Below the pieces are notes generated by a model. That model was not told the DNA's origin, did no database searches, and saw only the letters and a list, made by a program, of their open reading frames with translations. Positions 1-64,000 of a stretch of 64,000 nt of DNA are shown here, one piece after another (positions within the stretch are counted from its first letter, which is position 1; each line of letters begins with the position of its first letter). Position numbers and translations under genes: made by a program. This DNA comes from an uncultured Candidatus Saccharibacteria bacterium (GTDB lineage Bacteria > Patescibacteriota > Doudnabacteria > UBA920). Location of the stretch: NCBI GenBank assembly GCA_964600695.1, contig CAZRKK010000002.1, positions 115,900-179,899 on the forward strand. Reading direction: 5' to 3'.

Positions 1-68
1 CCTCTCCTGTGACAGAGATGGTTGCGTTGGATCTTTCGGGTTTACTAACGTTATATATTTCGATCATT
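1..68 (-). CDS. N-terminal 22 codons of a gene continuing past the window start (product unknown)
   Basis: The minus-strand ORF begins at 68 (MIEIYNVSKPERSNATISVTGE...) and AAGGAGG lies upstream on the minus strand at about 82-88. Confidence 0.3.
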
Positions 69-152
69 TTAAATGAACAGCCTCCTTTTGTTTTTCCTGC
101 TTGGTTTCAACTTATATTACAAGCCTCACCAACTTGGTATTATACCTATTTC

Positions 153-188
153 TACGATTTTGTCAATGGAACGTAACAATGCTATAAT
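153..188 (+). promoter_or_regulatory. sigma70 promoter (TTGTCA-17-TATAAT) with the ATG 6 nt downstream, so a probably leaderless trmB-like mRNA
   Basis: TTGTCA at 153-158 and TATAAT at 183-188 are followed by ctacgt and then ATG at 195. Confidence 0.5.
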
Positions 189-194
189 CTACGT

Positions 195-935
195 ATGTAT
201 GAAAAAGAACTTCAAAATTTAGGGCTTTCCGAAAAAGAAGCCAAGGTTTACACCACCGCTTTAGAGCTTGGTGCAGACACAGTTCAGAATATTGCCAAGC
301 AATCCGGCATAAACCGTGCAACTACTTATGTACAAATCGACTCATTAACCGAGAAGGGTTTAATGAGTGAATTCGATAAGGGCAAAAAAACCTATTATGT
401 TGCCGAGTCACCAAACCGTTTAAAGAATTTACTATCTTCAATCGAAAAGGAGTTGGAAATAAAGAAAACAGAAGCAGGTACAATTATTCCTGGTCTTTTA
501 TCTTTATTTGAAGGAATGGGTGATCGTCCAAAAGTTAGATTTTTTGAAGGCATGGATGGGGCCACAGCTATGCGCGACGAATTCTTAAAGGGTAAGCATA
601 AGTTTATTTATGGCTTTATCAACTATGATAAATTATTTGAATTTTATCCAGATCAACAAACAGGTTATACAGATCTTCGTGCAAAGAAGGGGATTAAGAC
701 TAAAGTTTTCTATTCCAGTAAAGTGCCAGTAAAAGATGCGAATAGTAAGCAATTTTTAAGAGAAGCTAAATATATTTCTCCAAAAAAGATTGATATTTCA
801 GCTTCGGTCACTCTTTCTGGAAATAAAATTGCTATCTCAACTTACTCAAAGAATCCGACTAGCGTAGTAATCGAAAGTGAAATTATGGCTAAAACCTTTG
901 TTTCTATCTTCGAATATTTTTGGTCAATTAGTTAA
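195..935 (+). CDS. TrmB-family sugar-responsive HTH transcriptional regulator
   Basis: The N-terminal wHTH (GLSEKEAKVYTTALELGADTVQNIAKQSGINRATTYVQIDSLTEKGL) is followed by a TrmB C-terminal-like domain. Confidence 0.6.
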   Translation: MYEKELQNLGLSEKEAKVYTTALELGADTVQNIAKQSGINRATTYVQIDSLTEKGLMSEFDKGKKTYYVAESPNRLKNLLSSIEKELEIKKTEAGTIIPGLLSLFEGMGDRPKVRFFEGMDGATAMRDEFLKGKHKFIYGFINYDKLFEFYPDQQTGYTDLRAKKGIKTKVFYSSKVPVKDANSKQFLREAKYISPKKIDISASVTLSGNKIAISTYSKNPTSVVIESEIMAKTFVSIFEYFWSIS

Positions 936-968
936 AAATACACTGAATTTACTAGGTTATTTAAAAAA

Positions 969-996
969 AACTGTCATACACTATTGACAGTTTTTA
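969..996 (+). terminator. rho-independent terminator after the trmB-like gene
   Basis: Hairpin ctgtca-tacactat-tgacag is followed by TTTTT. Confidence 0.6.
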
Positions 997-1012
997 GTTT
1001 TTATGATAATAT
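984..1012 (+). promoter_or_regulatory. sigma70 promoter (TTGACA, then an extended -10 TGaTAATAT)
   Basis: ttgacagtttttagtttttatgataatat precedes the micro-ORF transcription unit. Confidence 0.45.
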
Positions 1013-1066
1013 TACTCCGATTTAAACATCCGTTACGAGGAATCTAACTAGAGGAGGTTCATCAGT

Positions 1067-1087
1067 ATGACAGGTGGGAACTGGTAA
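1067..1087 (+). CDS. micro-ORF MTGGNW (6 aa) with a perfect SD
   Basis: GAGGAGG lies 7 nt upstream of ATG. The stop is immediately followed by the GC hairpin GGGGCC-ACGG-GGCCCC (1089-1104). Confidence 0.3.
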   Translation: MTGGNW

Positions 1088-1205
1088 GGGGGCCACGGGG
1101 CCCCAAACCCAACTACTATCTGGAGTAATAGACCCGAATCAAAACTAGATACTGGTAATGTGTGTAAGTCGAAAAACAGAAATAAACCAAAACGGAGGTA
1201 AGGAA

Positions 1206-1247
1206 ATGAAGAACTATATCAATTTCGGCGGCGACGTCGCGTGGTAA
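1206..1247 (+). CDS. micro-ORF MKNYINFGGDVAW (13 aa) with a strong SD
   Basis: GGAGGTAAGG lies 5 nt upstream of ATG. Like micro-ORF1 it ends in ...W-stop. Confidence 0.3.
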   Translation: MKNYINFGGDVAW

Positions 1248-1314
1248 GCTAAACCCGTAAAAACGGTTCAGCAGATAATTCTGCTCTGCAAAATCAACAA
1301 TATGTTGGTTACGA

Positions 1315-1377
1315 GCGTCAATCAAATGAGATCATGAAGCTATGCTTTGGAATCAAATGATTGACGCTTTTTATTTT
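1315..1377 (+). terminator. rho-independent terminator closing the ~360-nt micro-ORF transcript
   Basis: A 10-bp stem (gcgtcaatca / tgattgacgc) with a ~33-nt loop is followed by tttttatttt. Confidence 0.55.
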
Positions 1378-1495
1378 ACCTAAAAATTTTACCCATGTTT
1401 ATATAATAGTCATGCTATGGTATCATAAAATCCACGTGGTTTATCCTTTATTTAAGCCAATATTTAACTACTAGGAATATTTTTGTCATTAGGTC

Positions 1496-1523
1496 TTGAC
1501 AAAATAAATATTTCATGTATACT
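1496..1523 (+). promoter_or_regulatory. sigma70 promoter (TTGACA-16-TATACT) driving the GC-rich ORF-free segment
   Basis: TTGACA at 1496-1501 and TATACT at 1518-1523. Confidence 0.5.
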
Positions 1524-1529
1524 GAGTTG

Positions 1530-2990
1530 TAAGCTGAAATTACCAAAAACAAATAACACTTTTTTAACTCTCGTATTCACTCGTTACTGTAGCGGGAAGA
1601 ATAATTCTGGCAGGCGACTAGACTCTACGGGGTCAATAATCATATCAATGTTCGCCGCACAGAATACTGAGAATTATAAAGGGTGTTATAAGTGGCTGGT
1701 GTTTCGGCTTTTAAAATACTCAAAGCCTGTCTGCAGTGGAGACCATGCATACAAATAAAATTGATGTAATGGTTATCAGCTTACTCCATTTGTAGACAGC
1801 CTGGCGGAAATTGAATTATTTCATTTTTTGCCGGACTGTCTACAACAGACAAAAATATAAAAAGGTTAGCTAGTGTGTGTCTAGCAGTTTACCAAGCGTT
1901 GACCAACTATCCTAGGATATGTCCGCAAAAACTAAACCCACTACACACAAAATTTTTAAGGAGGGGTATTTATCAGCACAATACTCCTAAGCAATCGATT
2001 GGCAAGAGGCCAACGACCCTGGAAATTTACCTGGCAGGGTAAGTTTCCAAAGCTTCGCTACTATGCGGTAGCAGCGGTTTACTGAATTGCCTGTGGAGCA
2101 ATTTTGTTAAATCGTAAACAGTAAGCGTGATGGATGGCCTGACCACAAAGGCTGCCATGTGCTGTTCCCGCCCGAACTTCTAGTTTGGGCTTCTATCCGA
2201 GAACATTACAAGTTAGTGTTCTCAGAGTGAATAAACTAATTCCTGTTCGCAACTCCTTGGCAGAAATTTATATCTAAATATTTGGATCTAAATTTCCGCC
2301 TTGGAGAGCGCGATAGCAGAGTAATCTGTGATAGGTGATACGTCTTAAACACAACGTATTGCCCGGGATTCGCCCGAAATCTCCACAAACTTGGATCCGC
2401 TGAAGAAGCCTAAGCAACTTCTACGCTCAGCCTTACAAGTTTGCCCAGAGAGTTTGGCGACTCTCGAAGGGAATTAGATGATGATTTGGCTCTAGGGCAT
2501 AAGCACCCCGACGAGTATTTGTTTTCCTTGGAAAGCATTTGGCCGCCAAGCCCAAAGAATCGGAAAGTTGGTCCTCACCTGGTCGCTTGCCGCAAGCAAG
2601 TCCAGCCTGAGGAAGTCTCATTACCAACAATGTGTCGCTAAACCATAGGAAAACAATGGTTGAAGGGCAAATATGAGAATAGGTCATGAAGCGTTGAGCC
2701 ATGCCGTAAACCTTTCTTCGGAAGGGAGAAAAACGGACTCGGGAATGCCTCCTGAGTACAGCGAAAGCCCTGATCCGGCCAGTAACTGTAATAAGCTTCA
2801 TAAAATCCTTCGGGATGACTGAAACGGTTGTTAGTGACTGCTTCGCAAGAAGTGTGGAAACTAACGGGTTAAAAGGAGCAGCGGTTACCATGCCGAGATG
2901 AAAATGTCTCGGTTAGCGCCGAGAAAAATCTGTTCCAAGAAAAAGATATTTGTCTTAGTCTTTTTCAAAAATCTCTTTAGGAGGAGAATT
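1530..2990 (+). ncRNA. candidate large structured non-coding RNA or intron-like element (unclassified)
   Basis: About 1.45 kb with GC near 50% in a ~36% GC genome. No ORF longer than 152 aa in any frame, and none with an SD. Many GC-rich nested hairpins (e.g. GAGAAC...GUUCUC at 2199-2223, GGCAGAAAUUU...AAAUUUCCGCC at 2258-2298). It has its own promoter. Confidence 0.35.
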
Positions 2991-2994
2991 TATT

Positions 2995-3261
2995 ATGAAA
3001 GTTATTTCGTTGTCCGCACTGAGTGCGGAGAAGCGAGTTGCCATCGCGGCGGCTCGGGTGACTGGAACGAATCCAGTCGTAGTCGGTAACTTTTGCACGC
3101 GGTGCAAATGTTGCGGACGCAACCAGCCGATCAAGGGGTTTGCCCCGGATCCGGCTCGGAAGCTCCGTGGGGTGGTGTGTGCACACTGTGCACAGCTGCG
3201 GACTCCGCGCTTGAGCCGTAACTCAGGCAAACAGAGAGATGTAACTCTGCAAAAAATTTAG
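2995..3261 (+). CDS. small Cys-rich (zinc-ribbon-like) protein, 88 aa
   Basis: Perfect SD AGGAGG lies 8 nt before ATG. Motifs CTRCKCC and CAHC are present. The gene is GC-rich. Confidence 0.5.
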   Translation: MKVISLSALSAEKRVAIAAARVTGTNPVVVGNFCTRCKCCGRNQPIKGFAPDPARKLRGVVCAHCAQLRTPRLSRNSGKQRDVTLQKI

Positions 3262-3597
3262 GTTTAAGTATTGTACCTTGAAACATAAACAATACATTCT
3301 TTTTTGAAAAGAGAAGTTCACTTGTCTTTTCAAAATTGAAAGTTTAGATACAAATCTTGTGGGGGTCTATGATAAAAATAATATTTCTCGGCGCTAGCGC
3401 TGGCGGAGCTATTGGTTAGCTCAGATCTAAATTAAAATATGTTTTTATATGGCAGTTTATTTATCTGCGTCCGGGAAGGATTCAAATAATTAAACTGTGT
3501 ATATCTGCATTCATGTGTTGTCGACATTTTTGCATACTATTAGGCCTATAGTATGAGTCGATGGAGTACAACATATAAAAACATATTGTCGCTTTAA

Positions 3598-3624
3598 GCT
3601 CGATTAATTTCGAGCATCTTTTTT
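3598..3624 (+). terminator. rho-independent terminator
   Basis: gctcga-ttaatt-tcgagc is followed by atcTTTTTT. Confidence 0.55.
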
Positions 3625-3654
3625 AGAACAGAATCCTGATTGTGTTTTGAAAAA

Positions 3655-3804
3655 GGGGATGACAGGCTTTCGACAGAAGACTAGCTTGGTTATGAAAGTA
3701 GGGTAAAACGTCTTTGATTTGAACCTGCGTGCAGTCGCAAGACTGTTGGATCTAATTGAGATTTTTCGTTCTGGATCCGGGTTCGAATCCCGGCATCTCC
3801 ACCA
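3655..3804 (+). ncRNA. tmRNA-like (ssrA-like) tRNA-like element, 150 nt, with no recognisable tag ORF
   Basis: The 5' end GGGGAUGACAGGCUUUCGACAG carries the tmRNA GGNUUCGAC motif. The 3' end GGAUCCGGGUUCGAAUCCCGGCAUCUCCACCA gives a T-arm and CCA. The 7-bp acceptor stem GGGGAUG / CAUCUCC pairs fully with one G-U. Confidence 0.5.
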
Positions 3805-3821
3805 CTTCTTTAGGAGGAAAT

Positions 3822-4103
3822 ATGAAAATATTTAGTTACTTGTTTTGGGCAGTATTTGTACCGTTTTGGTTTGTTGCAGTGGTTGTGCCGTTTTTTTCTG
3901 TGATGTTTGGGTTTGATTCAGTGATGAAGCACAACACTGATCGCACATGGACCTTGTACGGTTTATGGGTCATGGACTCAGTCATTGCAGACCGGTACTA
4001 CATCTTTATGGTGGCTACTGCATTTGTGATGGCGATTCTGTTTAGGATGGAATGGGTATTTAGTTCCAAGCTAAATAAAAAGGAGCGATTGAATCGTCAA
4101 TGA
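3822..4103 (+). CDS. small polytopic membrane protein (93 aa)
   Basis: SD AGGAGG precedes ATG at 3822 and the protein has 3 hydrophobic helices. The ORF-track start at 3756 lies inside the tmRNA-like element and is rejected. Confidence 0.55.
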   Translation: MKIFSYLFWAVFVPFWFVAVVVPFFSVMFGFDSVMKHNTDRTWTLYGLWVMDSVIADRYYIFMVATAFVMAILFRMEWVFSSKLNKKERLNRQ

Positions 4104-4192
4104 TCGCGTGGGCTCAACAGCGCCTGGAAACAGAAGCTGTTTTTTTATACCCTTCAAAATGATATAATTCAGGAGTAATTAATCTTGTATAT

Positions 4193-5464
4193 ATGGAACT
4201 AGGACCCCGACAATCTGAATATTTAGGTAAGCAATTTAAAACATTTAATGAGTTGGGCCATAAAAAATTTATGGAAGGCCGGGATTTTGATATTGCTGTC
4301 ATCAAGGAATTTTCTATAGAGTACCTTCGAAAAAATCATAAAAAGAACGAAGGTAATAATGGTGTGATTTTTAAACTAGAACTTCAGGATCCTAACAATG
4401 AGAATGAAACTGTTGAGTATGCTGGTAAGTTGCTAAAGGTGGGGAGTTACGAAGATTTAAAAGCGGAATATGATAATCAAATTGCTGCTTATGAAATTTT
4501 AGAAGAAGAAATAGCAAATGGTGCAGACCCTTTGAATTATAGTAAAATCCCTAGACCGTGTTTTTGTTTTCATCTTGAGTTAGATGATGAATTGAAAAAG
4601 CATCTTCAAGAAGAGGGGATTAAAAGCTCTGGCGATACACAAGGACTTCTTTTAATGGATTGGATTGATGGAGAGGATGTCGCCACTCATCTCTTTAAGG
4701 AAGCATTAAAACGTAAAGAAAGTAGATTCTTAGACACTATCAAGCCAGGAGATTTTAATCAGTTACATCAGGCTGTCGGATTAGAGTTTGAGTTTGCTAA
4801 GCCTGGTGGCAAAGCTACTCGAGCAGGTGATAAAATATTCGAAGAACGAAAAGTTGCAGCTGATAATGAATCTAAAATTTATAAGTTTTTAAAGAAGAGT
4901 GGTTATATTTTTCCTAAAAATACTCTTGAACAAATTCGAAATACTCTAGACTTGTTTAGCAGTAAAGGCTTAGAGATGTGGGATAGTCACGCTCGCAATG
5001 TAATGTTGGATCCAGAAGGTGATCGACCATACTTAATCGACTTTGCTCCTCAAAAGAAGCAACTTGGCGGCGAAGCAGCAACCTTAGACCCTTATGTTTT
5101 GATAAGACAGTTAGAAAGTCTTACTACAACTCCACAAGAAGATCATCAGGCTGAAATAGAATCTAAGTTTACTGAATGGGACGCTAATTACCAAAAGAAA
5201 ACCCAAGACCCACGTTGGGTAGCTGCTTTTATAAATAAAGCACCAACTGGTGAGAAATTCCTAAAACATGCCCAGTACGAAATTGCTAGTGGTGTGGATG
5301 AAGATCGTGTGCAGGGAAATATTTACGCCTTATTTTATAAAGCTAATCAAAATGAGATTAGTCCAGAAGCAGTCTTAGGTTTGTTAACAGAGTTATCTAG
5401 CAAAGAAAATCTTCCTTGGAAAAAAGCTAAAATAGATTTAGCAATAAAAAAAGCGGGTAAATAA
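4193..5464 (+). CDS. atypical protein-kinase-like (PKL/APH-fold) protein
   Basis: A beta3 Lys region (AGKLLKV), a hinge (LLLMDWIDGEDV), a catalytic loop (WDSHARNVML) and a DFG-like IDFA are all present. Confidence 0.45.
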   Translation: MELGPRQSEYLGKQFKTFNELGHKKFMEGRDFDIAVIKEFSIEYLRKNHKKNEGNNGVIFKLELQDPNNENETVEYAGKLLKVGSYEDLKAEYDNQIAAYEILEEEIANGADPLNYSKIPRPCFCFHLELDDELKKHLQEEGIKSSGDTQGLLLMDWIDGEDVATHLFKEALKRKESRFLDTIKPGDFNQLHQAVGLEFEFAKPGGKATRAGDKIFEERKVAADNESKIYKFLKKSGYIFPKNTLEQIRNTLDLFSSKGLEMWDSHARNVMLDPEGDRPYLIDFAPQKKQLGGEAATLDPYVLIRQLESLTTTPQEDHQAEIESKFTEWDANYQKKTQDPRWVAAFINKAPTGEKFLKHAQYEIASGVDEDRVQGNIYALFYKANQNEISPEAVLGLLTELSSKENLPWKKAKIDLAIKKAGK

Positions 5465-5497
5465 TTACCCGCTAACTGCTTTTTGGTTGTTCATTCT
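5465..5497. terminator. bidirectional terminator between convergent genes
   Basis: gcgggtaa-ataa-ttacccgc is flanked by an A-run and a T-run. Confidence 0.5.
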
Positions 5498-5682
5498 AGA
5501 ATGGAAATTCTCATAGTTTTTCCGGTTGATTTTTCTTTGGTGGTGATGGAAGTCTCGGTAAGCTTAACTTCAAAAGCGTCTTTTTCGCCAGATGCTGCTT
5601 CAGCTTTTTCGAGGATTTCCCGTTCCTTCTTTCTCAATTCATTTTTATTATATACTTTTACTTCCTTTTTATTATTGCTCAT
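5491..5682 (-). CDS. small charged hypothetical protein (63 aa)
   Basis: SD AGGGGG lies 4 nt upstream and the protein is Lys/Glu-rich. Confidence 0.4.
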   Translation of the reverse strand: MSNNKKEVKVYNKNELRKKEREILEKAEAASGEKDAFEVKLTETSITTKEKSTGKTMRISILE

Positions 5683-5740
5683 GAGACCCCCTGACTATTT
5701 GTAATACTGCTTTTATAAAGCGCTCTACATTATATAGTAA

Positions 5741-5770
5741 TTGACAACTTTAGTCAACCCCTGCTATAAT
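5741..5770 (+). promoter_or_regulatory. sigma70 promoter (TTGACA-18-TATAAT) of the rplJL operon
   Basis: The -35 and -10 hexamers match consensus exactly. Confidence 0.6.
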
Positions 5771-5777
5771 CCTATTA

Positions 5778-6033
5778 ACTAAATATCCCAAGACAGTTGG
5801 TGGCCAAAAGCCTTAAAATAGCCTAAAAACTAAACCCACCGAGGAACAAAACCAAGTCGCACCAATTATAGATTGGTAGACGAGGTAATTTGTGGCTCGG
5901 AAACTTATATAAGTCCGAGTTTTATTGTTCTAAAAACAGTTTATGCCGCGGGGCATGGCAGGATTATTTAGCAGAAAGGTCGAATTACCAGCCGTGGAAT
6001 TAACCACGTGATTGGATCCTAAAAGGAAAAATT
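5778..6033 (+). promoter_or_regulatory. ribosomal-protein L10 (rplJ) leader, the likely L10(L12)4 autoregulatory structure
   Basis: A ~255-nt untranslated leader lies between a consensus promoter and rplJ. This position is conserved across bacteria, but the structure itself was not verified. Confidence 0.45.
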
Positions 6034-6549
6034 ATGGCAAAAACAAGACAACAGAAAGAGCAAGATTTAACAGAGTTAACTGAACGCCTTAAAGGCGCCA
6101 AGAGTATTGTACTTGCGGATTACCGTGGTACAACTGTAAAAGATATTGATACCTTTCGTCGCTCACTTGGTAGTGAAGGCGTAGTCAGTAAAGTTTACAA
6201 AATCTCTTTAGTGAAGAAAGCTTTCGAAGCTAATAACATCGATGCCACTTCACTCGATTATAAGACTCCTGTAATTCTAGCTGTTTCTCAAGATGATGAA
6301 GTTGCTCCGGCACGAATCATTAAAAATGTATCTAAAGATGTTAAGACAATCAGCATCTTAAGCGGTGTTATGGATGGTACTTTTGCCACTCGCGAACAAG
6401 TTATTGCTTTGGCAGAATTGCCAAGCAAAGACCAACTTCGTGGTATGTTGGTTGGAACCATCAACGCTCCTGTGTCTGGCTTTGTAAATGTCTTAGCTGG
6501 AAATATCCGCGCTTTAATCAATGTATTAAACGCAACCGCTGCTAAATAA
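6034..6549 (+). CDS. rplJ: 50S ribosomal protein L10
   Basis: 171 aa with L10-family sequence and position. Confidence 0.9.
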   Translation: MAKTRQQKEQDLTELTERLKGAKSIVLADYRGTTVKDIDTFRRSLGSEGVVSKVYKISLVKKAFEANNIDATSLDYKTPVILAVSQDDEVAPARIIKNVSKDVKTISILSGVMDGTFATREQVIALAELPSKDQLRGMLVGTINAPVSGFVNVLAGNIRALINVLNATAAK

Positions 6550-6585
6550 TTTTAGTAGCCTAATCAATTAATTTAAGGAAATATT

Positions 6586-6990
6586 ATGTCAGAAGAAAAC
6601 AAGACAGTAGAAGTTCCTGCTAAGTTCGTAGAACTAGTTGGACAAATCGAAAAGCTTTCCGTATTGGAACTTTCCGAATTAGTAAAAGTTTTAGAAGAAA
6701 AGTTTGGTGTTAGTGCAGCTGCTCCTATGATGATGGGTGCTATGCCTGCTGCTGGTGGCGCTGCCGCTGCAGAAGAAAAAGATGAATTCAGTGTAGAATT
6801 AACAGCTGCTGGCGAAAGCAAGATCAATGTGATCAAAGTTGTTCGCGAAGTTACTGGTCTTGGCTTAAAAGAAGCTAAGGATATGGTAGACGGCGCTCCT
6901 CAAGTTATCAAAGAAAACGCTCCAAAAGCAGAAGCTGAAGAGTTGAAGAAGAAACTTGAAGAAGCTGGTGGTACTGTTACTCTTAAGTAA
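6586..6990 (+). CDS. rplL: 50S ribosomal protein L7/L12
   Basis: It shows an N-terminal dimerisation domain, an Ala/Gly/Pro hinge and the C-terminal [15 protein letters not shown]...TVTLK. Confidence 0.95.
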
Positions 6991-7022
6991 TCAACCCTAA
7001 CTTATACAGTTATACTAAAAAT

Positions 7023-7046
7023 GACCTCCATACGGAGGTCTTTTTT
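7023..7046 (+). terminator. rho-independent terminator after rplL
   Basis: gacctcc-atac-ggaggtc is followed by TTTTTT. Confidence 0.7.
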
Positions 7047-7145
7047 GTTATCCAAGACTATAAATGTTACCCACAGGTTGTATTTGCGTATAGATAAGAA
7101 ACCATGCACAATTAATGTAAGACAGGAATTAATAAGTAGGTCTCG

Positions 7146-8267
7146 ATGAAAAAAAACTTATCAGTTTGTATATTAATCGCCATGGTTCTTGGTCTGCTCT
7201 TTATTGTTTTTAAGTCTGAAAAAACTCGGCCTAGAATTTCTGGAGCAGTGATTCCACACCATAATATAGTGGCCAATCAAAGGCAGCAATTTTTTACACA
7301 GTTGGCCGAGCAGGTTGGAGTTGGGAATTACCCAGAGACAATAATATTGGTATCGCCTAATCATTACAATGCTGGTTTCGGTAAAATTCAAACTTCCAAC
7401 CAAAACTGGGAATTGAGCGTAGGTTCAATTAACCATGATGCAGATGTTGTGAGTGATCTGTTAAGTGATGGTGAAGATAATGAAGAGAGCGTCGCGACAA
7501 ACGAGCCGGGAAGTTTTACAGACGAACATGGTATATACAACATACTCGGTGATATCCATAATACTTTTCCTGACGCAAAGATAGTGCCTATTATATTAAA
7601 GGATCCATCTCAGGAAGAGCTAGTTGAATTGCAGAAATCATTAGCCAAGTCTTGTCATAATTGTTTAATGTTGGCTTCGGTAGACTTTTCGCACTATCAA
7701 CCTGCTCGGATTGCCGAATTACATGATCAAAAAACTATTCGTGATTTACAAAATTTAGATACGGATGATGTTTTAAAGAATGCCGAAGTTGATTCTGGAG
7801 CATCATTGGCGCTTTTGATGATGTGGGCTAAAGCTAATCAGACAATGCGATTTAATTTAGTTAACAATACTAATTCTAGCTTGCTCTTAAATGACCCAAG
7901 TTTAGAGGGCACGAGTCATGTGTTTGGATGGTATCAAACTGGGCGGAAAGTTCGGCCAGAACAGTTTACTAGTTTTGTAATAACTAAAAACCTGAATGTT
8001 GGAGTAGAAAATAGAGCAATTTGGGGTACGGATCTGGTTGTGAATCAACCTCTAATTAATTCCAGTGACCCTAATCTATCATTAGATAAGGTTGTAATAT
8101 TCGGCAAGCTCACAAAGAACGGTATGGATTTATTTGGATTTCCTCTCGACCCCAAAGATCCTACAAAGCTGATGACAAAGTCAGAATTGTCTTTCGATAA
8201 TTTGTCATCGTCAATAATAAAGAGTAAAATTAAATTATTAATTAATCAAAACAATGAACGAAAATAA
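7146..8267 (+). CDS. membrane-anchored MEMO1-family (class III extradiol dioxygenase subunit B-like) protein
   Basis: An N-terminal TM segment, GAVIPHHNIV, VSPNHY and the family motif DFSHYQ are present. Confidence 0.45.
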   Translation: MKKNLSVCILIAMVLGLLFIVFKSEKTRPRISGAVIPHHNIVANQRQQFFTQLAEQVGVGNYPETIILVSPNHYNAGFGKIQTSNQNWELSVGSINHDADVVSDLLSDGEDNEESVATNEPGSFTDEHGIYNILGDIHNTFPDAKIVPIILKDPSQEELVELQKSLAKSCHNCLMLASVDFSHYQPARIAELHDQKTIRDLQNLDTDDVLKNAEVDSGASLALLMMWAKANQTMRFNLVNNTNSSLLLNDPSLEGTSHVFGWYQTGRKVRPEQFTSFVITKNLNVGVENRAIWGTDLVVNQPLINSSDPNLSLDKVVIFGKLTKNGMDLFGFPLDPKDPTKLMTKSELSFDNLSSSIIKSKIKLLINQNNERK

Positions 8268-10059
8268 AACAAATTCTGGGGCACTAGCTGGGTTGTCACA
8301 AAAGTTGGGTGACTATCAGTACCTTGCTCCGTTGCTAGGAGTACTAATTGTATTATTAGTTGGCATAGGTGTTTGGTATTGGCAAAAATATAATGCTTCT
8401 ACTTTGACCCCAGGTGGTTATGGTTACTACTTTGATGGTCAACAGCCTCCGCTTCCAGAAACACCAGTTTTACCCGAGGGAAGTTATTATGTACCGACTA
8501 CAGTAGAAAATCCAGACTCCTCTGGAGCTCCTAAAGCAAATACTACTGTGCAGTGGAAGTCTGCCGCAAAGCTAGAAGATATGGGTCTAATTAAAGGTTT
8601 ACAAGAAGGTTATGATGAAGTTGAATATTACTATCTAGGAAACCGTGGTGCCAACAAGATTATTTTAGCTCAGGTCCCAGCAATGGATCCTGGTGGGCCA
8701 AGTATTTTCTTATTTGAGCAAACAAGTAAGGGTTATACTTTCATGTCCTTAATGTCCAGCCAGTATTTTTACAGAGGACCAAATGACCCAATGGGTAGTG
8801 GTTATTACGCCATTAGTCCATTAGTCACAAGTTCTGATACTAAGAGCTATTACTACGGTATTGTGGGTCCTTCGAAATTTACTTATAACGGCTCCACTTT
8901 AGAACAATCATATTTAAGACCATTAAGTATGTTCGAATTGTACCGAGAGTCTGCAGTGAAAGATTTGGATACAACAGTAACTAAAGTCGCTACACTTAAG
9001 GATGGTGAGTTGTATATTTTTCAAAGTAACACTTTCGTGGACGAAACTACACCAAATCAAGAAAGATTCATTGCTCGCCGATATATACTAAAATTACCAA
9101 GTGGTTTATACACTAATTATAATGTGACTTATGGTTTCTTTTCGGATGACAGAGTTCCAAATATCACTTGGACAGACGGGACAAAGAATACGGATATTTA
9201 TAGCCAAGCTGCATCTTTAAGCGGTTGTGGTTCACCAGGGGCATACATTGTTCCGGCCAGAGATATCTCTGGAGATGTAAAAATTGCTGGAACGACTAGC
9301 ACTAATAATGTTATTTACGAATTTAATGATGTTAAAGATAAAACTTTAGAGTATTTCTATAAGTTACAAGGTGGGCAGCGTTATAATAGAGAGACAAATC
9401 AATTTGAACCCATGTCTATTTCTGAATGGTACAAGCATCATCCAGTAATAGCAATCAAAAATAGTGCAGGGGATTATGTGCTCATGACTAATGAAGCTTA
9501 TGGTCTTGCAGCAGAATGTGGTAAGCCTGTTATCTATTTATACCCAACTCAGCCAACCGCAGTTTCTGTTAAAGTAGGCGCAGACGTAACTGTTTCCGAA
9601 CCAGCTTATAATCAGGGTTGGAAAGTTATTGCTAAGCCTAATGGCTCGTTAATTAATAGTGATGGTTTAAGTTATGATTCATTGTTCTGGGAAGGCTTAG
9701 GCGATGGTCAGTATCCTTCTATTAGAGCCGGGTTTGTTGTAGCTCAAAAAGACCTTGATAAAACTATTACAGAGCATTTAAAAGCTCAGGGTTTGAATGC
9801 CAAGGAATCTCAAGACTTTAAAGATTTTTGGATGTCCAGATTACCAAAAACTCCTTATGTTCGTCTAACTTGGTTTACAACTGCTCAGATGGACAGCTTA
9901 GCTCCTTTGTACGTGACTCCTAAGCCAGATACTGTAATTCGTGTGTTCCTAGATTTTGCAGGTATGAATGAGTTTGCATCTATTCCTCAGCAAAAGTTAA
10001 CTGCTGTTCCTCGACAAGGTTTCACTCTTGTAGAGTGGGGTGGACTATTAAAAAAGTAA
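8254..10059 (+). CDS. hypothetical membrane-anchored extracytoplasmic protein (601 aa)
   Basis: One N-terminal TM is followed by a large Tyr/Gly/Asn-rich ectodomain. Confidence 0.5.
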   Translation: MNENKTNSGALAGLSQKLGDYQYLAPLLGVLIVLLVGIGVWYWQKYNASTLTPGGYGYYFDGQQPPLPETPVLPEGSYYVPTTVENPDSSGAPKANTTVQWKSAAKLEDMGLIKGLQEGYDEVEYYYLGNRGANKIILAQVPAMDPGGPSIFLFEQTSKGYTFMSLMSSQYFYRGPNDPMGSGYYAISPLVTSSDTKSYYYGIVGPSKFTYNGSTLEQSYLRPLSMFELYRESAVKDLDTTVTKVATLKDGELYIFQSNTFVDETTPNQERFIARRYILKLPSGLYTNYNVTYGFFSDDRVPNITWTDGTKNTDIYSQAASLSGCGSPGAYIVPARDISGDVKIAGTTSTNNVIYEFNDVKDKTLEYFYKLQGGQRYNRETNQFEPMSISEWYKHHPVIAIKNSAGDYVLMTNEAYGLAAECGKPVIYLYPTQPTAVSVKVGADVTVSEPAYNQGWKVIAKPNGSLINSDGLSYDSLFWEGLGDGQYPSIRAGFVVAQKDLDKTITEHLKAQGLNAKESQDFKDFWMSRLPKTPYVRLTWFTTAQMDSLAPLYVTPKPDTVIRVFLDFAGMNEFASIPQQKLTAVPRQGFTLVEWGGLLKK

Positions 10060-10076
10060 TATAAGATCTTAAAAAA

Positions 10077-10101
10077 ACCTTGGATAATCCAAGGTTTTTT
10101 T
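10077..10101 (+). terminator. rho-independent terminator
   Basis: accttgg-ataat-ccaaggt is followed by TTTTTT. Confidence 0.65.
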
Positions 10102-10156
10102 AAATAGCCAACTGTAGTTATTTGGGTTATACTAAGAAAAAATTTAAGGAGATCAT

Positions 10157-10759
10157 ATGAAAAGACTTACTATCCGTACTGGAAGAGTAGAGGCCGTTTT
10201 GGTTGGTATGTGGCAGACTGAATCAAAGACAATTGAGGTTGATTCGATAAAATGTTTTATCAACGAAGGTATTAAGGGTGATAAACATAGTATGGGTAGA
10301 GTAGGAGATGCTAGGGAAGATGCTATTAAGCACTTTGGATTACCAAAAGATATTCAAGTTGCTAACATGAGAGAATTCTCCGCTATCTCTGTGGAGGAAC
10401 TGGAAGAGATTAGCAAGAATATGTCTTTATCTGAGAGAATTCCTTTTGGATGCTTGGGGGAAAATATTGTGATAAGTGGTATTGGTGATTTTAGCAAATT
10501 ACCTCCTAATACTCAGTTATTTTTTGAAACCCCGAGTCATCAGAAGAGAGCATGCTCTTTGTTGGTGTGTGATCAAAACAATCCATGTCTTGAACCTGGT
10601 AAAAATATTGCTGAATACTTTGCAGACGAAAAACTAGCTGCTATGTTCCCAAAAGCGGCAATGGACAGGCGAGGGTTAGTAGGTATAGTTTATACTTCTG
10701 GAAAGATAAAAGTAGGCGACAAAGTTTTCGCGTATAGTTTTACAAAAACCCCTGATTGA
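10157..10759 (+). CDS. MOSC-domain protein (YiiM-like)
   Basis: A beta-barrel MOSC signature is present, including GENIVISG and conserved Cys. Confidence 0.55.
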   Translation: MKRLTIRTGRVEAVLVGMWQTESKTIEVDSIKCFINEGIKGDKHSMGRVGDAREDAIKHFGLPKDIQVANMREFSAISVEELEEISKNMSLSERIPFGCLGENIVISGIGDFSKLPPNTQLFFETPSHQKRACSLLVCDQNNPCLEPGKNIAEYFADEKLAAMFPKAAMDRRGLVGIVYTSGKIKVGDKVFAYSFTKTPD

Positions 10760-10776
10760 CAGGGGTTTTATTTTTT
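10750..10776. terminator. bidirectional terminator (MOSC gene / convergent phosphatase gene)
   Basis: cccctg-attga-cagggg is followed by ttttatttttt. Confidence 0.6.
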
Positions 10777-12832
10777 AGAATTTAACTGAAAGTAATTCAG
10801 AACCATTCAAGATATATATGATCTTAGCTTTTTCATCAACAGTAAAATCTTTTAGTTCAGTAAACTGGTCACTGGTTAGGGTTTTAACCAAAGCACCGGT
10901 CTTGTTTAGAATTACTACGCGCTTGTTGCCACTATCTAAAATGTATAAGTTTGTAAAATCATTTTGAGTGAATAACTTTGTGGTACTTGATAGACCAGAG
11001 ATACCAGGTGAGTAGTCCTGTTTTTTACCAGAGTTATATTTTAAAATAGTACCGCTAGTGGCAACATAAATATTGCCATCAATAGCTAAGTCGGAACCAG
11101 ACTTAAATTGATCATCTTGAGCCGAAACTGTTCCAGAGGTAAAGGTTCTATTAGCTGTTGTAAAATTACGAATTTCACCCTTAGATTTGTCTAATACATA
11201 AACTTTATTATTAGTAGCGTAAGTTTTCATGCCACCAAAATTGTCTCCGCTTGGCACATTATCACTATATCTTCCTGTCACAATGTCACTGTTATAATCC
11301 CAGACAAATAATTCCGAACCATTATATATAGCGGCCATGTTATTTGCTAAGCTAGTGCTGTCTAAAATTGGTTCACTAGATTTAAGTTTGTTATCCACAA
11401 TTGATTTGGATGATTTTTGGTAGGCAACTATAGAGCGATTAACTTCCACAGCAAAATAGTCTGGCAAATTAATTAAATTACTACCATTCCCGAGTGTGCC
11501 TAAATTAGTTGCAGAAACCTTTTCTACTTTATTAAGTTTTAGGTTAAGCTCGTCTGCTTGCTTCTTTAAATCTGCATACTTACTAGCTTGATCACTTTTT
11601 TCTATATCACTTGGCAGTTGAGAGAATAAACTAGCCACTTCCGAATAGAGCTTGGAAGCTTGCTCTTGATCGCCATATAATAGGGCAGCGTTAGCATCAT
11701 TTAAAGATTTTTCGATATTAGTAAGTGCTGAAGTGGACTGAGTTACAGTTTCTACTTTTTTGTTGTTAACCTGAGCGATAATTAGGTTGGTAACTAAAGC
11801 GATTAATAGAATAGCTGCAGAAATTAAGAAAAACTTTTTTTGTCGGCTATAACCAGAGACTTGTCCACTAATTTGATTTGGTTGGAATTTAGAAGCAGTC
11901 TTTTTTAAAGTACCTTGAACTAAACCAATTCCTTTTCCAGACTTCGAAGCAATGCCTTGCCAATAACTCTTCTTGATATATTTTGTTTTAAAATCACCAA
12001 GGAAATTTTTGGAAATTAATAATCCAGTACTAGCGGCTTGTTTTACTTTATGAGGGATCCAACTTTTACCTTTGTTGCTAATCTGACCTGGGTTAGTAAT
12101 CACTTCGGACTTCGCAACTGGTCCAGTTAAGTATTGGCTCAAATCTACTTCTTCATCAGAAGTCGTGCCTGCTTTAACTTGCAAAGCAAAGATAGTCCCA
12201 CAGGCTACGTCTGGACCCATATCATCATTAAGATATTCAATGATGCTTTGCGCGGCGATAGGAAGATCGTTTTTATCAATCAAATTTTTAATGCGATCAA
12301 TAGAAATATGATTCAAAAGTTCTGGAGTCGAAAGCATAAATAAATCTCCTAGGCGCATTTTGCCTTCGGAGAATTGTTCAAAAGTTTTTAGAGGTTGATT
12401 GCTTCCAATGGAATTATCGGTGATAGATGAAAACTTACCTTCGCGGTAAATTAGCGCAGAGATTTTTCCAACACTTGAAACACTTAATACGCCATCGTGT
12501 TTGACTGCAACTGCAGCGTTAAGTTTGCCTAACCAATGAGTTTTGCCCAGAGTGACAAGCTTGCTTAACTCTTCGTTGATACTAGCTAAGGCAGATTCGA
12601 AAATTCCTTGCTGTGAGGTGCGGCGGTAGGTTCTTTTTAAAGAAGCAGTGATAGCCTCGGCGATTCTCTGGCATTCGTCTTTAGCAGCAGGATTGAACAT
12701 GGGCAATTCACAGATCACATAGATCTCTGTGCCAATAGAATCGATAGTTTCGGCTAGGGTATAGACGAAAGTTGAAGACTGACGATTGTCTCCCAGCTGA
12801 ATCTTTACTACTTGTGTTTCTAATTCTGTCAT
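10775..12832 (-). CDS. membrane protein with an N-terminal PP2C-like phosphatase domain, one TM and a C-terminal NHL/beta-propeller-like repeat domain
   Basis: PP2C-like blocks (AAVAVKHDGVLSVSSVGKISALIYREG; GDLFMLSTPELL), then a TM helix (FFLISAAILLIALVTNLIIAQV), then repeated YVLD/IYVAT/LYILD beta-strand motifs. Confidence 0.45.
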   Translation of the reverse strand: MTELETQVVKIQLGDNRQSSTFVYTLAETIDSIGTEIYVICELPMFNPAAKDECQRIAEAITASLKRTYRRTSQQGIFESALASINEELSKLVTLGKTHWLGKLNAAVAVKHDGVLSVSSVGKISALIYREGKFSSITDNSIGSNQPLKTFEQFSEGKMRLGDLFMLSTPELLNHISIDRIKNLIDKNDLPIAAQSIIEYLNDDMGPDVACGTIFALQVKAGTTSDEEVDLSQYLTGPVAKSEVITNPGQISNKGKSWIPHKVKQAASTGLLISKNFLGDFKTKYIKKSYWQGIASKSGKGIGLVQGTLKKTASKFQPNQISGQVSGYSRQKKFFLISAAILLIALVTNLIIAQVNNKKVETVTQSTSALTNIEKSLNDANAALLYGDQEQASKLYSEVASLFSQLPSDIEKSDQASKYADLKKQADELNLKLNKVEKVSATNLGTLGNGSNLINLPDYFAVEVNRSIVAYQKSSKSIVDNKLKSSEPILDSTSLANNMAAIYNGSELFVWDYNSDIVTGRYSDNVPSGDNFGGMKTYATNNKVYVLDKSKGEIRNFTTANRTFTSGTVSAQDDQFKSGSDLAIDGNIYVATSGTILKYNSGKKQDYSPGISGLSSTTKLFTQNDFTNLYILDSGNKRVVILNKTGALVKTLTSDQFTELKDFTVDEKAKIIYILNGSELLSVKF

Positions 12833-12911
12833 TTCCCTAATTATATCACAAAATCATCCTTAAAATTCAATGATATAAAAGAGGAAAAAAGGGTATGGTA
12901 TAATTTTAGAT

Positions 12912-13841
12912 ATGATTACAAGATTATCCGACATTATAGACACAGGCTCGCAGGCCGAGCTATTGGCTTTTTTTATTACAGCCACACCAAGAAGCTTTTC
13001 CGTTCTAGAATTATCTAGACGTTTAAAAATAAACCCCAGTGAGGTGAAGATTTCGGCAACGGATTTAGAGAAGCAAAATTTACTAAAGACTTTCTCTAAA
13101 AATAGAACTACTTTTTACTTGTTGAATCAGCGCCATGCTATGATTCCACAACTCAGGGATTCTTTTAGAAAAGAACACAAACAATGGCCAGATGAACTGG
13201 CAAGTAGTATCAAAAAACTAGGGACGCTTTCGGGGATTTTTTTATCAGGAATTTTTGTAGGGCGTCCAGAGTTGGTGGTAGATTTGTTATTAGTTGGAAA
13301 CGTAAGTGATACCCAGTTAGCTAAATTTTTGAAAACTACCAGCAAGCAATTTGGGGGAGAGTTGAATTATAGTATTATGTCGCCAGAAGAATTTGTAATG
13401 CGCCGTGATACCTTTGACCGTTTTATTAAAGATATTTTTGATTATCCTCACATTGTTTTGTTAGATAGATCAAATGCTCCTTTAAGCCATTCCACTTCAG
13501 TTCTGAAGGCTCAATCGAAGCCTGTAGTTGCAAAATCAGCTCCGGCAAAGCCAGTAGCGAAGAAAACTATTGCAAAGAAGCCAGTAGCAAAGAAACCAGT
13601 AGTTAAGAAACCAGCTGTTAAGAAACCTGCTCCTGCGAAACCAATAGCTAAGAAACTACCAGTACAAAAAGCTAAGCTATCAAAACCGCCAGTTAAAAAA
13701 GCCAAGCCGGTAAAAAAGTCCAAATCAACTAAATCAGCCAAGCAAGTTAAAGCAAAACATTCTCCTAAGAAGACTCCTATCAAAAAAGCTTCTAATAAAA
13801 AGCGTGCAACAAAAAAACGTTCTATTAAAAAACGTATCTAA
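12912..13841 (+). CDS. DNA-binding protein with an N-terminal winged-helix and a C-terminal histone H1-like Lys/Ala/Pro-rich tail
   Basis: The C-terminal 100 aa are KKPVAKKP-type repeats (tandem DNA repeat 13540-13650). Confidence 0.5.
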   Translation: MITRLSDIIDTGSQAELLAFFITATPRSFSVLELSRRLKINPSEVKISATDLEKQNLLKTFSKNRTTFYLLNQRHAMIPQLRDSFRKEHKQWPDELASSIKKLGTLSGIFLSGIFVGRPELVVDLLLVGNVSDTQLAKFLKTTSKQFGGELNYSIMSPEEFVMRRDTFDRFIKDIFDYPHIVLLDRSNAPLSHSTSVLKAQSKPVVAKSAPAKPVAKKTIAKKPVAKKPVVKKPAVKKPAPAKPIAKKLPVQKAKLSKPPVKKAKPVKKSKSTKSAKQVKAKHSPKKTPIKKASNKKRATKKRSIKKRI

Positions 13842-14074
13842 TGCAATTTTTAATTGATTCTTACAATCAAATTCTGGGTTATTTCCCAAACTTCCTGCAT
13901 CCATTTATTTCTATTGGTTTGGCAGTCTTTTTAATCTACTCCATCTTCCAAGTACTTAAGAGAAACTTTATTTGGTTGATTGTCCTTGTAATTTTATTAC
14001 CCGCATCCATCCCAATATTAAAAGGAGTATGGAATGCATTACTCACAGTTATAAAATTCTTACTCGGGAAGTAA
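13841..14074 (+). CDS. small membrane protein (77 aa)
   Basis: The start overlaps the upstream stop (TAATG) and there are two TM helices. Confidence 0.45.
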   Translation: MQFLIDSYNQILGYFPNFLHPFISIGLAVFLIYSIFQVLKRNFIWLIVLVILLPASIPILKGVWNALLTVIKFLLGK

Positions 14075-14190
14075 AACAACTAGTTTTAATTTTAAAATAC
14101 CTCGATGCCTTTGCAATGGGGTATTTTTTTACTATTGACATAGGAGCGTAAATCTGTTATTTTACTGGGTCGTTAAGACAGGAGGAGGAT

Positions 14191-14430
14191 ATGACATTAC
14201 TCACAGACGAAGATCAAGCCGGTGATCCCCAGGAAGAGGTTACCCAAAATGAAGAAAGAATTTGTACGATTACTTATGAACCATTTCCATTGATCTCATC
14301 ACCTTGTGGTGGGGTGATAGAGAAAAGGGAAGTATTCATCCGAAGTGAAGTTTCTTTGGGCGGCCCGCCTCCAGTACCTTTTGATACTTTCGGCGTCTGC
14401 AACAAATGCAAAGTGCGATTTGACTGGTAG
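14191..14430 (+). CDS. small Cys-containing hypothetical protein (79 aa)
   Basis: SD GGAGGAGG precedes ATG. The protein has Cys at C..C..CNKC and an acidic N-terminus. Confidence 0.5.
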   Translation: MTLLTDEDQAGDPQEEVTQNEERICTITYEPFPLISSPCGGVIEKREVFIRSEVSLGGPPPVPFDTFGVCNKCKVRFDW

Positions 14431-14558
14431 TTATCTAAAATGTGGATAACTTTCATGGTGAACGAACATACAGCCTATTTTGGGCTGTTTTTTATTTATT
14501 GACATGGGGTGTACGCTCGTATACTATTTATATACAAGAGCACTAATTAAAAAAATCT

Positions 14559-15170
14559 ATGAGTATCACAAAGAGGCAAAAAGAATTACTAGAATTTATA
14601 GTCCATCAAGTTCGGGAGTACAGCATGCCTCCATCATTATCCGAGATGGCAGACCATCTAGGTGTTAAATCTAAGAACGCGGTAGCCAAATTACTTACCG
14701 CACTAGAAGATGGTGGTTACATAGAGACTAACGGTAAAGCTCGGGGGATATCAGTATTAGAAAGTTTGTCTGATAGTCTCCAAAAAGGTTTGGTGCGAGT
14801 ACCGGTGTTGGGTTCTATTCAGGCGGGTAGCCCTCATTTAGCAGAAGAATTTGTAGAAGAGTGGATAAACTTACCTCAATCGTTTATCAAGGGTCGCCGC
14901 GATGTATTTCTTCTCCGAGTTAGGGGAGATAGTATGATCAACGCTGGTATTCATGAAGGTGATCTAGTAATTGTTCGTCCGACTCGCGAAGCAAAGCATA
15001 ACGATATCGTAGTAGCACTCCTTCATGATGAAGCCACTGTAAAGAGATTCGTTCAAATTAAAAATCGTGCCTACTTAAAAGCAGAGAATCCAGACTATCA
15101 AAACATATATCCAAAAGAAGAGTGGATGGTGCAAGGTAAAGTAGTCGGTGTAATTCGAAATTTAGAATAA
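14559..15170 (+). CDS. lexA: LexA repressor (S24 peptidase)
   Basis: An N-terminal wHTH is followed by the Ala-Gly cleavage region and the Ser (GDSM) / Lys catalytic dyad. Confidence 0.9.
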   Translation: MSITKRQKELLEFIVHQVREYSMPPSLSEMADHLGVKSKNAVAKLLTALEDGGYIETNGKARGISVLESLSDSLQKGLVRVPVLGSIQAGSPHLAEEFVEEWINLPQSFIKGRRDVFLLRVRGDSMINAGIHEGDLVIVRPTREAKHNDIVVALLHDEATVKRFVQIKNRAYLKAENPDYQNIYPKEEWMVQGKVVGVIRNLE

Positions 15171-15216
15171 CTTAGTAAACAAAACATTTATCATTAACCA
15201 TAGAAAGGATAACTCT

Positions 15217-15399
15217 ATGTCTGATTTAGAATTGACCAAAAATGAGATCATCACTAAGCTACGCAAGCTTTGTGCTCATTGTGCCTCTGGTCGAAAGCAT
15301 TTTTGCTCAGTGCAAAGAATTTCGATGCAGGTAAAAGCTTTCCATGGAATCCCTTTGATAGTAAACAATGAATTTAAAGGGGTTATCTACAGCAATTAA
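15217..15399 (+). CDS. small Cys-containing protein (60 aa) downstream of lexA
   Basis: SD AAAGGA precedes ATG and the motif CAHC...C is present. Confidence 0.4.
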   Translation: MSDLELTKNEIITKLRKLCAHCASGRKHFCSVQRISMQVKAFHGIPLIVNNEFKGVIYSN

Positions 15400-15400
15400 A

Positions 15401-15430
15401 AGAGTGGTTAATCCACTCCTTTTAATTAGG
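15401..15430 (+). terminator. rho-independent terminator
   Basis: gagtgg-ttaa-tccactc is followed by TTTT. Confidence 0.55.
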
Positions 15431-15562
15431 CTTTGCCCTATATTTAGGGCTTGTTAAGCCCTTGAAATAGAGCTATGATTAAGTTGAATATAATGCTTAT
15501 TTAAGAGCATTTTTTATTTTATCCTTTATTTACGAGGGTTTTCTTTTCCTTATCCCTTGACA

Positions 15563-15591
15563 AAACACCCAAAATAAAGTATACTAATCAG
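15563..15591 (+). promoter_or_regulatory. sigma70 promoter (TTGACA-17-TATACT)
   Basis: Both hexamers match consensus. Confidence 0.55.
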
Positions 15592-15695
15592 ATTTATTAC
15601 TAGCTAGTCGGCTCGCAGTAAATCGAGAATTTATTAAATAATTGATGATTTAAGTTGGTTCTATCCGCTTAAATTTATCAGGAGAGCAAAGAACA

Positions 15696-18098
15696 ATGCG
15701 CAACATTTTCTTTAACCGTCAGTCAAGCAAACTTGGCCTGTTAGGTAGTTTGGTTGCGGTCGTTGCCGTGGCTTTAGTCTTAGCTTTAGTTCCTCAAAAA
15801 ACTAATATTAAGACACTCGCAGAAAACTGTGTAAATCCACCAACAACACCGACTCTCAACTACTGGCCGATTACGTATGACGACGTCAACACTCCGTTAT
15901 GTCACGACTTCCCAGCTATCGATGCTGCAGTCTACAACCCTAACGGTTCTCCAGTCTATTCACAAAGTGAAGCAGATTGGAACAATGGTTTGAATTTAAA
16001 TGCTGGTCAAGAAGGTGTAGCTTTGATGTATATCCACAACGGAGCTGCAAACAACTTACCAGGTAACCAAACCATGGCTCGTAATGTTAAAATTACAACC
16101 AACACTGATACTAGTGTAGGTAGTACTCATAACATTGCAGTTCGCTTCGCTGGTGATAACACCAACGTTGTAAACAAATCTTTTGCTGTTCATACTCCTG
16201 CTAATGCTCATTTGGAAATTGTTCCAAACAGTGGCTTTATGTACGACTATGAAGGTAACTTGGTTTTAGATCAACAAAACTTAAACTTAGGTAACTCTAC
16301 CTATACCTTAGGTGATCTTGATGCTTGTTTCGAATACAGTGTATTCTTAACATTCCGCTTCAAGGTTGTTGGTCCACCTGCACCAACAAATACTACTTTG
16401 AGCATCACTAAGCAAGTTCGCAGTTTAGACCGCAATACTAGCTTTGCTCCATCTGTAAATGTTGAACGTAACGAACGTGTACAGTACAAAGCTATTGTAA
16501 AAAACACTGGTACTACTACTGCTACTAACGTAGTCTTTACAGATAACGGTGTAGCTGGCATTCAAATCGAGTCTGGTTCTGTCACACTTGATGGCGGTCC
16601 TGCTCAACGTTCATTACCAGGTATCCTTCCTTTAGGGGATATGACTCCTGGAAGTGAAAGAACAATCATCTATAACGCACGAGCTACTAACACTGATGGT
16701 ACCTTTGTTAACACTGCAACTGCTGTAGCTAATAACGCTCCAAGTGTTTCTGCTACTGCTACTGTAATAGTAACTCATGTTAATCCTCCTGCTGGCGTTA
16801 TCGCTATTACTAAGTTAGTTAAGAATAACAATGCTGGTACTAGCTATGCCGATTCTGTCGGTGCTAAAACTGGTGAATGGACTAACTTTAAAGTAACTGT
16901 GACTAACACTGGTAATTCTGCTGTAAACAATGTCAAAATTACTGACCCGATTCCATCTGGTCTACAATATGACAGTGCTTCAGTAGTTACTACAGGATCT
17001 GTTAGCTTCGCTAACAATACTTTAACTGTAAACTTTGGTACTTTGGCCCCTGGTCAAAGCCGTACTGTAGAATTTGCTACTCAGGTAACTCGTTCTACAG
17101 CAGGTCAGATTTGTAACATTGCTACCGCTAGCGGTGATAATGTTCCTTCTGTAACTGCCGATGCTTGTGTTAATGTAACAAATCCTCCAGTAGAAACTCG
17201 TGTTCTTGCTGTTAAGAAATTCGTTAAGAACCTTAGCACAGGCACAGCGTATAGTGATGATTCAGTACAAGCTCGTACTGGCGAACGTGTAAACTTTAAA
17301 ATCTCTGTTACCAATAATGGTAATGCAGTTATAAATAACGTTCGTGTAACAGACGCTATCCCAAGTGGTCTTCAATTTGATGACTCCTTTACAGGTGATG
17401 GTGCTCCTAGTTTCACTGTACCTACTTTGAGCGTCGACTTTGGTAGCTTAGCTGCTGGTCAAACCAAGACAGTAGAATTTGCTGCTAAGGTATTAGCTGT
17501 AGCTCCTGCTAGCATTTGTAACGTTGCGAAAGCAACTGGTACAGGTGTTGCAGAAGTTACTGACAATGCTTGTGTAACAGTTTACACTACACCTAAACCA
17601 GGTGAACCAAACATTGTTCAAGTTAAGTCTGCTTTCAACAACACTAAAAATGTTGATGCTACAACTGTGAATGCTGCTCGTGGTGACACTATCACTTTCA
17701 CTTTAAAGACTACCAATAATGGTACTGCTGATGCAGTTAACTATGTAATCACAGATGATCTTTCTGGCGTATTGCCATTAGCTGATCTTATCGATAATGG
17801 TGGTGCTACTTTAAATGGTAACATCTTAAGTTATCCTGCGATCACTATCAAGCCAGGTGAAACTGTAACTAAAACTTTCGTAGTTAAAGTTAAGTCTAGC
17901 CTTGCCCCAACCTTGTCTTATCAAATTCGTAACACTTACGGAAATACCGTAGTAATCAATGTTCCTGGTAATATTATTTACCAAGCTCCTACTACTGGTG
18001 CTGCTGCGACTTCTGCTGCTGTATTCGCTGGTTTAATCACCATCGCTGCTGTAGCTGTCCGCCGTGGTAAAGACATCATGAGCTTTATCTTCGCATAA
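15696..18098 (+). CDS. large surface protein with tandem DUF11-type repeat domains and a sortase-like C-terminal sorting signal
   Basis: An N-terminal signal/TM, ~140-aa tandem repeats (e.g. ITDPIPSGLQYD / VTDAIPSGLQFD), and a C-terminal APTTG motif followed by a hydrophobic stretch and RRGKD. Confidence 0.6.
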   Translation: MRNIFFNRQSSKLGLLGSLVAVVAVALVLALVPQKTNIKTLAENCVNPPTTPTLNYWPITYDDVNTPLCHDFPAIDAAVYNPNGSPVYSQSEADWNNGLNLNAGQEGVALMYIHNGAANNLPGNQTMARNVKITTNTDTSVGSTHNIAVRFAGDNTNVVNKSFAVHTPANAHLEIVPNSGFMYDYEGNLVLDQQNLNLGNSTYTLGDLDACFEYSVFLTFRFKVVGPPAPTNTTLSITKQVRSLDRNTSFAPSVNVERNERVQYKAIVKNTGTTTATNVVFTDNGVAGIQIESGSVTLDGGPAQRSLPGILPLGDMTPGSERTIIYNARATNTDGTFVNTATAVANNAPSVSATATVIVTHVNPPAGVIAITKLVKNNNAGTSYADSVGAKTGEWTNFKVTVTNTGNSAVNNVKITDPIPSGLQYDSASVVTTGSVSFANNTLTVNFGTLAPGQSRTVEFATQVTRSTAGQICNIATASGDNVPSVTADACVNVTNPPVETRVLAVKKFVKNLSTGTAYSDDSVQARTGERVNFKISVTNNGNAVINNVRVTDAIPSGLQFDDSFTGDGAPSFTVPTLSVDFGSLAAGQTKTVEFAAKVLAVAPASICNVAKATGTGVAEVTDNACVTVYTTPKPGEPNIVQVKSAFNNTKNVDATTVNAARGDTITFTLKTTNNGTADAVNYVITDDLSGVLPLADLIDNGGATLNGNILSYPAITIKPGETVTKTFVVKVKSSLAPTLSYQIRNTYGNTVVINVPGNIIYQAPTTGAAATSAAVFAGLITIAAVAVRRGKDIMSFIFA

Positions 18099-18227
18099 AG
18101 CTTTGTCCCCAACTCTAAACATGCTGGGTGGCAAGATGTCGCCCTGTCCCATGTTATGAGTCATAATAATGAACAGGCCTAAAAAATCCCCGTCAGCCGA
18201 AAGGCAGGCGGGGATTTTGATTTGTAA

Positions 18228-19670
18228 TTAATAATTATCTTTAGTGCGATGATTGAAGATAAGAGCGAATAGGGTTCTGGCTAGAATGCTCATATCAAGC
18301 CGCCAACTCCAGTTTTCTATATAATAAGTGTCGAGCTTGATTTCTTCCTCAAAGGGCAGGTTTGGCCACGAGAGCTGTGCTAATTGAGTAAGGCCAAAGA
18401 TACCAGGTTTGATGCTAAAGATGCGTTCATTGCCCCTTTTATACAGTTCTACTTGGTCTGGGAAGTGAGGTCTAGGGCCAACCATACTCATATCACCAAG
18501 CAACACATTCCAGAATTGAGGGAGTTCATCTAGCTTAGTTTTACGGATGAAGCGACCAACTGGCGTGACGCGGGGGTCGTTTTTAATTTTATAAAGTGGT
18601 CCTGAGCGGTCTTCTTCTGTGACTACTTCTAAAAGTTTTTGGAGAGCTTCGGCGGCGGTTTGACTGCCGTATTTTTCGCCAACACTTAAGTGAGTGTACA
18701 TGCTTCTAAACTTGAAGAAGGTAAAGTTTTTTCCGCGACCGACGCGTGTAACGTTGTAGAAAACCGGCCCTGGACTGTTAAATTTAATAGCAATCACAAT
18801 GAGAACAAAGACGGGTGCCGTGATAATAATACAAACTGTACCAATGAGGATATCTAGCAATCTTTTTACAACTCGACCCCAACCTTCTAACGGAGTATTT
18901 TTTAAGCTGATCACAGGCACGCCACGGAAGCTTTGTAATTCGATCACGTTGCGTTGAACTTCGAACAGGCTTGGAATAAAACTAAAGCTTAACCCTTTAC
19001 TGCGAGCCAAACTGGCTAGACGCATGTTTTGTTCTTGGCTAATTGAAGTGTTGGTTTGAATGATTTCATCAACTAGATTTTCGTCGATAAACTTTTCGAG
19101 ATCAATATGTAGTTCTTTATGGTGATCAAACTTAGCTACTACTTGGTAACCATACTTCTGGCTTTGAAAGAGACTTTCGATCGCTTTAGTTTCTGTACCT
19201 TGACCATTGATGATAATCAATCGGTGCAAGCCATAATTTTTCGCAAACATAAAACGACGAAGAATTTTTAGAAGCAAGCGACCAATTATTACAAACACAA
19301 TACTTAGCACCCACGCAGCTAGAATAATAAATCGGGAAGGGAAAATAGATTGGTTAAAGAAGAACAAAACAATGGTGAACAACGCTCCTAGGGAAACTCC
19401 TAAAAAGATTTTAGCGGCTTGTTGGCGAAACGGTTGCGTACTTTTGATGTTATATAATCCCATCAAAGCAAAAATAACTAGCAGTGCGGGAATAACTCTA
19501 ATTAAAATATTGATAAAACCAGCAAGGCTCAAATCAAAAATGACCGGTCCAACAAGATCGAATCGTTCTAGGTGATACCGGATATAGTATGATACCAGCC
19601 CTGCTGTAGCTAGGGCTGCTGTGTCGGTCGGTACAGAGATTAAGTTATAGATGAATTCGGCTCGCTTCAT
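18228..19670 (-). CDS. polyprenyl-phosphate hexose-1-phosphate transferase (WbaP/bacterial sugar transferase family)
   Basis: N-terminal TMs, a C-terminal sugar-transferase domain, and the motifs KFRSM, PRVT and GPRP. Confidence 0.85.
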   Translation of the reverse strand: MKRAEFIYNLISVPTDTAALATAGLVSYYIRYHLERFDLVGPVIFDLSLAGFINILIRVIPALLVIFALMGLYNIKSTQPFRQQAAKIFLGVSLGALFTIVLFFFNQSIFPSRFIILAAWVLSIVFVIIGRLLLKILRRFMFAKNYGLHRLIIINGQGTETKAIESLFQSQKYGYQVVAKFDHHKELHIDLEKFIDENLVDEIIQTNTSISQEQNMRLASLARSKGLSFSFIPSLFEVQRNVIELQSFRGVPVISLKNTPLEGWGRVVKRLLDILIGTVCIIITAPVFVLIVIAIKFNSPGPVFYNVTRVGRGKNFTFFKFRSMYTHLSVGEKYGSQTAAEALQKLLEVVTEEDRSGPLYKIKNDPRVTPVGRFIRKTKLDELPQFWNVLLGDMSMVGPRPHFPDQVELYKRGNERIFSIKPGIFGLTQLAQLSWPNLPFEEEIKLDTYYIENWSWRLDMSILARTLFALIFNHRTKDNY

Positions 19671-19792
19671 ATCAAAAAATTAGCAAAAATTAAGTATTTC
19701 CTACTTATTTTAGCACCTTTTAGTGCTCTCCGCTAGGTGTTTTTGTGTTATAATTAGATGGTATTTTTAGTTCAGAAGTAACGATTTTAGAT

Positions 19793-20827
19793 ATGAATCA
19801 TTATAAGAATGTGGTGATCTTTGGTGGAAGCGGCTTTATTGGCGCGCATTTTTCTATTTATTTTTTAGATAATAATTTAGCAGAGAAAATTGTTTTAGCA
19901 GATGTCGAACCGCCAAAGTATCAAAATTTACCGAAGCGATTAAAGCAATTAGTAGACGAGGGTAAAATTAATTTTATTCAAGCTGATGTTCGTAATGCAT
20001 TAACAGATAATACAAGCTTGCCAAAGCAAGTTGATTTAATTGTAAACTTAGCTGCGGTTCATCGCGAACCTGGCCACGAAAAATTTGAATATTACGATAC
20101 CAATATTCCTGGAGCAGAAAATGTTTGTAATTGGGCGCGACAAATTAATTGTCAGCAAATAGTTTTTACTAGTTCAATCGCAGTTTACGGTACAGAAAAA
20201 ATTGGTCCAAAAACCGAAGCTACCAAGCCAGAGCCAAATAGTCCTTATGGTGTGTCTAAGCTAGCGGCCGAAAAAATTAATGAAGACTGGGTTAAAGAGT
20301 CTACCGAACGAAGCTTGTTAATTGTTCGTCCGGGTGTAATTTTTGGAACAGGTGAAGCTGGTAACATCACACGTATGATCCGCGGGATTCGTGGGCGCTA
20401 CTTTGTATTTTTGGGCAACCAGAATATTATTAAGTCCGGTGGTTATGTTAAAGAGTTATGCCGTTCTTTAGCTTGGATGTTGGACTGGCAAAAGCAACAA
20501 AATCAGCAAGAGTTAATTTATAACTTTACTTTCCACCCAGCTGCTACAGTGGCTGAATATGCCAACAGTATTATTCAGGCTATGGGCCGTAAGCAAAAGG
20601 TGTGGAATATTCCTTACAACTTGTTATTACCAGTCGCCACAGTAATTGGCGCAGTATCGAACTTTGTTGGCATCGAACAACCAGTTAATGCAGCTCGAGT
20701 AAAAAAGTTATTGCGCGAGAATAATATTATCGCTCAAAAGTTGATCGATACCGGTTATCAATACAAATATACTTTGAATCAAGCTTTGGCCGATTGGTCG
20801 CAAGAACATCCAGAGGATTGGAGATAA
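19793..20827 (+). CDS. NAD-dependent epimerase/dehydratase (extended SDR)
   Basis: GGSGFIGAH Rossmann motif and YxxxK. Confidence 0.8.
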   Translation: MNHYKNVVIFGGSGFIGAHFSIYFLDNNLAEKIVLADVEPPKYQNLPKRLKQLVDEGKINFIQADVRNALTDNTSLPKQVDLIVNLAAVHREPGHEKFEYYDTNIPGAENVCNWARQINCQQIVFTSSIAVYGTEKIGPKTEATKPEPNSPYGVSKLAAEKINEDWVKESTERSLLIVRPGVIFGTGEAGNITRMIRGIRGRYFVFLGNQNIIKSGGYVKELCRSLAWMLDWQKQQNQQELIYNFTFHPAATVAEYANSIIQAMGRKQKVWNIPYNLLLPVATVIGAVSNFVGIEQPVNAARVKKLLRENNIIAQKLIDTGYQYKYTLNQALADWSQEHPEDWR

Positions 20828-20830
20828 TCC

Positions 20831-21871
20831 ATGATTACTACAGTTGCTCCTCAAGTTAATACATTACAAGCTTCTAAGCCAGGCGTGCGCGCTGCTGGTG
20901 AGGTAATTGTTGTGACTGGTGGAGCAGGGTATATAGGAGCACATACAGTGGACCAGCTACTTAAAGCTGGTTTTTCTGTTGTTGTAATTGATGACCTCTC
21001 TGCCGGTAAGTTAGAAAATCTATCTAACTTTTCGATAACTTTTAAGGAGGGTGATTTTGCAGACGCAGAACTTTGGAGTCAAATTGTAGCTGAGCATAAA
21101 GTTGCAGGGTTGGTTCACTTGGCAGGAAAAATTGATGCAGCTGAATCGATTCTAGAACCAGAATTGTACCTCGAAACTAATTACCAAAAAACCCAACAAT
21201 TACTTCAGATTTTAAAAGATTTAGCGGTTAATAATTTAGTGTTTGCTTCCACGGCCGCAGTTTACGGCAACAATTCTGATTATCCGATTAGTGATTTAGC
21301 TCCATTAGCTCCAATCAATCCTTATGGTAAAAGTAAGATGCTGGCTGAGCGCACCATTCTAGACAGTAATTTGAAGTCAGTAGCGCTTAGATTTTTTAAT
21401 GTCGCTGGAACTGATCCGGAATTAAATATATTGCCTCAAAACCCTCATGGGTTGTTGCGGAAGATTAAGGCTGTGATTGATGGCCAAGACCCTGTATTCT
21501 CGATTTATGGTGATGACTACGAAACTATTGACGGTACTTGCATCCGAGATTTTATAAACGTAGTTGATATCGCTCGAGCAATAGTTTGTGCTGTTAGTGC
21601 GTTGGTTTTTTCTACTCCTCAATTAAATAACTATTCCGTTTTTAATGTTGGCTCTGGGCAAGGATATTCAATTAATCAAATTTTAGAAGTTGCACACAAA
21701 ATTGCTAAAGAAAAAGGTAAAAGTATTGCGGTTCAGACTTTACCTCGACGTGAGAGTGAAATTCCTATCTCTGTGGCCGACAACGCGCGGATTAAAACAA
21801 TCTTAAATTTTGATTTGCAATATTCGGATTTGGAGACTATACTTCGAACTAGTCTTGGAACAACAAACTAG
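20831..21871 (+). CDS. galE: UDP-glucose 4-epimerase-like protein
   Basis: VTGGAGYIGAH, YGKSK and a GalE-like length. Confidence 0.7.
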   Translation: MITTVAPQVNTLQASKPGVRAAGEVIVVTGGAGYIGAHTVDQLLKAGFSVVVIDDLSAGKLENLSNFSITFKEGDFADAELWSQIVAEHKVAGLVHLAGKIDAAESILEPELYLETNYQKTQQLLQILKDLAVNNLVFASTAAVYGNNSDYPISDLAPLAPINPYGKSKMLAERTILDSNLKSVALRFFNVAGTDPELNILPQNPHGLLRKIKAVIDGQDPVFSIYGDDYETIDGTCIRDFINVVDIARAIVCAVSALVFSTPQLNNYSVFNVGSGQGYSINQILEVAHKIAKEKGKSIAVQTLPRRESEIPISVADNARIKTILNFDLQYSDLETILRTSLGTTN

Positions 21872-21902
21872 TTTCGAATAGCAAAAACCTTGAGGAGGGG
21901 AT

Positions 21903-22574
21903 ATGAAAAAGAAAGCCGTGAAGGCAAAGACGACAAAAAGTAAGTCTGATGTTGAACCAACTGGAGCTTTAAAAGTTGTTAAGGTTGCAAAAGAAAAAAC
22001 TAAGTTTGACAACGAAGGTTTAGAGTTAGCAGTTTATGCTGCGAATAATTTTCCAGCACTCACAGAAAATGTAGTTGATATTAAAGCCAAAACTACATGG
22101 ATGAAGAAAATCCAAGAGTTCTTGGATACCCACTCAGCGCGAGTGCGTGACAATAAACTTCGAGGAATTATCTGTGTAGTCGATTCATTTAGGAACGCCA
22201 CCGGTGGTCGCGTGGATATTATCGCTGGGCTCGAAGGATCAATTGTCGAAGCTTTCGAGATATTCACCGAAGGTCAACCAAAGTACAAAGCTAAAAGTGA
22301 TTTGTTCAAGCGAATGTTAAAACATGCATCATGTGTTAAAGCCCCTTATGCGGGCAACATTCACTTTCATTTATTTCATTGTAAGTATGAGAAGGTCACA
22401 CCTAGAATGATATTGGATTTTCTCCATACCGAACATGGTCCAGACAATGATTTGCATTACAAGGCAGATTTTAAATTCGCAGTCCTAGTGAATTTGCCAT
22501 CCAAGCCTTATTGGAGAAAGAATGGAAATGCAGAAATGCTTCAAGCTCTCTTTGGAAAAGAGAGGGAGTTATAA
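21903..22574 (+). CDS. hypothetical protein with a Lys-rich N-terminus (223 aa)
   Basis: SD GAGGAGGGG. I recognise no family. Confidence 0.45.
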   Translation: MKKKAVKAKTTKSKSDVEPTGALKVVKVAKEKTKFDNEGLELAVYAANNFPALTENVVDIKAKTTWMKKIQEFLDTHSARVRDNKLRGIICVVDSFRNATGGRVDIIAGLEGSIVEAFEIFTEGQPKYKAKSDLFKRMLKHASCVKAPYAGNIHFHLFHCKYEKVTPRMILDFLHTEHGPDNDLHYKADFKFAVLVNLPSKPYWRKNGNAEMLQALFGKEREL

Positions 22575-22666
22575 GTATATTGTTAAGCAGGAATGTACCG
22601 CCGCAACGAGTTTGTTGGCGGTTTTTTATATTGCCAAAAAGCCTAATAAAAGCTATAATAGAAGCC

Positions 22667-23566
22667 ATGGAAAACTATGAGATCATCATTTTTTATAAAT
22701 ACGTTCACATTGATAACCCTCTTCAGTTGATGCAGTCTCAAAAGGAAGCTCAGTTGCGACTTGGTTTAAAGGGACGCACTATTATTGCGGACGAAGGCAT
22801 TAATGCTACCATGGAAGGAACGCACGATAACATCGAAAAATATATCGCCGATCTATATTTAGACCCGCGCTTTAAAGATGTCTATATCAAACGTACTGCT
22901 GGCACAGGAAATGCTTTTCCAAAAACTTCTGTAAAAGTTCGCAGTGAACTTGTGGCGCTTGGTTTAGATAAATCTTGTGACATCGATCCAAATCAAATTA
23001 CAGGCGTGCATTTAAAACCAGAAGAACTCCACCAATGGATTGCTGATGGCAAAGAGTTTTATATAATCGACATGCGGAATGCTTACGAACATCAGGTTGG
23101 TCATTTTAAAGGTTCTATTTTACCGCCGATGGATAACTTCCGTGATCTACCGAAATTTATAAAATCTATTGAGCACTTAAAACATAAGTCAGTACTTACT
23201 GTTTGTACTTACGGTGTGCGTTGCGAAAAAGCATCCGGTTATTTATTGAGCCAAGGATTTACCGATGTCTATCAGTTGGATGGTGGAATTGGAATGTACA
23301 TGGCCAAATATCCGAACGAAGACTTTTTAGGAAAATTATATGTATTTGATAGTCGCTTAACTTTAGGATTCTTTACTGACGATCCAAAGCACCAAGTAAT
23401 AGGGAAGTGTATTTTTTGTGGCAAGGCCAGCGAACGATATACTAACTGTGTAGTTAACGATTGTAATCGAAAGTTTATTGCTTGCGAAGAATGCGAAACA
23501 AAGATGGGTGATAACTTTGTGTGTCCGCCAGAGATGGGGCATAAAGAGAAGACGAGAGTAAGTTAA
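22667..23566 (+). CDS. trhO: rhodanese-domain tRNA uridine(34) hydroxylase (TrhO/YceA)
   Basis: A UPF0176 N-terminal domain, a rhodanese domain (CTYGVRC) and a C-terminal Cys cluster. Start taken at the M of MENYEII. Confidence 0.7.
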   Translation: MENYEIIIFYKYVHIDNPLQLMQSQKEAQLRLGLKGRTIIADEGINATMEGTHDNIEKYIADLYLDPRFKDVYIKRTAGTGNAFPKTSVKVRSELVALGLDKSCDIDPNQITGVHLKPEELHQWIADGKEFYIIDMRNAYEHQVGHFKGSILPPMDNFRDLPKFIKSIEHLKHKSVLTVCTYGVRCEKASGYLLSQGFTDVYQLDGGIGMYMAKYPNEDFLGKLYVFDSRLTLGFFTDDPKHQVIGKCIFCGKASERYTNCVVNDCNRKFIACEECETKMGDNFVCPPEMGHKEKTRVS

Positions 23567-23582
23567 TAAATTTCAATACGAA

Positions 23583-23612
23583 AAACCCGCTCTATGCAGA
23601 GGCGGGTTTTTA
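23583..23612. terminator. bidirectional terminator
   Basis: aaaaacccgcctctgcatagagcgggttttt. Confidence 0.7.
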
Positions 23613-23639
23613 AGTTGCGGTTTTACCGTAAGGTAAAGA

Positions 23640-23771
23640 CTATGCAGCAGCTTCTTCGGAAGTAGCTTCGTCTTCTTTCTTAGCTTCTTCTGCAGCAACT
23701 TCTGGAGTTACTACTTCAGCGCCGGCTTCTTCTGTTGCAACTTCTGGAGTTGTTGTTGTATCGTCAGACAT
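23640..23771 (-). CDS. very acidic 43-aa peptide (MSDDTTTTPEVATEEAGAEVVTPEVAAEEAKKEDEATSEEAAA)
   Basis: Weak SD AAAGGA. Ends at the bidirectional terminator. Absent from the >=60-aa ORF track. Confidence 0.3.
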   Translation of the reverse strand: MSDDTTTTPEVATEEAGAEVVTPEVAAEEAKKEDEATSEEAAA

Positions 23772-24028
23772 AATTGTCCTTTCGGCTGGGTACCTTAATT
23801 CAATCGGTAATCAGACATTATAAGTTAGTGACCGCGTTGGCTTCCCAAAGTGAATATAGGTCAATAGTTAAGTATTGCACTGCATACTTAAAATGTCAAG
23901 CGTTCGGAAGCCATAAAAAGTAGAGTATTTCTTTTAAATTTCTTCAAAATAGAAGTTATTAAACCTTGACAATACACCAGACGAGTGACATAATAAACTC
24001 GTTTGAAAAATGCAGTAGGAGTGAATAA

Positions 24029-24829
24029 ATGGGCGATATTTTTGATGATTTGTTCGAGGTTTTTACTACTGGTGAATTAAAACTCCCAGAAATCTTCGGT
24101 GGGAAAGCATCCACTTCCAATGCTTCTAAGATTCCTTTAGAGCAGAGAGCTATGAATAAAGCAGCGCTCACAGCCTTTTTGGAATCACCCAGCAGAGTTA
24201 GTCATTTAACAGATGACCATGCTCGGGTTCATCTAGAAAAAGGGGTAGTAGAATTATTCCATCCAAGTCTCGGTCATATCATGAGCGGTTTGCTAATTAC
24301 CCAAAATGGTTTTTTAGTAACCAATTATGATGTGATTGATCATCTGAAGGAATATCCACTGTCGGTTAAGACCGAAGACGGAAAGGTCCATAAAAATGTA
24401 CGAGTCTGTGCTCCGAGTGTCCAAAACAATATCGCTTTGCTCAAAGTTGATATGGATGGCCCGACGAAACCGATGAAGTACAAATTTACCGATCGCAGAA
24501 GTCCGTTTGGTACGTTTGCGGTTTCGTATTTAGTCCGAAAAGGTCAAAAGCTTAAGAAGCTTGGCGGACTGATAAACTCCGCTCGACCAGAGTCTTTTCC
24601 AATCAAAGATAGCTCTAAGGTTCTGATGAATCAAGTTCTCATAGAACGGGTAGAGCGAGCAGATGTGGAGTCTGGGGCAGTTATCGTAACTGCCAACGGA
24701 GAGCTATTTGGAATAGCTTCCGGGACGATTACAAAGAGTGCCAAAACCACTTGCACTTCTTTGGATGCTGTTTTGGCTCTTATCAAATCTTTGCTAGAGG
24801 CTAAAGTCGCCAAGACGGCGAAGAAATAA
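24029..24829 (+). CDS. trypsin-like (S1/chymotrypsin-fold) serine peptidase
   Basis: A His block (GHIMSGLLITQNGFLVTNYDV), an Asp block (NNIALLKVD) and a Ser block (ESGAVIV) are present. Confidence 0.5.
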   Translation: MGDIFDDLFEVFTTGELKLPEIFGGKASTSNASKIPLEQRAMNKAALTAFLESPSRVSHLTDDHARVHLEKGVVELFHPSLGHIMSGLLITQNGFLVTNYDVIDHLKEYPLSVKTEDGKVHKNVRVCAPSVQNNIALLKVDMDGPTKPMKYKFTDRRSPFGTFAVSYLVRKGQKLKKLGGLINSARPESFPIKDSSKVLMNQVLIERVERADVESGAVIVTANGELFGIASGTITKSAKTTCTSLDAVLALIKSLLEAKVAKTAKK

Positions 24830-24985
24830 GCCAACCGAATTATACAAGATTCGACAACTGATACCGGAATTGAAAAATCCAGCAACAGGTTCAGTTTGTT
24901 GAATAATAAGCGCAACACATTGGTGAAGCGCTTTTTTATTTTGCCAGTTTAAAATATATGATATATTGCTGTAAGGGGGTGAGAT

Positions 24986-25576
24986 ATGTCACATCTTACA
25001 GTAATTGCTGGTTCGATGTATGCAGGTAAAAGCGAAGAATTGGTGATGCAATTGCGCCGTTACCGTTATCGAAAGAAGCGAATTTTAGTAGTAAAACCAA
25101 AGATCGATACACGAACTAAGGAGGAAATTGTTTCTCGGCTTTCTCATACCGGGAAAAAGCAAGACTTTACTCCGGTTTCCAGCTGGGAAGCCATCTCGAT
25201 TGAATCGGCAAAAGAATTTTCTAAGCTCATTAAGGATTATAATCCTGAGGTAGTAGGAATTGATGAAGCTCAGTTCTTCAAACCGTGGATGTTTAGTTTC
25301 ATTAATAAACTTTTAGCCGAGAAAAGTTCTGAGGATCTCAAGATTTTGATAGCCGGTCTCGATATGGACGCATGGCGTCGACCGTTTGGCATTATGCCTA
25401 ACCTTATGGCGATAGCTGATGAGGTCATAAAAAAGAGTGCGGTGTGCATGAGTTGTGACGCCGATGCTGTTCTTTCTCAGAAGATTGTAAAGTCTGGTCA
25501 ACAAGTAGAAGTAGGCAACACGGAGACTTATGAAGCTCGTTGTCGAAAATGCCATGTTTTACCAGAGGAATTGTAG
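24986..25576 (+). CDS. tdk: thymidine kinase
   Basis: P-loop GSMYAGKSEEL and a C-terminal Zn ribbon (CMSC...CRKC). Confidence 0.9.
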   Translation: MSHLTVIAGSMYAGKSEELVMQLRRYRYRKKRILVVKPKIDTRTKEEIVSRLSHTGKKQDFTPVSSWEAISIESAKEFSKLIKDYNPEVVGIDEAQFFKPWMFSFINKLLAEKSSEDLKILIAGLDMDAWRRPFGIMPNLMAIADEVIKKSAVCMSCDADAVLSQKIVKSGQQVEVGNTETYEARCRKCHVLPEEL

Positions 25577-25605
25577 GTGGAAGAATTGTAGGAAGTTTGT
25601 TGTTT

Positions 25606-25632
25606 GCGCGGAAGTTATTTCCGCGCTTTTTT
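25606..25632 (+). terminator. rho-independent terminator after tdk
   Basis: gcgcggaa-gttat-ttccgcgc is followed by TTTTTT. Confidence 0.7.
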
Positions 25633-25705
25633 ATTTTGTTAATTTTTATTCCAGCTCGAGAAAATCTAAAAGCAGTATTTATCACTGTTTTGCTAGCCTT
25701 ATAAT

Positions 25706-26095
25706 ATGCACAAAGATTTTGACAGCTGGAATGAGAAGAAGAAAAATTTAGATTCATCAAACAAAAAGTTTCTTTTTAAAGAAAGAGAGATTTGGTGGTG
25801 TTCGGTGGGTATAAATGTAGGGAATGAATCATGCGGCAAAGGCAGAGATTTTCGCAGACCTGTTTTAATATTAAAAAAATTATCAAAGTATTGCGTGATA
25901 GGTCTGCCAATTTCTTCTCAATTAAAGAATGGCGATTGGTTTTGTGAAGTTGAGACATTAATGGGAAAGAGGAATGTGATGTTATCTCAAATAAAAATGT
26001 TTAATTCCAATAGATTTCAGCACAAACTCCATATTTTAGATGAAAAAACTTTTAAAATTATAAAACAAAAACTCAAGAATCTTCTTGAGCTTTGA
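25706..26095 (+). CDS. PemK/MazF-family endoribonuclease toxin-like protein (no cognate antitoxin evident)
   Basis: EIWWCSVGINVGNE...GRDFRRPVLIL matches the MazF SH3-barrel core. Confidence 0.45.
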   Translation: MHKDFDSWNEKKKNLDSSNKKFLFKEREIWWCSVGINVGNESCGKGRDFRRPVLILKKLSKYCVIGLPISSQLKNGDWFCEVETLMGKRNVMLSQIKMFNSNRFQHKLHILDEKTFKIIKQKLKNLLEL

Positions 26096-26336
26096 ATTAT
26101 CACCAGAACAAATTGCTCTGGCTCAGTGACTAATCCAATTAAGGAGAGTCAAAAATGTATCATCACCAAGGGGAATAAACCCCTTGGATCGGTGGCAAAA
26201 GCCAAATACAGAATTATCGTCAGTTCAAGTTTCCTTTAACTAACAAATACTTCCGCCAGGGTAAACCCCTAGTAAATATATTTTAAGAAAATTTTGATTG
26301 ATTGTCAACGATTTTTTTTTGGCTTGAATAAAACAA

Positions 26337-26362
26337 AAACTCGAAGCATTGCTCGAGCTTTT
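26337..26362 (-). terminator. rho-independent terminator of the 26363..26722 gene
   Basis: Minus-strand ctcgagcaatgcttcgag is followed by TTTTT. Confidence 0.55.
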
Positions 26363-26722
26363 CTATGTACTCATTTCTTTTCTGGCTTGTTGTATTCCTA
26401 AAACCATAAAATCCGATACTTGAAACTTAATGTTGTAATCTGACAGTAATTTATTGATTGGTGGGTCATTAAATTCCTTTAGTTTTTTATTGATAATATA
26501 ATCTCTGATTTCTTCTCTTTCTGTGTACAAACCCTGTTTGTAAGCTAAATAAAGTCCCGCACAAACAAAATAACCAATCTCAAAAAGTTGTTGTTTTTGA
26601 TTTGAATTTATCTGGTCAGAATATTCACCGAGTATAATAACTTCTTTATCACAAATCTGCTTAGCAAGACTGAGTGAATCTTCATTAATTAAATCATAAA
26701 TATGTGACTGATCATTTAGCAT
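26363..26722 (-). CDS. hypothetical protein (119 aa)
   Basis: An ORF with a terminator. I recognise no family. Confidence 0.45.
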   Translation of the reverse strand: MLNDQSHIYDLINEDSLSLAKQICDKEVIILGEYSDQINSNQKQQLFEIGYFVCAGLYLAYKQGLYTEREEIRDYIINKKLKEFNDPPINKLLSDYNIKFQVSDFMVLGIQQARKEMST

Positions 26723-26788
26723 GGTTATATTATATACCTAATTAGGTTTAAAAAGGCGAAAAATGCCTAAAAGTGATAGAATAACTAT

Positions 26789-27847
26789 ATGAAAACCTTT
26801 GCCAAACTAGCAAAATTAAAACCCGGAGACACAGTCGGAATCGTGTCGCCGTCTTTTGCTGCGCCTGCAGTATGGCCTCATATGTACGAACTTGGGCTTA
26901 AGCGTGTGCGTGAGGTCTTTGGCTTAAACCCAATCGATTATCCTGCTACAGCTAAACTTGGTGCCAGCACCGAAGAACGCACCGCTGACCTCGTTTCCGC
27001 TTTTACCGACCCTAATGTTAAAGCAGTAATTGCTTCTTTGGGTGGCAACGATCAAGTTACATATATTAAAAACCTACCCACAGAACCGTTCACTCAAAAT
27101 CCTAAACCATATTTTGGATATAGCGACAACACTCACTTTATGAACTTCTTGTGGTTAAACGGCATTCCTTCTTACTATGGCGGTTCAATTTTCACTCAGT
27201 TCGCCATGCAGAACAAGATGGATGAGTTTACTTTGGAATATTTAAAGAAGGCGTTATTCGAAGAATCTGCCGAGGTAGAACTAGTCGCCAGCTCCGTATT
27301 TAATGATGTAGAGTTGCAATGGAATGATCCCGAGACTATGACTATGGCACGCGAATACGAACCCAATGATGGTTGGTATTGGGATGTAGCAGAGAGTGGT
27401 GCGCCAACAGAGGCGCGCGGAATCACTTGGGGTGGATGCTTAGAATCTATAGACGAAATCATGCGTCATGGTGTGGCCTTGCCAAGTTTAGAAGACTTTG
27501 AAAATATTATTTTGTTTTTAGAAACCTCCGAAGAAATGCCGGATAGCAGTTATGTCTCGCGCGTGTTGCGGGCGCTAGGTGAAAGAGGGATTTTAGAGCG
27601 TGTGCGTGGTGTATTAGTAGGGCGACCAAAAGGATGGCACTTTGGAAAAGAACGAACTCCAGAACAAAGAAAACAGCATCGAGCTGAACAACGCGAAGTG
27701 TTTACTAAAGTGGTGAGGCAGTATAATCCAAATGTGCCGATGGTGATGAATATGGATTTTGGTCACACCGACCCACAAATCTGTTTGCCTTATGGTGGGG
27801 AAGCACGAATAGATGCCCAAAACAAAAAAGTTTTTGTGAGGTTTTAA
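26789..27847 (+). CDS. ldcA: LD-carboxypeptidase (peptidase S66, murein tetrapeptide carboxypeptidase)
   Basis: GDTVGIVSPS and the S66 fold. GC is elevated (~48%). Confidence 0.75.
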   Translation: MKTFAKLAKLKPGDTVGIVSPSFAAPAVWPHMYELGLKRVREVFGLNPIDYPATAKLGASTEERTADLVSAFTDPNVKAVIASLGGNDQVTYIKNLPTEPFTQNPKPYFGYSDNTHFMNFLWLNGIPSYYGGSIFTQFAMQNKMDEFTLEYLKKALFEESAEVELVASSVFNDVELQWNDPETMTMAREYEPNDGWYWDVAESGAPTEARGITWGGCLESIDEIMRHGVALPSLEDFENIILFLETSEEMPDSSYVSRVLRALGERGILERVRGVLVGRPKGWHFGKERTPEQRKQHRAEQREVFTKVVRQYNPNVPMVMNMDFGHTDPQICLPYGGEARIDAQNKKVFVRF

Positions 27848-27849
27848 TT

Positions 27850-28110
27850 ATGGAAGAAATAGAACAAATTCAAAAAGATATTGCCGAACTCAAAGCTCGG
27901 AATAGTAGAGTAGAGCAAGATAAAGCTTGGGAGACCAGTTTATTCCGTAAAATATTAATTGCGGTTTTGACCTATGTGGTGGTAGTGATATTTTTTGTGA
28001 CTATGGACTTCCCAAGACCATTCCTCTCCGCGATAGTTCCGACAATTGGGTTTGTGCTATCTACTTTGACCGTGCGGGTGGTGAAACGGTGGTGGGTGGG
28101 GAGGAAATAG
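27850..28110 (+). CDS. small membrane protein (86 aa)
   Basis: Coiled N-terminus and 2 TM. Confidence 0.45.
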   Translation: MEEIEQIQKDIAELKARNSRVEQDKAWETSLFRKILIAVLTYVVVVIFFVTMDFPRPFLSAIVPTIGFVLSTLTVRVVKRWWVGRK

Positions 28111-28291
28111 AATAGATAGACAATTGGTAGAGCAACGGTGAATCGAAATTATTTAACTTATATAATTATTGTGATAGAAGTTTTCCAAATGGCTTTTGGC
28201 TGAGCAACATTAAATGGAAAACTTTTTTGCTTTATTTATAGCCCTTTTTTAAATTTTATGCTATATTTGAGTCAAATAATTAGTATATTGT

Positions 28292-28741
28292 ATGAATCCT
28301 GAACAGCCCTCTAGTATTAGAGAATGGTATAAAAAGAAGCGTTATATAATTCCAATTACTGCCTTTGCCCTTTTTACTGGTATTGGTCTGTTTGCCGATG
28401 ACCCTGCCCCGAGTTCGCAAGTTAAGGAAGCCAATGTTCAGCAAGCAACGCTATCTCAACCTGAGGCAGTAACTCCTATCACAGAGCCCAAAGTTGAGAG
28501 CGCGACCATTCCAGACACTGAATCCCAGCAAGTATCACAGCCTAAACAAGATACTACCGAGTTATCAAATAATAACTATTACAAGAATGTTGATGGGAAC
28601 CAAGTACATTCACCTGCTTACACTAATGATGATGCTATCCCTGCTGGTGCATCTGCACTCTGTGGAGATGGAACATATAGTTTCAGTCAAAACCGTCGCG
28701 GGACATGCTCACGTCATGGCGGTGTAGCACAATGGTATTAA
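28292..28741 (+). CDS. membrane-anchored DUF3761-domain protein
   Basis: C-terminal CGDGTYSFSQNRRGTCSRHGGVAQW. Confidence 0.6.
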   Translation: MNPEQPSSIREWYKKKRYIIPITAFALFTGIGLFADDPAPSSQVKEANVQQATLSQPEAVTPITEPKVESATIPDTESQQVSQPKQDTTELSNNNYYKNVDGNQVHSPAYTNDDAIPAGASALCGDGTYSFSQNRRGTCSRHGGVAQWY

Positions 28742-28751
28742 ATTTTATTAT

Positions 28752-29450
28752 ATGAAAAATTGGTTATCACAAAATTGGTTTAAGATTTCGACTCTGTTAG
28801 TGATTTTAATAATTGCTGGTGGATATTTTTTTCTTAAATCACAAGAACTATCCAACAACCAAGCAGTAGTAGATACAGTGCAACCTTCAGAACATATAGA
28901 ATTACCAGAGCAAGACGTCGAAATAATAAAAGAAGAAGTAGCACCAGCCCCTACCCCTACCCCTACCCCTACCCCTAAGGATAACGAACAAACAAGCCAA
29001 AATACCCAAACAAAAACCAAAGTAGATATAACTCCACATTCAGAAGGTTATATAAGTGCTAATAATGGTATTGTGGGCTGGGCATTTGATGATAATAAAC
29101 CCTACACTGTAAAGCTGGTATTTATGAACATTGATGACCCTTCAATCACTTTTACCACCTCTTCCAATAGTTCAAAAAACGGATTTAGTGGAAGTTGGGG
29201 CTGGGCAAGTAGAAGTGACGCTGCTTCGCAATTAATTGATAAAGGAATAAGTGTAACTAGCACTGTAAAAGGCTTTTCTTTTAGTGCCAACGGATATGCA
29301 GATACTGACCCCTCTGTGCCTAGAGGGAGATACGTATTGATTGGTGCTACTTATAATGGGAAGTCTTTTAGTGTCGCAAAAAATACATATACTACCATTC
29401 AATCTGTTTGCGGGGCTAATCATACAGGTTTTGATTGTTTGTCCTTATAA
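28752..29450 (+). CDS. membrane-anchored hypothetical protein with a (PT)n linker
   Basis: A TM, then APAPTPTPTPTPK (CCCTAC hexamer repeat 28942-28980), then a beta-rich domain. Confidence 0.5.
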   Translation: MKNWLSQNWFKISTLLVILIIAGGYFFLKSQELSNNQAVVDTVQPSEHIELPEQDVEIIKEEVAPAPTPTPTPTPKDNEQTSQNTQTKTKVDITPHSEGYISANNGIVGWAFDDNKPYTVKLVFMNIDDPSITFTTSSNSSKNGFSGSWGWASRSDAASQLIDKGISVTSTVKGFSFSANGYADTDPSVPRGRYVLIGATYNGKSFSVAKNTYTTIQSVCGANHTGFDCLSL

Positions 29451-29488
29451 CGATATATAGATATGGAAATTTCTAACTTAATTAATGT

Positions 29489-30220
29489 ATGAACAAGTTT
29501 AAGACAATATTGTTTTGGTATAAAAGGAATCATACGAATCTCGGTGGTAAATGGTGGCACAGACTTTTTATTGTTTGTTATTTTGTTGCTTCAATAATCT
29601 TGTTTATATATTTGGCGAGCTCAAGTAATTTTAAATTTTTTGACCACCCTCAATGGGAATTGTCTGACACTTTTAGTAACAGGATAAATTCTTCTCTCCA
29701 ATCTGTTAACGAGCTTGCAAAGACGGGAGAAAAAATTGACGAACTCGGTGCGTCTTCCTATTCGTTGAACTCCCCTGATGCTTTTTGGGATTTTGATATG
29801 ACTGCTAAAACGTTTTGCTCGTCTCAAATAGGAAGCTATATTGAACAAATCTCCGACCGTTGGTCTGTAAACTCATATTACATAAGCGGTAAAAATGTTC
29901 CTTTAAATCAATTTGAAGAACACCTGCGGACTGAGGATGTTAACTGTGTGATTATTGATTCTTACTCAAATTATAATTCTCAAAATGTACTTACCAGCAA
30001 ACTGGATTTCTTGCGAACAGATAAGGATTTGTTATTTGATAAATTAAGTACTGATTATGGATTTTACCAAGTGTCTGATACTAAAACTTTGTTATTTCAA
30101 ATAGCAAACCTACTAACCTGCCTTATAATTACCTTGATACTAATGTATATAGTCGCGATTGCATACTATAAGCTATTCTTATATATTGTATTGGGAAATA
30201 TGCGCAATAAACATGAGTAA
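29489..30220 (+). CDS. hypothetical membrane protein (N- and C-terminal TM)
   Basis: ORF with hydrophobicity pattern. Confidence 0.45.
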   Translation: MNKFKTILFWYKRNHTNLGGKWWHRLFIVCYFVASIILFIYLASSSNFKFFDHPQWELSDTFSNRINSSLQSVNELAKTGEKIDELGASSYSLNSPDAFWDFDMTAKTFCSSQIGSYIEQISDRWSVNSYYISGKNVPLNQFEEHLRTEDVNCVIIDSYSNYNSQNVLTSKLDFLRTDKDLLFDKLSTDYGFYQVSDTKTLLFQIANLLTCLIITLILMYIVAIAYYKLFLYIVLGNMRNKHE

Positions 30221-30228
30221 CAATTATT

Positions 30229-30861
30229 ATGAAAATATTAGATATTAAATATAATAAATTTCTTCTAATTACTGGACTAATTATTTTACTAACCATTAGC
30301 TATTTTATTTATAGTGAATTTATAAGTGAAAAAGTTGTTGTGAATTTTTTAGTGGCGGCTAGTAATGAAAATTGCCAAACAATACAACCGTTGTTACCGT
30401 ATTCTCTACCTAATCATGATGTTTTATGCCCAAGAGGAGATGTTGGTAACTTTATGGTTATAGACAAAGTTAATTATACGGCTAAAAATGTTATCGGAAG
30501 CAAGTTTAGCGGGACTAAACAAGTGTTGGTATCTGTATGTATTGAAGCAAGAGGTATGGCAGCTTGGAATCAAGGTAGTTATAATGACTGCACCACTGAC
30601 CCAAGAATAATTATATTTAAAAGAAGTGCGTTTAGCTGGAAAACGGACATTGATCAGTTTACTAATATTTCTAAAATGATCAAACAGTCTGGTTCTGAAC
30701 CTGCAAATTACAGAGAAAATCAAAACCGGTGCTTTAAAACATCATTAATGGATATAGTTAATGGTGGCAATGGATTGAATTGTAACGGAAATGTCGTTGA
30801 CTCAGATATCGAGTATGCCATCAAGACCCATAAATTTGTTGAGGCTGGAAAAGCTCATTAA
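30229..30861 (+). CDS. hypothetical membrane-anchored protein
   Basis: An N-terminal TM and a Cys-containing ectodomain. Confidence 0.45.
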   Translation: MKILDIKYNKFLLITGLIILLTISYFIYSEFISEKVVVNFLVAASNENCQTIQPLLPYSLPNHDVLCPRGDVGNFMVIDKVNYTAKNVIGSKFSGTKQVLVSVCIEARGMAAWNQGSYNDCTTDPRIIIFKRSAFSWKTDIDQFTNISKMIKQSGSEPANYRENQNRCFKTSLMDIVNGGNGLNCNGNVVDSDIEYAIKTHKFVEAGKAH

Positions 30862-30994
30862 ATACCAGGATTGTGATTTATTGAAAATTGATTGTAAACT
30901 TCCCTTACCAAAGCCAAATAAGTTTTCCACCTGTCTCGAGATGGTCTACCAATTCATGCAAAACACAGAATCTGTTATAATACACCCATCAACA

Positions 30995-31145
30995 ACTAAC
31001 AATATCAAGAGTGCGGTTAGGGAACCAGCCCTGCGATCCGCCAGCAACCTAAGTCGTCATAGACTCAAGGTGCTAAGTCTGGCCCTGCTTACAGGGAAAG
31101 ATATCAATTTAAAATATCCTTCTCTTACAGCAAGAAAGGATATTT
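30995..31145 (+). promoter_or_regulatory. SAM-I (S-box) riboswitch with a terminator-type expression platform upstream of metK
   Basis: AUCAAGAGUGCGGUUAGGGAACCAGCCCUGCGAUCCGCCAGCAACC...AAGGUGCUAAGUCUGGCC matches S-box conserved blocks. It is followed by aatatcctt...aaggatattTTTTT (sequestering an AAAGGA RBS). An extended -10 tgTTATAAT sits at 30974-30981. Confidence 0.8.
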
Positions 31146-31148
31146 TTT

Positions 31149-32174
31149 ATGGCCCAGTTACGTACAGCCGAATTTGTTTCTCCTAAGCATCCAGATAAAA
31201 TCTGCGACTATATTGCAGACTGTATTCTAGATAGCTATCTTGCCCAAGACCCTCACGCTCGAGTGGCTGTAGAAGTGATGGGTGGTCACGGCCTCATTAC
31301 TCTTAACGGCGAAGTCACTAGCTCTGCCAATATAGATTGCATTCAAATAGTGCAAAGCATTGTCGGCCCAGATTATAAAGTGATAACCAACATCGCCAAG
31401 CAAAGCCTAGAGATCGCTCTCGGTGTTGATGTTGGCGGAGCAGGGGATCAAGGCATTATGATCGGCTTTGCATCCAGTAGCACTCCTAATTTTGTTCCTC
31501 TTGAATATGAACTGGCACGAAGTTTATGCCAGCAGATTTACAAAGTCTATCCATACGACGGCAAAGTTCAGGTGACGGTGGATGTTGGTGGTGGTGGCGG
31601 TGCGGGCGGCGCCGCGCTGCACTTAGCCAGCACACCCCAAGTTAAATGCGTTGTCGCTAGCTTTCAAAATTCAAAATCCAGCGACCTAGAAGCCCTTGTC
31701 CTCAGCCTTATTACCGCTGACAAGTATCTTATAAACCCAGCTGGAGAATGGCAACAAGGCGGGTTTGATGCCGACTCTGGGTTATCTGGCAGAAAGCTTG
31801 TGGTAGACGCCTATGGGCCTCACGTGGCTATTGGAGGAGGCTCCTTTAGTGGAAAAGACGCCACAAAAGTAGATCGCTCCGGCGCCTATTATGCTCGCAA
31901 AGTCGCCGTGGATTTACTAAGCAAGCACCACGCCCAAGAGGTGATTGTTAAAATCGCTTATGCTATTGGCGTTGCCGAGCCTGTGATGGCTGTCGCGTAC
32001 CTAGACGGCGTCGAACACGACATCTCTGCTCAATACGATTTTTCTCCTACAACAATCTGCCAACTTCTCGAGCTCAACAAACCCCAATTCGCCGAGCTGT
32101 GCCAGTGGGGGCACTTCGGCAATGGAAACGTGTGGGACAAACCATTCAAATATGATAATATAAAAACCTATTAA
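31149..32174 (+). CDS. metK: S-adenosylmethionine synthetase (short form, 341 aa)
   Basis: HPDKICD, GAGDQGIM and GGGSFSGKDATKVDRSGAY are present. GC ~48%. Confidence 0.85.
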   Translation: MAQLRTAEFVSPKHPDKICDYIADCILDSYLAQDPHARVAVEVMGGHGLITLNGEVTSSANIDCIQIVQSIVGPDYKVITNIAKQSLEIALGVDVGGAGDQGIMIGFASSSTPNFVPLEYELARSLCQQIYKVYPYDGKVQVTVDVGGGGGAGGAALHLASTPQVKCVVASFQNSKSSDLEALVLSLITADKYLINPAGEWQQGGFDADSGLSGRKLVVDAYGPHVAIGGGSFSGKDATKVDRSGAYYARKVAVDLLSKHHAQEVIVKIAYAIGVAEPVMAVAYLDGVEHDISAQYDFSPTTICQLLELNKPQFAELCQWGHFGNGNVWDKPFKYDNIKTY

Positions 32175-32186
32175 TAATCTAAATAT

Positions 32187-32540
32187 ATGTCTGATATAAA
32201 AGAATTAACCAATGATATCTTAGCGTTCCGAGATGAACGCGACTGGAAGCAGTTTCATAATCCAAAAGACCTAGCTATGTCATTGCTATTAGAAGCTGCG
32301 GAGGTCTTAGAGCATTTTCAGTGGAAGTCACCAGAAGAAATAGAAACTTACATCAAAACCAATAAGGAAGATATAGCGGAAGAATTAGCCGATACGCTCT
32401 ACTGGGTTTTGTTGATGAGTGCTGATTTGGATATTGATATAAAAGAAGCTTTGCAAAAGAAACAGGCAAAGAACCATGCGAAATATCCAATCGATAAAGC
32501 AAAGGGAAATCACTTAAAATATAACAAGCTTGCAGAATAA
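32187..32540 (+). CDS. MazG-like nucleotide pyrophosphohydrolase (small all-alpha NTP-PPase)
   Basis: The EExxE/D metal-binding helices EAAEVLEHFQW and EELADTLYW. Confidence 0.6.
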   Translation: MSDIKELTNDILAFRDERDWKQFHNPKDLAMSLLLEAAEVLEHFQWKSPEEIETYIKTNKEDIAEELADTLYWVLLMSADLDIDIKEALQKKQAKNHAKYPIDKAKGNHLKYNKLAE

Positions 32541-32560
32541 GTTTTAACTTATAACAATGA

Positions 32561-32586
32561 ACCGGAGTTACTTCCGGTTTTTTTGG
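32561..32586 (+). terminator. rho-independent terminator
   Basis: accggag-ttac-ttccggt is followed by TTTTTTT. Confidence 0.7.
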
Positions 32587-32672
32587 TAATAAAACTCATT
32601 TTCTTTGCGCAGAACAAATTCAGTTTTTCTTTATATAAAACTTGGTAAATCTTTATCTGTTCTTGAATAGGG

Positions 32673-33347
32673 TTGTGTTATCGTAATTTTATGACCAAGA
32701 ATTTTACCCCTATAGATAATATAGAAGAGCTGGATTACAAAATATATTTTTTGCGTGGTCGTCGAGTTATGCTCGACCGAGATTTAGCCTTGCTTTATGG
32801 AGTCTCTACGAAAGTATTAAATCAATCTGTAAAACGAAATATTTCTCGTTTCCCAGAAGATTTTATGTTTCAACTTACAAAAGAAGAGGAAAAATATATA
32901 TCTTTGAGGTCACAATTTGTGACCTCAAACGACGAAAATGGCTTAGATAAAGCAAACTTGAAGTCACAAATTGTGACTTCAAGTAATGAAGAGATTTTGA
33001 GGTGCCAAAATGGTACCTCAGAACAGGTTGCGGTTTTGAGGTCGCAAATTGCGACTTCAAGATTAGGTTATGGTGGAAGAAGGAAACTACCTTACGCCTT
33101 CACCGAACAAGGCGTCGCCATGCTTTCTTCAGTCCTAAAAAGCGAGCGGGCGATTCAAGTTAATATTCAAATTATGAGAACTTTTACAAAAATTCGTGAA
33201 ATGTTGGTTAGTAGCAAAGAACTCCGAGAAAAAATCAACGAGTTAGAGGAAAAATACGATCAGCAGTTTGCGGAAGTGTTCACTGCCATAAATTTATTAC
33301 TAGAACCACCAGAACAACCAAAACCTAAAATTGGTTTTAAAACTTAA
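32673..33347 (+). CDS. ORF6N/KilA-N-like DNA-binding domain protein with an in-frame repeat insertion
   Basis: [46 protein letters not shown] matches the ORF6N domain. The central region is LRSQFVTS / LKSQIVTS / LRSQIATS. Confidence 0.6.
32904..33060. repeat. array of four ~25-bp palindromes (12-bp half-site TTGAGGTCACAA type) inside the ORF6N coding sequence
   Basis: ttgaggtcacaatttgtgacctcaa (32904-32928), ttgaagtcacaaattgtgacttcaa (32958-32982), ttgaggtgccaaaatggtacctca (32997-33020) and ttgaggtcgcaaattgcgacttcaa (33036-33060). Confidence 0.7.
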
Positions 33348-33847
33348 ATAATCTCAGTATCAGAAACTTTAGTTTTAGTAGCACGAGAATAAATTATTCC
33401 ACTAATAATTGCACTGAGTAAAAAGATAGTCGCACCTGTAAAACAAGGAGTTAAAAATGGGTTGGTGATTGGTGTGCCAGAACACCCAAGTGCTGGGCCA
33501 GAACGCACGCTGTAATAAGCGACGAATTCACGAGCCACATTGAACCATGCAAAAATAGTTCCTGCAGAAGTGAACCACCATAGGTAGTGTTGCCACTTAA
33601 TTTGTTTGGCTTGATCCTGTGATTTATATATCAACACAGACCAAACTAGGGCTACCAAAAAACCAATAGCTCCGTAAAAACAAGCTTCCGTGACAGGGTT
33701 AGGTATGACACAATCTTGAATCTTGAAGATAGTGCCTTCGTAGCCATAAAACTTGGCAAAGTTTTTTATGACGTTATACCACGCAAATACTGTCCCTGCG
33801 GCCAGTAACAACGTTTGAATTGTGAGGAACTTTTTTAAATTGATCAT
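33344..33847 (-). CDS. membrane protein made of two tandem ~80-aa 2-TM repeats, each with a conserved Cys pair
   Basis: The internal duplication is FAWYNV...C..C / FAWFNV...C..C. Confidence 0.45.
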
Positions 33848-33994
33848 ACCTTAATTATACTCCTATATTAAAAACGCCTAAACAGGCGTTTTAATTTTGT
33901 GCTAGTCTTATCTGGGTTAATTGACAAACACCAATGAACATAGTATTATTGAACATAAATCTCACAAGGTTTAATCAAATTCCAGGGAGGGAAT

Positions 33995-34561
33995 ATGACA
34001 GGAACTACAATTACACAATCCGTAAAGGACACCATTTTTCTTGGTATAAATGACCCAAGTAATTTTAACTCAGTTTTACTGCTCACTAAAAAATTTCCGG
34101 ACTCGGAGTTAATTCTTAATTCTTGGTACCGCGCGATAACCGATAATTTGGTGTTAGATAAAGAGCTGTGGATTAATCCAGAAGTTGAACCGCTCTTCTA
34201 TTTCAAAACTAGCATTGCAGGCTTAATCGAATGCCCTCTAGGAATGAGTTACAGTAATCGACACTTTCCAAGTTATGAACTTCATTTTCGTATTAATGGA
34301 GTTAAGCCAAACTTAGCAGCTGATAAAATCTTCAGCTTACATCTCTTAGGTGAGTCAACTAAGCCGGCTGGCCCAAATAGATTACGTAGTAGTTACAGGC
34401 CGTATAATACATCAGGGTCTAACTATAATGGTGAGTACATACAAATAAGGTGGCAGGCCGAGATGACTCAATTCGAAATGGATGTGATGGATAATAACGA
34501 TATCAAAGAATTGCTAAATTATCGTTACCCAGAAATATATTTGTGGTTGCACGAAAGTTAA
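33995..34561 (+). CDS. hypothetical protein (188 aa)
   Basis: Promoter TTGACA...TAGTAT at ~33920-33950 and a terminator at 34568-34592. Confidence 0.5.
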   Translation: MTGTTITQSVKDTIFLGINDPSNFNSVLLLTKKFPDSELILNSWYRAITDNLVLDKELWINPEVEPLFYFKTSIAGLIECPLGMSYSNRHFPSYELHFRINGVKPNLAADKIFSLHLLGESTKPAGPNRLRSSYRPYNTSGSNYNGEYIQIRWQAEMTQFEMDVMDNNDIKELLNYRYPEIYLWLHES

Positions 34562-34601
34562 ACACTTAGACGAGAAACTCTCGTCTTTTTATTTTGTAAA
34601 T

Positions 34602-35210
34602 CTACAGCATAACTCGAGTGACCATATTACCAAATTTTAAACGCTTCCTAAATACCACTGCGATTAAAATTAGATTAACTAAAATTAAATATACTTGGAA
34701 TGCTGAGTTTTCTATATTCCAATGAGTTATCGATGGAATTACTAACAGTACGCTAAATAGACTCATTATATAAGTGAATACAGTCTCCGTTTCTGGGAAT
34801 TTCCAGGCTTTGATAATAGTTGGTAATGCTGCAAAGCCATCACCGATGGCCGCTAATAAAATAGCATATATGGGGGAGTCAATAATCAACCAAATTCCTA
34901 AAGCAAGAATAGAACAAAGTCCACATAGTATATCAAATATAGTAATCTTCCAGTGGCTTTGTGGATTGATAAATGCACTTATCAGAACTAATAACGGCAA
35001 AAAGCCAGCTAGAAAAATTCTAACAACTACCCAAGGATCTGCGTGCGCAGAAATAGCCGCCGCCGCGCCAATTAAGGGTGCTAACGTCCACATGGACCAA
35101 GTTACAAGATTTGGTTTGGTCTTACCTTTTAAGGTATCTCGGATGTACACGGAGACGCCAGGGATAATAATTAACGCGCTTATGATAACTAAGATGTGTT
35201 CCCAGCTCAT
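34602..35210 (-). CDS. polytopic membrane protein (about 6 TM)
   Basis: Hydrophobicity pattern. Confidence 0.5.
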   Translation of the reverse strand: MSWEHILVIISALIIIPGVSVYIRDTLKGKTKPNLVTWSMWTLAPLIGAAAAISAHADPWVVVRIFLAGFLPLLVLISAFINPQSHWKITIFDILCGLCSILALGIWLIIDSPIYAILLAAIGDGFAALPTIIKAWKFPETETVFTYIMSLFSVLLVIPSITHWNIENSAFQVYLILVNLILIAVVFRKRLKFGNMVTRVML

Positions 35211-35287
35211 TGGTTATTTTTTAATTGCTAGAATAGTTGGTCCTTGATGTTTTATTAGTCTAATTATAACCTATTTTAAATTTTGTC

Positions 35288-35362
35288 TGGTAGCGATACG
35301 GGGAATCGAACCCCGATTACGTGGATGAGAACCACGCGTCCTAACCGTTAGACGATAGCGCC
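35288..35362 (-). tRNA. tRNA-Glu (anticodon CUC)
   Basis: Cloverleaf with acceptor GGCGCUA/UAUCGCU (one C-U mismatch), D-stem GUCU/GGAC, anticodon stem CGUGG/CCACG, loop UUCUCAU, T-arm CGGGG-UUCGAUU-CCCCG, and an encoded CCA. Confidence 0.85.
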
Positions 35363-35457
35363 ATGTTTTATGTATTTACATAGTATTTTAGCAATTTGAA
35401 GCTTGTTTGTACAGTCAGATATTTCGGACAAATAGATCGAGGTGGTATAATTTAGTT

Positions 35458-35580
35458 ATGAAATATCTTTTACTTATAGTTTGCTCTGTTGCTATCTTAG
35501 CAGTAGGTTGTAACAACACTAAAATTCAGGGAGAAATTCCTAGCTCACCTCAAGAATCATACCAACCACTTCCAAAATAA
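35458..35580 (+). CDS. 40-aa lipoprotein (lipobox LAVGC), probably leaderless
   Basis: MKYLLLIVCSVAILAVGC... An extended -10 TGGTATAAT ends 7 nt before ATG. Confidence 0.4.
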   Translation: MKYLLLIVCSVAILAVGCNNTKIQGEIPSSPQESYQPLPK

Positions 35581-35656
35581 CTACTCAATTAGTTTTTTTG
35601 GGATTTTTTTGTCTGTAGCCCTTGACAAGATTTAAAAACCTTGCTATGGTCTGGGT

Positions 35657-35836
35657 ACAACAAGAGGAACAATCGGTAGGGACTTAGAAAAATGTGCCTC
35701 AGAACTTCACACCTTACAGGGCTTCGTTGCAGTTTAACGAAGGCTTCAGTCACAATGAACTTTGTGCTGATCGAGAGATCGTGGAACTCCATTTTTCTAA
35801 AATAAAAAGGCCGCAATGCACTCCGCGGCCTTTTTT
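35657..35836 (+). ncRNA. candidate ~180-nt sRNA (unclassified; 6S-like size)
   Basis: TTGACA-16-TATGGT (35623-35650) upstream. No plausible ORF. Ends at the ggccgcaatgcactccgcggcc + TTTTTT terminator (35809-35836, which also serves convergent scpB). Confidence 0.25.
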
Positions 35837-35863
35837 ATTTTGCGCTATTAAGTTTTACTGTTA

Positions 35864-36535
35864 TTAAATTCGGTTCTCGTTCTGGTCGCTTAGTTCATCA
35901 TTGCTAGTTTCGTCTACTGGTTCTTCCATGATATCTACAATATCTTCTGGGGTTAGCTCGACTACTTCTATTGGGTCTGTTGTTGAATCAGAATCTGTTT
36001 CAGAAATAATAGGTGCATCTGGTAACTTGATGTTTTGGACTAAGTCTTCAAAGCTTGGTAAATCATTAATAGATGTTAAGCCAAGTTGTTGTAGAAATTC
36101 TGTTGTAATTTGATACAACGAACTTCGGCTATCAAGTGGGTTAGGAATTTTTTCGATCAAACCACGCATCAACAAGGCACGAATGCTGTACTGTGAATTA
36201 ACACCACGGATAGATTCTATCTCGGCTTTGCTAATCGGTTGGCGATAGGCGATAATGGCTAAAACTTCTGTGGTAGCATCCGTTAGAGATTCGCGCAGAT
36301 CACTATTCAAAAAATCTTTGACGATATTACTGTTCTCACTGTGGGTTGCTAATTGGTATTCCGAGCCAGTATCAAGTAGTACTACTCCTGAATTTGCTCT
36401 TAATTGAGCCAATTCTTGAAGAGCAGCAGAGACATCTTCCGCACTTGCCCCAGTAAATTTTACCAGTTGTTTAGCAGAAAGTGGCTTACTAGCTACAAAC
36501 AGCAAGCTTTCGATTTGTGAAGTTAATTGATTCAT
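35864..36535 (-). CDS. scpB: segregation and condensation protein B
   Basis: ScpB winged-helix tandem (LESLLFVASKPLS...). Confidence 0.85.
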   Translation of the reverse strand: MNQLTSQIESLLFVASKPLSAKQLVKFTGASAEDVSAALQELAQLRANSGVVLLDTGSEYQLATHSENSNIVKDFLNSDLRESLTDATTEVLAIIAYRQPISKAEIESIRGVNSQYSIRALLMRGLIEKIPNPLDSRSSLYQITTEFLQQLGLTSINDLPSFEDLVQNIKLPDAPIISETDSDSTTDPIEVVELTPEDIVDIMEEPVDETSNDELSDQNENRI

Positions 36536-36572
36536 ATCTTATATTTTATCAGATTATTTTATATATTCGCAG

Positions 36573-37370
36573 TTATTCTTCGTCTTCGTCATCGTCCTCA
36601 TCGTCATCGTCGTCGTCATCTTCGCTGTCATCAACAACAATAATTTCTTCTGCTTCTTGAATGCTAGGAGTATATTTAGTGATGGTAACATCTGTGAACA
36701 ATTCATCTTGGTTAACCATAAAGATGCGTTGTTTAATTAATTCCAGTAGTGCCAAGAAAGTGATAATCACTTCATCTTTATTCTTTGACTCTGCCAACAA
36801 TTGACTTAACTTGGTTTCGATATTCCCAGCTAAGCGATTTTGTAATTGACTAATCTTAGCTTGAATAGAAACTGCTTCACGGATCTTTGCCTTAGGTAAG
36901 TTATCAAGTTCTTTTAACTGTTGTAGAACTTGTAAAATAGAAGTGTGAAGTGAATCTGTGGTTACATTTGGGTCTGGCCAAAAGTTAATTCGTTGAGAAA
37001 ATACTAACGAGCGAGTAAAACTTTGTTGCTTGTTATTATCTAATTGTTTAAGATGACGAGCAACTTCTTTAAACTGCTTATATAAAATTAATTTGCTAGC
37101 CAAGTCTTCTTCTGGTTCAAGTTCATCATCTGTATCAACTTCCAATGATGGTAAAATCGCTTTAGATTTTATAACCAGCAAGCGTGCAGCAATATTTAAA
37201 TAATCAGCTAATGCTGTTGGGTCGACTTGCTCTAACTCTTTAACGTAACTTAAAAACTGCTCTGTCACTTCGGCCAGAGCAATTTGGGTAATGTCGAGTT
37301 TCTGTTCTTCTATTAAAGAAAGTAATAGATCGAGCGGCCCTTCAAATTGTTTAACTTTTATTTGAGTCAA
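36573..37370 (-). CDS. scpA: segregation and condensation protein A (kleisin) with a poly-Asp/Glu C-terminal tail
   Basis: ScpA N-terminus FEGPLDLLLSLI. GAC/GAA repeat at 36575-36640. Confidence 0.85.
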   Translation of the reverse strand: MTQIKVKQFEGPLDLLLSLIEEQKLDITQIALAEVTEQFLSYVKELEQVDPTALADYLNIAARLLVIKSKAILPSLEVDTDDELEPEEDLASKLILYKQFKEVARHLKQLDNNKQQSFTRSLVFSQRINFWPDPNVTTDSLHTSILQVLQQLKELDNLPKAKIREAVSIQAKISQLQNRLAGNIETKLSQLLAESKNKDEVIITFLALLELIKQRIFMVNQDELFTDVTITKYTPSIQEAEEIIVVDDSEDDDDDDDEDDDEDEE

Positions 37371-37373
37371 TTT

Positions 37374-39143
37374 TTATTTCTTTGGTAAATCAATTTTGAT
37401 ATGAAGATCTTTGAGTTGCTTCTCATCAACACCACTAGGAGCGTTCATTAACAAATCGATAGCAGAACCATTCTTTGGGAAAGCCATCACTTCGCGAATA
37501 TTAGGTTCGTTTTCTAATATCATGAATAGGCGATCAAGACCAAAGGCACAGCCACCGTGAGGAGGAGCTCCAAACTTAAAGGCATTGATCATAGCGCCAA
37601 ATTTACTGTTTACATCTTCTTGGCCAATACCAACAATACCAAACGCTTTGTACATCACTTCTGGGTTGAAGTTACGAATCGCACCACTACAAATTTCGTA
37701 GCCATTGGCGACCATGTCGTATTGATCGGCTTTAATATCTAATGGGTCGGTATTATCAAACGCAGTTAAGCCGCCCACAGGCATCGAAAAAGGGTTGTGG
37801 GAAAAATCAACTTTCTTTTCCTTGTCATCATATTCATACAACGGAAAATCAATGATCCAGACCAAAGCAACTTTATTCGGATCTTTAAGATTAAACCAAT
37901 CACCAAGAGTTGAACGAAGGTTACCGAGAACTTTATTTACTATTGCGCGGTCGTCTGCACCAAAGAAAATAATATCACCAGTTTTAGCACCGGTTTTTGC
38001 AATGATTTGAGTTTGTTCCTCGGAAGACAGGAATTTTAGAATAGGGGATTTTGGACCGTCTTCTGCCATCTGAATATAGGCTAAACCACCAGCACCATCG
38101 CGCTTGGCTTGCTCGGTAAGTTCATCGATCTGGCTACGGCTAATAGTTGCACCACCAGTGCCAACCAAAGCTTTAACAGCCCCTTTGTTCTTAATTGCAT
38201 TAGCAAAGACTGTGAATTCTGTGTTAGTTAATTCTAGAGTGAGGTCAGTCATTTCCATTCCAAAACGTAAGTCTGGTTTGTCGCTGCCATATTTTTCCAT
38301 AGCATCGGCATAACTTAAACGAGGAACTTCTGTGGTGACTAATTCTTTACCAGCAAAGTCGGCAATTAAAGATTTAATTAAAGGTTCTATTGTAGTACGT
38401 ACTTCCTCACCATTTTCTACAAATGACATTTCGACATCTAATTGATAGAACTCTCCAGGGTGACGATCTGCGCGTGGATCTTCATCTCTAAAACAAGGAG
38501 CGATTTGGAAGTAGCGGGAAAGACCACCAACCATCAACAACTGTTTAAATTGTTGAGGGGCTTGTGGTAACGCGTAAAATTGCCCTGGATGTAATCTAGA
38601 TGGCACTAAATAATCGCGCGCACCTTCTGGACTAGAAGAAGTTAAAATAGGTGTAGTAACTTCGGTGAATTCCTGATCGTGCATGAATTCACGAATTTTT
38701 ACATTGAATTGGTCGCGACGCTTAAGACGATCTTGCATCTTCGGTCGGCGTAAATCTAAAAAGCGATATTTTAAACGTAACTCTTCGTTAACTTCTTCGG
38801 TTCCGTGAGAGACAGGAAAAGGTAGAGCTTCTGACTTATTCAAAATTTCTAAGTTGGTAACTAAGATTTCGATAGTTCCAGTAGGAATATTTTTGTTGGC
38901 TAGTTCGGCAGAGCGTTCTAAAACTTTACCAGTCGCTCTAATTACAAATTCATCGCGGATAGATTGAGCCAGTTTAAAAGTTTGCTCTTGGTCTGGATGA
39001 ATTGTTAATTGAACGAGACCAGTGTGGTCGCGGAGGTCTATAAAAATAAGACCGCCATGATCGCGGCTGTTATTGACCCATCCAGCTAAGGTGATTTCTT
39101 GACCGATATTGTTGAGTGCTTCGAGAGCTAAAGTTCTTTGCAT
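37374..39143 (-). CDS. aspS: aspartyl-tRNA synthetase
   Basis: OB anticodon-binding N-terminus (GWV..RDHGGLIFIDLRD) and class II motifs. Promoter TTGGTA-17-TATAAT lies just upstream, probably leaderless. Confidence 0.95.
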   Translation of the reverse strand: MQRTLALEALNNIGQEITLAGWVNNSRDHGGLIFIDLRDHTGLVQLTIHPDQEQTFKLAQSIRDEFVIRATGKVLERSAELANKNIPTGTIEILVTNLEILNKSEALPFPVSHGTEEVNEELRLKYRFLDLRRPKMQDRLKRRDQFNVKIREFMHDQEFTEVTTPILTSSSPEGARDYLVPSRLHPGQFYALPQAPQQFKQLLMVGGLSRYFQIAPCFRDEDPRADRHPGEFYQLDVEMSFVENGEEVRTTIEPLIKSLIADFAGKELVTTEVPRLSYADAMEKYGSDKPDLRFGMEMTDLTLELTNTEFTVFANAIKNKGAVKALVGTGGATISRSQIDELTEQAKRDGAGGLAYIQMAEDGPKSPILKFLSSEEQTQIIAKTGAKTGDIIFFGADDRAIVNKVLGNLRSTLGDWFNLKDPNKVALVWIIDFPLYEYDDKEKKVDFSHNPFSMPVGGLTAFDNTDPLDIKADQYDMVANGYEICSGAIRNFNPEVMYKAFGIVGIGQEDVNSKFGAMINAFKFGAPPHGGCAFGLDRLFMILENEPNIREVMAFPKNGSAIDLLMNAPSGVDEKQLKDLHIKIDLPKK

Positions 39144-39221
39144 ATGGCTTAATTATAGCTAAAATTTGGGAATTTACCAACTAAAATTCATACCGCTATG
39201 TTTGTAGTAAATTAGGTGTTT

Positions 39222-39259
39222 AGGCAAAAGAAAAGAGCCCGTAACAATGTTACGAGCTC
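39222..39259 (-). terminator. strong rho-independent terminator (minus strand) just upstream of the aspS promoter
   Basis: Minus strand gagcucguaac-auu-guuacgggcuc (11 bp, one G-U) is followed by UUUUCUUUUG. Confidence 0.65.
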
Positions 39260-39339
39260 AGTATAATTTTGGGCCGAGGCGAAGTTTGCCGCCGCGAGGC
39301 CTTTGTCTGACTTTTCACTTTTTTAAATAATCTATGCCG

Positions 39340-39880
39340 GTCCGCTAGTTGGCTCTTGAGAGCCGAGTAGATCGCGGAATTGCTTATGGAGCCCGGTGCC
39401 CCGATTGTTATTGTCCCCAAGGGGACTACAGAAAGGGTTGGCTGTTAAGCCAGGCAGTGTTGGTCATTAGATGTTTTTCCTCCTGGGAAAATAAAGAAAG
39501 GTGGGAAGGGGTTTTCCAGCCGCTGCTGGTAGACCCCTTCCCGTTAACCGTCGTGGTTAGCATTTGGCTAAAAAAAGACCACGGCGGTTTATTCGAGCCC
39601 GATTTATGATCGGCGCCGGCTTGAAGCGGGCGAGCGGGCTCTGGTCAGGCTACATTCGCGACTAGACGTTGGATTCCGCGTAAAGAAGGACTGAAATCGC
39701 GGTATTCCTAATGTCGCGTAGCCATTGGTGGCCGGCATTCCGGTGCGGCCGCATTTCGCGCCGGCCTTCTATGCAACCCTCAATCCTCGATGTTCGAGCG
39801 ATCCGATGTAGGCAACCGATTCCGAACGAAAGAACGGAAAATCGTGATGCCGACTGGAAAATGAGGGTGCCGGACATTCC
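39340..39880 (+). ncRNA. GC-rich structured RNA, possibly RNase P RNA-like (P1-P2-P3-P4 pseudoknot arrangement)
   Basis: P3-like hairpin GUCCCCAAGGGGAC (39411-39424) is followed directly by CUACAGAAAGGGUUGGCUG (compare AGGAAAGUCCGGGCU). AGGGUUG can pair with CAACCCU at 39775-39781 (P4-like, ~340 nt apart). P2-like GAUUG (39402-39406) pairs CAAUC (39782-39786). The interior holds long GC hairpins (39505-39545, 39548-39589, 39594-39640). Putative promoter TTGTCT-17-AATAAT at 39303-39331. Confidence 0.3.
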
Positions 39881-40079
39881 TTGAGAAGCACTTGCCAATC
39901 TCTTAGCGAAGTGATTTTTATAAACTCCCTTTAGCTTTTTAAGCTTTAGAGAACTTCCTTTGGAATTCAAGCTTCGATATAATAACATATTAATCTAAAA
40001 AGGTCAAGAGGTAAGACTTAAAATAGGGTAAATCTCGCTTAAATAAGGGAAATAAAATCTGAAAATTATTCCAAAAATA

Positions 40080-40660
40080 TTCAAAAATTTTGAAATAAGG
40101 CAAAGAAAAAAGCCTCATCCGAAAGAATGAGACTTTTATATTGCGGTCGTGAGACCCTTTTGTCACCGAGGTGACTGATGATGTTGCCGAAGCAACTCCT
40201 CCTGATAGAATCAGGTTTGCGACCGGATTGGGGGTGTGTCTCTGACATGAGAGAATGTATCTTTCGATAAACTATCTTATGTCCGGAGGACACGACCACC
40301 CTCACGGTTCGCTGGTTGATCTAGTTTTGATCGCTCCCTGACCGAAGTCAGATCTATGCTTTCAGCTATTATCAACCGAATGCAGGTTGCCTGTGATGTC
40401 TCGATAAATCGAGTCAACTTTCGCAACGTGCGATTCAATGTTTTCTCTGGTTAGAGTTTTGGCCAAGTAAACTTGGTTATTGTCTCATATTAGATAAGAT
40501 GGTTCTTTTGCTACTTTCGCAGCTGCCATCGCATTGAATGGTCCAAGGTCTTGGGACAACTTTTGAAGGTTGTTGGAACTGAATTTCGCACTGACTTTCG
40601 TCTGGCGATTACATGTTTCCATCCAGAGACTTTTTGGAGGTAAGATTAGTCTACATTATC
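40080..40660 (-). pseudogene. frameshifted remnant of a protein-coding gene (transposase/recombinase-like?)
   Basis: Minus-strand translations jump between frames with stops (...AMAAAKVAKEPSYLI* / DNNQVYLAKTLTRENIESHVAKVDSIYRDITGNLHSVDNS* / ...REGGRVLRT* / MRVVVSSGHKIVYRK...). There is no SD. Confidence 0.3.
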
Positions 40661-40815
40661 GAAAAAGGTATGTCAAGTAAAAATTGTGGATAAGTGGAGT
40701 AAATATATTTTACCTTTTATTTAAGGGAAAAAATATTTTAGACTAAAAAGTTTGGTATAATTGATATATCAAAAAATTATCAAAATACAATCAAAAATTA
40801 ACCGAGATATTATAA

Positions 40816-41394
40816 ATGTTGAAAAAAATTGTCCTAGATTTAGAAACTCAAAAGTCCTTTGATGATGTTGGAGGCCGTGGCAAGAATCATTTGTTAAAGA
40901 TTTCCGTCTGTGGGATTTACGACTATGTTTCTGATCAGTACTTAATTTTTGAAGAACACGAATTACCGCGTATGGCTCCAATGCTTCAGGCTGCTGATCA
41001 GATCATTGGTTATAACATCAAGCAATTCGATTTTGAAGTTCTACAGCCATATTTAAATTTCAATATCTTCGAAATCCCTTACTATGATATTTTAGAAGAG
41101 ATCGACAAAGTCTTAGGTCATAAGATTAAATTGGACGCAGTGGCTCAAGCTACAATCGGAAGTGGAAAATCTGGGAATGGTTTAGAAGCGTTGCTCTATT
41201 ATAAGAACGGTAAAATGGATTTACTCAAGAAGTATTGCTTAGATGATGTGCGAGTCACAAAAGAAGTTTATGAACATGCTTTGAATAATCAAAAGCTATT
41301 ATATAGAGATTACTTTGCTATCAAAGAAATTCCTATTACTTGTTTGGAGCCTAAGAGTCGAGTTGGAGTTACTCGCCAAGAAGTCCTGTTTTAA
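40816..41394 (+). CDS. DEDDy-type 3'-5' exonuclease (RNase D/T-like) domain protein
   Basis: Exo I (IVLDLETQ), Exo II (GYNIKQFDFEVL) and Exo III (YCLDDVRVTKEVY) motifs. Confidence 0.6.
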   Translation: MLKKIVLDLETQKSFDDVGGRGKNHLLKISVCGIYDYVSDQYLIFEEHELPRMAPMLQAADQIIGYNIKQFDFEVLQPYLNFNIFEIPYYDILEEIDKVLGHKIKLDAVAQATIGSGKSGNGLEALLYYKNGKMDLLKKYCLDDVRVTKEVYEHALNNQKLLYRDYFAIKEIPITCLEPKSRVGVTRQEVLF

Positions 41395-41410
41395 TTACTA
41401 GCTCAAAACT

Positions 41411-42295
41411 ATGAAAACTATATTAACCAGAAAAACTATTCTTATTGGCTCGATAGTTTTAGTTATTTTACTTGGCTTGTTAAGAGTTTATATTTTTTCT
41501 GGTGATGTGATTCTACCTCAATTCTTTTCTATATTTGGATTGAAAATTTATTACTACGGGTTGTGCATGGCTTTGGGGGTTTTAGTTGCATACTATTTTG
41601 CTAAAAGTAGACTAGAGAGCTATGGAATAAAACAGTCTGACCTTGATAATATAGTTTTAATTCTGATCATCAACGGGTTTATCGGCGCTAGGCTATACCA
41701 TGTATTTAGTAGCTTTGGTTATTATCAGAATAACTGGACCGAAGTTTTCTCGGTTTGGAATGGGGGACTAAGTATTTTTGGAGCAATTATTGGAGGACTG
41801 CTCGGAGTTTACGCATATCAACGTTTTTACATGTCCGAGACTCGGGTGTCGTTGTTAAAGTTGTTAGACTTTTTAGCACCAAGTGTAATCATTGGTCAGA
41901 TCATTGGAAGATTTGGCAACTTGTTTAATTATGAAGCCTACGGCACGCCAACTAACTTAGTATGGAAGATGTTTGTGCCTCAAATTTTCCGAACCCCTCC
42001 GTACGAAGTGTTTGAATATTTTCATCCGCTGTTTTTATATGAAGCTTTAGCTGGTTTACTGATCCTCATTTTACTGATAAAATTGGTTGATATTGTTCGA
42101 ACAGGGCAAATTTTCTTTATTTGGTTAGGCTTATATAGTGTAGTTAGATTCGGCACCGAACTCTTACGCCTTGATAGTCCTTATCTATTTGGAGTAAAGC
42201 AAAATTTAATTAGTTCGGGGTTATTAATAGTAGTGAGTGTAGTGGTAATAATTTATTTATCTAAAAAATCAGTTAATGAATCCAACCAAACATAA
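41411..42295 (+). CDS. lgt: prolipoprotein diacylglyceryl transferase
   Basis: Lgt signature GARLYHV...GGLSIFGAIIGG. Confidence 0.85.
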   Translation: MKTILTRKTILIGSIVLVILLGLLRVYIFSGDVILPQFFSIFGLKIYYYGLCMALGVLVAYYFAKSRLESYGIKQSDLDNIVLILIINGFIGARLYHVFSSFGYYQNNWTEVFSVWNGGLSIFGAIIGGLLGVYAYQRFYMSETRVSLLKLLDFLAPSVIIGQIIGRFGNLFNYEAYGTPTNLVWKMFVPQIFRTPPYEVFEYFHPLFLYEALAGLLILILLIKLVDIVRTGQIFFIWLGLYSVVRFGTELLRLDSPYLFGVKQNLISSGLLIVVSVVVIIYLSKKSVNESNQT

Positions 42296-43022
42296 AATCA
42301 TTAGTGCAATCTTTGCGATTGCTTTTGTAGTCATCATCCAATGGTTTGCTAGTCCATTGCCGATTTTCCGATTCTTAGTTCCAGCTTTCCTGTTGTTTGT
42401 AATTGCTTTGATGATATATAACTGGCGATATTTGGTTCGCAAAAACGCTTTTACTTGGTGGCTGTTTATTAGACTGCCTTTATTCATTATCTTTTGGTTC
42501 AGTCTATTTTTTATAATTCCGCTGGGTATTGGACGAGCTGTATTTTTGTTAGTAAGCATGCCAATATTATTCTTCTTTGAAACCCTAGTAGAAAATACCG
42601 GCCAGCAGTTTGCTTGGAATATCTTTTTATTATCCTTAGCAAGCTTTTTAATTGGTTTGTTTGGATTTAACTTTTACTTCCCGCTATCCGGTTTAATCTA
42701 CTTGTTAATACTATTTGTAGGTACATTACTTTTGGTTCGGGTCTCGGTGGATTCTGTACCTCATCCGGCTAATGTAAAATGGTTAGCAGCTTTGGTGTTG
42801 GCTCTATTTTCTGCTCAACTGTTTTGGGTATTACAATTTTTACCTCTTCATTTTTCTGTTTTAGCAATTATCAACTTTAATATCCTGTACCTTTTGTGGG
42901 CAATATATTATCATTACTTATATCAGACACTAACTGCTAAGCAAATTCAATTTAGTATTTTACTTGCGTTGGCTTTAAGTATTGTTGTGTTAGTGTCATC
43001 CCCTTGGTCAATTCTAAATTAA
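42276..43022 (+). CDS. polytopic membrane protein (hypothetical)
   Basis: About 8 hydrophobic helices. Overlaps the lgt stop. Confidence 0.5.
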   Translation: MNPTKHKIISAIFAIAFVVIIQWFASPLPIFRFLVPAFLLFVIALMIYNWRYLVRKNAFTWWLFIRLPLFIIFWFSLFFIIPLGIGRAVFLLVSMPILFFFETLVENTGQQFAWNIFLLSLASFLIGLFGFNFYFPLSGLIYLLILFVGTLLLVRVSVDSVPHPANVKWLAALVLALFSAQLFWVLQFLPLHFSVLAIINFNILYLLWAIYYHYLYQTLTAKQIQFSILLALALSIVVLVSSPWSILN

Positions 43023-43029
43023 AATATTT

Positions 43030-44088
43030 ATGAACAAAAAACAACTCGTCTTAACTATTCTTGTCACTGCAGTAATTGTATGGACCGCTGATCTGTTAGC
43101 TGGTAATTATTTATCTGCTCGATTAGCGACTTCTTCTTTGGCTCAAAAATATAATTTGTTTAATCCTCAAGCTCCTATTGTTGTTACTAATAGAGAAACT
43201 GTTCGAGTGAATAATTCCAATGATGCAGTACAGACAGCAGAAAATTCTAAATCTAAAGTTTCTAGTTTAGTTTATTACGACAACAATAAATTGGTTAGTA
43301 CAGGCTCGGTGGTTAACTGGACTTCCGATGGATACTTTGTGACAACAAAGTCGGCACTAGCTCCGGCAGGAAAAGTTTTTGCGGTTGTTACTTTATCTGG
43401 TGATGTCTTTCCAGTAGAAGCTAGCTATGCAGACACAGCTTCTAATTTAGTTATACTAAAAACTTCTGCTCAAGGCATGGCAGTATTAGACCCAGCAGAT
43501 ACGGGTGATTTACGTGTGGGCCAGCAAGTAGTGAGTATTGTTAATTCGGTGGGTAATAAGCAAACACGGTTTATGACTGGTTTTGTGCAAAGAGTACCAG
43601 AAGATAATTTTGGGACAGTTTCGGAAAGTGATCTAGTCTCTAAGACTATTGGTGTTCAAAGTACTGGTAGTTTTAGTGCAGGTGCTGTGATGTTGAATCT
43701 GTCTGGGCGAATGCTTGGAATTTGGGACGGACAAACCGTTGTGCCTGTGAGTAGTATTCAACTGTTTGTTAATAATTTCTTAGCAGACCAAATGCAGATC
43801 ACTCGTCCAAGTTTTGGTTTCTCGTACCAAATGTTAACAGAGAGTGAAAGTAAGATTCTGCAAACCGCAACAGGGGCAAAGGTTATGGGTATTGCAAATA
43901 ATAAACCTGCAGCTACTGCAGGATTAAAAGTTGGTGACGTAATTATTGATTGGGATAGTAAAAATATTGTGGCTGATACTGATTTTGATTCATTGCTTCG
44001 TTCGGTTAAGCCTGGCCAGTCAATCCGCTTTACTGTAAATCGGGCCGGTGCAACTGTGCAATTAATATTAGTTGCCGGAAAACTTTAA
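43030..44088 (+). CDS. HtrA/DegP-like periplasmic serine protease with a PDZ domain
   Basis: A TM anchor, a trypsin-like domain and a C-terminal PDZ (GLKVGDVIIDWD). Confidence 0.65.
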   Translation: MNKKQLVLTILVTAVIVWTADLLAGNYLSARLATSSLAQKYNLFNPQAPIVVTNRETVRVNNSNDAVQTAENSKSKVSSLVYYDNNKLVSTGSVVNWTSDGYFVTTKSALAPAGKVFAVVTLSGDVFPVEASYADTASNLVILKTSAQGMAVLDPADTGDLRVGQQVVSIVNSVGNKQTRFMTGFVQRVPEDNFGTVSESDLVSKTIGVQSTGSFSAGAVMLNLSGRMLGIWDGQTVVPVSSIQLFVNNFLADQMQITRPSFGFSYQMLTESESKILQTATGAKVMGIANNKPAATAGLKVGDVIIDWDSKNIVADTDFDSLLRSVKPGQSIRFTVNRAGATVQLILVAGKL

Positions 44089-44098
44089 ATTTAAAATT

Positions 44099-44125
44099 AA
44101 AAAAAGCCCAGTTGGGCTTTTTAAA
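44099..44125. terminator. bidirectional terminator
   Basis: aaaaaaagcccagttgggcttttt. Confidence 0.65.
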
Positions 44126-44720
44126 ATTCTCGACGTCCTTCTAAAGCGCGGGAGAGTGTAACTTCGTCGGCATATTCGAGGTCTCCACCCATTGGTAGTC
44201 CGCGGGCTATGCGAGTAATTTTAACAGGGGAGTCTTTGAGGAGTTTAGCGATATGCATGGCGGTAGTTTCACCTTCTAGTGTTGGGTTGGTAGCGACAAT
44301 AATTTCTTGAACATTAAGTTTGGCTACACGGTCAATTAACGATGCGATTTGGAGCTGTTCTGCTCCGACTCCATCAATTGGGCTTAATACTCCGCCTAAC
44401 ACGTGGAAGACGCCCTTAAAAGAGCCCGTACGGTCTAGGGCGAGGGCATCTAGAGGTTCTTCGACTACGCAAATAAGCTGGTGGTTGCGAGTACTGTCGG
44501 CACAAACACTACAAGGGTTCTGTTCGGCCATGTTGTGGCATTCATCGCAAAAATTAATATCCTTACGAATATCTTTAACACTTTCGGATAATGTCATAAT
44601 CTCGACATTATCTTTTTTTAACAAATAAAAAGCTAGGCGTTGGGCGCTTTTGGGCCCAATGCCTGGCAGTTTAGACAGTTCATTTATAAGTCTACTAAGA
44701 GACGGCGGGAGTTTTAACAT
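44121..44720 (-). CDS. recR: recombination protein RecR
   Basis: HhH (LPGIGPKSAQR), a C4 zinc finger and a Toprim domain. Confidence 0.9.
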   Translation of the reverse strand: MLKLPPSLSRLINELSKLPGIGPKSAQRLAFYLLKKDNVEIMTLSESVKDIRKDINFCDECHNMAEQNPCSVCADSTRNHQLICVVEEPLDALALDRTGSFKGVFHVLGGVLSPIDGVGAEQLQIASLIDRVAKLNVQEIIVATNPTLEGETTAMHIAKLLKDSPVKITRIARGLPMGGDLEYADEVTLSRALEGRREF

Positions 44721-44722
44721 AT

Positions 44723-46126
44723 TTATACTTCTTCACCTAATCCACTCAGGGTTTGCATAACTGTCTCTGGGCTGGTGTCGAAACTCTTATCAAGGTTACG
44801 GAAAGATGCTCGTTCTGCATCGAAGAATAAGTCGACTTGTCCAGTTGGACCGTTACGATGTTTTTTAATATGAATTTCGGCAATGTTAGGGCGACCAGAA
44901 TCTTTACCTTTATACATATCTTCACGGTAAATAAACATAACTACGTCGGCATCTTGCTCAATAGATCCTGATTCACGAAGATCGGACAACTGCGGAACTT
45001 TATCTGGACGGTTTTCTAAACCACGAGATAACTGAGACAAAGCTAACACAGGAACATTTAGCTCGCGAGCTAGAATTTTTAACGAACGGGAAATTTCGGA
45101 AACTTCTTGAACACGGTTTTCGGTACTGCGACCAGCCATCAGCTGTAAGTAGTCAATAACAATAAGTCCAAGTTTGTGTTCGCTTTGTAGACGACGAGCT
45201 TTGGTACGGATTTCCATGATGTTTCCACCTGCAGCATCATCAATAAAAATTGGAGCTTCGCTAAGAGCTCCCATAGCATCACCAAGAGCTTCGAAGTCTG
45301 CTTCACCTAATTGTCCGGTACGGATTTTCCAAAGATCCACATTACTTTGCGATGAAAGCAAGCGGTCTACTAATTGATCTTTACTCATTTCCAGCGAGAA
45401 AACTCCCACAGGAGTTTTAGTGTGAATACCTACGTAGCGTAAAATATCTAAAGCCATAGAAGTTTTACCCATGGAAGGACGAGCCGCTAGGATGATAAGG
45501 TCAGACTTTTGCAGACCACTAAGTTTTTTGTCGAGTTCGATGAATCCAGTTGGTAGACCTCGAAGCTTACCACTCGAACGATGTAGTTCGTCGATGCGTT
45601 CAAAAGTTTCGTGAAGTACTGAGCTAATTGGTACAAAGTTTTGTTTTAAATTGCTTTGCGAAATATTAAAAAGTTTTTGTTCGGCAACATCTAAGATGTC
45701 TTCGATTTCACCTTCTTCGGTGAAAGCCATGCTGGTAATTTCTGCAGCAGAATTAATTAGCCTACGAAGGGTACCCTTCTTTTTTACGATGCTAGCGTAA
45801 TAGGCAGCATGAGCAGAAGACGGCACGGAATTTACCAAGGTCGCTAAGTAACTTGAACCACCAACGCGATCCATTTCGTTGCGTTCTTCAATTAAATTGG
45901 CAACAGTCAGTACGTCGATAGAAGTGCTTTTTTCGAACAAGGTTAAGACAGCTTCGTAGATTAAACGATGGCGAAGATCGTAAAAATCGTCACTAATTAT
46001 GCTATCAGCAACATTGATAATGGCATCTTTGTCTAGCATTAAACAACCCAAAAGGGCAGTTTCTGCTTCTAAGTTTTGCGGCGGAAGCCGATTGATATCT
46101 GTAGCCATAAGCGTTTGTCTTTCCAT
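44723..46126 (-). CDS. dnaB: replicative DNA helicase DnaB
   Basis: Walker A (ARPSMGKTSMAL), the DnaB N-domain and the RecA-like core. Confidence 0.9.
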   Translation of the reverse strand: MERQTLMATDINRLPPQNLEAETALLGCLMLDKDAIINVADSIISDDFYDLRHRLIYEAVLTLFEKSTSIDVLTVANLIEERNEMDRVGGSSYLATLVNSVPSSAHAAYYASIVKKKGTLRRLINSAAEITSMAFTEEGEIEDILDVAEQKLFNISQSNLKQNFVPISSVLHETFERIDELHRSSGKLRGLPTGFIELDKKLSGLQKSDLIILAARPSMGKTSMALDILRYVGIHTKTPVGVFSLEMSKDQLVDRLLSSQSNVDLWKIRTGQLGEADFEALGDAMGALSEAPIFIDDAAGGNIMEIRTKARRLQSEHKLGLIVIDYLQLMAGRSTENRVQEVSEISRSLKILARELNVPVLALSQLSRGLENRPDKVPQLSDLRESGSIEQDADVVMFIYREDMYKGKDSGRPNIAEIHIKKHRNGPTGQVDLFFDAERASFRNLDKSFDTSPETVMQTLSGLGEEV

Positions 46127-46238
46127 TGTAGCAGATTATTTTGAGTTATGTCTGGTGGATTAAAGGTTGAAAACTGGTTGACAATAGCTAATAATTATGG
46201 CATACTTTATCTTCAGAAAAACAACAAGGAGATACATA

Positions 46239-47230
46239 TGAAGAAATACGGTTGGTACATAGCTGGGGTTTTTGTCTTGGCCATGATAGTTTTGGGGATG
46301 TTTGTCGGTGATGGAAAGACATCAAAAGCTCCACTGCCTAAAAGCAATAACGCAAATACTGCCAAGACTCAGGCAAATCCACTTTCTGAGAAGTTTAATC
46401 AGACAATGATTGAATTTTTCAGCAATAAACCTGAGCAACAGTGGCTATTTTCGGGTAGTCAAATGGAAGCAACAGATCTTGCCAAGTTTACTAGTGTTTC
46501 TAAGTCGACCATTCAGAAAGCGGAGAATTCATTCAAAACATATTCGAATCTTCCAGAGGTAAAGCAATTCGCTGATCAATATTCTGGAAAGCTTTACGTG
46601 AGTTTGTTCTCTAGCGCTACAAATGCGCCAATGATGATGGGCCGAAGCACGGATGCTTTTAAGGGTTTTAATGATCCGAGTTATTTGGAAATTTGCTTGT
46701 TCGATTCTAAGGCCCGCGAAAATCCAAGAAATCAATTTACGCTACTCTCGTTTAATCCTAGATTTAACGCCATGATGCTTGCCTCAATTGATTTTAAGGA
46801 GCCTTGGTTCTCGGCTTTCTTTTTGCATGAGATGTATCATGTCAAAAAATTCCGAGAAGGGGCGCAGTCTTCCAAAAAGGATCAGTACGGAACTGATTTA
46901 TGGATTTCGGAAGAAGTAGAAGCTCATGAATTAGAAGCTAAGGTTTTGGATTCGGCTACAAAGGGTAAGTTTCTTGGCGCGGTCAATGCAATCGTCGAGA
47001 AGCGGAAGGATTACACTGATGTGAATCTGGTTCCATCGAGCTTAACCTTAGAGGAGCTTAATGGTTTGGATGGGTTGTTTCCACCTTGTAGTAAAGATGA
47101 GATATCTTTTCGTGTGTCGCAGTATATCTTCACCGTAGGATTCAGTTGGTTGGAAAAAAGATTTTCTGGCGCTGAGCTCCAAAAAAAGAAGACCGATTAC
47201 TATCGATTCATCACCAGCCAATTTGGTTAG
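46239..47230 (+). CDS. membrane-anchored protein with an HExxH (HEMYH) metallopeptidase-like motif
   Basis: SD AAGGAGA precedes the ATG at 46239. TM, then FLHEMYHV. Confidence 0.45.
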
Positions 47231-47332
47231 GTTGATCGAAACGTTGTTGATCGATGTATTGTTAACAGAGATGTGTTTTTCAAACACATCTCTTTTTGTA
47301 TACCTATTCAGTTTTATCTATTTATTTTGGAT

Positions 47333-48688
47333 TTATTTAGAAACTATTTGTCCGTCGCTGGTGTCTTTAACCTCAAAGCCATACTCTGCAATTTGATCTC
47401 GTAATTGGTCGGATTTTGCAAAGTCTTTGGAGTCTCTTGCAGATTGACGCTCGTCTAGTAACTTTTGAACTTCTGCCGGAATTTCTACAGACTCTTTTAC
47501 TTCTAAGCCTAGTCCTAAAATCTGATCATAGCTTAGTAGTTTATCTTTATTTTGATGAGCTAAAGCAAGAGCTTCCGCGGTATTAAGATTATTATTAATA
47601 GCAGTTAAGAACTGATCATCAATTTTCTGAATCTCCGAACTGTTACTTACTGAACCGGCCAGTTTTGTTCTTGCTGTTTTGGCTGCTTCGATGGCTTCCC
47701 AAGTAAAATTAGTTTGTTGTCGAAAACTGCTTTGGAACAAGAGGTAGCGCAAGTCTAATCCAGAAAAGCCTTTGGTTTCTATCTCTGCTAGAGTATAGTC
47801 ATTCTTTAAACTCTTAGACATTTTTGTGTTATCTACTAGAAGATGTTCGGAATGTACCCAGTTATTCACGAACGTTCCGGTAAGGTTTTGAGCACTTTTG
47901 TAGACAGGTTGGCTTTGAGCAATTTCGTTAGTATGATGGGGGAATATTAAATCAATTCCACCAGTGTGGATATCAGTAATGTCACCATTAAAAGCTAATT
48001 GATTAATCGCCGAACATTCAATATGCCAACCTGGTCGGCCGCTCCCTAATTGTGGGTGTTCCCAATAGATCTGTCCGTCATGTTCGTCCCAAGCTTTCCA
48101 TAAAGCAAAATCACTAAGGTTATCTTTTTCGTATTCATCATTCTTTATTCGGGCTCCAACTTTTTTGCCTTCAATAAACTTCGAGCCTACTAAAGCACCG
48201 TAATCACCAAAGTCGGCTTGGTATTTTTCGATACTAAAATAAGTGCTACCGTCTTCGGCGGTATAGGCGTAACCTTTGTCTATTAATTGAACAATAAAGT
48301 TTTGTACTTGCGGGATTACATCTGTGACGTTAATAAATTCAATTTGTTCTGTGTTTACTCCAACTGCACGCAAGTCTGCAATAAATTTTTCGGTATATTT
48401 TGTGGTGTAGGTTTTAAGTGTTTGAATACTAGCTTCTTGACCGTGTTCAGCTAAACAACCACGAATAGTTTTATCATCAATGTCGGTAATGTTCATGACC
48501 CACTTCACTTTCCGGCCATTGGCTTTTAATGTCCGGAACAGGGCATCAGCCATAATAAAACTGCGGAGATTGCCAATATGGGCATATCCATAAACTGTAG
48601 GACCACAACTATACATATTGATAGTTTTAGAGCTATCAAAGTCTAGAGCGACAACTTCTTTTTTTAGGGTATCAAATATCTTTAACAT
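47333..48688 (-). CDS. cysS: cysteinyl-tRNA synthetase
   Basis: HIGH (YGYAHIGN) and KMSKS motifs. Confidence 0.9.
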   Translation of the reverse strand: MLKIFDTLKKEVVALDFDSSKTINMYSCGPTVYGYAHIGNLRSFIMADALFRTLKANGRKVKWVMNITDIDDKTIRGCLAEHGQEASIQTLKTYTTKYTEKFIADLRAVGVNTEQIEFINVTDVIPQVQNFIVQLIDKGYAYTAEDGSTYFSIEKYQADFGDYGALVGSKFIEGKKVGARIKNDEYEKDNLSDFALWKAWDEHDGQIYWEHPQLGSGRPGWHIECSAINQLAFNGDITDIHTGGIDLIFPHHTNEIAQSQPVYKSAQNLTGTFVNNWVHSEHLLVDNTKMSKSLKNDYTLAEIETKGFSGLDLRYLLFQSSFRQQTNFTWEAIEAAKTARTKLAGSVSNSSEIQKIDDQFLTAINNNLNTAEALALAHQNKDKLLSYDQILGLGLEVKESVEIPAEVQKLLDERQSARDSKDFAKSDQLRDQIAEYGFEVKDTSDGQIVSK

Positions 48689-48726
48689 GGCGGACTGATT
48701 AACAATATGTCTTGATTGTAGCAGAT

Positions 48727-50445
48727 TTAGTGGTGATCGTGCTTGGCTAAGCTTTTTAAATGTTTAAGTTTTAGTTTCTTCAGTGATGATGGGCTGTGGT
48801 GGGCTTCTATTACATCTGCTAAGTGCAAGCCTCCAATAAAGTGTTGAACTAGTACGTAATCCGCACCTTGCTGATAAAGCAGGCTAGCATCTGCTTCGTC
48901 TTGAGCGGTAACAATGCTTTGAATCTTCTTTTTGTTGCGTTTGATGAATTCAAATATTGCTAGATTGTCGGAGAGGTCGGGGACTGTAGAAATAATTAAC
49001 TTAGCTTTGCGGAGGTTAGTTATTTCTTGAACATATGGATCCGAGATGTCGCCACAGATCGCGGTATAGCCAAGACCTTCGTAATAGTGAGTGATGTCAG
49101 GATTAAAGTCTATGATGACAGTGTTTTTACGGTTTCCAACTTTGTTGTCTGTTATTGATTCCAAGATATGACTACCAAGTCTGTGAGCCCCAACTAAAAC
49201 AACGTGGTCTACTAATGGTGATTCGTCTAAGACTTTTTCGCGAGGTGATTTATGAAAATCGAAGATCCACAGAATCGGGTGTAATAGTTTGAAGATTTTT
49301 TCCGCATAGATTATTCCGTAAGAAGAAAAACCAATTGTGAAGATAGCAACAATGGTTATCATGGTGACATGTTCACTTGAAATATGCCCAGAAGAGAAAC
49401 CTAATGCAACCATGATTAAACTGAACTCCGAAATCTGAGCAACCGTAATACCGGTCATAAACGACACCCGTGGCTTGTAGCCCATGTAGCCAAGAATTAA
49501 CATGACTATTAAAGGTTTTCCAAGTAAAACAAAAATACTAATAATGATTGCCGGAACGATAACAGCTGATAAGTTGGAAATTGTTAGTCCAGCTCCGAGT
49601 ACGATAAAGAAGATAATAATAAAGAAATCGCGAATCGGTTTGATGCGACTACTCATTTGGTGCTGAACTCCAGAGTTAGCCAAAGCAAGTCCGGCTACAA
49701 AGCCACCGATCGCGGCGTTAAAACCGATAATCGGCAAGCTAAATAAACTAGCTAATCCTAAAGACCAAGCAAGGGCAAATAATAATATTAACTCATCAGA
49801 CTTTTCTATTGAGCGAATTAATTTTGGGAAAACATATTTACTTAACCAAATTACTACTACTCCAACAATAAAAGCTTTGGCAAGCGTCAGAATAATTTGC
49901 CCGCCAATTCCAAAGCCAGCAAATGGGCCAGCAATGTTGTTACTAGAAGAAAGAAAAATTAAAATGAAGATCGCAGTGATATCTTGAATCAAAAATATTC
50001 CAATTGCCAATTTTCCATACAAGCTTTGCAGGTCTCTTTTTTCCGAGAGTAATTTAACAACAATAATTGTCGAAGAAAAGGCAATGGCTGCCGCGATGTA
50101 CCATGAAGTCGTAGAATCTAATCCCAACATTTGCAAAACGACAAAACCAGCTAAACAGGTTAAAACAATTTGGCCAACCCCAACTAATACTGCAGCTTTC
50201 CCAATGCGTTTGAGTTGTGAAATATCTAAGTCTAATCCCACCATGAACAACAGCAAAGTGATGCCAATGTCTGATAAACCACTAAAGATATCTCCGTGTT
50301 GGATTCTAAAAATCCCTAATGGGCCGATGATCAACCCTGTAACTATATAGGCGATAATGCTTGGTTGCTTCAAAAATCGCATTAAGAATGCAATAAGTCC
50401 AGCACCAGCTAAAACCGCAGCTAATTCTATAAACAAATTATCCAC
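48727..50445 (-). CDS. CPA2 cation/proton antiporter with a C-terminal RCK/TrkA-N domain (Kef-type)
   Basis: 12-13 TM plus the GxGxxG RCK fold (VLVGAHRLGS). Confidence 0.8.
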   Translation of the reverse strand: MDNLFIELAAVLAGAGLIAFLMRFLKQPSIIAYIVTGLIIGPLGIFRIQHGDIFSGLSDIGITLLLFMVGLDLDISQLKRIGKAAVLVGVGQIVLTCLAGFVVLQMLGLDSTTSWYIAAAIAFSSTIIVVKLLSEKRDLQSLYGKLAIGIFLIQDITAIFILIFLSSSNNIAGPFAGFGIGGQIILTLAKAFIVGVVVIWLSKYVFPKLIRSIEKSDELILLFALAWSLGLASLFSLPIIGFNAAIGGFVAGLALANSGVQHQMSSRIKPIRDFFIIIFFIVLGAGLTISNLSAVIVPAIIISIFVLLGKPLIVMLILGYMGYKPRVSFMTGITVAQISEFSLIMVALGFSSGHISSEHVTMITIVAIFTIGFSSYGIIYAEKIFKLLHPILWIFDFHKSPREKVLDESPLVDHVVLVGAHRLGSHILESITDNKVGNRKNTVIIDFNPDITHYYEGLGYTAICGDISDPYVQEITNLRKAKLIISTVPDLSDNLAIFEFIKRNKKKIQSIVTAQDEADASLLYQQGADYVLVQHFIGGLHLADVIEAHHSPSSLKKLKLKHLKSLAKHDHH

Positions 50446-50546
50446 TAATTTTTATATTTATTTCAAATTCTTTTTTCTAGATAAATTATACCATAAATTA
50501 GCCAAAATATTGCCATAATGTCGGTTAATCGGTAGAATATAAGTAC

Positions 50547-51146
50547 ATGGAATATTCAAAATACGACGCCATATTTATGATCGGTCCCCAAGGTAGTGGT
50601 AAAGGTACTCAGGGTAAGGTTTTGGCGAATAAAATCAATTTTTTCTACTGGGAAATGGGTGCCATTTTACGTGAAGAAGCTAAAAAGCAAACCCCTTTCG
50701 GGATTAAAGTTAAAAGTTTAATTGATGCTGGTCATCTACTTGAAGACGAAGAGTTATTCCGTGTTTTACAAACTGAACTTCCAGAAGTAATTAAGCACAA
50801 GCGATTGTTGTTTGATGGTGTACCTCGAACAGTACCCCAAGGTATCCATTTGGTTCATTACTTACAACAAAATGGTTTTACTCAGTTTGGAGCGATTGTG
50901 ATTGAAGTACCAAAGGCAGAATCTGTAAAGCGGCTTTTAGAACGAGCACATCATGAGTTTCGTACAGATGATACTCCCGAAAAAATTGAGTTCCGTTTGG
51001 ACTTGTACGAAACACAGACTTTACCAGTTATAAAATTCATGGAAGGACTAGGGGATTTACATAGAATAGATGGAGTTGGATCAATTGAAGAAATTACTCA
51101 AAGAATCGATACAGCTTTAGGAATAACAAATTCTAATGAAGACTAA
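50547..51146 (+). CDS. adk: adenylate kinase (short type, no LID zinc)
   Basis: P-loop GPQGSGKGTQ and NMP-binding motifs. Confidence 0.85.
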   Translation: MEYSKYDAIFMIGPQGSGKGTQGKVLANKINFFYWEMGAILREEAKKQTPFGIKVKSLIDAGHLLEDEELFRVLQTELPEVIKHKRLLFDGVPRTVPQGIHLVHYLQQNGFTQFGAIVIEVPKAESVKRLLERAHHEFRTDDTPEKIEFRLDLYETQTLPVIKFMEGLGDLHRIDGVGSIEEITQRIDTALGITNSNED

Positions 51147-51795
51147 GTCTGCTCAAAAAAAATCTCCTCAACTAAACTTAATTTTATTAGGTGATGTTGC
51201 AGCGGGAAAAGCAACTCAATCGGCTTACTTCTCTAAAAAATATAAACTGTTTGACTTTGACATGGGTCGCGAGCTAACTTTACTGCGAGAAAAACAGAAG
51301 TCAGTCAATCATACTCTTAAAAAAAATTACGACAAAGGTATTTTGGCACCGACTCAGTTGTGTCGAAAAATTTTAGTCGATAAAATTTCTAAACTTCCTA
51401 AGTCAAAAGGTATTTTGTTTGACGGCCATCCTAAGATGGTTCAGGAGGCTCGTTTAGCAGATAAGTTGTTACGCCAGACTGGTCGTAGTAAGCCATTGGT
51501 TTTATATATAACTATTCCAGTTAAGGAAACCCAGAAGCGAATTGCCACTAGAAAAGGTTATTTAGGCACGCACACTTCTCATCGCTCCGACGACACAGTA
51601 AAAGGGTTGCAAAATCGAGCGAAGTATTACAGAAAAAATATTAAAGCAGTCACTGAATATTTTGCAACAGTTTATACTTTTGCAAGAATCGACGGAATGG
51701 GAACGCCGGCTCAAGTTCGTAATAGAATTCAGAAAGCTATTACTTTTTATTTAAAAAATTATGAAGCAATATACAAAAACACCCAAAGAAATTGA
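51136..51795 (+). CDS. second adenylate/NMP kinase-like paralogue
   Basis: P-loop GDVAAGKATQ and the same fold. Overlaps adk by 11 nt. Confidence 0.6.
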   Translation: MKTKSAQKKSPQLNLILLGDVAAGKATQSAYFSKKYKLFDFDMGRELTLLREKQKSVNHTLKKNYDKGILAPTQLCRKILVDKISKLPKSKGILFDGHPKMVQEARLADKLLRQTGRSKPLVLYITIPVKETQKRIATRKGYLGTHTSHRSDDTVKGLQNRAKYYRKNIKAVTEYFATVYTFARIDGMGTPAQVRNRIQKAITFYLKNYEAIYKNTQRN

Positions 51796-52519
51796 TTTGA
51801 TCCATGAAGGTGGTAAACTCCTTGGTGATATTTTGCGTCGCACTGCTAAGCTAGCTAAAGCTGGTGTTTCGACTTTGGAATTGAATCAATTTGCGGAAAC
51901 GGAAATTAAAAAAGTTGGTGGACGACCAAGCTTTGTTGGTTATGGTGATAAGAGTAATCCATTCATGTATGGCTTATGCACTTCGATCAATGATGCTGTG
52001 GTTCATGGTGTGCCTTCAAAAAATGATGTTTTACAGGATGGAGATATTGTTGGATTAGATATTGGGATGGAGTATAAAGGTTTGTACACGGACACTGCCA
52101 TTACTGTGCCCGTTGGTAAAGTATCTTTTGTTGCACAGCAAATAATGGATGTCACTCGAATTTCTTTAGAAGAAGCAATTAACACAGTTAAGCCAGGGAA
52201 CACTATTGGTGATATTGGGTTTGCAATTCAGTCGATTGTAGAGAAAGCTGGTTTTAGCGTAGTTCGAGATTTAGTAGGTCATGGTGTTGGCTATGCAGTT
52301 CACGAAGATCCCGCAGTCCCTTGTTATGGAAAGCCTGGTAAGGGGATTAAGCTGGTAGAGAATATGGTTTTAGCAATTGAACCTATGGTTTGCCAATATA
52401 AACCTCATGTTATTTTTGATCCTGATGGTTGGACTATTCGTTCTAGTGATGGTGGCCTCTCTGCCCATTTTGAGCACACGATTGCTGTGACAAAAACAGG
52501 GGTGAGAATTTTAACTTAG
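51761..52519 (+). CDS. map: methionine aminopeptidase type I
   Basis: Pita-bread fold metal ligands (D..D..H..E..E) and MetAP motifs. Confidence 0.9.
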   Translation: MKQYTKTPKEIDLIHEGGKLLGDILRRTAKLAKAGVSTLELNQFAETEIKKVGGRPSFVGYGDKSNPFMYGLCTSINDAVVHGVPSKNDVLQDGDIVGLDIGMEYKGLYTDTAITVPVGKVSFVAQQIMDVTRISLEEAINTVKPGNTIGDIGFAIQSIVEKAGFSVVRDLVGHGVGYAVHEDPAVPCYGKPGKGIKLVENMVLAIEPMVCQYKPHVIFDPDGWTIRSSDGGLSAHFEHTIAVTKTGVRILT

Positions 52520-52561
52520 TTTGGTATAATTTAAATAGTTAATTAATAATTAAATAGTTAT

Positions 52562-53023
52562 ATGGACTATACATATCCTGCAACATCTGCAGCGTCAGCT
52601 GGTTCTCCTGCTCTTGGGCTTGGAGTAATCTTAGTGATTTTCTTAATTAGTTTAGCGGTATATATTTATGCAGCTTACTGTTTGTACACAATTGGTAAAA
52701 AGACTAATACCCCAAATGAATGGATGGCTTGGGTTCCAATTGTTAATGTTTTCTATATGTTACAAATTGCTCGATTACCATTATGGTGGTTTTTGGGTAT
52801 CTTAATTCCATTTCTAAACTTAATAGTAATTATTTATATTTGGATTAAGATCGCTGAGATGCGAAACCGTGGCGTGCTCTGGGGCGTGTTGATGATTATC
52901 AGCCCAGTGAACTTGGTGTTATTATGGTTCTTAGCATTTGCAGAAGCACCTGCTGTGTCTAGTCCTTCCATGCCTTCTGCACCAACACCTCCTTCTGCAC
53001 CTTTAACTCCGCCAACAGTATAA
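52562..53023 (+). CDS. membrane protein with a Pro-rich C-terminus
   Basis: 4 TM plus a PSAPTPPSAPLTPP tail. Confidence 0.45.
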   Translation: MDYTYPATSAASAGSPALGLGVILVIFLISLAVYIYAAYCLYTIGKKTNTPNEWMAWVPIVNVFYMLQIARLPLWWFLGILIPFLNLIVIIYIWIKIAEMRNRGVLWGVLMIISPVNLVLLWFLAFAEAPAVSSPSMPSAPTPPSAPLTPPTV

Positions 53024-53059
53024 GTATCAATTAAAAAACCTACTCAATGAGGAGCAGGT

Positions 53060-53316
53060 TTATGGAACAGTAATTAGTCGAAAGTTTGTAGCACAATCTT
53101 TAGCAATTCCAATTAAAATTCCATGAGTGGTCGAAATTAATATTTGACCACTTTTTAATTTAGCAAAAAGTTCTAAGTGTAAATCATATGCAGGTAAAAT
53201 AGTTTTTGCATTCTGACTGTTTAGAAACATTTCTGTGATCTGATGATGCCAATGTATTGACTCGATAATTTGACCATGAGAGACAGATTCAAATGGTTTT
53301 TGTGACTTAGATCTCA
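53060..53316 (-). CDS. small hypothetical protein (85 aa)
   Basis: Perfect SD AGGAGG lies 5 nt upstream. The longer ORF-track version (to 53575) overlaps thrS and is rejected. Confidence 0.4.
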
Positions 53317-53375
53317 TTTTTCCTCCTATAATCATTATATCAAAAAAAGCCTGTGATACACAGGCTTTTAAATAT

Positions 53376-55151
53376 TTATTGCTTTGTAGTAATTTCATCA
53401 GAAAGTTTAGATTTAAACTCTTCCACAGAAATTGTTCCGAGATCAACTTCACCTCGACCACGGACTGCAACTCCACCGGCTTCGATTTCTTTATCTCCGA
53501 CAACAAGAATATATGGGACGTGTTGAGTAACGTGTTCGCGGATGCGTTTGCCCATGGATTCACTACGGTCGTCAATCTCTATTCGCAAGTCTGGGATTAT
53601 TTCGGTTAATTCTTGTAAAACTTTTTGAGCATAGTCATTTTGCTTTTCGGAAATCGGTACAATAACAGCCTGAACTGGCGCTAACCAAGTAGGGAAGTTT
53701 CCACCAGTATGTTCGATTAAGACAGACAAGAATCGTTCGATCGAACCCATGATCGCAGCGTGAATCATTACAATTCTTTCCTGCTCGCCATTTTCGTTAA
53801 TACAGAATAGATCGAACCGTTCTGGCATATTAAAGTCGAATTGAATGGTAGCAACTTGCCATTCACGCCCCAAGGAGTCCTTAGACATGAAGTCTAGCTT
53901 CGGACCGTAAAATGCAGCTTCTCCAATTCCTTCGTATGTTTCAATATTTTTTTCTTTAGCGATTTCTCTAAGAAGATCTTGGGCTTTTTCCCATTGTTCT
54001 GGTTCGCCTAAATAACTATCTGGGTTGGCTGGGTCTCTTAATGATAAGCGAACTTTTAAATCGAAGTTAAAGGTCTTATAGAAGGTCTCTACAACTTCCC
54101 AAACTTTTAGGAATTCTTCCTTGGCGCCATCAAGACGAGTGAATACATGGGCATCATCTTGGGCAAAAGCTCGGACTCGAGATAATCCAGCTAGTTCTCC
54201 GGATTGTTCGTCGCGATAGCATACAGTTGTATTACAGTAGCGTTGAGGTAAATCACGGTAGCTCCAACGCTTACGGTTAAAGATTTGAGTATGATGAGGG
54301 CAATTCATTGGTTTCATCGCAAACTCATGACCTTCGCGGGTGGTGATGCGAAATAGTTCATCTTTGAATTTATCCCAGTGACCACTCTTTTCGTACAAAT
54401 CTTTTTTGGAAATGTGGGGAATTTCTACTTTTTGGTACCCCTTAACTTTACGTAGTGACCAAACATAATCATCTAACATGTTGCGAACTAGTGTTCCTTT
54501 TGGTGTCCAAAGTGGTAAACCAGCTCCGACTAAATCGGAGAACACAAATAAATCTAACTCTGGACCAAGTTTTTTATGATCACGCTTGAGCGCTTCTTCG
54601 CGCATATTTAAATATTCATCTAATTCTGCTTTGGTATCGAATGCTAAACCATAGATGCGAGTCATCATTGGATTTTTTTCGTCACCACGCCAGTAAGCAC
54701 CAGCAAGTTTATCAAGTTTGAAAGAGTCAGCATCGATTTCGGAAGTATTTTCTACATGACCACCACGACAAAGATCTGTAAATTCTCCGGTTTGGTAAAG
54801 AGTGATTTGCTCGCCGGCTTTGTCGAGTTCGTCGATTAACTCTAATTTGAATGGTTGCGCTGCTTTGCCGTCTATATCAGCTGAGCCATAAAAATCTTTA
54901 GCTTCTTGTGTAGTTTTTTCTTGACGCTCAAAACTAAGGCTAGACTTTGCAAGTTCTTTCATCCGTTTTTCTAGCCTTGGTAAATCTTCTGGAGATAATG
55001 GTTTAGAAAAAACAAAATCATAATAGAAGCCATTGTCTATTACAGGGCCGATACCAAGTTTGGTATCAGGAAATTGTTCTAAGACTGCACTGGCCAAAAG
55101 GTGGGCTAGTGAGTGGCGTTTGTTGGAGAGTTGTTCGTTATTCGTTGACAT
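53376..55151 (-). CDS. thrS: threonyl-tRNA synthetase (lacking the N-terminal TGS domain)
   Basis: N2 editing domain (HSLAHLL), class II core and anticodon-binding domain. The terminator at 53345-53372 is downstream. Confidence 0.9.
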   Translation of the reverse strand: MSTNNEQLSNKRHSLAHLLASAVLEQFPDTKLGIGPVIDNGFYYDFVFSKPLSPEDLPRLEKRMKELAKSSLSFERQEKTTQEAKDFYGSADIDGKAAQPFKLELIDELDKAGEQITLYQTGEFTDLCRGGHVENTSEIDADSFKLDKLAGAYWRGDEKNPMMTRIYGLAFDTKAELDEYLNMREEALKRDHKKLGPELDLFVFSDLVGAGLPLWTPKGTLVRNMLDDYVWSLRKVKGYQKVEIPHISKKDLYEKSGHWDKFKDELFRITTREGHEFAMKPMNCPHHTQIFNRKRWSYRDLPQRYCNTTVCYRDEQSGELAGLSRVRAFAQDDAHVFTRLDGAKEEFLKVWEVVETFYKTFNFDLKVRLSLRDPANPDSYLGEPEQWEKAQDLLREIAKEKNIETYEGIGEAAFYGPKLDFMSKDSLGREWQVATIQFDFNMPERFDLFCINENGEQERIVMIHAAIMGSIERFLSVLIEHTGGNFPTWLAPVQAVIVPISEKQNDYAQKVLQELTEIIPDLRIEIDDRSESMGKRIREHVTQHVPYILVVGDKEIEAGGVAVRGRGEVDLGTISVEEFKSKLSDEITTKQ

Positions 55152-55206
55152 ATTGTCTGATATATGTTAATATTTAATTTCGAAAAATAATAAGAGGAAT
55201 ATTTTT

Positions 55207-55422
55207 ATGCAGAATGGAGTTGCAGCAGGAGCTGCTCGTATGGCGGTTAACTCAGATGATGTTATTCTTCATAGTGACACAAATATACACAATCTTTCCT
55301 TGCTTCTTCACTTGTTTATAGCTTGCAATTGGTGTGAAGGTTTGGGATCAGAATGTTCAAGGTGCGCTGGTGATGGAATAATTGTACCAAAATCAAATGA
55401 TGGTAGACCGTCGATATTATAA
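55207..55422 (+). CDS. 71-aa protein with two DnaJ-type CxxCxGxG zinc-finger motifs
   Basis: SD AAGAGGA. Motifs CNWCEGLG and CSRCAGDG. A long hairpin terminator lies at 55428-55478. Confidence 0.45.
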   Translation: MQNGVAAGAARMAVNSDDVILHSDTNIHNLSLLLHLFIACNWCEGLGSECSRCAGDGIIVPKSNDGRPSIL

Positions 55423-55667
55423 ATAGAACCCCAGAAATTAATAATCAATAATCTTGATTAAAAATTTCTGGGGTCTTTTATTTGGCAAATAAAGCTAAAT
55501 ATTGACGATTCCGTCCCAGTTCTCCGTTTAACTGATGCTTGGCAAGTAGCTAGCAAATATTAATCGGACTTTTAAATATTTAATTGGCTTTTAGCTCCTC
55601 GGTTGGTAGCCGAATCAAAACTTTAAGCAATTTGATTATAAACTATTTTTTGGATAAAAAAAAGCCC

Positions 55668-55870
55668 TGTGTTCCAATCCAGGGCAAAGCGTGTTTTAGA
55701 CGCCAGTGTTCCGACGGGTTGCCGGGAAGAGTAATATCGTCCTCGTAATTATTAAATAAAGTGAGGTAATAAGACGCCTCTGATTCTTTCGAATAGTTCG
55801 TCCGATTGAAGGTAGAGGCGGTCTACGTGATGTGATGCACGTAGACGGAGGACCGTGCTTACTCAAGGCA
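55668..55870 (-). ncRNA. candidate ~200-nt structured sRNA (unclassified; ends paired, 6S-like architecture)
   Basis: Minus strand: TTGACA-17-TTTAAT at ~55876-55908 and terminator GCCCUGGAUUGGAACACAGGGC + U7 (55667-55700). 5'/3' complementarity (GUUGCC/GGCAAC, GAGUAA/UUACUC, GUCCUC/GAGGAC). GC-rich internal hairpin GUCUACGUG...CACGUAGAC. Confidence 0.3.
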
Positions 55871-55947
55871 ACGGCACCTATATTAAACTCCAAATTATTC
55901 ACAGTGTCAAGCTAAAATCATGACACCCAAGATTTAATGTTGAGTTG

Positions 55948-58900
55948 TTAAAAATCTAATCGATCGTAAATCATACTGACTTCTGGCAAACTACGCAGTT
56001 GTTGAACCAGTTCTCGGGTAATGCGAACATTGGTTTTAGTCTTGATTGTGTTAGCATCTTTGCCAGATCCAACATTTAAGAATACCGGAGCGTCGCCAGG
56101 ATTAGCTTCAAGTAAGGCCTTAATTTGATGAAGTATAGATTGGTTTTTAATATCAGGCAAATGAATGGTTAGCTGTTGTTGTTTTTCCATTTCGGAAATC
56201 GCCATTGTATAAAGATCATCATTTGGTAAATCTTTAAGTTCATTGGCTAAAATTTTTGGTTCACCATCTTTGTAAGACACTTTTCCGGTAACTCTGATTA
56301 CTGTATCCGAATCTAAGAAAGGCACTGCAATAGGCATGACTTTAGGAAAAACTAAAACTTCGACCGAGCCGGTTTTGTCTTCTAGTGTGAAGAAAGCCAT
56401 AGGGTCATTCTTTTTTGTGATTGTTCTCTTGGACTTTGTGATAATTCCTGCGAGTTGCACCGTTCTGTTGTCCATCTGTTGATTGATAGTTTTGATTGGG
56501 ACATAATCTTTGATTACCTCTGTAAATTCATCTAGGGGATGGCCGGACACAAATAATCCTAAATGTTCTTTCTCGTATTTAAGCTTATCCACATCTGTCA
56601 TTGGTGTTGCAGTTTGTAATTGAAGTCTGCCAATCTGAAAAGTCTGGCCAAATAACGAAGTTTGGCCTTGAGTTTGAGTTCGAAAATGTTCACGAAGAAA
56701 ATCTAAGACATTATCTGTGCTGGCTAAGAGTTGTGCTCGTTCACCAAATTTATCTAGCGCTCCAGCTTTAACTAAAGCTTCCCATGAGCGTTTGTTTAAG
56801 TTTTTGGTGTAACACTTAATTAGAAAATCTTCGAGGTTGTCGAATTTAATTCCTGCTTTGTGAGCATCAATAATTTTACGAATTACATCTGACCCTAGAT
56901 TTTTGATGGCGCGCAAACCAAAGCGAATGGTTTTTTCGTCGATCACTGTAAAACCACCAAAGCTTTCGGTTACATCTGGAGGTAAGATTTTAATACCCAT
57001 CTCTTTACATTCATCAAAGGCTTCGTGGATCTTGTCTTCATCACCACTTTCGGCGCTCATTAAGGCGGCCATAAACTCGACAGTGTAATGAGCTTTCATG
57101 TAGGCAGTTTGGTAACTAACTTGGCTGTAAGAAGCAGCATGAGCTTTATTAAAACCGTAAGCAGCGAATGGTTCGATTAAAGTAAACAATTCTGTTGCCC
57201 TAGCTTCGCTCATCCCATTAGCCATACAACCTTTGGTAAACTTTTCTTTTTGCTTGGCCATTTCTGCAGGAATCTTTTTACCCATCGCTTTTCTAAATTT
57301 GTCAGCCTCTTCCCAGGTATAGCCAGCAATGTTGATAGCGGTCAGTAAAACATCATCCTGATAAACCAACAAGCCTAAAGAGCGTTCCAAATAATCTTTC
57401 ATCTGAGGCACAAAGAAATCTACCAACTTCGGGTTATGTTTACGCGCAATATATTGTGGAATAATACCCATCGGACCTGGGCGGTATAAAGCAATCAAAG
57501 CAGAGATATCAAAGATAGAACTTGGTCGAAGCTCTTTTAAGTAACGGGTCATCCCCGAACTACCTAACTGAAAAACTCCAAAGGTGTGGCCTTCGGCTAA
57601 AAATTTAAAAGTTTTGTCATCATCCAAAGGAAGCTTGGTAGCGATGATTTCTACATTGTGACGAATCTTTACCAGTTTAATAGCCGCCTCTAAAATACTC
57701 AGGTTGCGGATTCCTAATAAATCCATTTTGACTACACCAATGGCGTGACTATCTGCACCTACGTCTAGCGCGTACATATCATATTGAGTGATTAGACGGT
57801 CTCCATCTGGTTCTGTTTGAAGTGGTGTGTAGTCGGTGAGTGGAGTTGGGGTAATCGCAAGAGCAGCAGCATGAATGGAGGCATGGCGAACACACCCTTC
57901 CAATTTATATGCGATGTCGATAATTTTTTTAGTTTCTTCATCAGTATCGTAAATGCTCTTAAGTTCTGCATTCAGACCCATAGCTTTATCCAAAGTCATC
58001 TGAAAACCTTGTTTACCCAGTGGAATCATTTTCGCAATACGATCACATTTTCCATAAGGCACTGCGAGGGCGCGACCAACATCGCGCACTACAGCTCGTG
58101 CTTTCATGGTTCCGAAAGTTATAATCTGCGCAACTTTATCATGTCCATAACGTTCTGCGATCCAACCAATAACTTCATCACGTCTATCATCGGCAATGTC
58201 TAAGTCGATATCAGGAGGGGTGGGGCGATGTACAGTTAAGAAACGTTCAAAAGGTAACTGGTATTCTAATGGATCAATCGCACTAATATTTAGTAAGTAC
58301 CCAACAATACTTCCCGCTGCGGAACCACGAGTATTAGTTAAGGCTCCTAGTTCGTGTGCCCCCCGAACAATATCTGCCACCATCAAAAAGTAGGCAGCAA
58401 AACCCATTTTAAAGATAATGTCTAATTCATAATTAATGCGTTCGGTAACATCCGGACGTAAGTTTGATTGCTTTTCTTCTAAATCTTTCCCACCTGGTTG
58501 ATAGATGTCGACAGCTTTTTCGAACACAATCTTCTTTAGATGATCTTCTGGGGTTGTGTTGGGAGGTAGTTCGACATTAGCGAAGTATCTTTGGTTAATA
58601 GGGATTTCAATATTGATTTGCTTAGCAATTACTTGAGTGTTGCTGATGGCTTCTGGAATATCTTTAAACTTAGCCATCATTTCATCTCCACTACTAAAGG
58701 AAAGGTCATGACTACGCATGTCGAGCCTGTTTGGTTCGGCAACGGTTCTGCCAGTTCCAATACAAACCATAACGTCCTGAGCTTCGCTATCCGTCTTGTC
58801 TATATAATGGCAATCTTGAGTGGCAACAACAGGTACGTTGAACTTTTGACCAAGAGCGATTAACTCATCATTAGGCATTAATTCTGGTTCATTTGGATTA

Positions 58901-59436
58901 AGATTGTTGCGTTGTAGTTCTAGATAGAAATTTTCTACACCAAAGATGGATAAATATTGTTGCAAAGCTTCTGCTCCAGCATCTTCCGAAATTTTTAAGG
59001 CTCTTGCGATTTGCCCTCTTGGGCAGCCTGATAAGGCGATTAGACCTTCAGAAAATTGCTCCATAACAGCCAAATCTATACGAGGTTTGTAATAAAATCC
59101 TTGAGTGTGGCCGATGGTAGCTAATTGCATCAGATTTTGGTAACCCTTATAGTTTTTAGCTAATAGAGTGAGGTGATGGTAGTCGGCGTCTAATTTACCC
59201 TCTTTCATTATCATTCCGCGCGGAGCGATGTAAGCTTCTAGACCAATGATCGGGTTAATATCTTCGGCTCGGCAGGCATTGTAAAATTCTATAGCGCCAT
59301 ACATTGAACCATGGTCAGTTATCGCCATGCTGGTCATTTGGTGCTTTTTGGCAGCCTTAACAAGGTCTGTAATTTTGGACAGACCATCTAGGAGCGAAAA
59401 ATGCGAATGGCAATGGAGATGGGTAAACTCAACCAT
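55948..59436 (-). CDS. dnaE: DNA polymerase III alpha subunit
   Basis: PHP domain (HLHCHSHFSLLDG), polymerase core and OB domain; 1162 aa. Confidence 0.95.
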   Translation of the reverse strand: MVEFTHLHCHSHFSLLDGLSKITDLVKAAKKHQMTSMAITDHGSMYGAIEFYNACRAEDINPIIGLEAYIAPRGMIMKEGKLDADYHHLTLLAKNYKGYQNLMQLATIGHTQGFYYKPRIDLAVMEQFSEGLIALSGCPRGQIARALKISEDAGAEALQQYLSIFGVENFYLELQRNNLNPNEPELMPNDELIALGQKFNVPVVATQDCHYIDKTDSEAQDVMVCIGTGRTVAEPNRLDMRSHDLSFSSGDEMMAKFKDIPEAISNTQVIAKQINIEIPINQRYFANVELPPNTTPEDHLKKIVFEKAVDIYQPGGKDLEEKQSNLRPDVTERINYELDIIFKMGFAAYFLMVADIVRGAHELGALTNTRGSAAGSIVGYLLNISAIDPLEYQLPFERFLTVHRPTPPDIDLDIADDRRDEVIGWIAERYGHDKVAQIITFGTMKARAVVRDVGRALAVPYGKCDRIAKMIPLGKQGFQMTLDKAMGLNAELKSIYDTDEETKKIIDIAYKLEGCVRHASIHAAALAITPTPLTDYTPLQTEPDGDRLITQYDMYALDVGADSHAIGVVKMDLLGIRNLSILEAAIKLVKIRHNVEIIATKLPLDDDKTFKFLAEGHTFGVFQLGSSGMTRYLKELRPSSIFDISALIALYRPGPMGIIPQYIARKHNPKLVDFFVPQMKDYLERSLGLLVYQDDVLLTAINIAGYTWEEADKFRKAMGKKIPAEMAKQKEKFTKGCMANGMSEARATELFTLIEPFAAYGFNKAHAASYSQVSYQTAYMKAHYTVEFMAALMSAESGDEDKIHEAFDECKEMGIKILPPDVTESFGGFTVIDEKTIRFGLRAIKNLGSDVIRKIIDAHKAGIKFDNLEDFLIKCYTKNLNKRSWEALVKAGALDKFGERAQLLASTDNVLDFLREHFRTQTQGQTSLFGQTFQIGRLQLQTATPMTDVDKLKYEKEHLGLFVSGHPLDEFTEVIKDYVPIKTINQQMDNRTVQLAGIITKSKRTITKKNDPMAFFTLEDKTGSVEVLVFPKVMPIAVPFLDSDTVIRVTGKVSYKDGEPKILANELKDLPNDDLYTMAISEMEKQQQLTIHLPDIKNQSILHQIKALLEANPGDAPVFLNVGSGKDANTIKTKTNVRITRELVQQLRSLPEVSMIYDRLDF

Positions 59437-59515
59437 GAATAATAGAGATAAATAGAGTCTAATTTATAAAAATTTGCTATACTGAATTTATCATAACATA
59501 TAGTAACGTGCTCAT

Positions 59516-60370
59516 ATGTCTCAACTTCAAGAAAATTTGAAAGTACAATATAGTGGTTTTATTTTAGCCATTCAAGATGGAATTTTTAAATTCAGACAGT
59601 GGTTCGTAGGTTTACCAAAATGGGAGCGCACTGCTTTTATCACACTTCTGTTTTTGTTGATTCCAGGATTAATCGCGGTACGTTATGGTGGCGAATTGTT
59701 TTTTACAAAGTCATATAATCGTGCAGCGATTGCTGCTCATCCAGCTTTTAATATTTCTGAATCACTTAAGGTTGGTAGTGCCAAGGTTGTTAGAAATTCA
59801 AACAATAGTATTACGGCTTATGCGGAAGTCACTAATCCGAATCTTGACCTTGCTCTTGAATCACTAGACTATACTTTTCATTTTCTAAATTCTAAAAAGG
59901 AAGAAGTAACCACAACTACTGGCAAAACTTTCTTGTTGCCAAACCAAAAAAAGTGGATCGTAGTTTCCAAAGTTCAGTCTTCAGAAGAAATCACTCAAGC
60001 TACCATAGAAATTCCAAAAGAATTGGATTGGAAAAAACGTCTTGATTTACCAGATGTAGAACTAAAAATGTCTGAGCCTTACGTGTACGAAGAAGTGAAT
60101 CCATTAGCTACAGTGGCAGAAGGTGCCGTTGTGAATAGTAGTCCATTTGATTTAAATCAGGTCTCGTTATTATTAGTGCTATACGGAAAAAACAATCGCG
60201 TCTTGGCTGTGACGACCAGAGAAGAATATAATGTTAAAGCTTTTGAACGCAGAGCATATAAATTGCAATGGCCGGGGATTTACAATAGCGATATTGTAAA
60301 AGTTGATTTACAAGCATACACTAATACTCTAGAACCAGAAAATATTAGCGCTAGCTCTAAAGGGAGATAG
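59516..60370 (+). CDS. hypothetical membrane-anchored protein (284 aa)
   Basis: A TM followed by a beta-rich domain. Confidence 0.45.
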   Translation: MSQLQENLKVQYSGFILAIQDGIFKFRQWFVGLPKWERTAFITLLFLLIPGLIAVRYGGELFFTKSYNRAAIAAHPAFNISESLKVGSAKVVRNSNNSITAYAEVTNPNLDLALESLDYTFHFLNSKKEEVTTTTGKTFLLPNQKKWIVVSKVQSSEEITQATIEIPKELDWKKRLDLPDVELKMSEPYVYEEVNPLATVAEGAVVNSSPFDLNQVSLLLVLYGKNNRVLAVTTREEYNVKAFERRAYKLQWPGIYNSDIVKVDLQAYTNTLEPENISASSKGR

Positions 60371-60390
60371 CGAGAAGGCATTGTCCTAGT

Positions 60391-61491
60391 ATGAATTGGC
60401 TGATTCAAAAATTAAAATTTTATGACATACCGCTGCTTGCTGTCAGCGGTTTGTTGCTTGTGGTGGGATTATCCATCCAATACGCTATTTCCTTAGGGGA
60501 AGGGGATTTAACGATATTCTATAGACAACTAGTTTTTTCGATAGGTGGCTTGGTCGTTTTTGTACTTTTGGCCAATTACAATTACCAATTACTAGCTAAA
60601 AATAATAGAGTGATATATCCAATCTTGATTTTCTTATTGATCTATCTCCTCTTATTTGGTGATCCTATCCGTGGGAGTGCCCGTTGGATCGATTTGGGTT
60701 TTTTCCAGTTACAGCCGGCCGAATTAGCCAAAGTAATTATTGGCTTAGGCTTAGCTAGATGGTTGTATATTCGTCGCGGAGAAATTAATTCTTGGAAAAA
60801 TATATTCATAACTTTTGCTTATGCTGCGATACCTGCTGTTCTGATTGCTTTAGAACCCGACCTTGGATCGTCTTTAATTGTGATGGCTGTGTGGTTTGGA
60901 ATAATTTTGTTAAGCCCGATAAGACGAACTTACATTATCATTTTTTTAATTGCTGGTCTGTTGTTCGCAGGATTGTCTTGGCAATTCTTTTTAAGAGATT
61001 ATCAAAAGCAACGTGTGGAAGTTTTTCTTAATCCCGACAAAGATCCTCAAGGTAAAGGTTACAACGTAAGACAAGCAACGATTGCTGTTGGGAGTGGTCA
61101 GTGGTTTGGTAGAGGTTTAGGACAAGGTGTGCAAAGCGGTTTAAAGTTCTTACCAGAAAAACATACCGACTTTGTGTTCGCTGCTGCTAGTGAAGAAATC
61201 GGATGGATTGGTTCATCGGCCATATTGTTTTTATTTTACTTATTAATGCGTCGAATTATTGTAGTCATGCAAAAGGCTCGTGATGATTTAGCAATGTACA
61301 TTGCTGGTGGGATTTTATTTTTATTTGCCTCACAAATAATTATTAATATTGGAATGAACATTGGGTTGCTTCCTGTAACTGGAATTCCTCTTCCGATGAT
61401 AACTTATGGTGGAAGTTCTATGTTAGTGACAGCGATTGGGTTGGGAATTGTGCAAAACATTTCTAAGCAATCAAAAGTGTTACGTTTTTAA
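60391..61491 (+). CDS. SEDS-family peptidoglycan polymerase (FtsW/RodA)
   Basis: 10 TM, FtsW/RodA/SpoVE motifs. Confidence 0.85.
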   Translation: MNWLIQKLKFYDIPLLAVSGLLLVVGLSIQYAISLGEGDLTIFYRQLVFSIGGLVVFVLLANYNYQLLAKNNRVIYPILIFLLIYLLLFGDPIRGSARWIDLGFFQLQPAELAKVIIGLGLARWLYIRRGEINSWKNIFITFAYAAIPAVLIALEPDLGSSLIVMAVWFGIILLSPIRRTYIIIFLIAGLLFAGLSWQFFLRDYQKQRVEVFLNPDKDPQGKGYNVRQATIAVGSGQWFGRGLGQGVQSGLKFLPEKHTDFVFAAASEEIGWIGSSAILFLFYLLMRRIIVVMQKARDDLAMYIAGGILFLFASQIIINIGMNIGLLPVTGIPLPMITYGGSSMLVTAIGLGIVQNISKQSKVLRF

Positions 61492-61549
61492 AGAATTATT
61501 TAGCTTGCGCACATTTAGCAAACTGATATAATTGATTAGAAAGGAACTT

Positions 61550-61912
61550 ATGCGTAAAAACGATCTTAAAAGAGTACTGGGTTGGTTGGGGTTCATGTTG
61601 CAATGCCCAGTGTGTAGTACTAAATATCAAATTTCTAATATCAAGGTTTTGGACAGTCAGCAAGAAGAAGAATTTCCAGAAGCACACTTGTTGATTCATT
61701 CTGACTGCAGTAAATGCAAAAGTTCGGTGATGTTTAATATCGACATCAATGGTCCAGATATCTTCACTGTAATCGCTAAGACTGACCTAACAAAAAAGGA
61801 TACATCCAGATTCAATGATATGCCCGCACTGGTAGCTAATGACCTCATTGCCATTCACCAGACTATTCAGGGCTTTGACGGAGATTTCAAAAAAGCCTTT
61901 AAAATAAAGTAA
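61550..61912 (+). CDS. zinc-ribbon protein (CPVC...CSKC)
   Basis: SD AAAGGA precedes ATG at 61550. Confidence 0.45.
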   Translation: MRKNDLKRVLGWLGFMLQCPVCSTKYQISNIKVLDSQQEEEFPEAHLLIHSDCSKCKSSVMFNIDINGPDIFTVIAKTDLTKKDTSRFNDMPALVANDLIAIHQTIQGFDGDFKKAFKIK

Positions 61913-62041
61913 AAAGGACCTGTAATTCACACTTAATTGTAGTAGAATTGCAGGTTTTTTGTTTTTATTCATTTTTACCTATAAGGCCTTGCCAAAATTA
62001 AAGAAACCCTATATAATTGTTAGGTATTTATCTAAATTATT

Positions 62042-62734
62042 TTGGCTTTTATGGAAAAATTTCAATTAAAAACTGTTGCTCGAGAAAAGACTCACCGTGA
62101 TTCTAAGACAGAATACCGCGCTGGTTTAATTCCTGCAGAGATGTATGGTAATAAAGTGCCTAATGTTCACTTAGCTGTAGACGCTATTGAGTTCGAAAAA
62201 GTCTTACGTAAAGCTGGTGAAAGTACTGTTATCGAGTTAATCATGCCAGATGGCACAACTACAAATGTTTTAATTCATGATGTTCAACATCATTACTTAA
62301 ATTCTCAACCAATTCACATTGATTTCTTTGCTGTTAACATGAAGCAGAAGTTACAAGCTACTGTTCAAATTGAATTCATTGGTGAATCCGAAGCTGTTAA
62401 AGTTTTGGGTGGTACTCTTGTGAAAATGCTAAACGAAGTAGATGTTGAATGTTTACCACAAGATTTACCTTCACATTTCGAAATCGACATTGCTTTGTTA
62501 AAGACTTTTGATGACATGATTACTGTTAAGGATATTCCTGTAAGTAGTAATGTAGAAATTTTGGCAGATGCCGAAGAAGCTATTGCAAAAGTTCAAGCTC
62601 CTCGTAATGTAGAAGAAGAATTAGCTCCTATCGAAGACGTTGCTTCCGCAGAAGCCGCAGCTGTTGCTGCTGCTGTTGGTCCAGAACCAGAAACAGCTGG
62701 CGATGACAAGTCTGATTCAGACAAAAAAGAATAA
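62042..62734 (+). CDS. rplY: 50S ribosomal protein L25 / general stress protein Ctc form
   Basis: L25 N-domain, Ctc-type beta-domain and an acidic tail. Confidence 0.85.
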   Translation: MAFMEKFQLKTVAREKTHRDSKTEYRAGLIPAEMYGNKVPNVHLAVDAIEFEKVLRKAGESTVIELIMPDGTTTNVLIHDVQHHYLNSQPIHIDFFAVNMKQKLQATVQIEFIGESEAVKVLGGTLVKMLNEVDVECLPQDLPSHFEIDIALLKTFDDMITVKDIPVSSNVEILADAEEAIAKVQAPRNVEEELAPIEDVASAEAAAVAAAVGPEPETAGDDKSDSDKKE

Positions 62735-62739
62735 TTCAA

Positions 62740-62770
62740 TTTTCAAATTAAAAACCATCCTTAACTGGAT
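62740..62770. terminator. bidirectional terminator
   Basis: aaaaaccatcc-ttaac-tggatggttttttg. Confidence 0.7.
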
Positions 62771-63153
62771 GGTTTTTTGATTAAATTCTTAATCAAATAA
62801 AAGAGTAAAGAAAATGCGCTAATCATTTCGAGGGCTTTTCTGCCAACTTCCAAATCAGGATTGGCCCACTGACCACTTCGATTATAAGTGTTGATACCGA
62901 TCATAATCTGGATAACACTAAACAAAGTAACTCCAAGTAAAATGGCTTTGACCAACATCCATAGAGACTGTCTGTTGTGTCTAAATATATAGAACATACT
63001 AAAGAGGATGGCAGCTAATATAGAAACCATACTCTGGTTAGAAGTGAAAGCCATCACAGCTAGCATTCCTGCCAAACAAAATTCAAACAGTGGTAAGTGC
63101 CAGCTTTGGGATTGCTCATACGACACAACTTCTATCATTGTTTTGTCTCTCAT
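62761..63153 (-). CDS. small membrane protein (130 aa, 4 TM)
   Basis: Hydrophobicity pattern. Confidence 0.45.
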   Translation of the reverse strand: MRDKTMIEVVSYEQSQSWHLPLFEFCLAGMLAVMAFTSNQSMVSILAAILFSMFYIFRHNRQSLWMLVKAILLGVTLFSVIQIMIGINTYNRSGQWANPDLEVGRKALEMISAFSLLFYLIKNLIKKPSS

Positions 63154-63185
63154 TTGTTCCTCCTAAAAAAGTGACCAAAATTTAG

Positions 63186-64000
63186 CTAGCTTTGTAAAAT
63201 AGCATAGCGCCATAATCCCTGCAAGTCTTTGTGAAAGGTGATCGATGCTTTGGGTAAATAGCTTTTTAGCAAATCTTCTAGAGCTGGTTTGGTTTTTGGG
63301 TCAAGCTCAAAAATAACCATGGAAGGCAGGTGCTGTCGGCTCTTTAATTGCTCTAACAGTTTTTCGTACAGAATAAAATTATCCGTACCATCAGTTAATG
63401 CCGAGATTGGTTCGTGTTTAAGATTGGCGTGGAATTTATTATATTCGGTTACAGGTACATAAGGTAGGTTTGCAATAATTAGGTCATAATTATCAGGGAG
63501 CTTTTCTAATAAATCACTGTATACAAAATTAACATGCACTTTATGAGTTCTGGCATTAGTTTTGGCTATTTCTAATGCTTTTCTAGATATATCTGAAGCA
63601 GTGATTTTTACTATCGTTGGATTGGTGTGCTTTGCAATGCTAATAGCCAAGCAACCCGAGCCTGTGCCAATATCTAGAACGCTTAATTTTTGTTCTGGGG
63701 TTTTATTGATAAACTCCAAAGCTTTTTCTACTAACCATTCACTTTCTGGGCGGGGGATGAGAGTACTGGAATCTACTTTAAATTTTAGATTGTAAAAGTA
63801 TTTGTAGCCTAAAATATACGCTGCTGGTTTGCCTTTGTTGAGTTGTTTAATCATGGCTTCCAATAACGAAATTTGACCTTGGTTAACAAGCCGATTAGGG
63901 TTTGAAAACAAATCTTCTTTTGAGCATTTTAAAAGATGAGACAAGAATAATTCTGTCTCATCCGTAGATTGGTATTTTTTTAAAACTTCTTTGGTGGTCA
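63186..64000 (-). CDS. prmC: release-factor glutamine N5-methyltransferase PrmC/HemK (N-terminus may extend past the window end, or start at TTG 63944)
   Basis: SAM motif VLDIGTGSGCLAI and NLPYVP (NPPY variant). The reading frame stays open upstream to the window edge. Confidence 0.8.
   Translation of the reverse strand, partial: TTKEVLKKYQSTDETELFLSHLLKCSKEDLFSNPNRLVNQGQISLLEAMIKQLNKGKPAAYILGYKYFYNLKFKVDSSTLIPRPESEWLVEKALEFINKTPEQKLSVLDIGTGSGCLAISIAKHTNPTIVKITASDISRKALEIAKTNARTHKVHVNFVYSDLLEKLPDNYDLIIANLPYVPVTEYNKFHANLKHEPISALTDGTDNFILYEKLLEQLKSRQHLPSMVIFELDPKTKPALEDLLKSYLPKASITFHKDLQGLWRYAILQS

Follow-up and report, generated by a model that had tools for sequence, protein, structure and literature searches.

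Two co-evolving micro-ORFs in a conserved candidate small RNA gene adjoining a TrmB-like regulator gene in Patescibacteria

Introduction

The trpL, pheL and leuL attenuators combine a short open reading frame (ORF), driven by a Shine-Dalgarno (SD) sequence and carrying regulatory codons for one amino acid (Trp, Phe or Leu), with hairpins that start at the ORF end, and the position of the ribosome competes with these hairpins. TnaC is a 24-residue peptide that detects free Trp within the exit tunnel; it depends on W12, D16 and P24 and governs Rho termination. Dual-function sRNAs such as SgrS/SgrT, RNAIII/hld and SR1/SR1P run from promoter to terminator as RNAs that are both structured and translated; their peptides are 26-43 residues long, and their base-pairing seeds are defined. 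ORFs of only a few codons are found in short-uORF sensors (vmlR uORF(MIN), lmo0919, erm), drug-responsive 5' leaders of resistance genes in which a strong SD and alternative structures make the ribosome the sensor (PMC9226507). They are also found in minigenes (lambda bar and the two-codon minigenes of axe-txe and LEE1), which join a strong SD to an ORF of 2-6 codons and whose effects vary with the identity of the last sense codon, the length of the ORF, the strength of the SD and the stop codon (PMC8708949).

Saccharibacteria have been reported as being without validated small RNAs (bioRxiv 10.1101/2022.03.25.485537). For Patescibacteria generally, our literature search returned no described regulatory RNA of the kind presented here, and it turned up no publication about an RNA of this type, a Patescibacteria TrmB regulon or noncoding RNAs of these bacteria. 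Here we report RNA A, an apparently undescribed RNA family that adjoins the gene for a TrmB-like regulator.

Results

A predicted stand-alone small RNA gene

We analyzed a 64,000-nt stretch of DNA (the window) from a Saccharibacteria-type ultra-small CPR bacterium. RNA A and its surroundings comprise the following features.

195-935, + strand: TrmB-like winged-helix regulator gene, 246 aa (Pfam TrmB, E = 1.3e-13)
966-995 (core 972-989), + strand: operator-like palindrome AAAAACTGTCA-N8-TGACAGTTTTT, overlapping the RNA A -35 box
984-1012, + strand: sigma-70-type promoter of RNA A, with -35 TTGACA (984-989), a 17-nt spacer and a TG-extended -10 TAATAT (TGATAATAT, 1004-1012)
1019-1171, + strand: Domain 1 ("rod") of the minimum free energy (MFE) fold, in which the 5' leader (1019-1045) pairs with 1141-1171 and encloses SD1, ORF1 and the apical hairpin
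1051-1057, + strand: SD1, GAGGAGG, 9 nt upstream of the ATG at 1067
1067-1087, + strand: micro-ORF 1 (ORF1), MTGGNW-stop, ATG ACA GGT GGG AAC TGG TAA
1071-1122, + strand: stem-loop incorporating the 3' half of ORF1 (MFE fold, RNAalifold)
1089-1094 and 1099-1104, + strand: apical GC hairpin GGGGCC/GGCCCC, beginning 1 base past the ORF1 stop
1194-1198, + strand: SD2, GGAGG within CGGAGGTAAGG, 7 nt upstream of the ATG at 1206
1206-1247, + strand: micro-ORF 2 (ORF2), MKNYINFGGDVAW-stop, 13 codons
1314-1378, + strand: intrinsic terminator, a long interrupted hairpin AGCGUCAAUCA...UGAUUGACGCU (1314-1368) followed by the T-run TTTTTATTTT (1369-1378)
1484-1523, + strand: second palindrome TGTCATTAGGTCTTGACA with the promoter of the adjacent large RNA (TTGACA, 16-nt spacer, TATACT)

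A promoter scan scored the RNA A promoter at 10 of 12 consensus matches plus the TG, and the promoter is kept in the alignment of relatives; transcription would start at about position 1019. The terminator begins 66 nt past ORF2, and no protein gene was found within the transcript downstream of the ORFs. Because a separate promoter (TTGACA-16-TATACT, 1496-1523) is what follows the terminator, RNA A has no attachment to a downstream protein operon. RNA A is, by prediction, a stand-alone small RNA gene spanning approximately 1019-1378. An earlier, model-made reading of this DNA (hereafter the first-pass annotation) had described a self-contained promoter-to-terminator unit at 984-1378, detached from any downstream operon, and the elements read from the sequence, the promoter scan and the fold bear this out, as do the strong terminator and the promoter beyond it. 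Its description of two micro-ORFs with strong SDs, both ending in Trp-stop, also holds, with a GGAGG at each. The GC hairpin that it saw abutting the first stop follows after one base, and the structure is conserved with lineage-specific sequences.

As a check on chance, we counted 18 SD-preceded ATG micro-ORFs of 2-25 codons on the two strands of the 64-kb window. Three of these end in Trp, and two of the three are ORF1 and ORF2, on the same strand and 118 nt apart.

The micro-ORFs are conserved across a Patescibacteria clade

The RNA A unit is present in 33 loci of Patescibacteria, amounting to 31 distinct RNAs from about 30 lineages, and lies +68 to +237 nt past the stop of the TrmB-like gene. 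The clade spans metagenome-assembled genomes (MAGs) labelled Saccharibacteria, Paceibacterota and Doudnabacteria. All lineages with a TrmB sharing 49% identity or more with that of the window have RNA A, as do most lineages at 47-48% (L016 lacks it) and L018. Apart from L018, none of the listed loci with TrmB identity of 44% or less has an SD-preceded, Trp-ending micro-ORF on the same strand at this position. Because the pattern is conserved in relatives, it is, as an arrangement of sequence elements, real beyond doubt and not a product of chance.

The 62 micro-ORFs of the family start with ATG in 61 cases and GTG in one, and a GGAGG-type SD lies 3-12 nt ahead of the start in 61 (mode of the spacing, 6-7 nt); no SD was found before ORF2 of L059. 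All are in frame, and they range from 2 to 18 codons with one of 46. They end in TAA (33), TAG (19) or TGA (10); since all three stop codons occur, selection appears to keep a stop and no particular sequence. ORF1 has six codons in the window and 2-5 in most relatives, which have GGAGG(TG) SDs; its orthologues include MTGGNW, MKSFGGNW, MKGGNW, MKKSGGNW, MKGGSW, MNW, MGW, MGGW, MGGGW, MSW and MW. ORF2, 12-18 codons long in the group to which the window belongs, is represented by MKNYINFAGGDVAW (the version of a 98% relative, with an in-frame insertion of one codon compared with the window), MFNKNILGGDIAW, MKLSKRFYSRCTGGDPSW, MRLSRHVYREGGTSW, MSKLYSCSGNVGW, MNRQNKEHGGNW, MHW, MNW, MGGW and others. 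Third positions vary synonymously (GGT GGG, GGT GGT, GGC GGG or GGT GGA; AAC/AAT; GAC/GAT; GCG/GCT/GCA). The 46-codon ORF2, in L134-136, contains three internal GGNW repeats, the middle copy differing at synonymous positions only, and ends in Pro; a homology search with it returned solely the protein itself. Comparison among relatives, which the first-pass annotation had proposed as its own check, finds both peptides and the Trp-then-stop context retained. At the sequence level, this comparison shows that the micro-ORFs are selected as reading frames.

Last sense codons switch in both ORFs together

The last sense codon is TGG (Trp) in 49 of the 62 ORFs. In four lineages ORF1 consists of ATG TGG TAA, a Met-Trp-stop frame that would leave little to retain beyond the decoding of UGG. 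Mapped on the TrmB tree, Trp is ancestral and four independent switches follow (Trp to Leu twice, Leu to Phe, and Trp to Phe), each affecting both ORFs together (4/4 lineages); by this comparison, the last codons of ORF1 and ORF2 are shown to co-evolve as predicted frames. The codons adopted are CTG, CTT, CTC and TTG for Leu (CTG and TTG in L017, CTG and CTT in L059) and TTT and TTC for Phe, a variety suggesting that what is conserved is the amino acid and not the nucleotides. Gly and Asn codons ahead of the last codon are also conserved. An exception to these patterns is found in L130/L131, where MSN and MFS stand in place of Trp-ending ORFs.

RNA A is predicted to fold around its first ORF

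The + strand of 1018-1378 folds at -110 kcal/mol (z = -5.9 versus shuffles; z = -2.7 for the - strand). Hairpin lengths in the family are too unequal for a trustworthy alignment, and we used per-sequence folding statistics instead of a covariance model. Domain 1 is more stable than its shuffles in 23 of 23 family members, with z from -1.6 to -6.6 (mean -4.1). In the MFE fold, the stem-loop at 1071-1122 pairs CAGGUGG (1071-1077) with CUAUCUG (1116-1122) and UGG (1082-1084) with CCA (1109-1111) beneath an apex at 1089-1104, and an RNAalifold consensus of six relatives retains 6 of 14 stem-loop pairs in which both partners have changed. In the family as a whole, the hairpin begins 0-9 nt past the first stop (median 2), with sequences that are unrelated between lineages.

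In the predicted fold, a long hairpin has SD1 and ORF1 as its 5' strand. Both SDs are largely paired with anti-SD-like strands in equilibrium fold predictions, the probability that SD1 is unpaired being 0.16 at the family median and 0.58 in the window. When a ribosome footprint is masked at the ORF1 UGG of the window RNA, about 24 kcal/mol of predicted structure is lost; the terminator hairpin at 1314-1368 persists with footprints at ORF1, ORF2 or both forced single-stranded. No conserved single-stranded sequence was found in RNA A besides the SDs and anti-SDs. To account for the matching last codons of the two ORFs, we considered that the rod's 3' arm might pair alternatively with SD1-ORF1 or with SD2-ORF2; in a low-power test of this model, same-species pairs fell only at the median of cross-species pairs.

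RNA A and the adjacent 1.4-kb RNA share an operator-like palindrome

The TrmB-like gene is the sole protein gene that always accompanies RNA A. Its product matches the TrmBL2 structures 5bqt/5box over the full profile length, and all 233 homologues are of Patescibacteria-type source. The palindrome at 966-995 is invariant in four relatives and may double as a weak terminator of the TrmB gene. Exact copies of TGTCA-N8-TGACA occur at just two places in the window, the RNA A promoter and 1484-1501, and in most related loci the palindrome is present at both RNA promoters. The TrmB-like protein is the presumed binder of these palindromes and probably sets RNA A expression through them. The palindrome at 1484-1501 and the large-RNA promoter, which are not part of RNA A, are presumed to belong to the same regulon.

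In this clade RNA A always lies upstream of the 1.4-kb RNA and in the same orientation, and its short ORFs, hairpins and terminator give it an attenuator-like layout. The first-pass annotation accordingly entertained an attenuator-type leader with direct cis control of this GC-rich RNA, for example through Trp-dependent stalling. We regard it as very improbable that such stalling governs read-through of the 1314-1378 terminator into the 1.4-kb RNA: the terminator, at its distance from ORF2, is unaltered with either UGG footprint masked, the large RNA is served by a conserved consensus promoter and an operator of its own, 118 nt further on, and in more distant TrmB loci an MG-x micro-ORF RNA, a candidate homologue only, is encoded on the other strand and diverges from the large RNA. 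Because RNA A ends at its own terminator, which is indifferent to ribosome occupancy in the fold prediction, we conclude from these models that it does not serve the adjacent RNA as a cis leader. Of the earlier proposal, the Trp-dependent pause survives as the most economical candidate reading of the conserved last codon, and control of the GC-rich RNA in cis does not. Base-pairing between the two RNAs was also rejected; their best duplex (-46.5 kcal/mol) is no better than those of shuffled RNA A (-36.8 to -47.4 kcal/mol). The link between them would be common regulation via the same operator-like palindrome, not attenuation.

Discussion

Comparison with described systems

RNA A shares with the trpL, pheL and leuL attenuators its SD-driven short ORFs with regulatory codons for Trp, Leu or Phe, an arrangement found in 33 loci, and hairpins starting at the ORF end with which ribosome position could compete. 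It differs in that each of its two separate ORFs, 2-18 codons long, has a single regulatory codon, invariably the final one, and in that it lacks a downstream operon in whose 5' leader it would lie; moreover, its terminator falls outside the switch when footprints are masked, so the ribosome-dependent choice between terminator and antiterminator was not found. The host lineage is not known to carry the corresponding Trp, Leu or Phe biosynthetic operons. Like the vmlR, lmo0919 and erm leaders, RNA A has few-codon ORFs, strong SDs and potential alternative structures with the ribosome as sensor, but it stands alone and conserves the last amino acid, and no resistance gene (ABCF, methyltransferase) follows the micro-ORFs in the window or its relatives. 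As for minigenes, ORF1 has the strong SD and length (2 to ~6 codons) of the class, and the Met-Trp-TAA of relatives has minigene form; the 13-codon ORF2 of the window is outside the usual range. Described natural regulatory minigenes act in cis on a neighboring cistron, whereas RNA A has no such cistron and places two minigene-like ORFs in one structured RNA, with deep conservation and co-evolving last codons.

With dual-function sRNAs, RNA A has in common an RNA predicted to be structured and translated, with its own promoter and terminator (a sequence-level prediction), but its ORFs are much shorter, at 2-18 codons. The likeness to TnaC lies in a ribosome event that involves Trp where a small ORF ends, beside the stop; the TnaC features themselves (~24 residues, with Trp, Asp and a C-terminal Pro) are absent from the Trp-ending RNA A peptides of 2-18 residues. 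An RRNPP pair does not fit, the neighbor being a winged-helix protein of TrmB/TrmBL2 type and peptides of 2-6 residues being too short for a signal sequence. Rfam gave no match for RNA A (the window and nine related loci at the gathering score; 900-4200 at E <= 10), which includes T-box riboswitches.

Several further identities were considered and set aside. No models of RNase P, SRP, 6S or the coding piece of a two-piece tmRNA match, and an SD/AUG/stop architecture does not suit them. An alternative genetic code for the 2.7-kb gene-poor stretch is rejected, the remaining window being densely coding in table 11. Programmed +1 frameshifting of the prfB type (SD-like sequence, 3-nt spacer, codon, stop) is resembled in geometry by ORF1 of the window's group only; the geometry is absent in other members, and tRNA-Trp cannot re-pair on GGU. 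An 88-aa Cys-rich ORF was examined as a conserved partner and is not conserved, L001 and L003 carrying an unrelated 81-aa ORF in its place.

A tentative model: sensing of charged tRNA-Trp

We tentatively propose, as a plausible though far from assured reading, that RNA A is a ribosome-operated sensor of charged tRNA-Trp. Ribosomes would load onto the nascent RNA and meet a single UGG within 1-17 codons. With charged tRNA-Trp plentiful, termination would be immediate and RNA A would close, its long hairpin pairing SD1, ORF1 and the sequence just past the stop. With charged tRNA-Trp scarce, a ribosome would wait at the UGG, held from behind by the SD and by SD-like GGNGG codons, and would cover the 5' strand of the hairpin so that RNA A stays open. 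RNA A would in this way be a switch that reads one aminoacyl-tRNA, with the two ORFs as two concordant inputs. Because it has its own constitutive terminator, its output would act in trans or via the stalled ribosome itself. There is precedent for three-codon uORFs as ribosome-stall sensors, such as vmlR uORF(MIN) (PMC9226507).

Some observations sit less easily with this model. Classical hungry-codon sensors work in cis on a downstream gene, and RNA A does not. The Leu and Phe replacements are all bulky and hydrophobic and are reachable from UGG through UUG, so the side chain could equally matter, in the peptide or at the peptidyl-transferase center. The MSN and MFS frames of L130/L131 and the Pro ending in L134-136 depart from the pattern, and the conserved Gly and Asn codons go beyond a pure "one hungry codon" model. 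Since both SDs are largely paired in equilibrium folds, translation may be rare.

Alternative readings

The micro-ORFs might instead be effectors. A regulated natural minigene, once derepressed, would cycle ribosomes on ORFs of 2-6 codons, and drop-off of peptidyl-tRNA-Trp or trapping of ribosomes would tie up the single tRNA-Trp species, and the ribosomes too where a cell has very few, and so brake translation. The design follows the known toxicity factors of artificial and lambda-type minigenes, namely a very strong SD, a very short ORF (with two codons the most harmful length), dependence on the last sense codon and UAA (PMC8708949); all four Met-Trp ORFs end in TAA, both ORFs target one amino acid and, where this is Trp or Phe, one tRNA, and the operator over the -35 box and the masked SD1 fit the tight control expected of a toxic element. 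We nevertheless consider this unlikely, as ORF2 has 12-18 codons in the window's group, where low drop-off is expected, the CTG and TTG codons of L017 need different tRNAs (as the CTG and CTT of L059 probably do), and minigenes are toxic in E. coli only with limiting peptidyl-tRNA hydrolase. In its fullest, equally doubtful form, RNA A would be a built-in translation brake, a repressor-controlled minigene that, once derepressed, captures the one tRNA-Trp species along with a considerable fraction of the ribosomes on two futile ORFs of 2-13 codons and that, with the co-regulated 1.4-kb RNA, forms a switch for dormancy or starvation throughout one Patescibacteria clade; if so, Met-Trp-stop frames would be the shortest conserved translated genes known.

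The peptide itself could also be the product, with ...GG(N/D)x0-2W or a C-terminal Trp, Leu or Phe serving as a signal, whether intracellular or secreted, such as a ligand of the TrmB-like protein. A tiny gene always beside a regulator gene would resemble the regulator and peptide-gene pairs of Gram-positive quorum sensing, GGNW and GGD[VI]AW are kept at the amino-acid level with synonymous changes, L134-136 repeat GGNW in tandem, and the joint Trp/Leu/Phe switches look like pherotype co-evolution. TrmB columns 120 and 182 differ in every switch clade, a co-variation that is not significant, 5.8% of random clade triples matching as well. Against a signal, Met-Trp or Met-Gly-Trp would have almost no specificity and no export signal, the peptides of 2-18 residues vary in sequence with only the last residue in common, and heavy conserved RNA structure and SD masking would be superfluous for a plain peptide gene; we judge a peptide product improbable. 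It is less probable still, in our estimation, that the SDs bind ribosomes without productive coding, with SD and AUG as 5' stabilizers or a 30S/70S decoy ("ribosome sponge"), or with the GGAGG/CCUCC helices as structural elements and the function in the folded RNA. RNA A is strongly structured, its SDs are mainly paired to anti-SD-like strands in predicted folds, and strong SDs close to 5' ends are known to stabilize RNAs with no peptide required (PMC8708949), but this would leave unexplained the in-frame stop of all three types in 62 of 62 ORFs and the conserved last sense codon with its joint change.

Implications

Gene callers skip all of these micro-ORFs, and for this reason the family is invisible in current annotations. 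RNA A would be a candidate whose conservation runs deep and whose anatomy is clear and open to testing. The family suggests that frames just two or three codons long are able to persist under selection across one Patescibacteria clade, and that the last-codon amino acid works as a tunable "specifier", which has to be the same in both ORFs. The TrmB-like protein, RNA A, the 1.4-kb structured RNA and perhaps a third RNA presumably form a small regulon, which offers an entry point to the large RNA's biology. Should the charged-tRNA sensor reading be true, organisms that make no amino acids could monitor the supply from their host by means of their ribosomes and one small RNA.

RNA A is a conserved unit downstream of a TrmB-like gene

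The window is densely coding in the standard code except at 935-3655. A gene for a TrmB-family winged-helix protein (195-935) lies directly upstream of RNA A, a stand-alone small RNA unit of about 360 nt (~1019-1378). The protein is similar to TrmBL2 along its full length, its homologues all come from Patescibacteria/CPR sources, and MAGs labelled Candidatus Saccharibacteria are the nearest genome records, at 98% and 91% identity. The features of RNA A that the first-pass annotation described were all found in place.

Features of RNA A, read from the sequence (promoter also by promoter scan)
984-989 and 1004-1012, +: promoter, TTGACA, 17-nt spacer and TG-extended TAATAT
1051-1057, +: Shine-Dalgarno site SD1, GAGGAGG
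1067-1087, +: ORF1, ATG ACA GGT GGG AAC TGG TAA
1089-1104, +: hairpin GGGGCC/GGCCCC, 1 base past the ORF1 stop
1194-1198, +: Shine-Dalgarno site SD2, GGAGG
1206-1247, +: ORF2, 13 codons, ending GCG TGG TAA
1314-1368 and 1369-1378, +: terminator, long hairpin and T-run
1496-1523, +: second, distinct promoter beyond RNA A

The + strand of RNA A folds far more stably than its shuffles (z = -5.9), the - strand more weakly so (z = -2.7). Across both strands of the window there are only 18 ATG micro-ORFs of 2-25 codons with an SD in front; three have Trp as last residue, ORF1 and ORF2 among them.

Related loci were retrieved through the TrmB-like neighbor, by exact-protein look-ups, one genome scan and one metagenome scan. 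The RNA A unit lies 3' of the TrmB stop, on the same strand, in every lineage whose TrmB-like protein shares 49% identity or more with the window's, in most lineages at 47-48% (L016 is without it) and in one Doudnabacteria MAG at 43%. With the exception of L018, listed loci at 44% or below have no SD-preceded, Trp-ending micro-ORF on that strand at that position. Family members open with a promoter, its -35 box inside the palindrome TGTCA-N8-TGACA, and a short leader. Next come a first micro-ORF behind a GGAGG(TG) SD, a GC-rich hairpin and, after 70-143 nt (median 94), another SD with its micro-ORF; a variable stretch and a strong terminator complete the unit. Our family table comprises 33 RNAs (31 distinct) with 62 ORFs. 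Rfam models gave no match to the unit in the window or nine relatives, and a literature search found no paper describing the family; a 2022 TM7x transcriptome paper presents Saccharibacteria as being without validated small RNAs (bioRxiv 10.1101/2022.03.25.485537).

The micro-ORFs evolve as reading frames and usually share a last residue

Start codons are ATG in 61 ORFs and GTG in one, 3-12 nt from the SD (mode 6-7), and stops are TAA (33), TAG (19) or TGA (10). The frame is always kept while length varies, from 2, 3, 4, 5, 6 or 8 codons in ORF1 to 3-18 in ORF2 (46 in one lineage); ORF2 of the window differs from that of its 98% relative by a one-codon, in-frame insertion. Within the window's group, third positions vary synonymously in the Gly-Gly pair (GGT GGG, GGT GGT, GGC GGG, GGT GGA) and elsewhere (AAC/AAT; GAC/GAT; GCG/GCT/GCA). 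This comparative pattern is strong indirect evidence for translation, as opposed to a fixed RNA motif.

The codon before the stop is the sole feature to survive all length variation. It is TGG in 49 of the 62 ORFs, and four intermediate lineages have ORF1 cut down to ATG TGG TAA. In other lineages the ORF1 and ORF2 products end in Leu (MGGAL with MGAL, in two lineages; MGL with MGGL; MGL with MWGL) or Phe (MGLF with MGAF; MAF with MSF). Of the 30 two-ORF RNAs, 28 have one and the same final amino acid in both ORFs, the exceptions being L130/L131, with MSN and MFS, and L134-136, whose ORF2 ends in Pro. On a neighbor-joining tree of TrmB proteins, Trp is ancestral and was replaced in four independent switches, every one of which hits both ORFs. 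Terminal Leu codons (CTG, CTT, CTC, TTG) and Phe codons (TTT, TTC) are mixed, which argues for a constraint on the amino acid, or its charged tRNA pool, rather than on a nucleotide word. Trp, Leu and Phe are all bulky and hydrophobic, and one-base changes connect their codons (UGG to UUG, and UUG to UUY or CUN), so either amino-acid supply or the side chain could be what counts.

The deviating ORF2 of L134-L136 (2453-2593) has 46 codons, or 30 from an internal ATG in the JGI call, and encodes GGNW three times in tandem (FGGNW-IASS-GGNW-VI-GGNW-IVKP); compared with the outer two copies, the middle one differs only synonymously. A search of protein collections with it matched the protein itself alone.

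ORF1 lies in a predicted long hairpin

Domain 1, from the transcription start to ORF2, was folded for 23 family members (z = -1.6 to -6.6, mean -4.1), whose sequences are unrelated there apart from SD and ATG. The common predicted fold is a long imperfect hairpin, or rod, with SD1, the start codon and ORF1 on its 5' strand, a GC-rich apical hairpin beginning 0-9 nt past the ORF1 stop (median 2), and an anti-SD-like run on its 3' strand that pairs with SD1; SD2 comes directly past the rod's 3' end. The predicted probability that SD1 is unpaired has a family median of 0.16 and is 0.58 in the window. RNAalifold, applied to the window's group, finds the apical hairpin and pairs the GGUGG and UGG in ORF1 with bases downstream of them, 6 of 14 pairs being preserved through double changes. 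A ribosome whose A site sat on UGG would shield the 5' strand of the ORF1 stem; masking this footprint in the window removes ~24 kcal/mol of predicted structure.

Palindromes point to a possible shared regulon

Exact TGTCA-N8-TGACA occurs twice in the 64-kb window, and the pair is present in most related loci.

Palindromes in the window
972-989: exact, over the RNA A -35 box
1484-1501: exact, over the -35 box of the large RNA
161-178: one mismatch, TGTCAATGGAACGTAACA, just upstream of the TrmB gene
35610-35627: one mismatch, TGTCTGTAGCCCTTGACA, overlapping a -35 box

From this arrangement we infer that the TrmB-like protein binds the palindromes and that the RNAs form one regulon. The 161-178 copy and a TATAAT box (183-188) crowd the TrmB start codon (195; region 159-197), so the TrmB mRNA may be leaderless and autoregulated. 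At 35600-35848, the fourth palindrome lies in a third promoter-to-terminator unit, where it is followed by ~190 nt and a strong terminator (GGCCGC...GCGGCC and T-run). It folds with z = -2.5, has no convincing ORF in the ~190 nt and no Rfam match, and may belong to the regulon.

The large RNA (~1.4 kb, about 1526-2960) is GC-rich and ORF-free, with its own consensus promoter (1496-1523). It has no Rfam match over 1484-2960 and is 73-83% identical, in blocks, in relatives. Its first 340 nt form a closed domain in which GUAAGCUGA pairs with UCAGCUUAC; among 96 predicted pairs, 19 have compensatory changes across six sequences. It is a genuine structured RNA.

Other RNAs and ORFs at these loci

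In distant Patescibacteria TrmB loci (L019, L035, L075, L113, L115, L089, L098 and others), two palindromes ~140 nt apart drive divergent transcription of a small RNA and of a large RNA that differs from the window's (GCCGGAAAGUAAAGUUUGG...GCCGUCUAGAUAAU...). The small RNA is convergent with TrmB and occupies the minus strand from the TrmB stop towards the first palindrome; it carries an anti-SD:SD hairpin (CCUCCU-N5-8-AGGAGG), then ATG GGN (N) X stop, encoding MGAG, MGGH, MGF, MGI, MGV, MGW and others, often with a GTG-started ORF of ~30 codons (MSKS...). It may be a relative of RNA A with a different last residue.

Directly past the large RNA, an 88-codon ORF (2995-3261; 60% GC, strong SD) encodes a Cys-rich product (CxxCxCC...CxxC) with no Pfam match. 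It is not conserved: L015 alone gives a weak match, and L001 and L003 have in its place an unrelated 81-aa ORF, homologous between the two. A tmRNA-like gene of only ~150 nt follows (3655-3804), conserved in three relatives (L003, 17910-18063; L001, about 15630-15783, among them). It keeps the acceptor stem, T-arm and 5' GGGGAUGACAGGCUUUCGAC, with a middle of 90 nt versus the usual 314 nt, and scores 52 and 66 bits, above Rfam's gathering threshold for tmRNA; ARAGORN made no call, and no convincing tag reading frame was found. In L018 (Doudnabacteria), a TROVE-domain (Ro60-like) protein gene (6834-8132; Pfam E = 1e-17) comes right after the RNA-rich stretch, a possible sign that the large RNA is connected with RNA quality control.

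Discussion

Comparative sequence analysis shows that RNA A is conserved and structured and stands alone, and that it has two ribosome-binding sites, frame-selected micro-ORFs and co-evolving last codons. We tentatively propose, as the likeliest of several readings, that it is a ribosome-operated reporter of one aminoacyl-tRNA. Ribosomes would translate both micro-ORFs on nascent RNA A; how long they dwell at the single Trp codon would depend on charged tRNA-Trp and would determine if the SD1/ORF1 strand becomes available to close the rod. The two inputs would have to read the same amino acid, and this requirement would account for the concordant switches. Such a sensor is consistent with the Met-Trp-stop forms, with the hairpin abutting the ORF1 stop and with GGNGG codons that resemble an SD and lie 3-9 nt upstream of UGG; its weakness is the lack of any visible output.

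An effector role would suit this anatomy as well, since minigenes with two codons, a strong SD and a UAA stop are the most toxic kind, through sequestering the tRNA that reads their final sense codon (PMC8708949). Each of the four Met-Trp ORFs does stop at TAA, but ORF2s of 12-18 codons and the mixed Leu codons speak against this reading, which we consider unlikely. Equally improbable is that the micropeptides themselves are the product: the repeated GGNW and the run of hydrophobic replacements would favor it, whereas products as short as Met-Trp and a non-significant co-variation with TrmB do not. A non-coding ribosome-binding or purely structural role explains less and is more doubtful still. 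Least probable is cis attenuation, which likewise explains less. The first-pass suggestion that RNA A could regulate the adjacent GC-rich RNA, for example by Trp-dependent stalling, gained no support as direct control in cis: fold predictions leave the RNA A terminator unchanged under ribosome footprints, a separate promoter serves the large RNA, and the predicted duplex between the two RNAs is no better than with shuffled sequences, so RNA A is not the large RNA's cis leader.

As a sensor, RNA A would work most like the leader peptides trpL, pheL and leuL or short-uORF ribosome sensors such as the three-codon uORF of vmlR (PMC9226507), but it is missing two features that define those families: its terminator is predicted not to depend on ribosomes, and no regulated gene lies downstream. 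It is built like a minigene and, by sequence-level prediction, like a dual-function sRNA, a likeness of form as opposed to the modes of action demonstrated for those two classes. The RNA family that RNA A represents is undescribed and belongs to a bacterial radiation that has been little studied. It is unusual in that each RNA has two ORFs, some as short as two codons, whose last codons co-evolve.

Follow-up and report, generated by a model that had tools for sequence, protein, structure and literature searches.

A probable large modular structured noncoding RNA with two conserved domains in Candidatus Saccharibacteria

Introduction

What purpose could a protein-free stretch of 1.45 kb serve in the chromosome of a bacterium with a reduced genome? 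The question is raised by a 64-kb stretch of DNA, analyzed here at its full length and referred to below as the window, from a member of Candidatus Saccharibacteria (CPR/Patescibacteria). The Saccharibacteria are ultra-small episymbionts with reduced genomes, which can ill afford 1.5 kb of non-coding DNA. Bacterial noncoding RNAs longer than ~400 nt with an intricate conserved structure are rare, and the few known classes (RNase P, group I/II introns, OLE, GOLLD, ROOL, and HEARO/omega RNAs) have in each case proved to be ribozymes or guide RNAs or to form unforeseen RNA assemblies. We found no large RNA described for Saccharibacteria or CPR in the literature.

The first-pass annotation of the window proposed that the segment 1496–2990 is an undescribed large structured noncoding RNA (ncRNA), and this proposal is supported by the blank Rfam search, by homologous loci with covariation and by the absence of protein, phage and plasmid explanations. 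Given that the stretch is protein-free, contains two conserved base-paired domains (~320 and ~780 nt) and matches no known RNA family, we conclude that the RNA it encodes is a real new large ncRNA. Positions 1484–2966 of the window are likely to form a separately promoted transcription unit for an uncatalogued modular structured ncRNA on the plus strand. The element is chromosomal, lies just downstream of a gene for a TrmB-family regulator, and is laid out, 5' to 3', as promoter, domain A, variable cassette, junction hairpin and domain B.

Results

A conserved promoter with a putative operator

Homologous loci were reached via the neighboring genes, and domains A and B were then located in them by nhmmer. 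The consensus promoter noted in the first-pass annotation, TTGACA-16-TATACT, is indeed present at 1496–1523 on the plus strand, where it matches the sigma-70 type at 11 of 12 positions, and is retained in 14 of 14 homologous loci. Promoter-like matches alone are not significant (12 vs. 7.8 ± 2.9 expected). Among the 14 loci, TTGACA is invariant, the -10 box conforms to TAnnnT, and the distance from it to the RNA 5' end, GUAAGCUGA, at which domain A begins at the predicted +1, is always 5–7 nt. Sequence conservation among the relatives starts just 5' of the -35 box, at the TGTCA arm of a palindrome.

This palindrome, TGTCA-N8-TGACA, occurs twice in the 64 kb vs. 0.05 expected matches, and both sites are conserved. 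Copy 1 (972–989) overlaps the -35 box of an upstream promoter (984–1012) and is kept right after the TrmB gene across related loci. Copy 2 (1484–1501), the candidate operator, overlaps the -35 box of the element promoter; in their extended form its arms read TTTTGTCA/TGACAAAA, and those of L022 co-vary as TCTGTCA/TGACAGA. The TrmB-family HTH regulator gene (195–935, plus strand; Pfam TrmB, E = 1.3e-13) is a conserved upstream neighbor and a candidate regulator: its orthologs with 59–99% identity are located directly 5' of domain A in all domain-A loci, and the element was not found beside orthologs with at most 53% identity (L027–L030). From the position of the palindrome over the -35 box, the TrmB-like protein encoded next to the element may control this promoter, the whole basis of this link being adjacency and palindromy. 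A dimeric DNA-binding protein would gate transcription, with the neighboring TrmB-like protein as the obvious candidate, and might bind both the palindrome at the -35 box of the element and its twin, found 500 nt upstream at the other promoter.

Domain A, a 5' structured domain present in every lineage

Domain A (1529–1849, plus strand; ~320 nt) gave nhmmer matches in 14 loci and was found in every lineage sampled. It is closed by an invariant helix formed by GUAAGCUGA (1529–1537) and UCAGCUUAC (1776–1784), which is followed by a 24-bp terminal hairpin (1790–1815/1820–1845); there are 10 helices altogether, and a cUACGg tetraloop is found among the inner ones. In an alignment of 13 sequences (A6), 30 of the 78 pairs show compensatory changes vs. 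4–12 in slid controls, and 96.4% of the cells are paired vs. 39–44%, figures that have to be read with the caveat that, for both domains, the consensus structures were built from the same alignments as used for the pair counts, which flatters the comparison with slid controls. None of 500 shuffles reached the observed values. The predicted fold of 1528–1853 is also better than that of shuffled sequences (z = -8.3).

A swappable cassette between the two domains

The middle cassette of this genome (1850–2169, plus strand) is unique, with nothing similar in any locus, and lacks an intact ORF. It contains a Shine-Dalgarno sequence, AAGGAGG (1958–1964), with no ATG, GTG or TTG at the right spacing, the only candidate being an ATC at 1972. 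In eight loci (L005, L011, L014, L016, L018, L019, L021, and L023), the equivalent cassette encodes a conserved basic peptide of 57–62 aa, the ORF for which starts 7–20 nt past domain A without a Shine-Dalgarno sequence, and in L015 a related 62-aa ORF is located further downstream. The middle cassette is swappable: most relatives have a gene for a small basic peptide in its place, and the present genome has no intact ORF there. The boundary with domain B is marked by a junction hairpin read from the sequence, GCCCGAAC-UUCUA-GUUUGGGC (2170–2190, plus strand), which is kept in L001, L011, and L014, even where different cargo comes next. A pairing of 2185–2188 with 2819–2822 suggested by RNAalifold is probably an artifact because the alignment begins inside this hairpin.

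Domain B, a large multi-helical RNA

Domain B (2191–2966, plus strand; ~780 nt, at least 30 helices) gave nhmmer matches in 9 lineages and is present in 9 of the 12 that could be assessed. In an alignment of 8 sequences representing ~7 independent lineages (A5), the consensus comprises 205 pairs in 34 helices; compensatory changes affect 65 of these pairs vs. 7–10 in slid controls, 97.1% of the cells are paired vs. 35–47%, and on all five measures the observed values were attained by none of 500 shuffles. Furthermore, whole hairpins are exchanged between lineages: a UUCG stem-loop alternates with a GAAA stem-loop, and CUCGG-UUAGCG-CCGAG alternates with CUUGGG-UCAGCG-CCCAAG. Domain B has GNRA tetraloops (GUAA/GCAA) as well as UUCG loops for which relatives substitute GNRA loops; two of its loops contain UAAGCA, and long blocks of single-stranded sequence are invariant. 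Thus, when homologous loci within the Candidatus Saccharibacteria clade are compared, as the first-pass annotation had proposed, both halves of the element display strong helix-level covariation.

The RNA can be assigned to the plus strand because G-U pairs exceed A-C combinations ~10–18 fold in both domains (107 vs. 10 in domain A, 201 vs. 11 in domain B). Relative to shuffled sequences, the fold of 2183–2966 also scores better on the plus strand than on the minus strand (z = -4.9 vs. -3.4). As to transcription as a discrete RNA, the observations are the conserved promoter and the G-U strand asymmetry; the start site, the 3' end, and the processing and stability of the transcript are predictions from the sequence.

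The hairpins singled out by eye in the initial description are real. The one at 2199–2223 corresponds to helix 2197–2208/2214–2225, that at 2258–2298 lies inside a helix with 11 covarying pairs (2253–2275/2284–2306), and that at 2746–2790 overlaps two helices (2738–2756 and 2757–2790). The long-range pairing of 2153–2159 with 2432–2438 proposed along with them found no support, given that 2153–2159 falls in the cassette, which is conserved in no relative; instead, 2428–2431 pairs with 2399–2402 and 2436–2443 with 2386–2393, both with covariation. Another long-range duplex, 2914–2929/3381–3396, was rejected as a feature of the family, having been seen only in the lineage of the window and L005.

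Domain B is at least as conserved as the flanking protein-coding genes. Its identity to the window sequence is 86% in L022, 83% in L020 and 75% in L019, whereas the TrmB and L10 genes of these loci are 69–77% identical; in L011, domain B is nearly invariant, and the protein encoded by the ORF next to it has 73% identity. The GC content of domain B is 45.4% here and 45–47% in every homolog, within loci of 39–46% GC. The initial estimate of nearly 50% GC against a genomic ~36% was right as to the direction and too high as to the size of the difference, which is 42.9% for 1496–2990 vs. 38.6% for the window. With 38.3% GC, the initial 330 nt of the element equal the genome, and 50% is reached only in 2751–3250, an interval that includes an ORF with 56% GC (2995–3261).

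Modular organization in a mosaic locus

The unit is modular, consisting of two independently conserved RNA domains with a swappable cassette between them. The complete genome CP064996.1 has both domains. Among close relatives, domain B shows presence/absence polymorphism: it is missing at this locus in L015, L023/L001–L004, and L025 and hence is non-essential. In L023, a close relative with an L10 region 95% identical to that of the window, a 310-aa GC-rich ORFan takes the place of domain B, and the cassettes of the two genomes differ.

Such replacements make the interval from the TrmB gene to a downstream tmRNA-like gene a mosaic hot spot and, together with a GC content above that of the host and the status of tmRNA genes as classic integration sites, might indicate that the RNA is the cargo of a mobile or phage-derived island, serving that element rather than the host, a role that has been suggested for GOLLD and ROOL, RNAs associated with prophages. 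We consider an island origin unlikely. The locus yielded no integrase, no transposase and no direct repeats at its flanks; the search of phages and plasmids with blastn, which the first-pass annotation had called for as a check on mobility, was blank; four conserved motifs and the ORF at 2995–3261 had no match in 2.9 million viral contigs; and the syntenic position of domain A and its promoter is the same in all lineages, including those with TrmB identity as low as 59%. Exact-motif DNA scans of metagenome and viral collections with the conserved cores also gave no match. Location in an island and a large structured ncRNA are compatible readings and do not exclude each other.

The tmRNA-like gene itself (3655–3804; 150 nt, Rfam match), initially described as lying immediately downstream of the segment, is in fact separated from it by 665 nt that contain an 88-aa ORF and terminator-like hairpins.

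The downstream ORF and the 3' side

The ORF that follows domain B (2995–3261, plus strand; 56% GC) is preceded by a strong Shine-Dalgarno sequence and encodes a basic, Cys-rich protein of 88 aa (CxxCxCC...CxxC), which is lineage-specific cargo. Among 5.8 billion proteins, it has only 3 homolog clusters; it matched no family of Pfam, PHROG or NCBIfam, and its use as the query in JGI metagenomes and IMG/VR yielded no relatives; its AlphaFold model is unusable (mean pLDDT 49.6).

The arrangement of domain B and this gene brings up the possibility that the 1.45 kb are no more than a structured 5' UTR of great length, acting as a cis leader of the 88-aa zinc-ribbon ORF. The block and the ORF have the same orientation, the Shine-Dalgarno sequence and ATG come directly after domain B, and the two are co-conserved in L005 and L011; because no canonical terminator is present from 2966 to the ORF, a UTR role is conceivable in this genome. 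As an explanation of the element as a whole, it is nevertheless improbable: domain B is found without the ORF in five loci (L016, L019–L022), where unrelated cargo comes next, the ORF is found without domain B in L001–L004 and L023, and the conservation of domain B is far above that of the ORF. The 88-aa protein is, therefore, not an obligate partner of the RNA.

Past the ORF, an A/U-rich 24-bp hairpin (inverted repeat I2; 3294–3343, plus strand) is kept in L005 and L011, and L016 contains a sequence judged similar by inspection. This hairpin, which lacks a canonical T-run, is possibly the 3' boundary of the unit and a putative site of termination.

Searches for known RNA families

The search of Rfam 15 suggested in the first-pass annotation was blank, at the gathering thresholds and at E ≤ 10, for the element as well as for a divergent homolog. 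Specifically, the GOLLD, ROOL and OLE models had no match at E ≤ 10 in 900–4200 of the window and 2600–4500 of L019, and the only tmRNA-like match is the separate 150-nt gene, with none in 1496–2990. As candidates for the GC-richer ORF-free 1.45 kb, 16S or other rRNA, tRNA and RNase P were ruled out by Rfam and ARAGORN.

The element could still be a highly divergent version of a known large ribozyme, i.e., a group I or group II intron or RNase P RNA, that escaped the Rfam models. Domain B is large and multi-helical with many GNRA loops, and group I introns of Patescibacteria can diverge beyond the reach of the respective Rfam model (PMC13011429). This explanation is nonetheless highly improbable, in view of the blank result at E ≤ 10 with lax filters for both the window and the divergent homolog, and of several features of the locus. 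The element has its own conserved promoter with the first helix at the predicted +1, GUAAGCUGA, in place of the GUGYG of group II introns, following right after the promoter, and accordingly no flanking exons; none of the surrounding tRNA, rRNA or protein-coding genes is split, and no reverse transcriptase or homing endonuclease ORF is present. The lack of domain B at this locus in close relatives (L015, L023, L025) is incompatible with RNase P.

Coding capacity

The claim that the segment contains no credible ORF held up: TAA, TAG and TGA are each found in all six frames, with 22–29 stops per frame, so that an ORF hidden by an alternative genetic code can be rejected as well. The longest ORF in the element (152 aa, minus strand, 2433–2891) has no Pfam match, matches only two Logan clusters that differ in length, and is conserved neither in frame nor in strand among the homologs; accordingly, we do not regard it as a real protein. 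Pfam, PHROGs and NCBIfam gave no significant match for any of the small cargo proteins of the locus. The homologous loci thus combine compensatory pairs in excess of controls with the lack of a conserved frame or protein homology. That the stretch is without function, be it the remnant of a coding sequence (e.g., a GC-rich pseudogene) or foreign DNA, as the moderately raised GC and the short nonsense ORFs on both strands, including the 152-aa antisense one, might suggest, can be practically dismissed given the compensatory changes across ~40 helices, conservation at least equal to that of neighboring genes, protein homologs that are only spurious calls on the same DNA, and a longest open frame that switches strand and frame between homologs.

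Discussion

Possible functions of the two domains

Our best guess is that the element produces a regulated transcript that combines a cis-acting leader (domain A) with a trans-acting folded RNA (domain B). Domain A is always 5'-proximal, with cargo behind it, in the 14 loci. Given this constant promoter-proximal position and the peptide ORF that starts 7–20 nt past the terminal hairpin without a Shine-Dalgarno sequence, we propose that domain A could be a cis leader or platform for the cargo behind it; neither a terminator/anti-terminator pair nor an alternative structure sequestering a Shine-Dalgarno sequence is evident in it. Domain B, by contrast, would be cargo complete in itself and would act in trans as a folded RNA. 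By analogy with OLE, ROOL and GOLLD, it might be a ribozyme, it might assemble with itself, or it might be a scaffold that forms an RNP with the small basic proteins encoded at the locus. No protein partner conserved with domain B was found among the loci compared.

Comparison with known large RNAs

The closest parallels are provided by GOLLD and ROOL, which likewise comprise several hundred nucleotides with many helices, GNRA-type loops and no coding capacity, are encoded in variable regions, often near tRNA-like genes, show a patchy distribution among relatives, and have no known biological function. Apart from the unmatched covariance models, the element differs from these RNAs in its host, a CPR bacterium, in that a viral or prophage context was not found, and in its bipartite architecture, in which a 5' domain common to all lineages is combined with an exchangeable ORF cassette and with a promoter that bears a candidate operator; no such features are known to have been described for GOLLD or ROOL. 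By cryo-EM, these two RNAs are reported to form RNA-only homo-oligomers (PMC12286853).

Domain B also resembles OLE in being located among genes for small basic proteins. OLE is a chromosomal, highly conserved multi-helix RNA of ~600 nt that forms an RNP with small partner proteins encoded nearby. In the present case, the OLE model is unmatched, there are no OapA/B/C-like neighbors, the small proteins have no family matches, and domain B lacks a conserved partner ORF and is dispensable in close relatives.

Domain A, in turn, is comparable to long leaders (ribosomal-protein and T-box) and dual-function RNAs of the RNAIII/SgrS type, which encode a peptide as well, in that it is promoter-proximal and followed by a 57–62-aa ORF in most lineages. 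Because a small ORF lies directly behind domain A in most lineages, the transcript can be described as a structured RNA plus a short coding segment. Compared to typical leaders, however, domain A, with ~320 nt and 10 helices, is much larger and has no Rfam match, and it is followed by a replaceable ORF, which this genome does not have. Finally, group I/II introns and RNase P RNA fall into a similar range of size and secondary-structure complexity, whereas the element has its own promoter, lacks exons, an intron-encoded protein and catalytic-core motifs detectable with the models, and is dispensable.

Implications

A more far-reaching possibility, which we put forward with considerable reservation, is that CPR epibionts have, in domain B, a large functional RNA of a new class confined to them, which could be a ribozyme of a new kind or could self-assemble in the manner of ROOL and GOLLD, and that the universal domain A and the TrmB-type operator couple its synthesis to the nutritional or host-attachment state. 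At all events, an RNA of ~780 nt accompanied by a leader of ~320 nt, with clear covariation and a defined promoter, is a target for RNA structural biology and for CPR genetics, and the polymorphism of domain B among near-identical strains provides natural knock-outs.

A separately promoted unit without a credible ORF

Apart from positions 936–4192, the window is coding-dense. The longest plus-strand ORF of the block at 1496–2990 is at most 91 aa, none of the block ORFs has a Pfam match, and each frame contains 22–29 stops, with all three stop types in every frame, so that a recoded genetic code could not restore an ORF. The single longer ORF (152 aa, minus strand) was rejected as a real protein given that its translation matches only two clusters among 5.8 billion proteins, which are of differing lengths and are both gene calls made on this DNA in related contigs. 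The first-pass annotation had described the block as separately promoted and free of credible ORFs, and both statements hold: the upstream unit stops at a strong terminator (hairpin 1314–1368 followed by a T-run), and a TTGACA-16-TATACT promoter is located at 1496–1523 on the plus strand. A GC content near 50%, against a genomic ~36%, was not borne out, the measured values being 42.9% for the block (38.3% in its first ~330 nt, 45.4% at 2183–2966) vs 38.6% for the window; the only clearly GC-rich part is the following ORF (2995–3261, 56%).

Modular organization across related loci

Related loci were reached through this 88-aa ORF (12 Logan contigs) and through the upstream TrmB-like gene (195–935, plus strand), which led to five Candidatus Saccharibacteria genomes and whose orthologues led to nine further loci. 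Comparison with blastn and nhmmer reveals a modular block. Domain A (1529–1849), together with the promoter, is present in all 14 lineages that have a TrmB orthologue at least 59% identical, always with the TrmB gene on one side and the L10 operon on the other. Of the 12 lineages whose downstream sequence is long enough, 9 have domain B (2191–2966), which is absent from L015, L025 and the L023/L001–L004 group. In close relatives such as L023, whose L10 region is 95% identical, a 310–315-aa GC-rich, coiled-coil-like ORFan takes its place (L001 325–1272, L023 4812–5759). The sequence 3' of domain B differs among lineages as well. In L016 (12038–12054) and L020 (11126–11142), it includes a conserved motif that resembles a 5' UTR, GGACTGATAAGGATCGC, with GGAGG and ATG after it and small, only weakly related cargo ORFs (30% identical) behind; this motif is absent from the window.

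The cassette between the two domains (1850–2169) has no counterpart sequence in any other locus. The corresponding cassette in eight lineages is a conserved ORF for a 57–62-aa basic peptide that starts 7–20 nt past domain A without a Shine-Dalgarno sequence; in L015, a related 62-aa ORF is positioned further downstream. The window cassette contains a strong Shine-Dalgarno sequence, AAGGAGG (1958–1964), without ATG, GTG or TTG at the proper distance; an ATC at 1972 would start a frame of 37 codons, basic and rich in Trp. Between A and B, some relatives have further conserved ORFs for small basic proteins, at L019 3250–3387 and L022 8742–8879, and at L014 11155–11448 and L020 (a 97-aa part of 9018–9467); these proteins include a 45-aa one (…RRKWKSPWHRH…) and a 97-aa Cys-containing one with the WHRH motif in common, neither of which has a family match.

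The mosaic, polymorphic neighborhood is compatible with a mobile or phage-derived origin of the block. However, neither an integrase nor repeats nor viral matches were found, and the blastn search suggested in the first-pass annotation yielded no match in phage and plasmid collections; a mobile origin would, in any case, leave the newness of the RNA unchanged. Another proposal makes the block purely a 5' UTR of the downstream ORF. This ORF encodes a Cys-rich, zinc-ribbon-like basic ORFan (56% GC in a 39% GC genome) with only three homologue clusters, all from SRA assemblies, among 5.8 billion proteins, and with an unusable AlphaFold model (pLDDT 49.6). Next to domain B, it is restricted to the window/L005/L011 group, and it occurs without domain B in L001–L004 and L023; such mutual independence of the RNA and the ORF contradicts the 5' UTR reading.

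Two conserved structured RNA domains

Counted on the very alignments from which the structures were predicted, with related sequences and a modest number of independent lineages in each, compensatory double changes affect 65 of the 205 pairs (34 helices) that RNAalifold predicts for domain B (eight sequences, lowest identity 72%), vs 7–10 in controls with partners slid by 1–3 columns, and 30 of the 78 pairs (10 helices) of domain A (13 sequences), vs 4–12. Standard pairs occupy 97.1% of the cells in B (35–47% when slid) and 96.4% in A (39–44%). None of 500 column shuffles of domain B matched the observed alignment on any of five measures; the calibration of the tool ranks the measures based on pair counts as those that give false positives least often. 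The covariation check on homologous loci thus gave a strong compensatory signal in both domains, which, along with conservation, contradicts the reading of the block as a pseudogene.

In domain B, entire stem-loops are swapped between lineages with position and length preserved (AUCC-UUCG-GGAU to GGCA-GAAA-UGCC; CUCGG-UUAGCG-CCGAG to CUUGGG-UCAGCG-CCCAAG; a GCAA-capped helix to a GAAA-capped one), one hairpin varies from 12 to ~45 nt (alignment columns 346–389), and long single-stranded blocks, e.g., CCCGAAAUCUCCAC and GGCCGCCAAGC, are invariant. The three hairpins singled out in the first-pass annotation are real and lie inside covariation-supported helices. The long-range pairing 2153–2159/2432–2438 finds no support: the 5' arm belongs to the cassette, which is not conserved, and the 3' arm overlaps helices 2399–2402/2428–2431 and 2386–2393/2436–2443. 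Domain A is bounded by an invariant closing helix, GUAAGCUGA/UCAGCUUAC (1529–1537/1776–1784), which starts 5–7 nt past the -10 box in every locus, and is closed by a 24-bp terminal hairpin (1790–1845) with eight covarying pairs.

The ratio of G-U pairs to A-C juxtapositions is 201:11 for domain B and 107:10 for domain A, and GNRA and UNCG loops are correct on the plus strand only. Compared with shuffled sequences, domain B folds with z = -4.9 on the plus vs -3.4 on the minus strand, and domain A with z = -8.3. Domain B is 86, 83, 75 and 72% identical to that of the window in L022, L020, L019 and L021, respectively, the TrmB and L10 genes of these loci being 69–77% identical; in L011, it is almost unchanged next to an ORF with 73% protein identity. 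Its GC content stays at 45–47% while the surrounding loci range from 39 to 46%, as expected of a structure under selection, unlike unameliorated foreign DNA. The element, then, has a conserved promoter, two conserved domains folded as plus-strand RNA, a replaceable cassette and a dispensable domain B. That it is transcribed from a promoter of its own, has no exons and is dispensable contradicts the view that it is an intron or RNase P RNA in divergent form.

Candidate operator and possible mode of action

A perfect palindrome, TTTTGTCA-N8-TGACAAAA (1481–1504), encloses the -35 box of the block promoter. Its core, TGTCA-N8-TGACA, occurs twice in the 64-kb window (972–989 and 1484–1501) vs 0.05 copies expected, each copy overlapping a TTGACA -35 box, the former at the promoter at 984, directly behind the TrmB-like gene. 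The related loci retain both copies, and the arms co-vary in L022. Archaeal TrmB proteins are sugar-responsive, palindrome-binding regulators. The natural ligand of the palindrome would be a dimeric helix-turn-helix protein, the adjoining TrmB-family gene being the obvious candidate, and we propose TGTCA-N8-TGACA as a candidate operator of this regulator.

A repressor bound at the palindrome would switch the unit. Domain A would fold at the onset of transcription and serve in cis; it is the sole constant between the promoter and the changing cargo and abuts a small ORF without a Shine-Dalgarno sequence. Domain B, one of several cargoes, would work as a folded RNA; its size, helix number and invariant unpaired blocks are typical of scaffolds, ribozymes and self-assembling particles. 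Each of these three functional proposals is tentative, possible rather than probable.

Neighboring elements

Directly upstream is a second ORF-poor transcription unit (984–1378; ~350 nt) with a TTGACA-17-TAATAT promoter and upstream TG, GC-rich hairpins, the terminator hairpin 1314–1368 with its T-run, and a strong Shine-Dalgarno sequence preceding a 13-codon ORF (1207–1248, MKNYINFGGDVAW); its sequence is not kept in L016, where different tiny ORFs are present. A 16-nt inverted repeat (2914–2929/3381–3396, 94% complementary), limited to the window/L005 lineage, links the 3' part of domain B with a site past the 88-aa ORF, bracketing the latter. A perfect 16-nt inverted repeat (3436–3451/3572–3587, spacing 120 nt) has a canonical terminator behind it (3598–3615), right ahead of the tmRNA-like gene, and may represent another small RNA unit.

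Further downstream is a miniature tmRNA-like gene of 127–159 nt (window 3655–3804, L016 12619–12745, L015 14625–14783, L023 7758–7907, L001 2693–2842). Its tRNA-like 5' and 3' ends fit the Rfam tmRNA model (51–61 bits), and ~70–100 nt stand in for the ~314-nt middle of the model, so that the pseudoknots usual in tmRNA have no space; the gene goes uncalled by ARAGORN. A possible short tag frame has a conserved GCG start (ACSRKTVGSN-stop in the window, ALLRTANLVESA-stop in L015). Between this gene and the L10 operon, a 423-aa ORF (4193–5464), kept in L005 and L016, resembles kinases only faintly (models of Bud32 and Kdo kinase, E ~1e-3 to 1e-2). An ordinary L10 leader (5769–5935) and an ordinary SAM-I riboswitch (30999–31107) score above the Rfam gathering thresholds.

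Relationship to known RNAs

Searching the block with Rfam 15 (4227 models), as the first-pass annotation had proposed, returned no known family, either at gathering thresholds or at E<=10 with lax filters; the element likewise had no match in the relatives or in its most divergent homologue, and ARAGORN found no tRNA or tmRNA in the block region. The only Rfam matches nearby are the 150-nt tmRNA-like gene and the L10 leader, and we found no description of such an RNA in the literature. With neither an Rfam nor a protein match, and with covariation and conservation in relatives, the original suggestion of an undescribed large structured ncRNA is upheld: the element is very probably a real, conserved, structured ncRNA absent from Rfam. 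The complete statement, which combines a separately promoted, modular, uncatalogued structured ncRNA with the proposed mechanism, is somewhat less secure but still likely.

The closest known RNAs are GOLLD, ROOL and OLE, large ornate RNAs of unknown function, which the element resembles in its size and complexity, in being patchily distributed and in occupying a variable locus with a tRNA-like gene nearby; the likeness is in kind only, and the element fails all covariance-model membership tests. What appears to be new is the two-part build with one universal domain next to the promoter, the exchangeable cassette for small ORFs, the promoter with its candidate operator and the CPR host, and on these grounds we rate the element as a new RNA family within the large ornate bacterial ncRNAs.

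Follow-up and report, generated by a model that had tools for sequence, protein, structure and literature searches.

A gene of 150 nt at positions 3655-3804 (+) of the window (the whole stretch of DNA analysed, 64 kb long), read from the sequence with an encoded CCA end, is best interpreted as a functional, strongly reduced homologue of ssrA from a small clade of the ultra-small Patescibacteria, whose product would serve as an alanyl rescue RNA without tagging; we give this reading a probability of about 60%. The grounds for it that were observed directly are the homology to tmRNA, the conservation of the gene, a covarying structure and the absence of a conserved ORF. A tmRNA is by definition a tRNA joined to an mRNA, and the tag frame is regarded as near-universal in bacteria; what is new here is a family found across a clade, with a reduced architecture that is defined and covarying. 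The parts of the gene and of its immediate flanks are the following:

3598-3654 (+): upstream control region, from the terminator scan and the alignment of the relatives' upstream DNA
3655-3804 (+): whole miniature tmRNA-like gene; Rfam RF00023, 52 bits; homologues of 127-154 nt
3655-3661 (+): acceptor stem, 5' strand GGGGAUG; pairs with 3794-3800 (CAUCUCC), including G3·U70; invariant in 9/9 sequences
3662-3673 (+): D-loop analogue ACAGGCUUUCGA; aligns to the Rfam consensus GAucuGGaUUCGAC; near-invariant in the family
3674-3680 (+): helix P2, 5' strand CAGAAGA; pairs with 3766-3773 (UC-g-UUCUG) in the constrained fold
3685-3692 (+): helix H3, 5' strand CUUGGUUA; pairs with 3753-3760 (UAAUUGAG) in the constrained fold
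3698-3728 (+): helix H4, GUAGG (3698-3702) with CCUGC (3724-3728), closing a 21-nt loop (3703-3723) in the constrained fold
3731-3746 (+): extra hairpin GCAGUC-GCAA-GACUGU with a GNRA loop, which gives a three-way junction in the constrained fold
3777-3793 (+): T arm CCGGG-UUCGAAU-CCCGG, from the Rfam alignment; compensatory changes at two pairs
3801-3804 (+): discriminator A73 and encoded CCA; invariant in the family
3822-4103 (+): ORF for a membrane protein of 93 aa; a 58%-identical homologue lies at the same position in relative L019

tRNA-like domain, arm and reading frames

The Rfam model for tmRNA (RF00023) covers exactly positions 3655-3804 with 52.0 bits against a gathering threshold of 47 (E = 1.4e-17 in the 64-kb window), a match that, judged from the sequence, is far beyond chance; the relatives score 47.6-66.1 bits. 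The alignment runs from model position 1 to 374, with 90 nt of the window RNA standing in for the 314-position core of the model. The model for permuted two-piece tmRNA (RF04321) reached 19.9 bits against a gathering threshold of 47, and this partial match was restricted to the T arm and the 3' end. The gene starts with GGGGAUGACAGGCUUUCGAC and ends with GGAUCCGGGUUCGAAUCCCGGCAUCUCCACCA. An earlier note on this DNA, made from the letters alone, had described the two halves of a tRNA-like domain with a perfect acceptor stem and about 100 nt between them, and this description was borne out: the stem has 7 bp (G1-G7 with C140-C146, then ACCA) and the spacer measures 98 nt. The elements expected of the domain, namely the 7-bp acceptor stem, G3·U70, A73, CCA, the T arm and a D-loop analogue without a D stem, are all present, and they are invariant or covarying across the nine sequences of the family described below. 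G3·U70 together with A73 forms the identity set for alanine recognised by AlaRS. A helix that links this domain to the remainder of the molecule is also present; P2, of 7-9 bp, is the equivalent of tmRNA helix 2a, and the 9-bp P2 of the six short forms in the family carries four pairs changed on both sides. Thus, the RNA has the tRNA-like domain and helix 2 of RF00023, and neither the message nor the pseudoknots of that family were recognised in it; for this reason we name it a reduced tmRNA variant and not a standard member.

The layout of the RNA was proposed from the six short forms. It begins with the 7-bp acceptor stem and the D-loop analogue; then come a 9-bp P2, a junction of 3 nt, an H3 of 7 bp that contains a bulge, a 4-bp H4 and a loop of 20-21 nt, followed by the T arm. 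In the corresponding alignment (A3), 97.4% of the cells of the 32 proposed pairs are paired, and 10/32 pairs are changed on both sides, among them four in the 7-bp H3 homologue; H4 shows one double change and one one-sided change. When the partners were slid by 1-3 columns pairing fell to 45-51%, with two double-changed pairs at most, and none of 500 shuffled controls reached the observed pairing, double-change count or covariation score. RNAalifold, run independently, recovered the acceptor stem, the T arm, P2 and part of H3. The unconstrained minimum-energy fold of the 150-mer is misleading (the T arm pairs with the core), and folding was done with the tRNA-like domain held fixed; under this constraint the window RNA adopts the same plan as the short forms (P2, H3 and H4). 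The extra GNRA hairpin is confined to the long forms and corresponds to a 17-nt insertion relative to the short ones. L005 carries an insertion at this site and its minimum-energy fold differs in detail from that of the window, so that the long forms are less certain in their distal part.

The loop closed by H4, parsed by hand as 20-21 nt long across the family, opens with the motif G(A)UAA. In the model the stacked arm would be about 20 bp long, which is roughly the length of helix 2 in canonical tmRNA; the loop would therefore be placed where pseudoknot 1 and the message would begin. Nothing corresponding to PK1 or to PK2-4 was found, the 98-nt spacer being filled by the nested helices P2, H3 and H4 and one hairpin. 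No covarying pairing between the loop and the junctions was seen by eye across the family, with folding tools that are blind to pseudoknots, so that a small one is possible. The 21-nt loop was also considered as a pairing partner of the junctions or of an upstream RNA (block 1, see below), and the idea was dropped, given that no consistent covariation was visible by eye.

Regarding a message, ARAGORN called neither a tmRNA nor a tag in the 64-kb window, where its sole call was one tRNA-Glu, and it found no tag when run over the family members; a normal tag peptide was thus not identified at the locus. The note had stated that no tag ORF can be read here, and its frames ending in ...DCWI* and ...KTVGSN* were reproduced; three-frame translation of the nine family sequences revealed no stop that keeps both its position and its phase. 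The stop triplets conserved in position are two: the UAA of G(A)UAA, which occurs in every family member (window 3704-3706), and a UGA in the H4/H3 junction that in the window reads UGG. In E. coli tmRNA the residues U85/A86 are conserved and A86 fixes the resume frame (PMC2481249), and the invariant UA of G(A)UAA resembles this box. When the U85/A86 rule (positions -5/-4 of the resume codon) is applied to the window it yields CGU CUU UGA, that is, Arg-Leu-stop; in the relatives it yields 15 codons (L005) or 9 codons (L009 and L021), and in L007, L011, L013 and L019 the frame stays open across the T arm and reaches the 3' end without a stop. Judged from these sequences, the pattern is not the signature of a conserved ORF. 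An mRNA-like domain with a resume codon, a tag frame and an in-frame stop was therefore not recognised in this RNA, ARAGORN being negative, the ORFs given by the rule inconsistent and four members devoid of a stop; a hidden tag was rejected on the same evidence. A split tmRNA, with its coding piece in one of the two conserved RNAs upstream of the gene, was rejected as well: these contain no conserved small ORF or stop, and the window stop found there at ...CAUACAAAUAA is not conserved in the relatives.

Relatives and genomic context

The relatives were first reached through the contigs of homologues of a 423-aa protein encoded downstream of the gene (4193-5464, +); these homologues are 38-55% identical, besides one near-identical copy. 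A search of 5.8 billion sequences gave nine homologues of this protein; its sole Pfam hit is weak (TCAD9, E = 0.0024), and a kinase-like HxxxN...DFA motif was identified by eye. The same miniature RNA is found upstream of the homologues in L005 (154 nt), L007 (128 nt) and L009 (127 nt); L005 is a complete genome of 943 kb (CP064996.1), whose RNA scores 66 bits with RF00023. A pattern scan that required the two halves of the tRNA-like domain at a spacing of 61-121 nt yielded 9 loci in 185,579 species-representative genomes, and also 43 metagenome contigs and 7 viral contigs. The family of the window is marked by 5' GGGGAUGACAGG..UUCGA and the internal G(A)UAA motif. It includes the window (L001, identical to L002) and eight distinct relatives with genes of 127-154 nt: L005, L007, L009, L011, L013 (identical to L015), L016, L019 and L021.

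The nine family sequences stem from independent assemblies, and in the relatives that carry a homologue of the neighbouring 423-aa protein this protein is 49-55% identical. Across the relatives the tRNA-like domain is 92-98% identical to that of the window and the arm 24-49%, and the flanks of the gene are unalignable with the exception of a short upstream element. The metagenome-assembled genomes with the family are labelled Candidatus Saccharibacteria or Doudnabacteria, and GCA_016699995.1 is placed in the GTDB class Doudnabacteria (supplement of PMC13011429). By sequence comparison, the gene is conserved and no relic, and purifying selection acts on the sequence of the tRNA-like half and on the shape, rather than the sequence, of the short arm. 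Consequently, the proposal in the earlier note of a drastically reduced or non-canonical ssrA gains support from the Rfam threshold being passed, from the eight distinct relatives and from the compensatory changes in the helices; a run of the Rfam tmRNA model had been among its suggested checks, and the RF00023 match falls on the exact coordinates.

The context is that of an ordinary housekeeping chromosome. The window includes rplJ and rplL with the L10 leader, metK preceded by a SAM riboswitch, and genes for LexA, AspRS, CysRS, ThrRS, DnaB, RecR, DnaE, Adk, Map, L25 and PrmC. L001, L005 and L007 have one gene order in common: the TrmB-like regulator is followed by the variable region, then by the miniature RNA and small ORFs, and these by the kinase-like 423-aa protein and rplJ. 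No tblastn match to smpB was obtained in the 64-kb window or in the 69 fetched loci with approximate SmpB sequences of E. coli and B. subtilis as queries. Two adjacent and overlapping adenylate-kinase paralogues (50547-51146 and 51136-51795, +) precede the gene for methionine aminopeptidase.

In the upstream control region, the terminator scan detected a terminator-like hairpin (3598-3615) with a T run, and between it and the gene lies an imperfect palindrome, AGAACA-N-UUGUGUUUUGAAAAAG, that directly adjoins the +1 G and is kept 5' of the miniature gene in most relatives. On the 3' side, the ribosome-binding site of the 93-aa ORF begins 8 nt past the CCA, and since there is no terminator between them this ORF is probably co-transcribed with the miniature RNA. 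The upstream element (window 3617-3654) is repeated in the relatives, where a variable terminator hairpin with UCUUUUCC is followed by the palindrome AGAACA-N9-11-UUGUGUUUUGAAAAAGG; copies occur at L005:2054, 4548, 5311, 5994 and 6891, L009:550, 926 and 1640, L019:5035, 5332 and 6958, L021:593 and 1153, and L007:3875 and 4995. There it precedes several unrelated small ORFs, and its 3' end provides the ribosome-binding site. From its sequence, the element may serve as a common operator or promoter, or it may form a hairpin in the 5' UTR, and a palindrome common to shuffled small accessory ORFs looks more like conditional than constitutive expression. It was rejected as a LexA box given that the upstream region of the LexA gene itself (14490-14560; gene 14559-15170) has a different palindrome: there, a consensus promoter (TTGACA...TATACT) overlaps GUAC/GUAUAC palindromes, which are a possible SOS box of this lineage.

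The 2.7 kb of ORF-free DNA upstream of the gene contain two strongly conserved RNAs on the + strand (blocks 1 and 2), neither of which matches an Rfam family at E < 0.1. Block 1 is a structured RNA of about 330 nt (~1529-1850, +) that starts near GUAAGCUGAAA, ends in a long hairpin and is preceded by a near-consensus promoter (TTGACA at 1496-1501, TG-TATACT at 1516-1523). Its copies in distant relatives (L005:1354-1788, L007:1914-2327, L013:4383-4728 and L011:4037-4464 on the - strand) are 73-81% identical, and RNAalifold predicts 111 pairs, 18 of them double-changed, from five sequences. Block 2 (~2297-2972, +; about 680 nt, with a less conserved extension from ~2150) is rich in GNRA and UUCG hairpins. 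Copies are found at L005:2567-3290, L007:2758-3556 and L013:5103-5790, and it is absent from L011, although L011 carries block 1. Its identity is 72-83% in relatives with ~50-55% identity in the neighbouring 423-aa protein, its substitutions have no codon (3-) periodicity, and from four sequences RNAalifold predicts 181 pairs, 48 with compensatory double changes; block 2 is a candidate for a new large non-coding RNA, and both blocks may be more novel than the miniature tmRNA itself. A phage origin was considered for the miniature RNA and for these upstream RNAs and was dropped: blastn against 50,697 phage records gave no match to any of them, block 2 included.

The note had also suggested that a GC-rich block upstream of the gene may relate to integration; this found no support, since the block (~3000-3260) corresponds to a short ORF rich in Cys, whose homologue in L011 is 58% identical, and what lies upstream of it are the conserved non-coding RNAs rather than an attachment site. 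This ORF (2995-3261, +; 88 aa, CxxC...CxxC, strong ribosome-binding site) has no Pfam family, and its surroundings (200 nt) have ~60% GC against 38% in the genome. The homologue in L011 and a partial match in L019 occupy other positions in the variable region; the ORF belongs to the small-gene cassettes that are shuffled between relatives. A 24-nt inverted repeat at 3294-3343, 83% complementary with a 2-nt spacer, has similar copies in L007, L011 and L019 and may be another cassette-boundary element.

Proposed rescue without a message and its alternatives

Given that the complete tRNA-like domain has been kept, we infer that the RNA would be processed like a tRNA, receive alanine from AlaRS and bind SmpB and EF-Tu, and that it would enter stalled ribosomes in a SmpB-dependent manner. 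The nascent chain would then be taken over by the alanyl RNA and freed without a proteolysis tag. Isolated tRNA-like domains with SmpB can perform the first steps of rescue in vitro. For the release step two options can be proposed: the invariant loop UAA might be read as an immediate stop, or release might be independent of a stop codon, for example through drop-off with Pth or an ArfB-type factor. The geometry of the first option is doubtful since the UAA lies only 1-2 nt from helix H4. Pseudoknot 1, the tag message and pseudoknots 2-4 are replaced by one irregular arm made of P2, H3, H4 and the 20-21-nt loop. The narrower proposal, that the miniature RNA is the only ssrA of the clade, a message-less rescue RNA that acts with SmpB and releases the chain at the loop UAA or without a stop codon, is one that we regard as possible and lean somewhat against.

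If this narrower proposal is true, the mRNA half of tmRNA would be dispensable in a bacterium that is neither an organelle nor an insect endosymbiont. A clade in which the tRNA half is under strong selection, and in which the message and the pseudoknots were swapped for a covarying arm, amounts to a natural experiment, one that could tell whether the release of the ribosome or the proteolytic tagging is the indispensable part of trans-translation, and how a peptidyl-tmRNA gets resolved without a template. In practical terms, Rfam-based pipelines are expected to label these genes 'tmRNA', given that the threshold is passed, and to leave the missing tag unflagged; ARAGORN overlooks such genes entirely.

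The main rival, which we consider unlikely, is that the genome has a canonical ssrA at another site and that the miniature RNA is a decoy or regulator that competes for SmpB, AlaRS or EF-Tu and thereby dampens or tunes trans-translation. According to Mao 2009 (cited in PMC4131195), a variant with only the tRNA-like domain inhibits the normal tmRNA of E. coli, so that such a role is possible; in the accounts given by PMC4131195 and PMC11915505, the inhibition is strong and perhaps due to titration of SmpB. The many other miniature RNAs located in tRNA arrays of viral or viral-like contigs, and the palindromic element shared by the gene and the variable small-gene cassettes, point in the same direction. 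However, the position of the gene is chromosomal and syntenic (TrmB-like regulator, miniature RNA, kinase-like 423-aa protein, rplJ), nothing similar appears in the phage records mentioned above, and the family of the window is missing from the seven viral-contig matches; furthermore, the arm of the family is kept by covariation, and an RNA that did no more than soak up SmpB could do without this. An improbable reading is that the RNA is a working tmRNA whose tag is very short or particular to the lineage, with a small ORF of its own in each species. The invariant UA in a motif like the conserved box upstream of the resume codon would fit it, as would the in-frame stops in five of the nine family sequences and the 2-aa tags (Ala-Ala) known in other bacteria (PMC11915505). 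Nevertheless, the frame has no stop up to the 3' end in L007, L011, L013 and L019, five of nine is no better than a rough chance estimate of ~70% for ~25 codons, the putative peptides are dissimilar to one another and lack the usual hydrophobic end residues, ARAGORN calls no tag, and the motif stands 1-2 nt from a helix and not in a long single strand.

Still less probable is a tRNA-like RNA with another job, either as the alanine donor of a non-ribosomal transferase or as a processing signal that separates transcripts. The absence of the message part suits it, and past the CCA, with no terminator between, comes the ribosome-binding site of the next gene (8-20 nt away) or a tRNA-Cys; yet every feature that sets tmRNA apart from tRNA-Ala has been kept (the GG..UUCGA of the D-loop analogue, a P2 helix where the anticodon stem would be, and the score with the Rfam tmRNA model), and no aminoacyl-transferase gene is linked to it in the window context. 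The integration relic suggested in the earlier note, or equally a decaying pseudogene, would have arisen by insertion of an island into the middle of ssrA or by deletion of it; tmRNA genes are common integration sites (PMC11915505), and the DNA 5' of the gene varies between relatives. Both halves are, however, intact in 9/9 family sequences, the loop is held at 20-21 nt, and the helices carry compensatory changes. No duplicated or truncated 3' attachment copy was found: the last 26 nt of the gene are single-copy in the 64-kb window with up to three mismatches allowed, positions 1-12000 contain no direct or inverted repeat (no other long direct repeat in particular) relevant to such a scar, and the sequence upstream is a conserved element. 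When an island uses a tRNA or tmRNA gene as its target, it inserts at the 3' end of that gene, and here the variable DNA lies on the 5' side. Conservation and covariation therefore effectively refute the scar and the pseudogene, which we rank below the other readings.

Other miniature RNAs and comparison with known systems

Pattern scans (L020-L069 and others) revealed about 40 further distinct RNAs of 106-164 nt with the tRNA-like domain of tmRNA and a short core, for example L030:3945-4054, L028:9730-9837, L060:3611-3728, L064:4715-4853 and L018:3369-3509. All are matched by model R1 through the common tRNA-like domain, and they comprise at least two further motif classes, one with a GACGAAAGGCCCA motif and one with a GCGUGGUAGC hairpin. 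Many are placed in tRNA arrays (L020, L030, L032, L045, L060 and L068), and seven of the loci are in IMG/VR viral contigs. Only for the 164-nt RNA of L034 does ARAGORN find a tag at the coordinates of the miniature RNA itself. In L020 it calls a 319-nt tmRNA (1883-2201, -; tag EAAQARALG*) whose 3' end coincides with a 137-nt miniature RNA (1880-2016); within this tRNA array, a single 3' half thus seems to be combined with either of two 5' halves. The evidence for many other miniature RNAs of the tRNA-like-domain type is new, and their being fairly common in phage-like tRNA arrays bears on the manipulation of ribosome rescue by phages. If the miniature RNA is the only ssrA of its clade and a message-less rescue RNA, these RNAs would form a broad and overlooked class of tag-less relatives of tmRNA.

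Compared with the standard one-piece tmRNA (ssrA, RF00023), the miniature RNA is alike in the acceptor stem with G3·U70, the A73-CCA end, the D-loop analogue GG..UUCGA and the T arm, and also in that helix 2 leaves at the site of the tRNA anticodon stem. It differs in size, 127-154 nt against the 374 positions of the Rfam model, which leaves no room for pseudoknots 1-4, and in that it has no conserved resume codon, tag frame or stop, its core being the covarying arm with the 20-21-nt loop. Tag-less bacterial tmRNA has already been flagged in the literature, though not analysed: the 2025 tmRNA database has nine 'standard, no CDS' sequences, three of them in Patescibacteria, and states that Nasuia and one species of Patescibacteria ('9FT-COMBO-53-11 sp001772805') 'may lack tag reading frames' (PMC11915505). 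Like the RNA described here, these are bacterial one-piece genes without a findable tag frame; the paper gives them one sentence and analyses neither their structure nor their conservation (PMC11915505). The name '9FT-COMBO-53-11' implies a GC content of ~53%, against 38-44% in our family, and the 141-nt RNA of L018 (55% GC) may be closer to it.

The RNA of mycobacteriophage DS6A, together with engineered variants (Mao et al. 2009), is likewise a message-less tRNA-like domain that could compete for SmpB; it is described as 'little more than the TLD', is borne by a phage, and SmpB competition was suggested for it (PMC4131195). The miniature RNA differs from this type in that it is chromosomal and syntenic, in a housekeeping context and with no phage match, and in that it has a conserved, covarying arm of ~75-100 nt instead of a bare domain. 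The tmRNAs of mitochondria (jakobids and oomycetes) and of some plastids are reduced, apparently tag-less and conserved, and they co-occur with SmpB (PMC11915505); these are mostly circularly permuted two-piece RNAs, whereas the miniature RNA is one-piece with its CCA encoded. Finally, in bacteria with tags of two residues (Ala-Ala), for example Fermentibacterota (PMC11915505), tagging has been reduced to almost nothing, but a recognisable resume codon and stop codon are retained within an architecture that, as far as reported, is the standard one.
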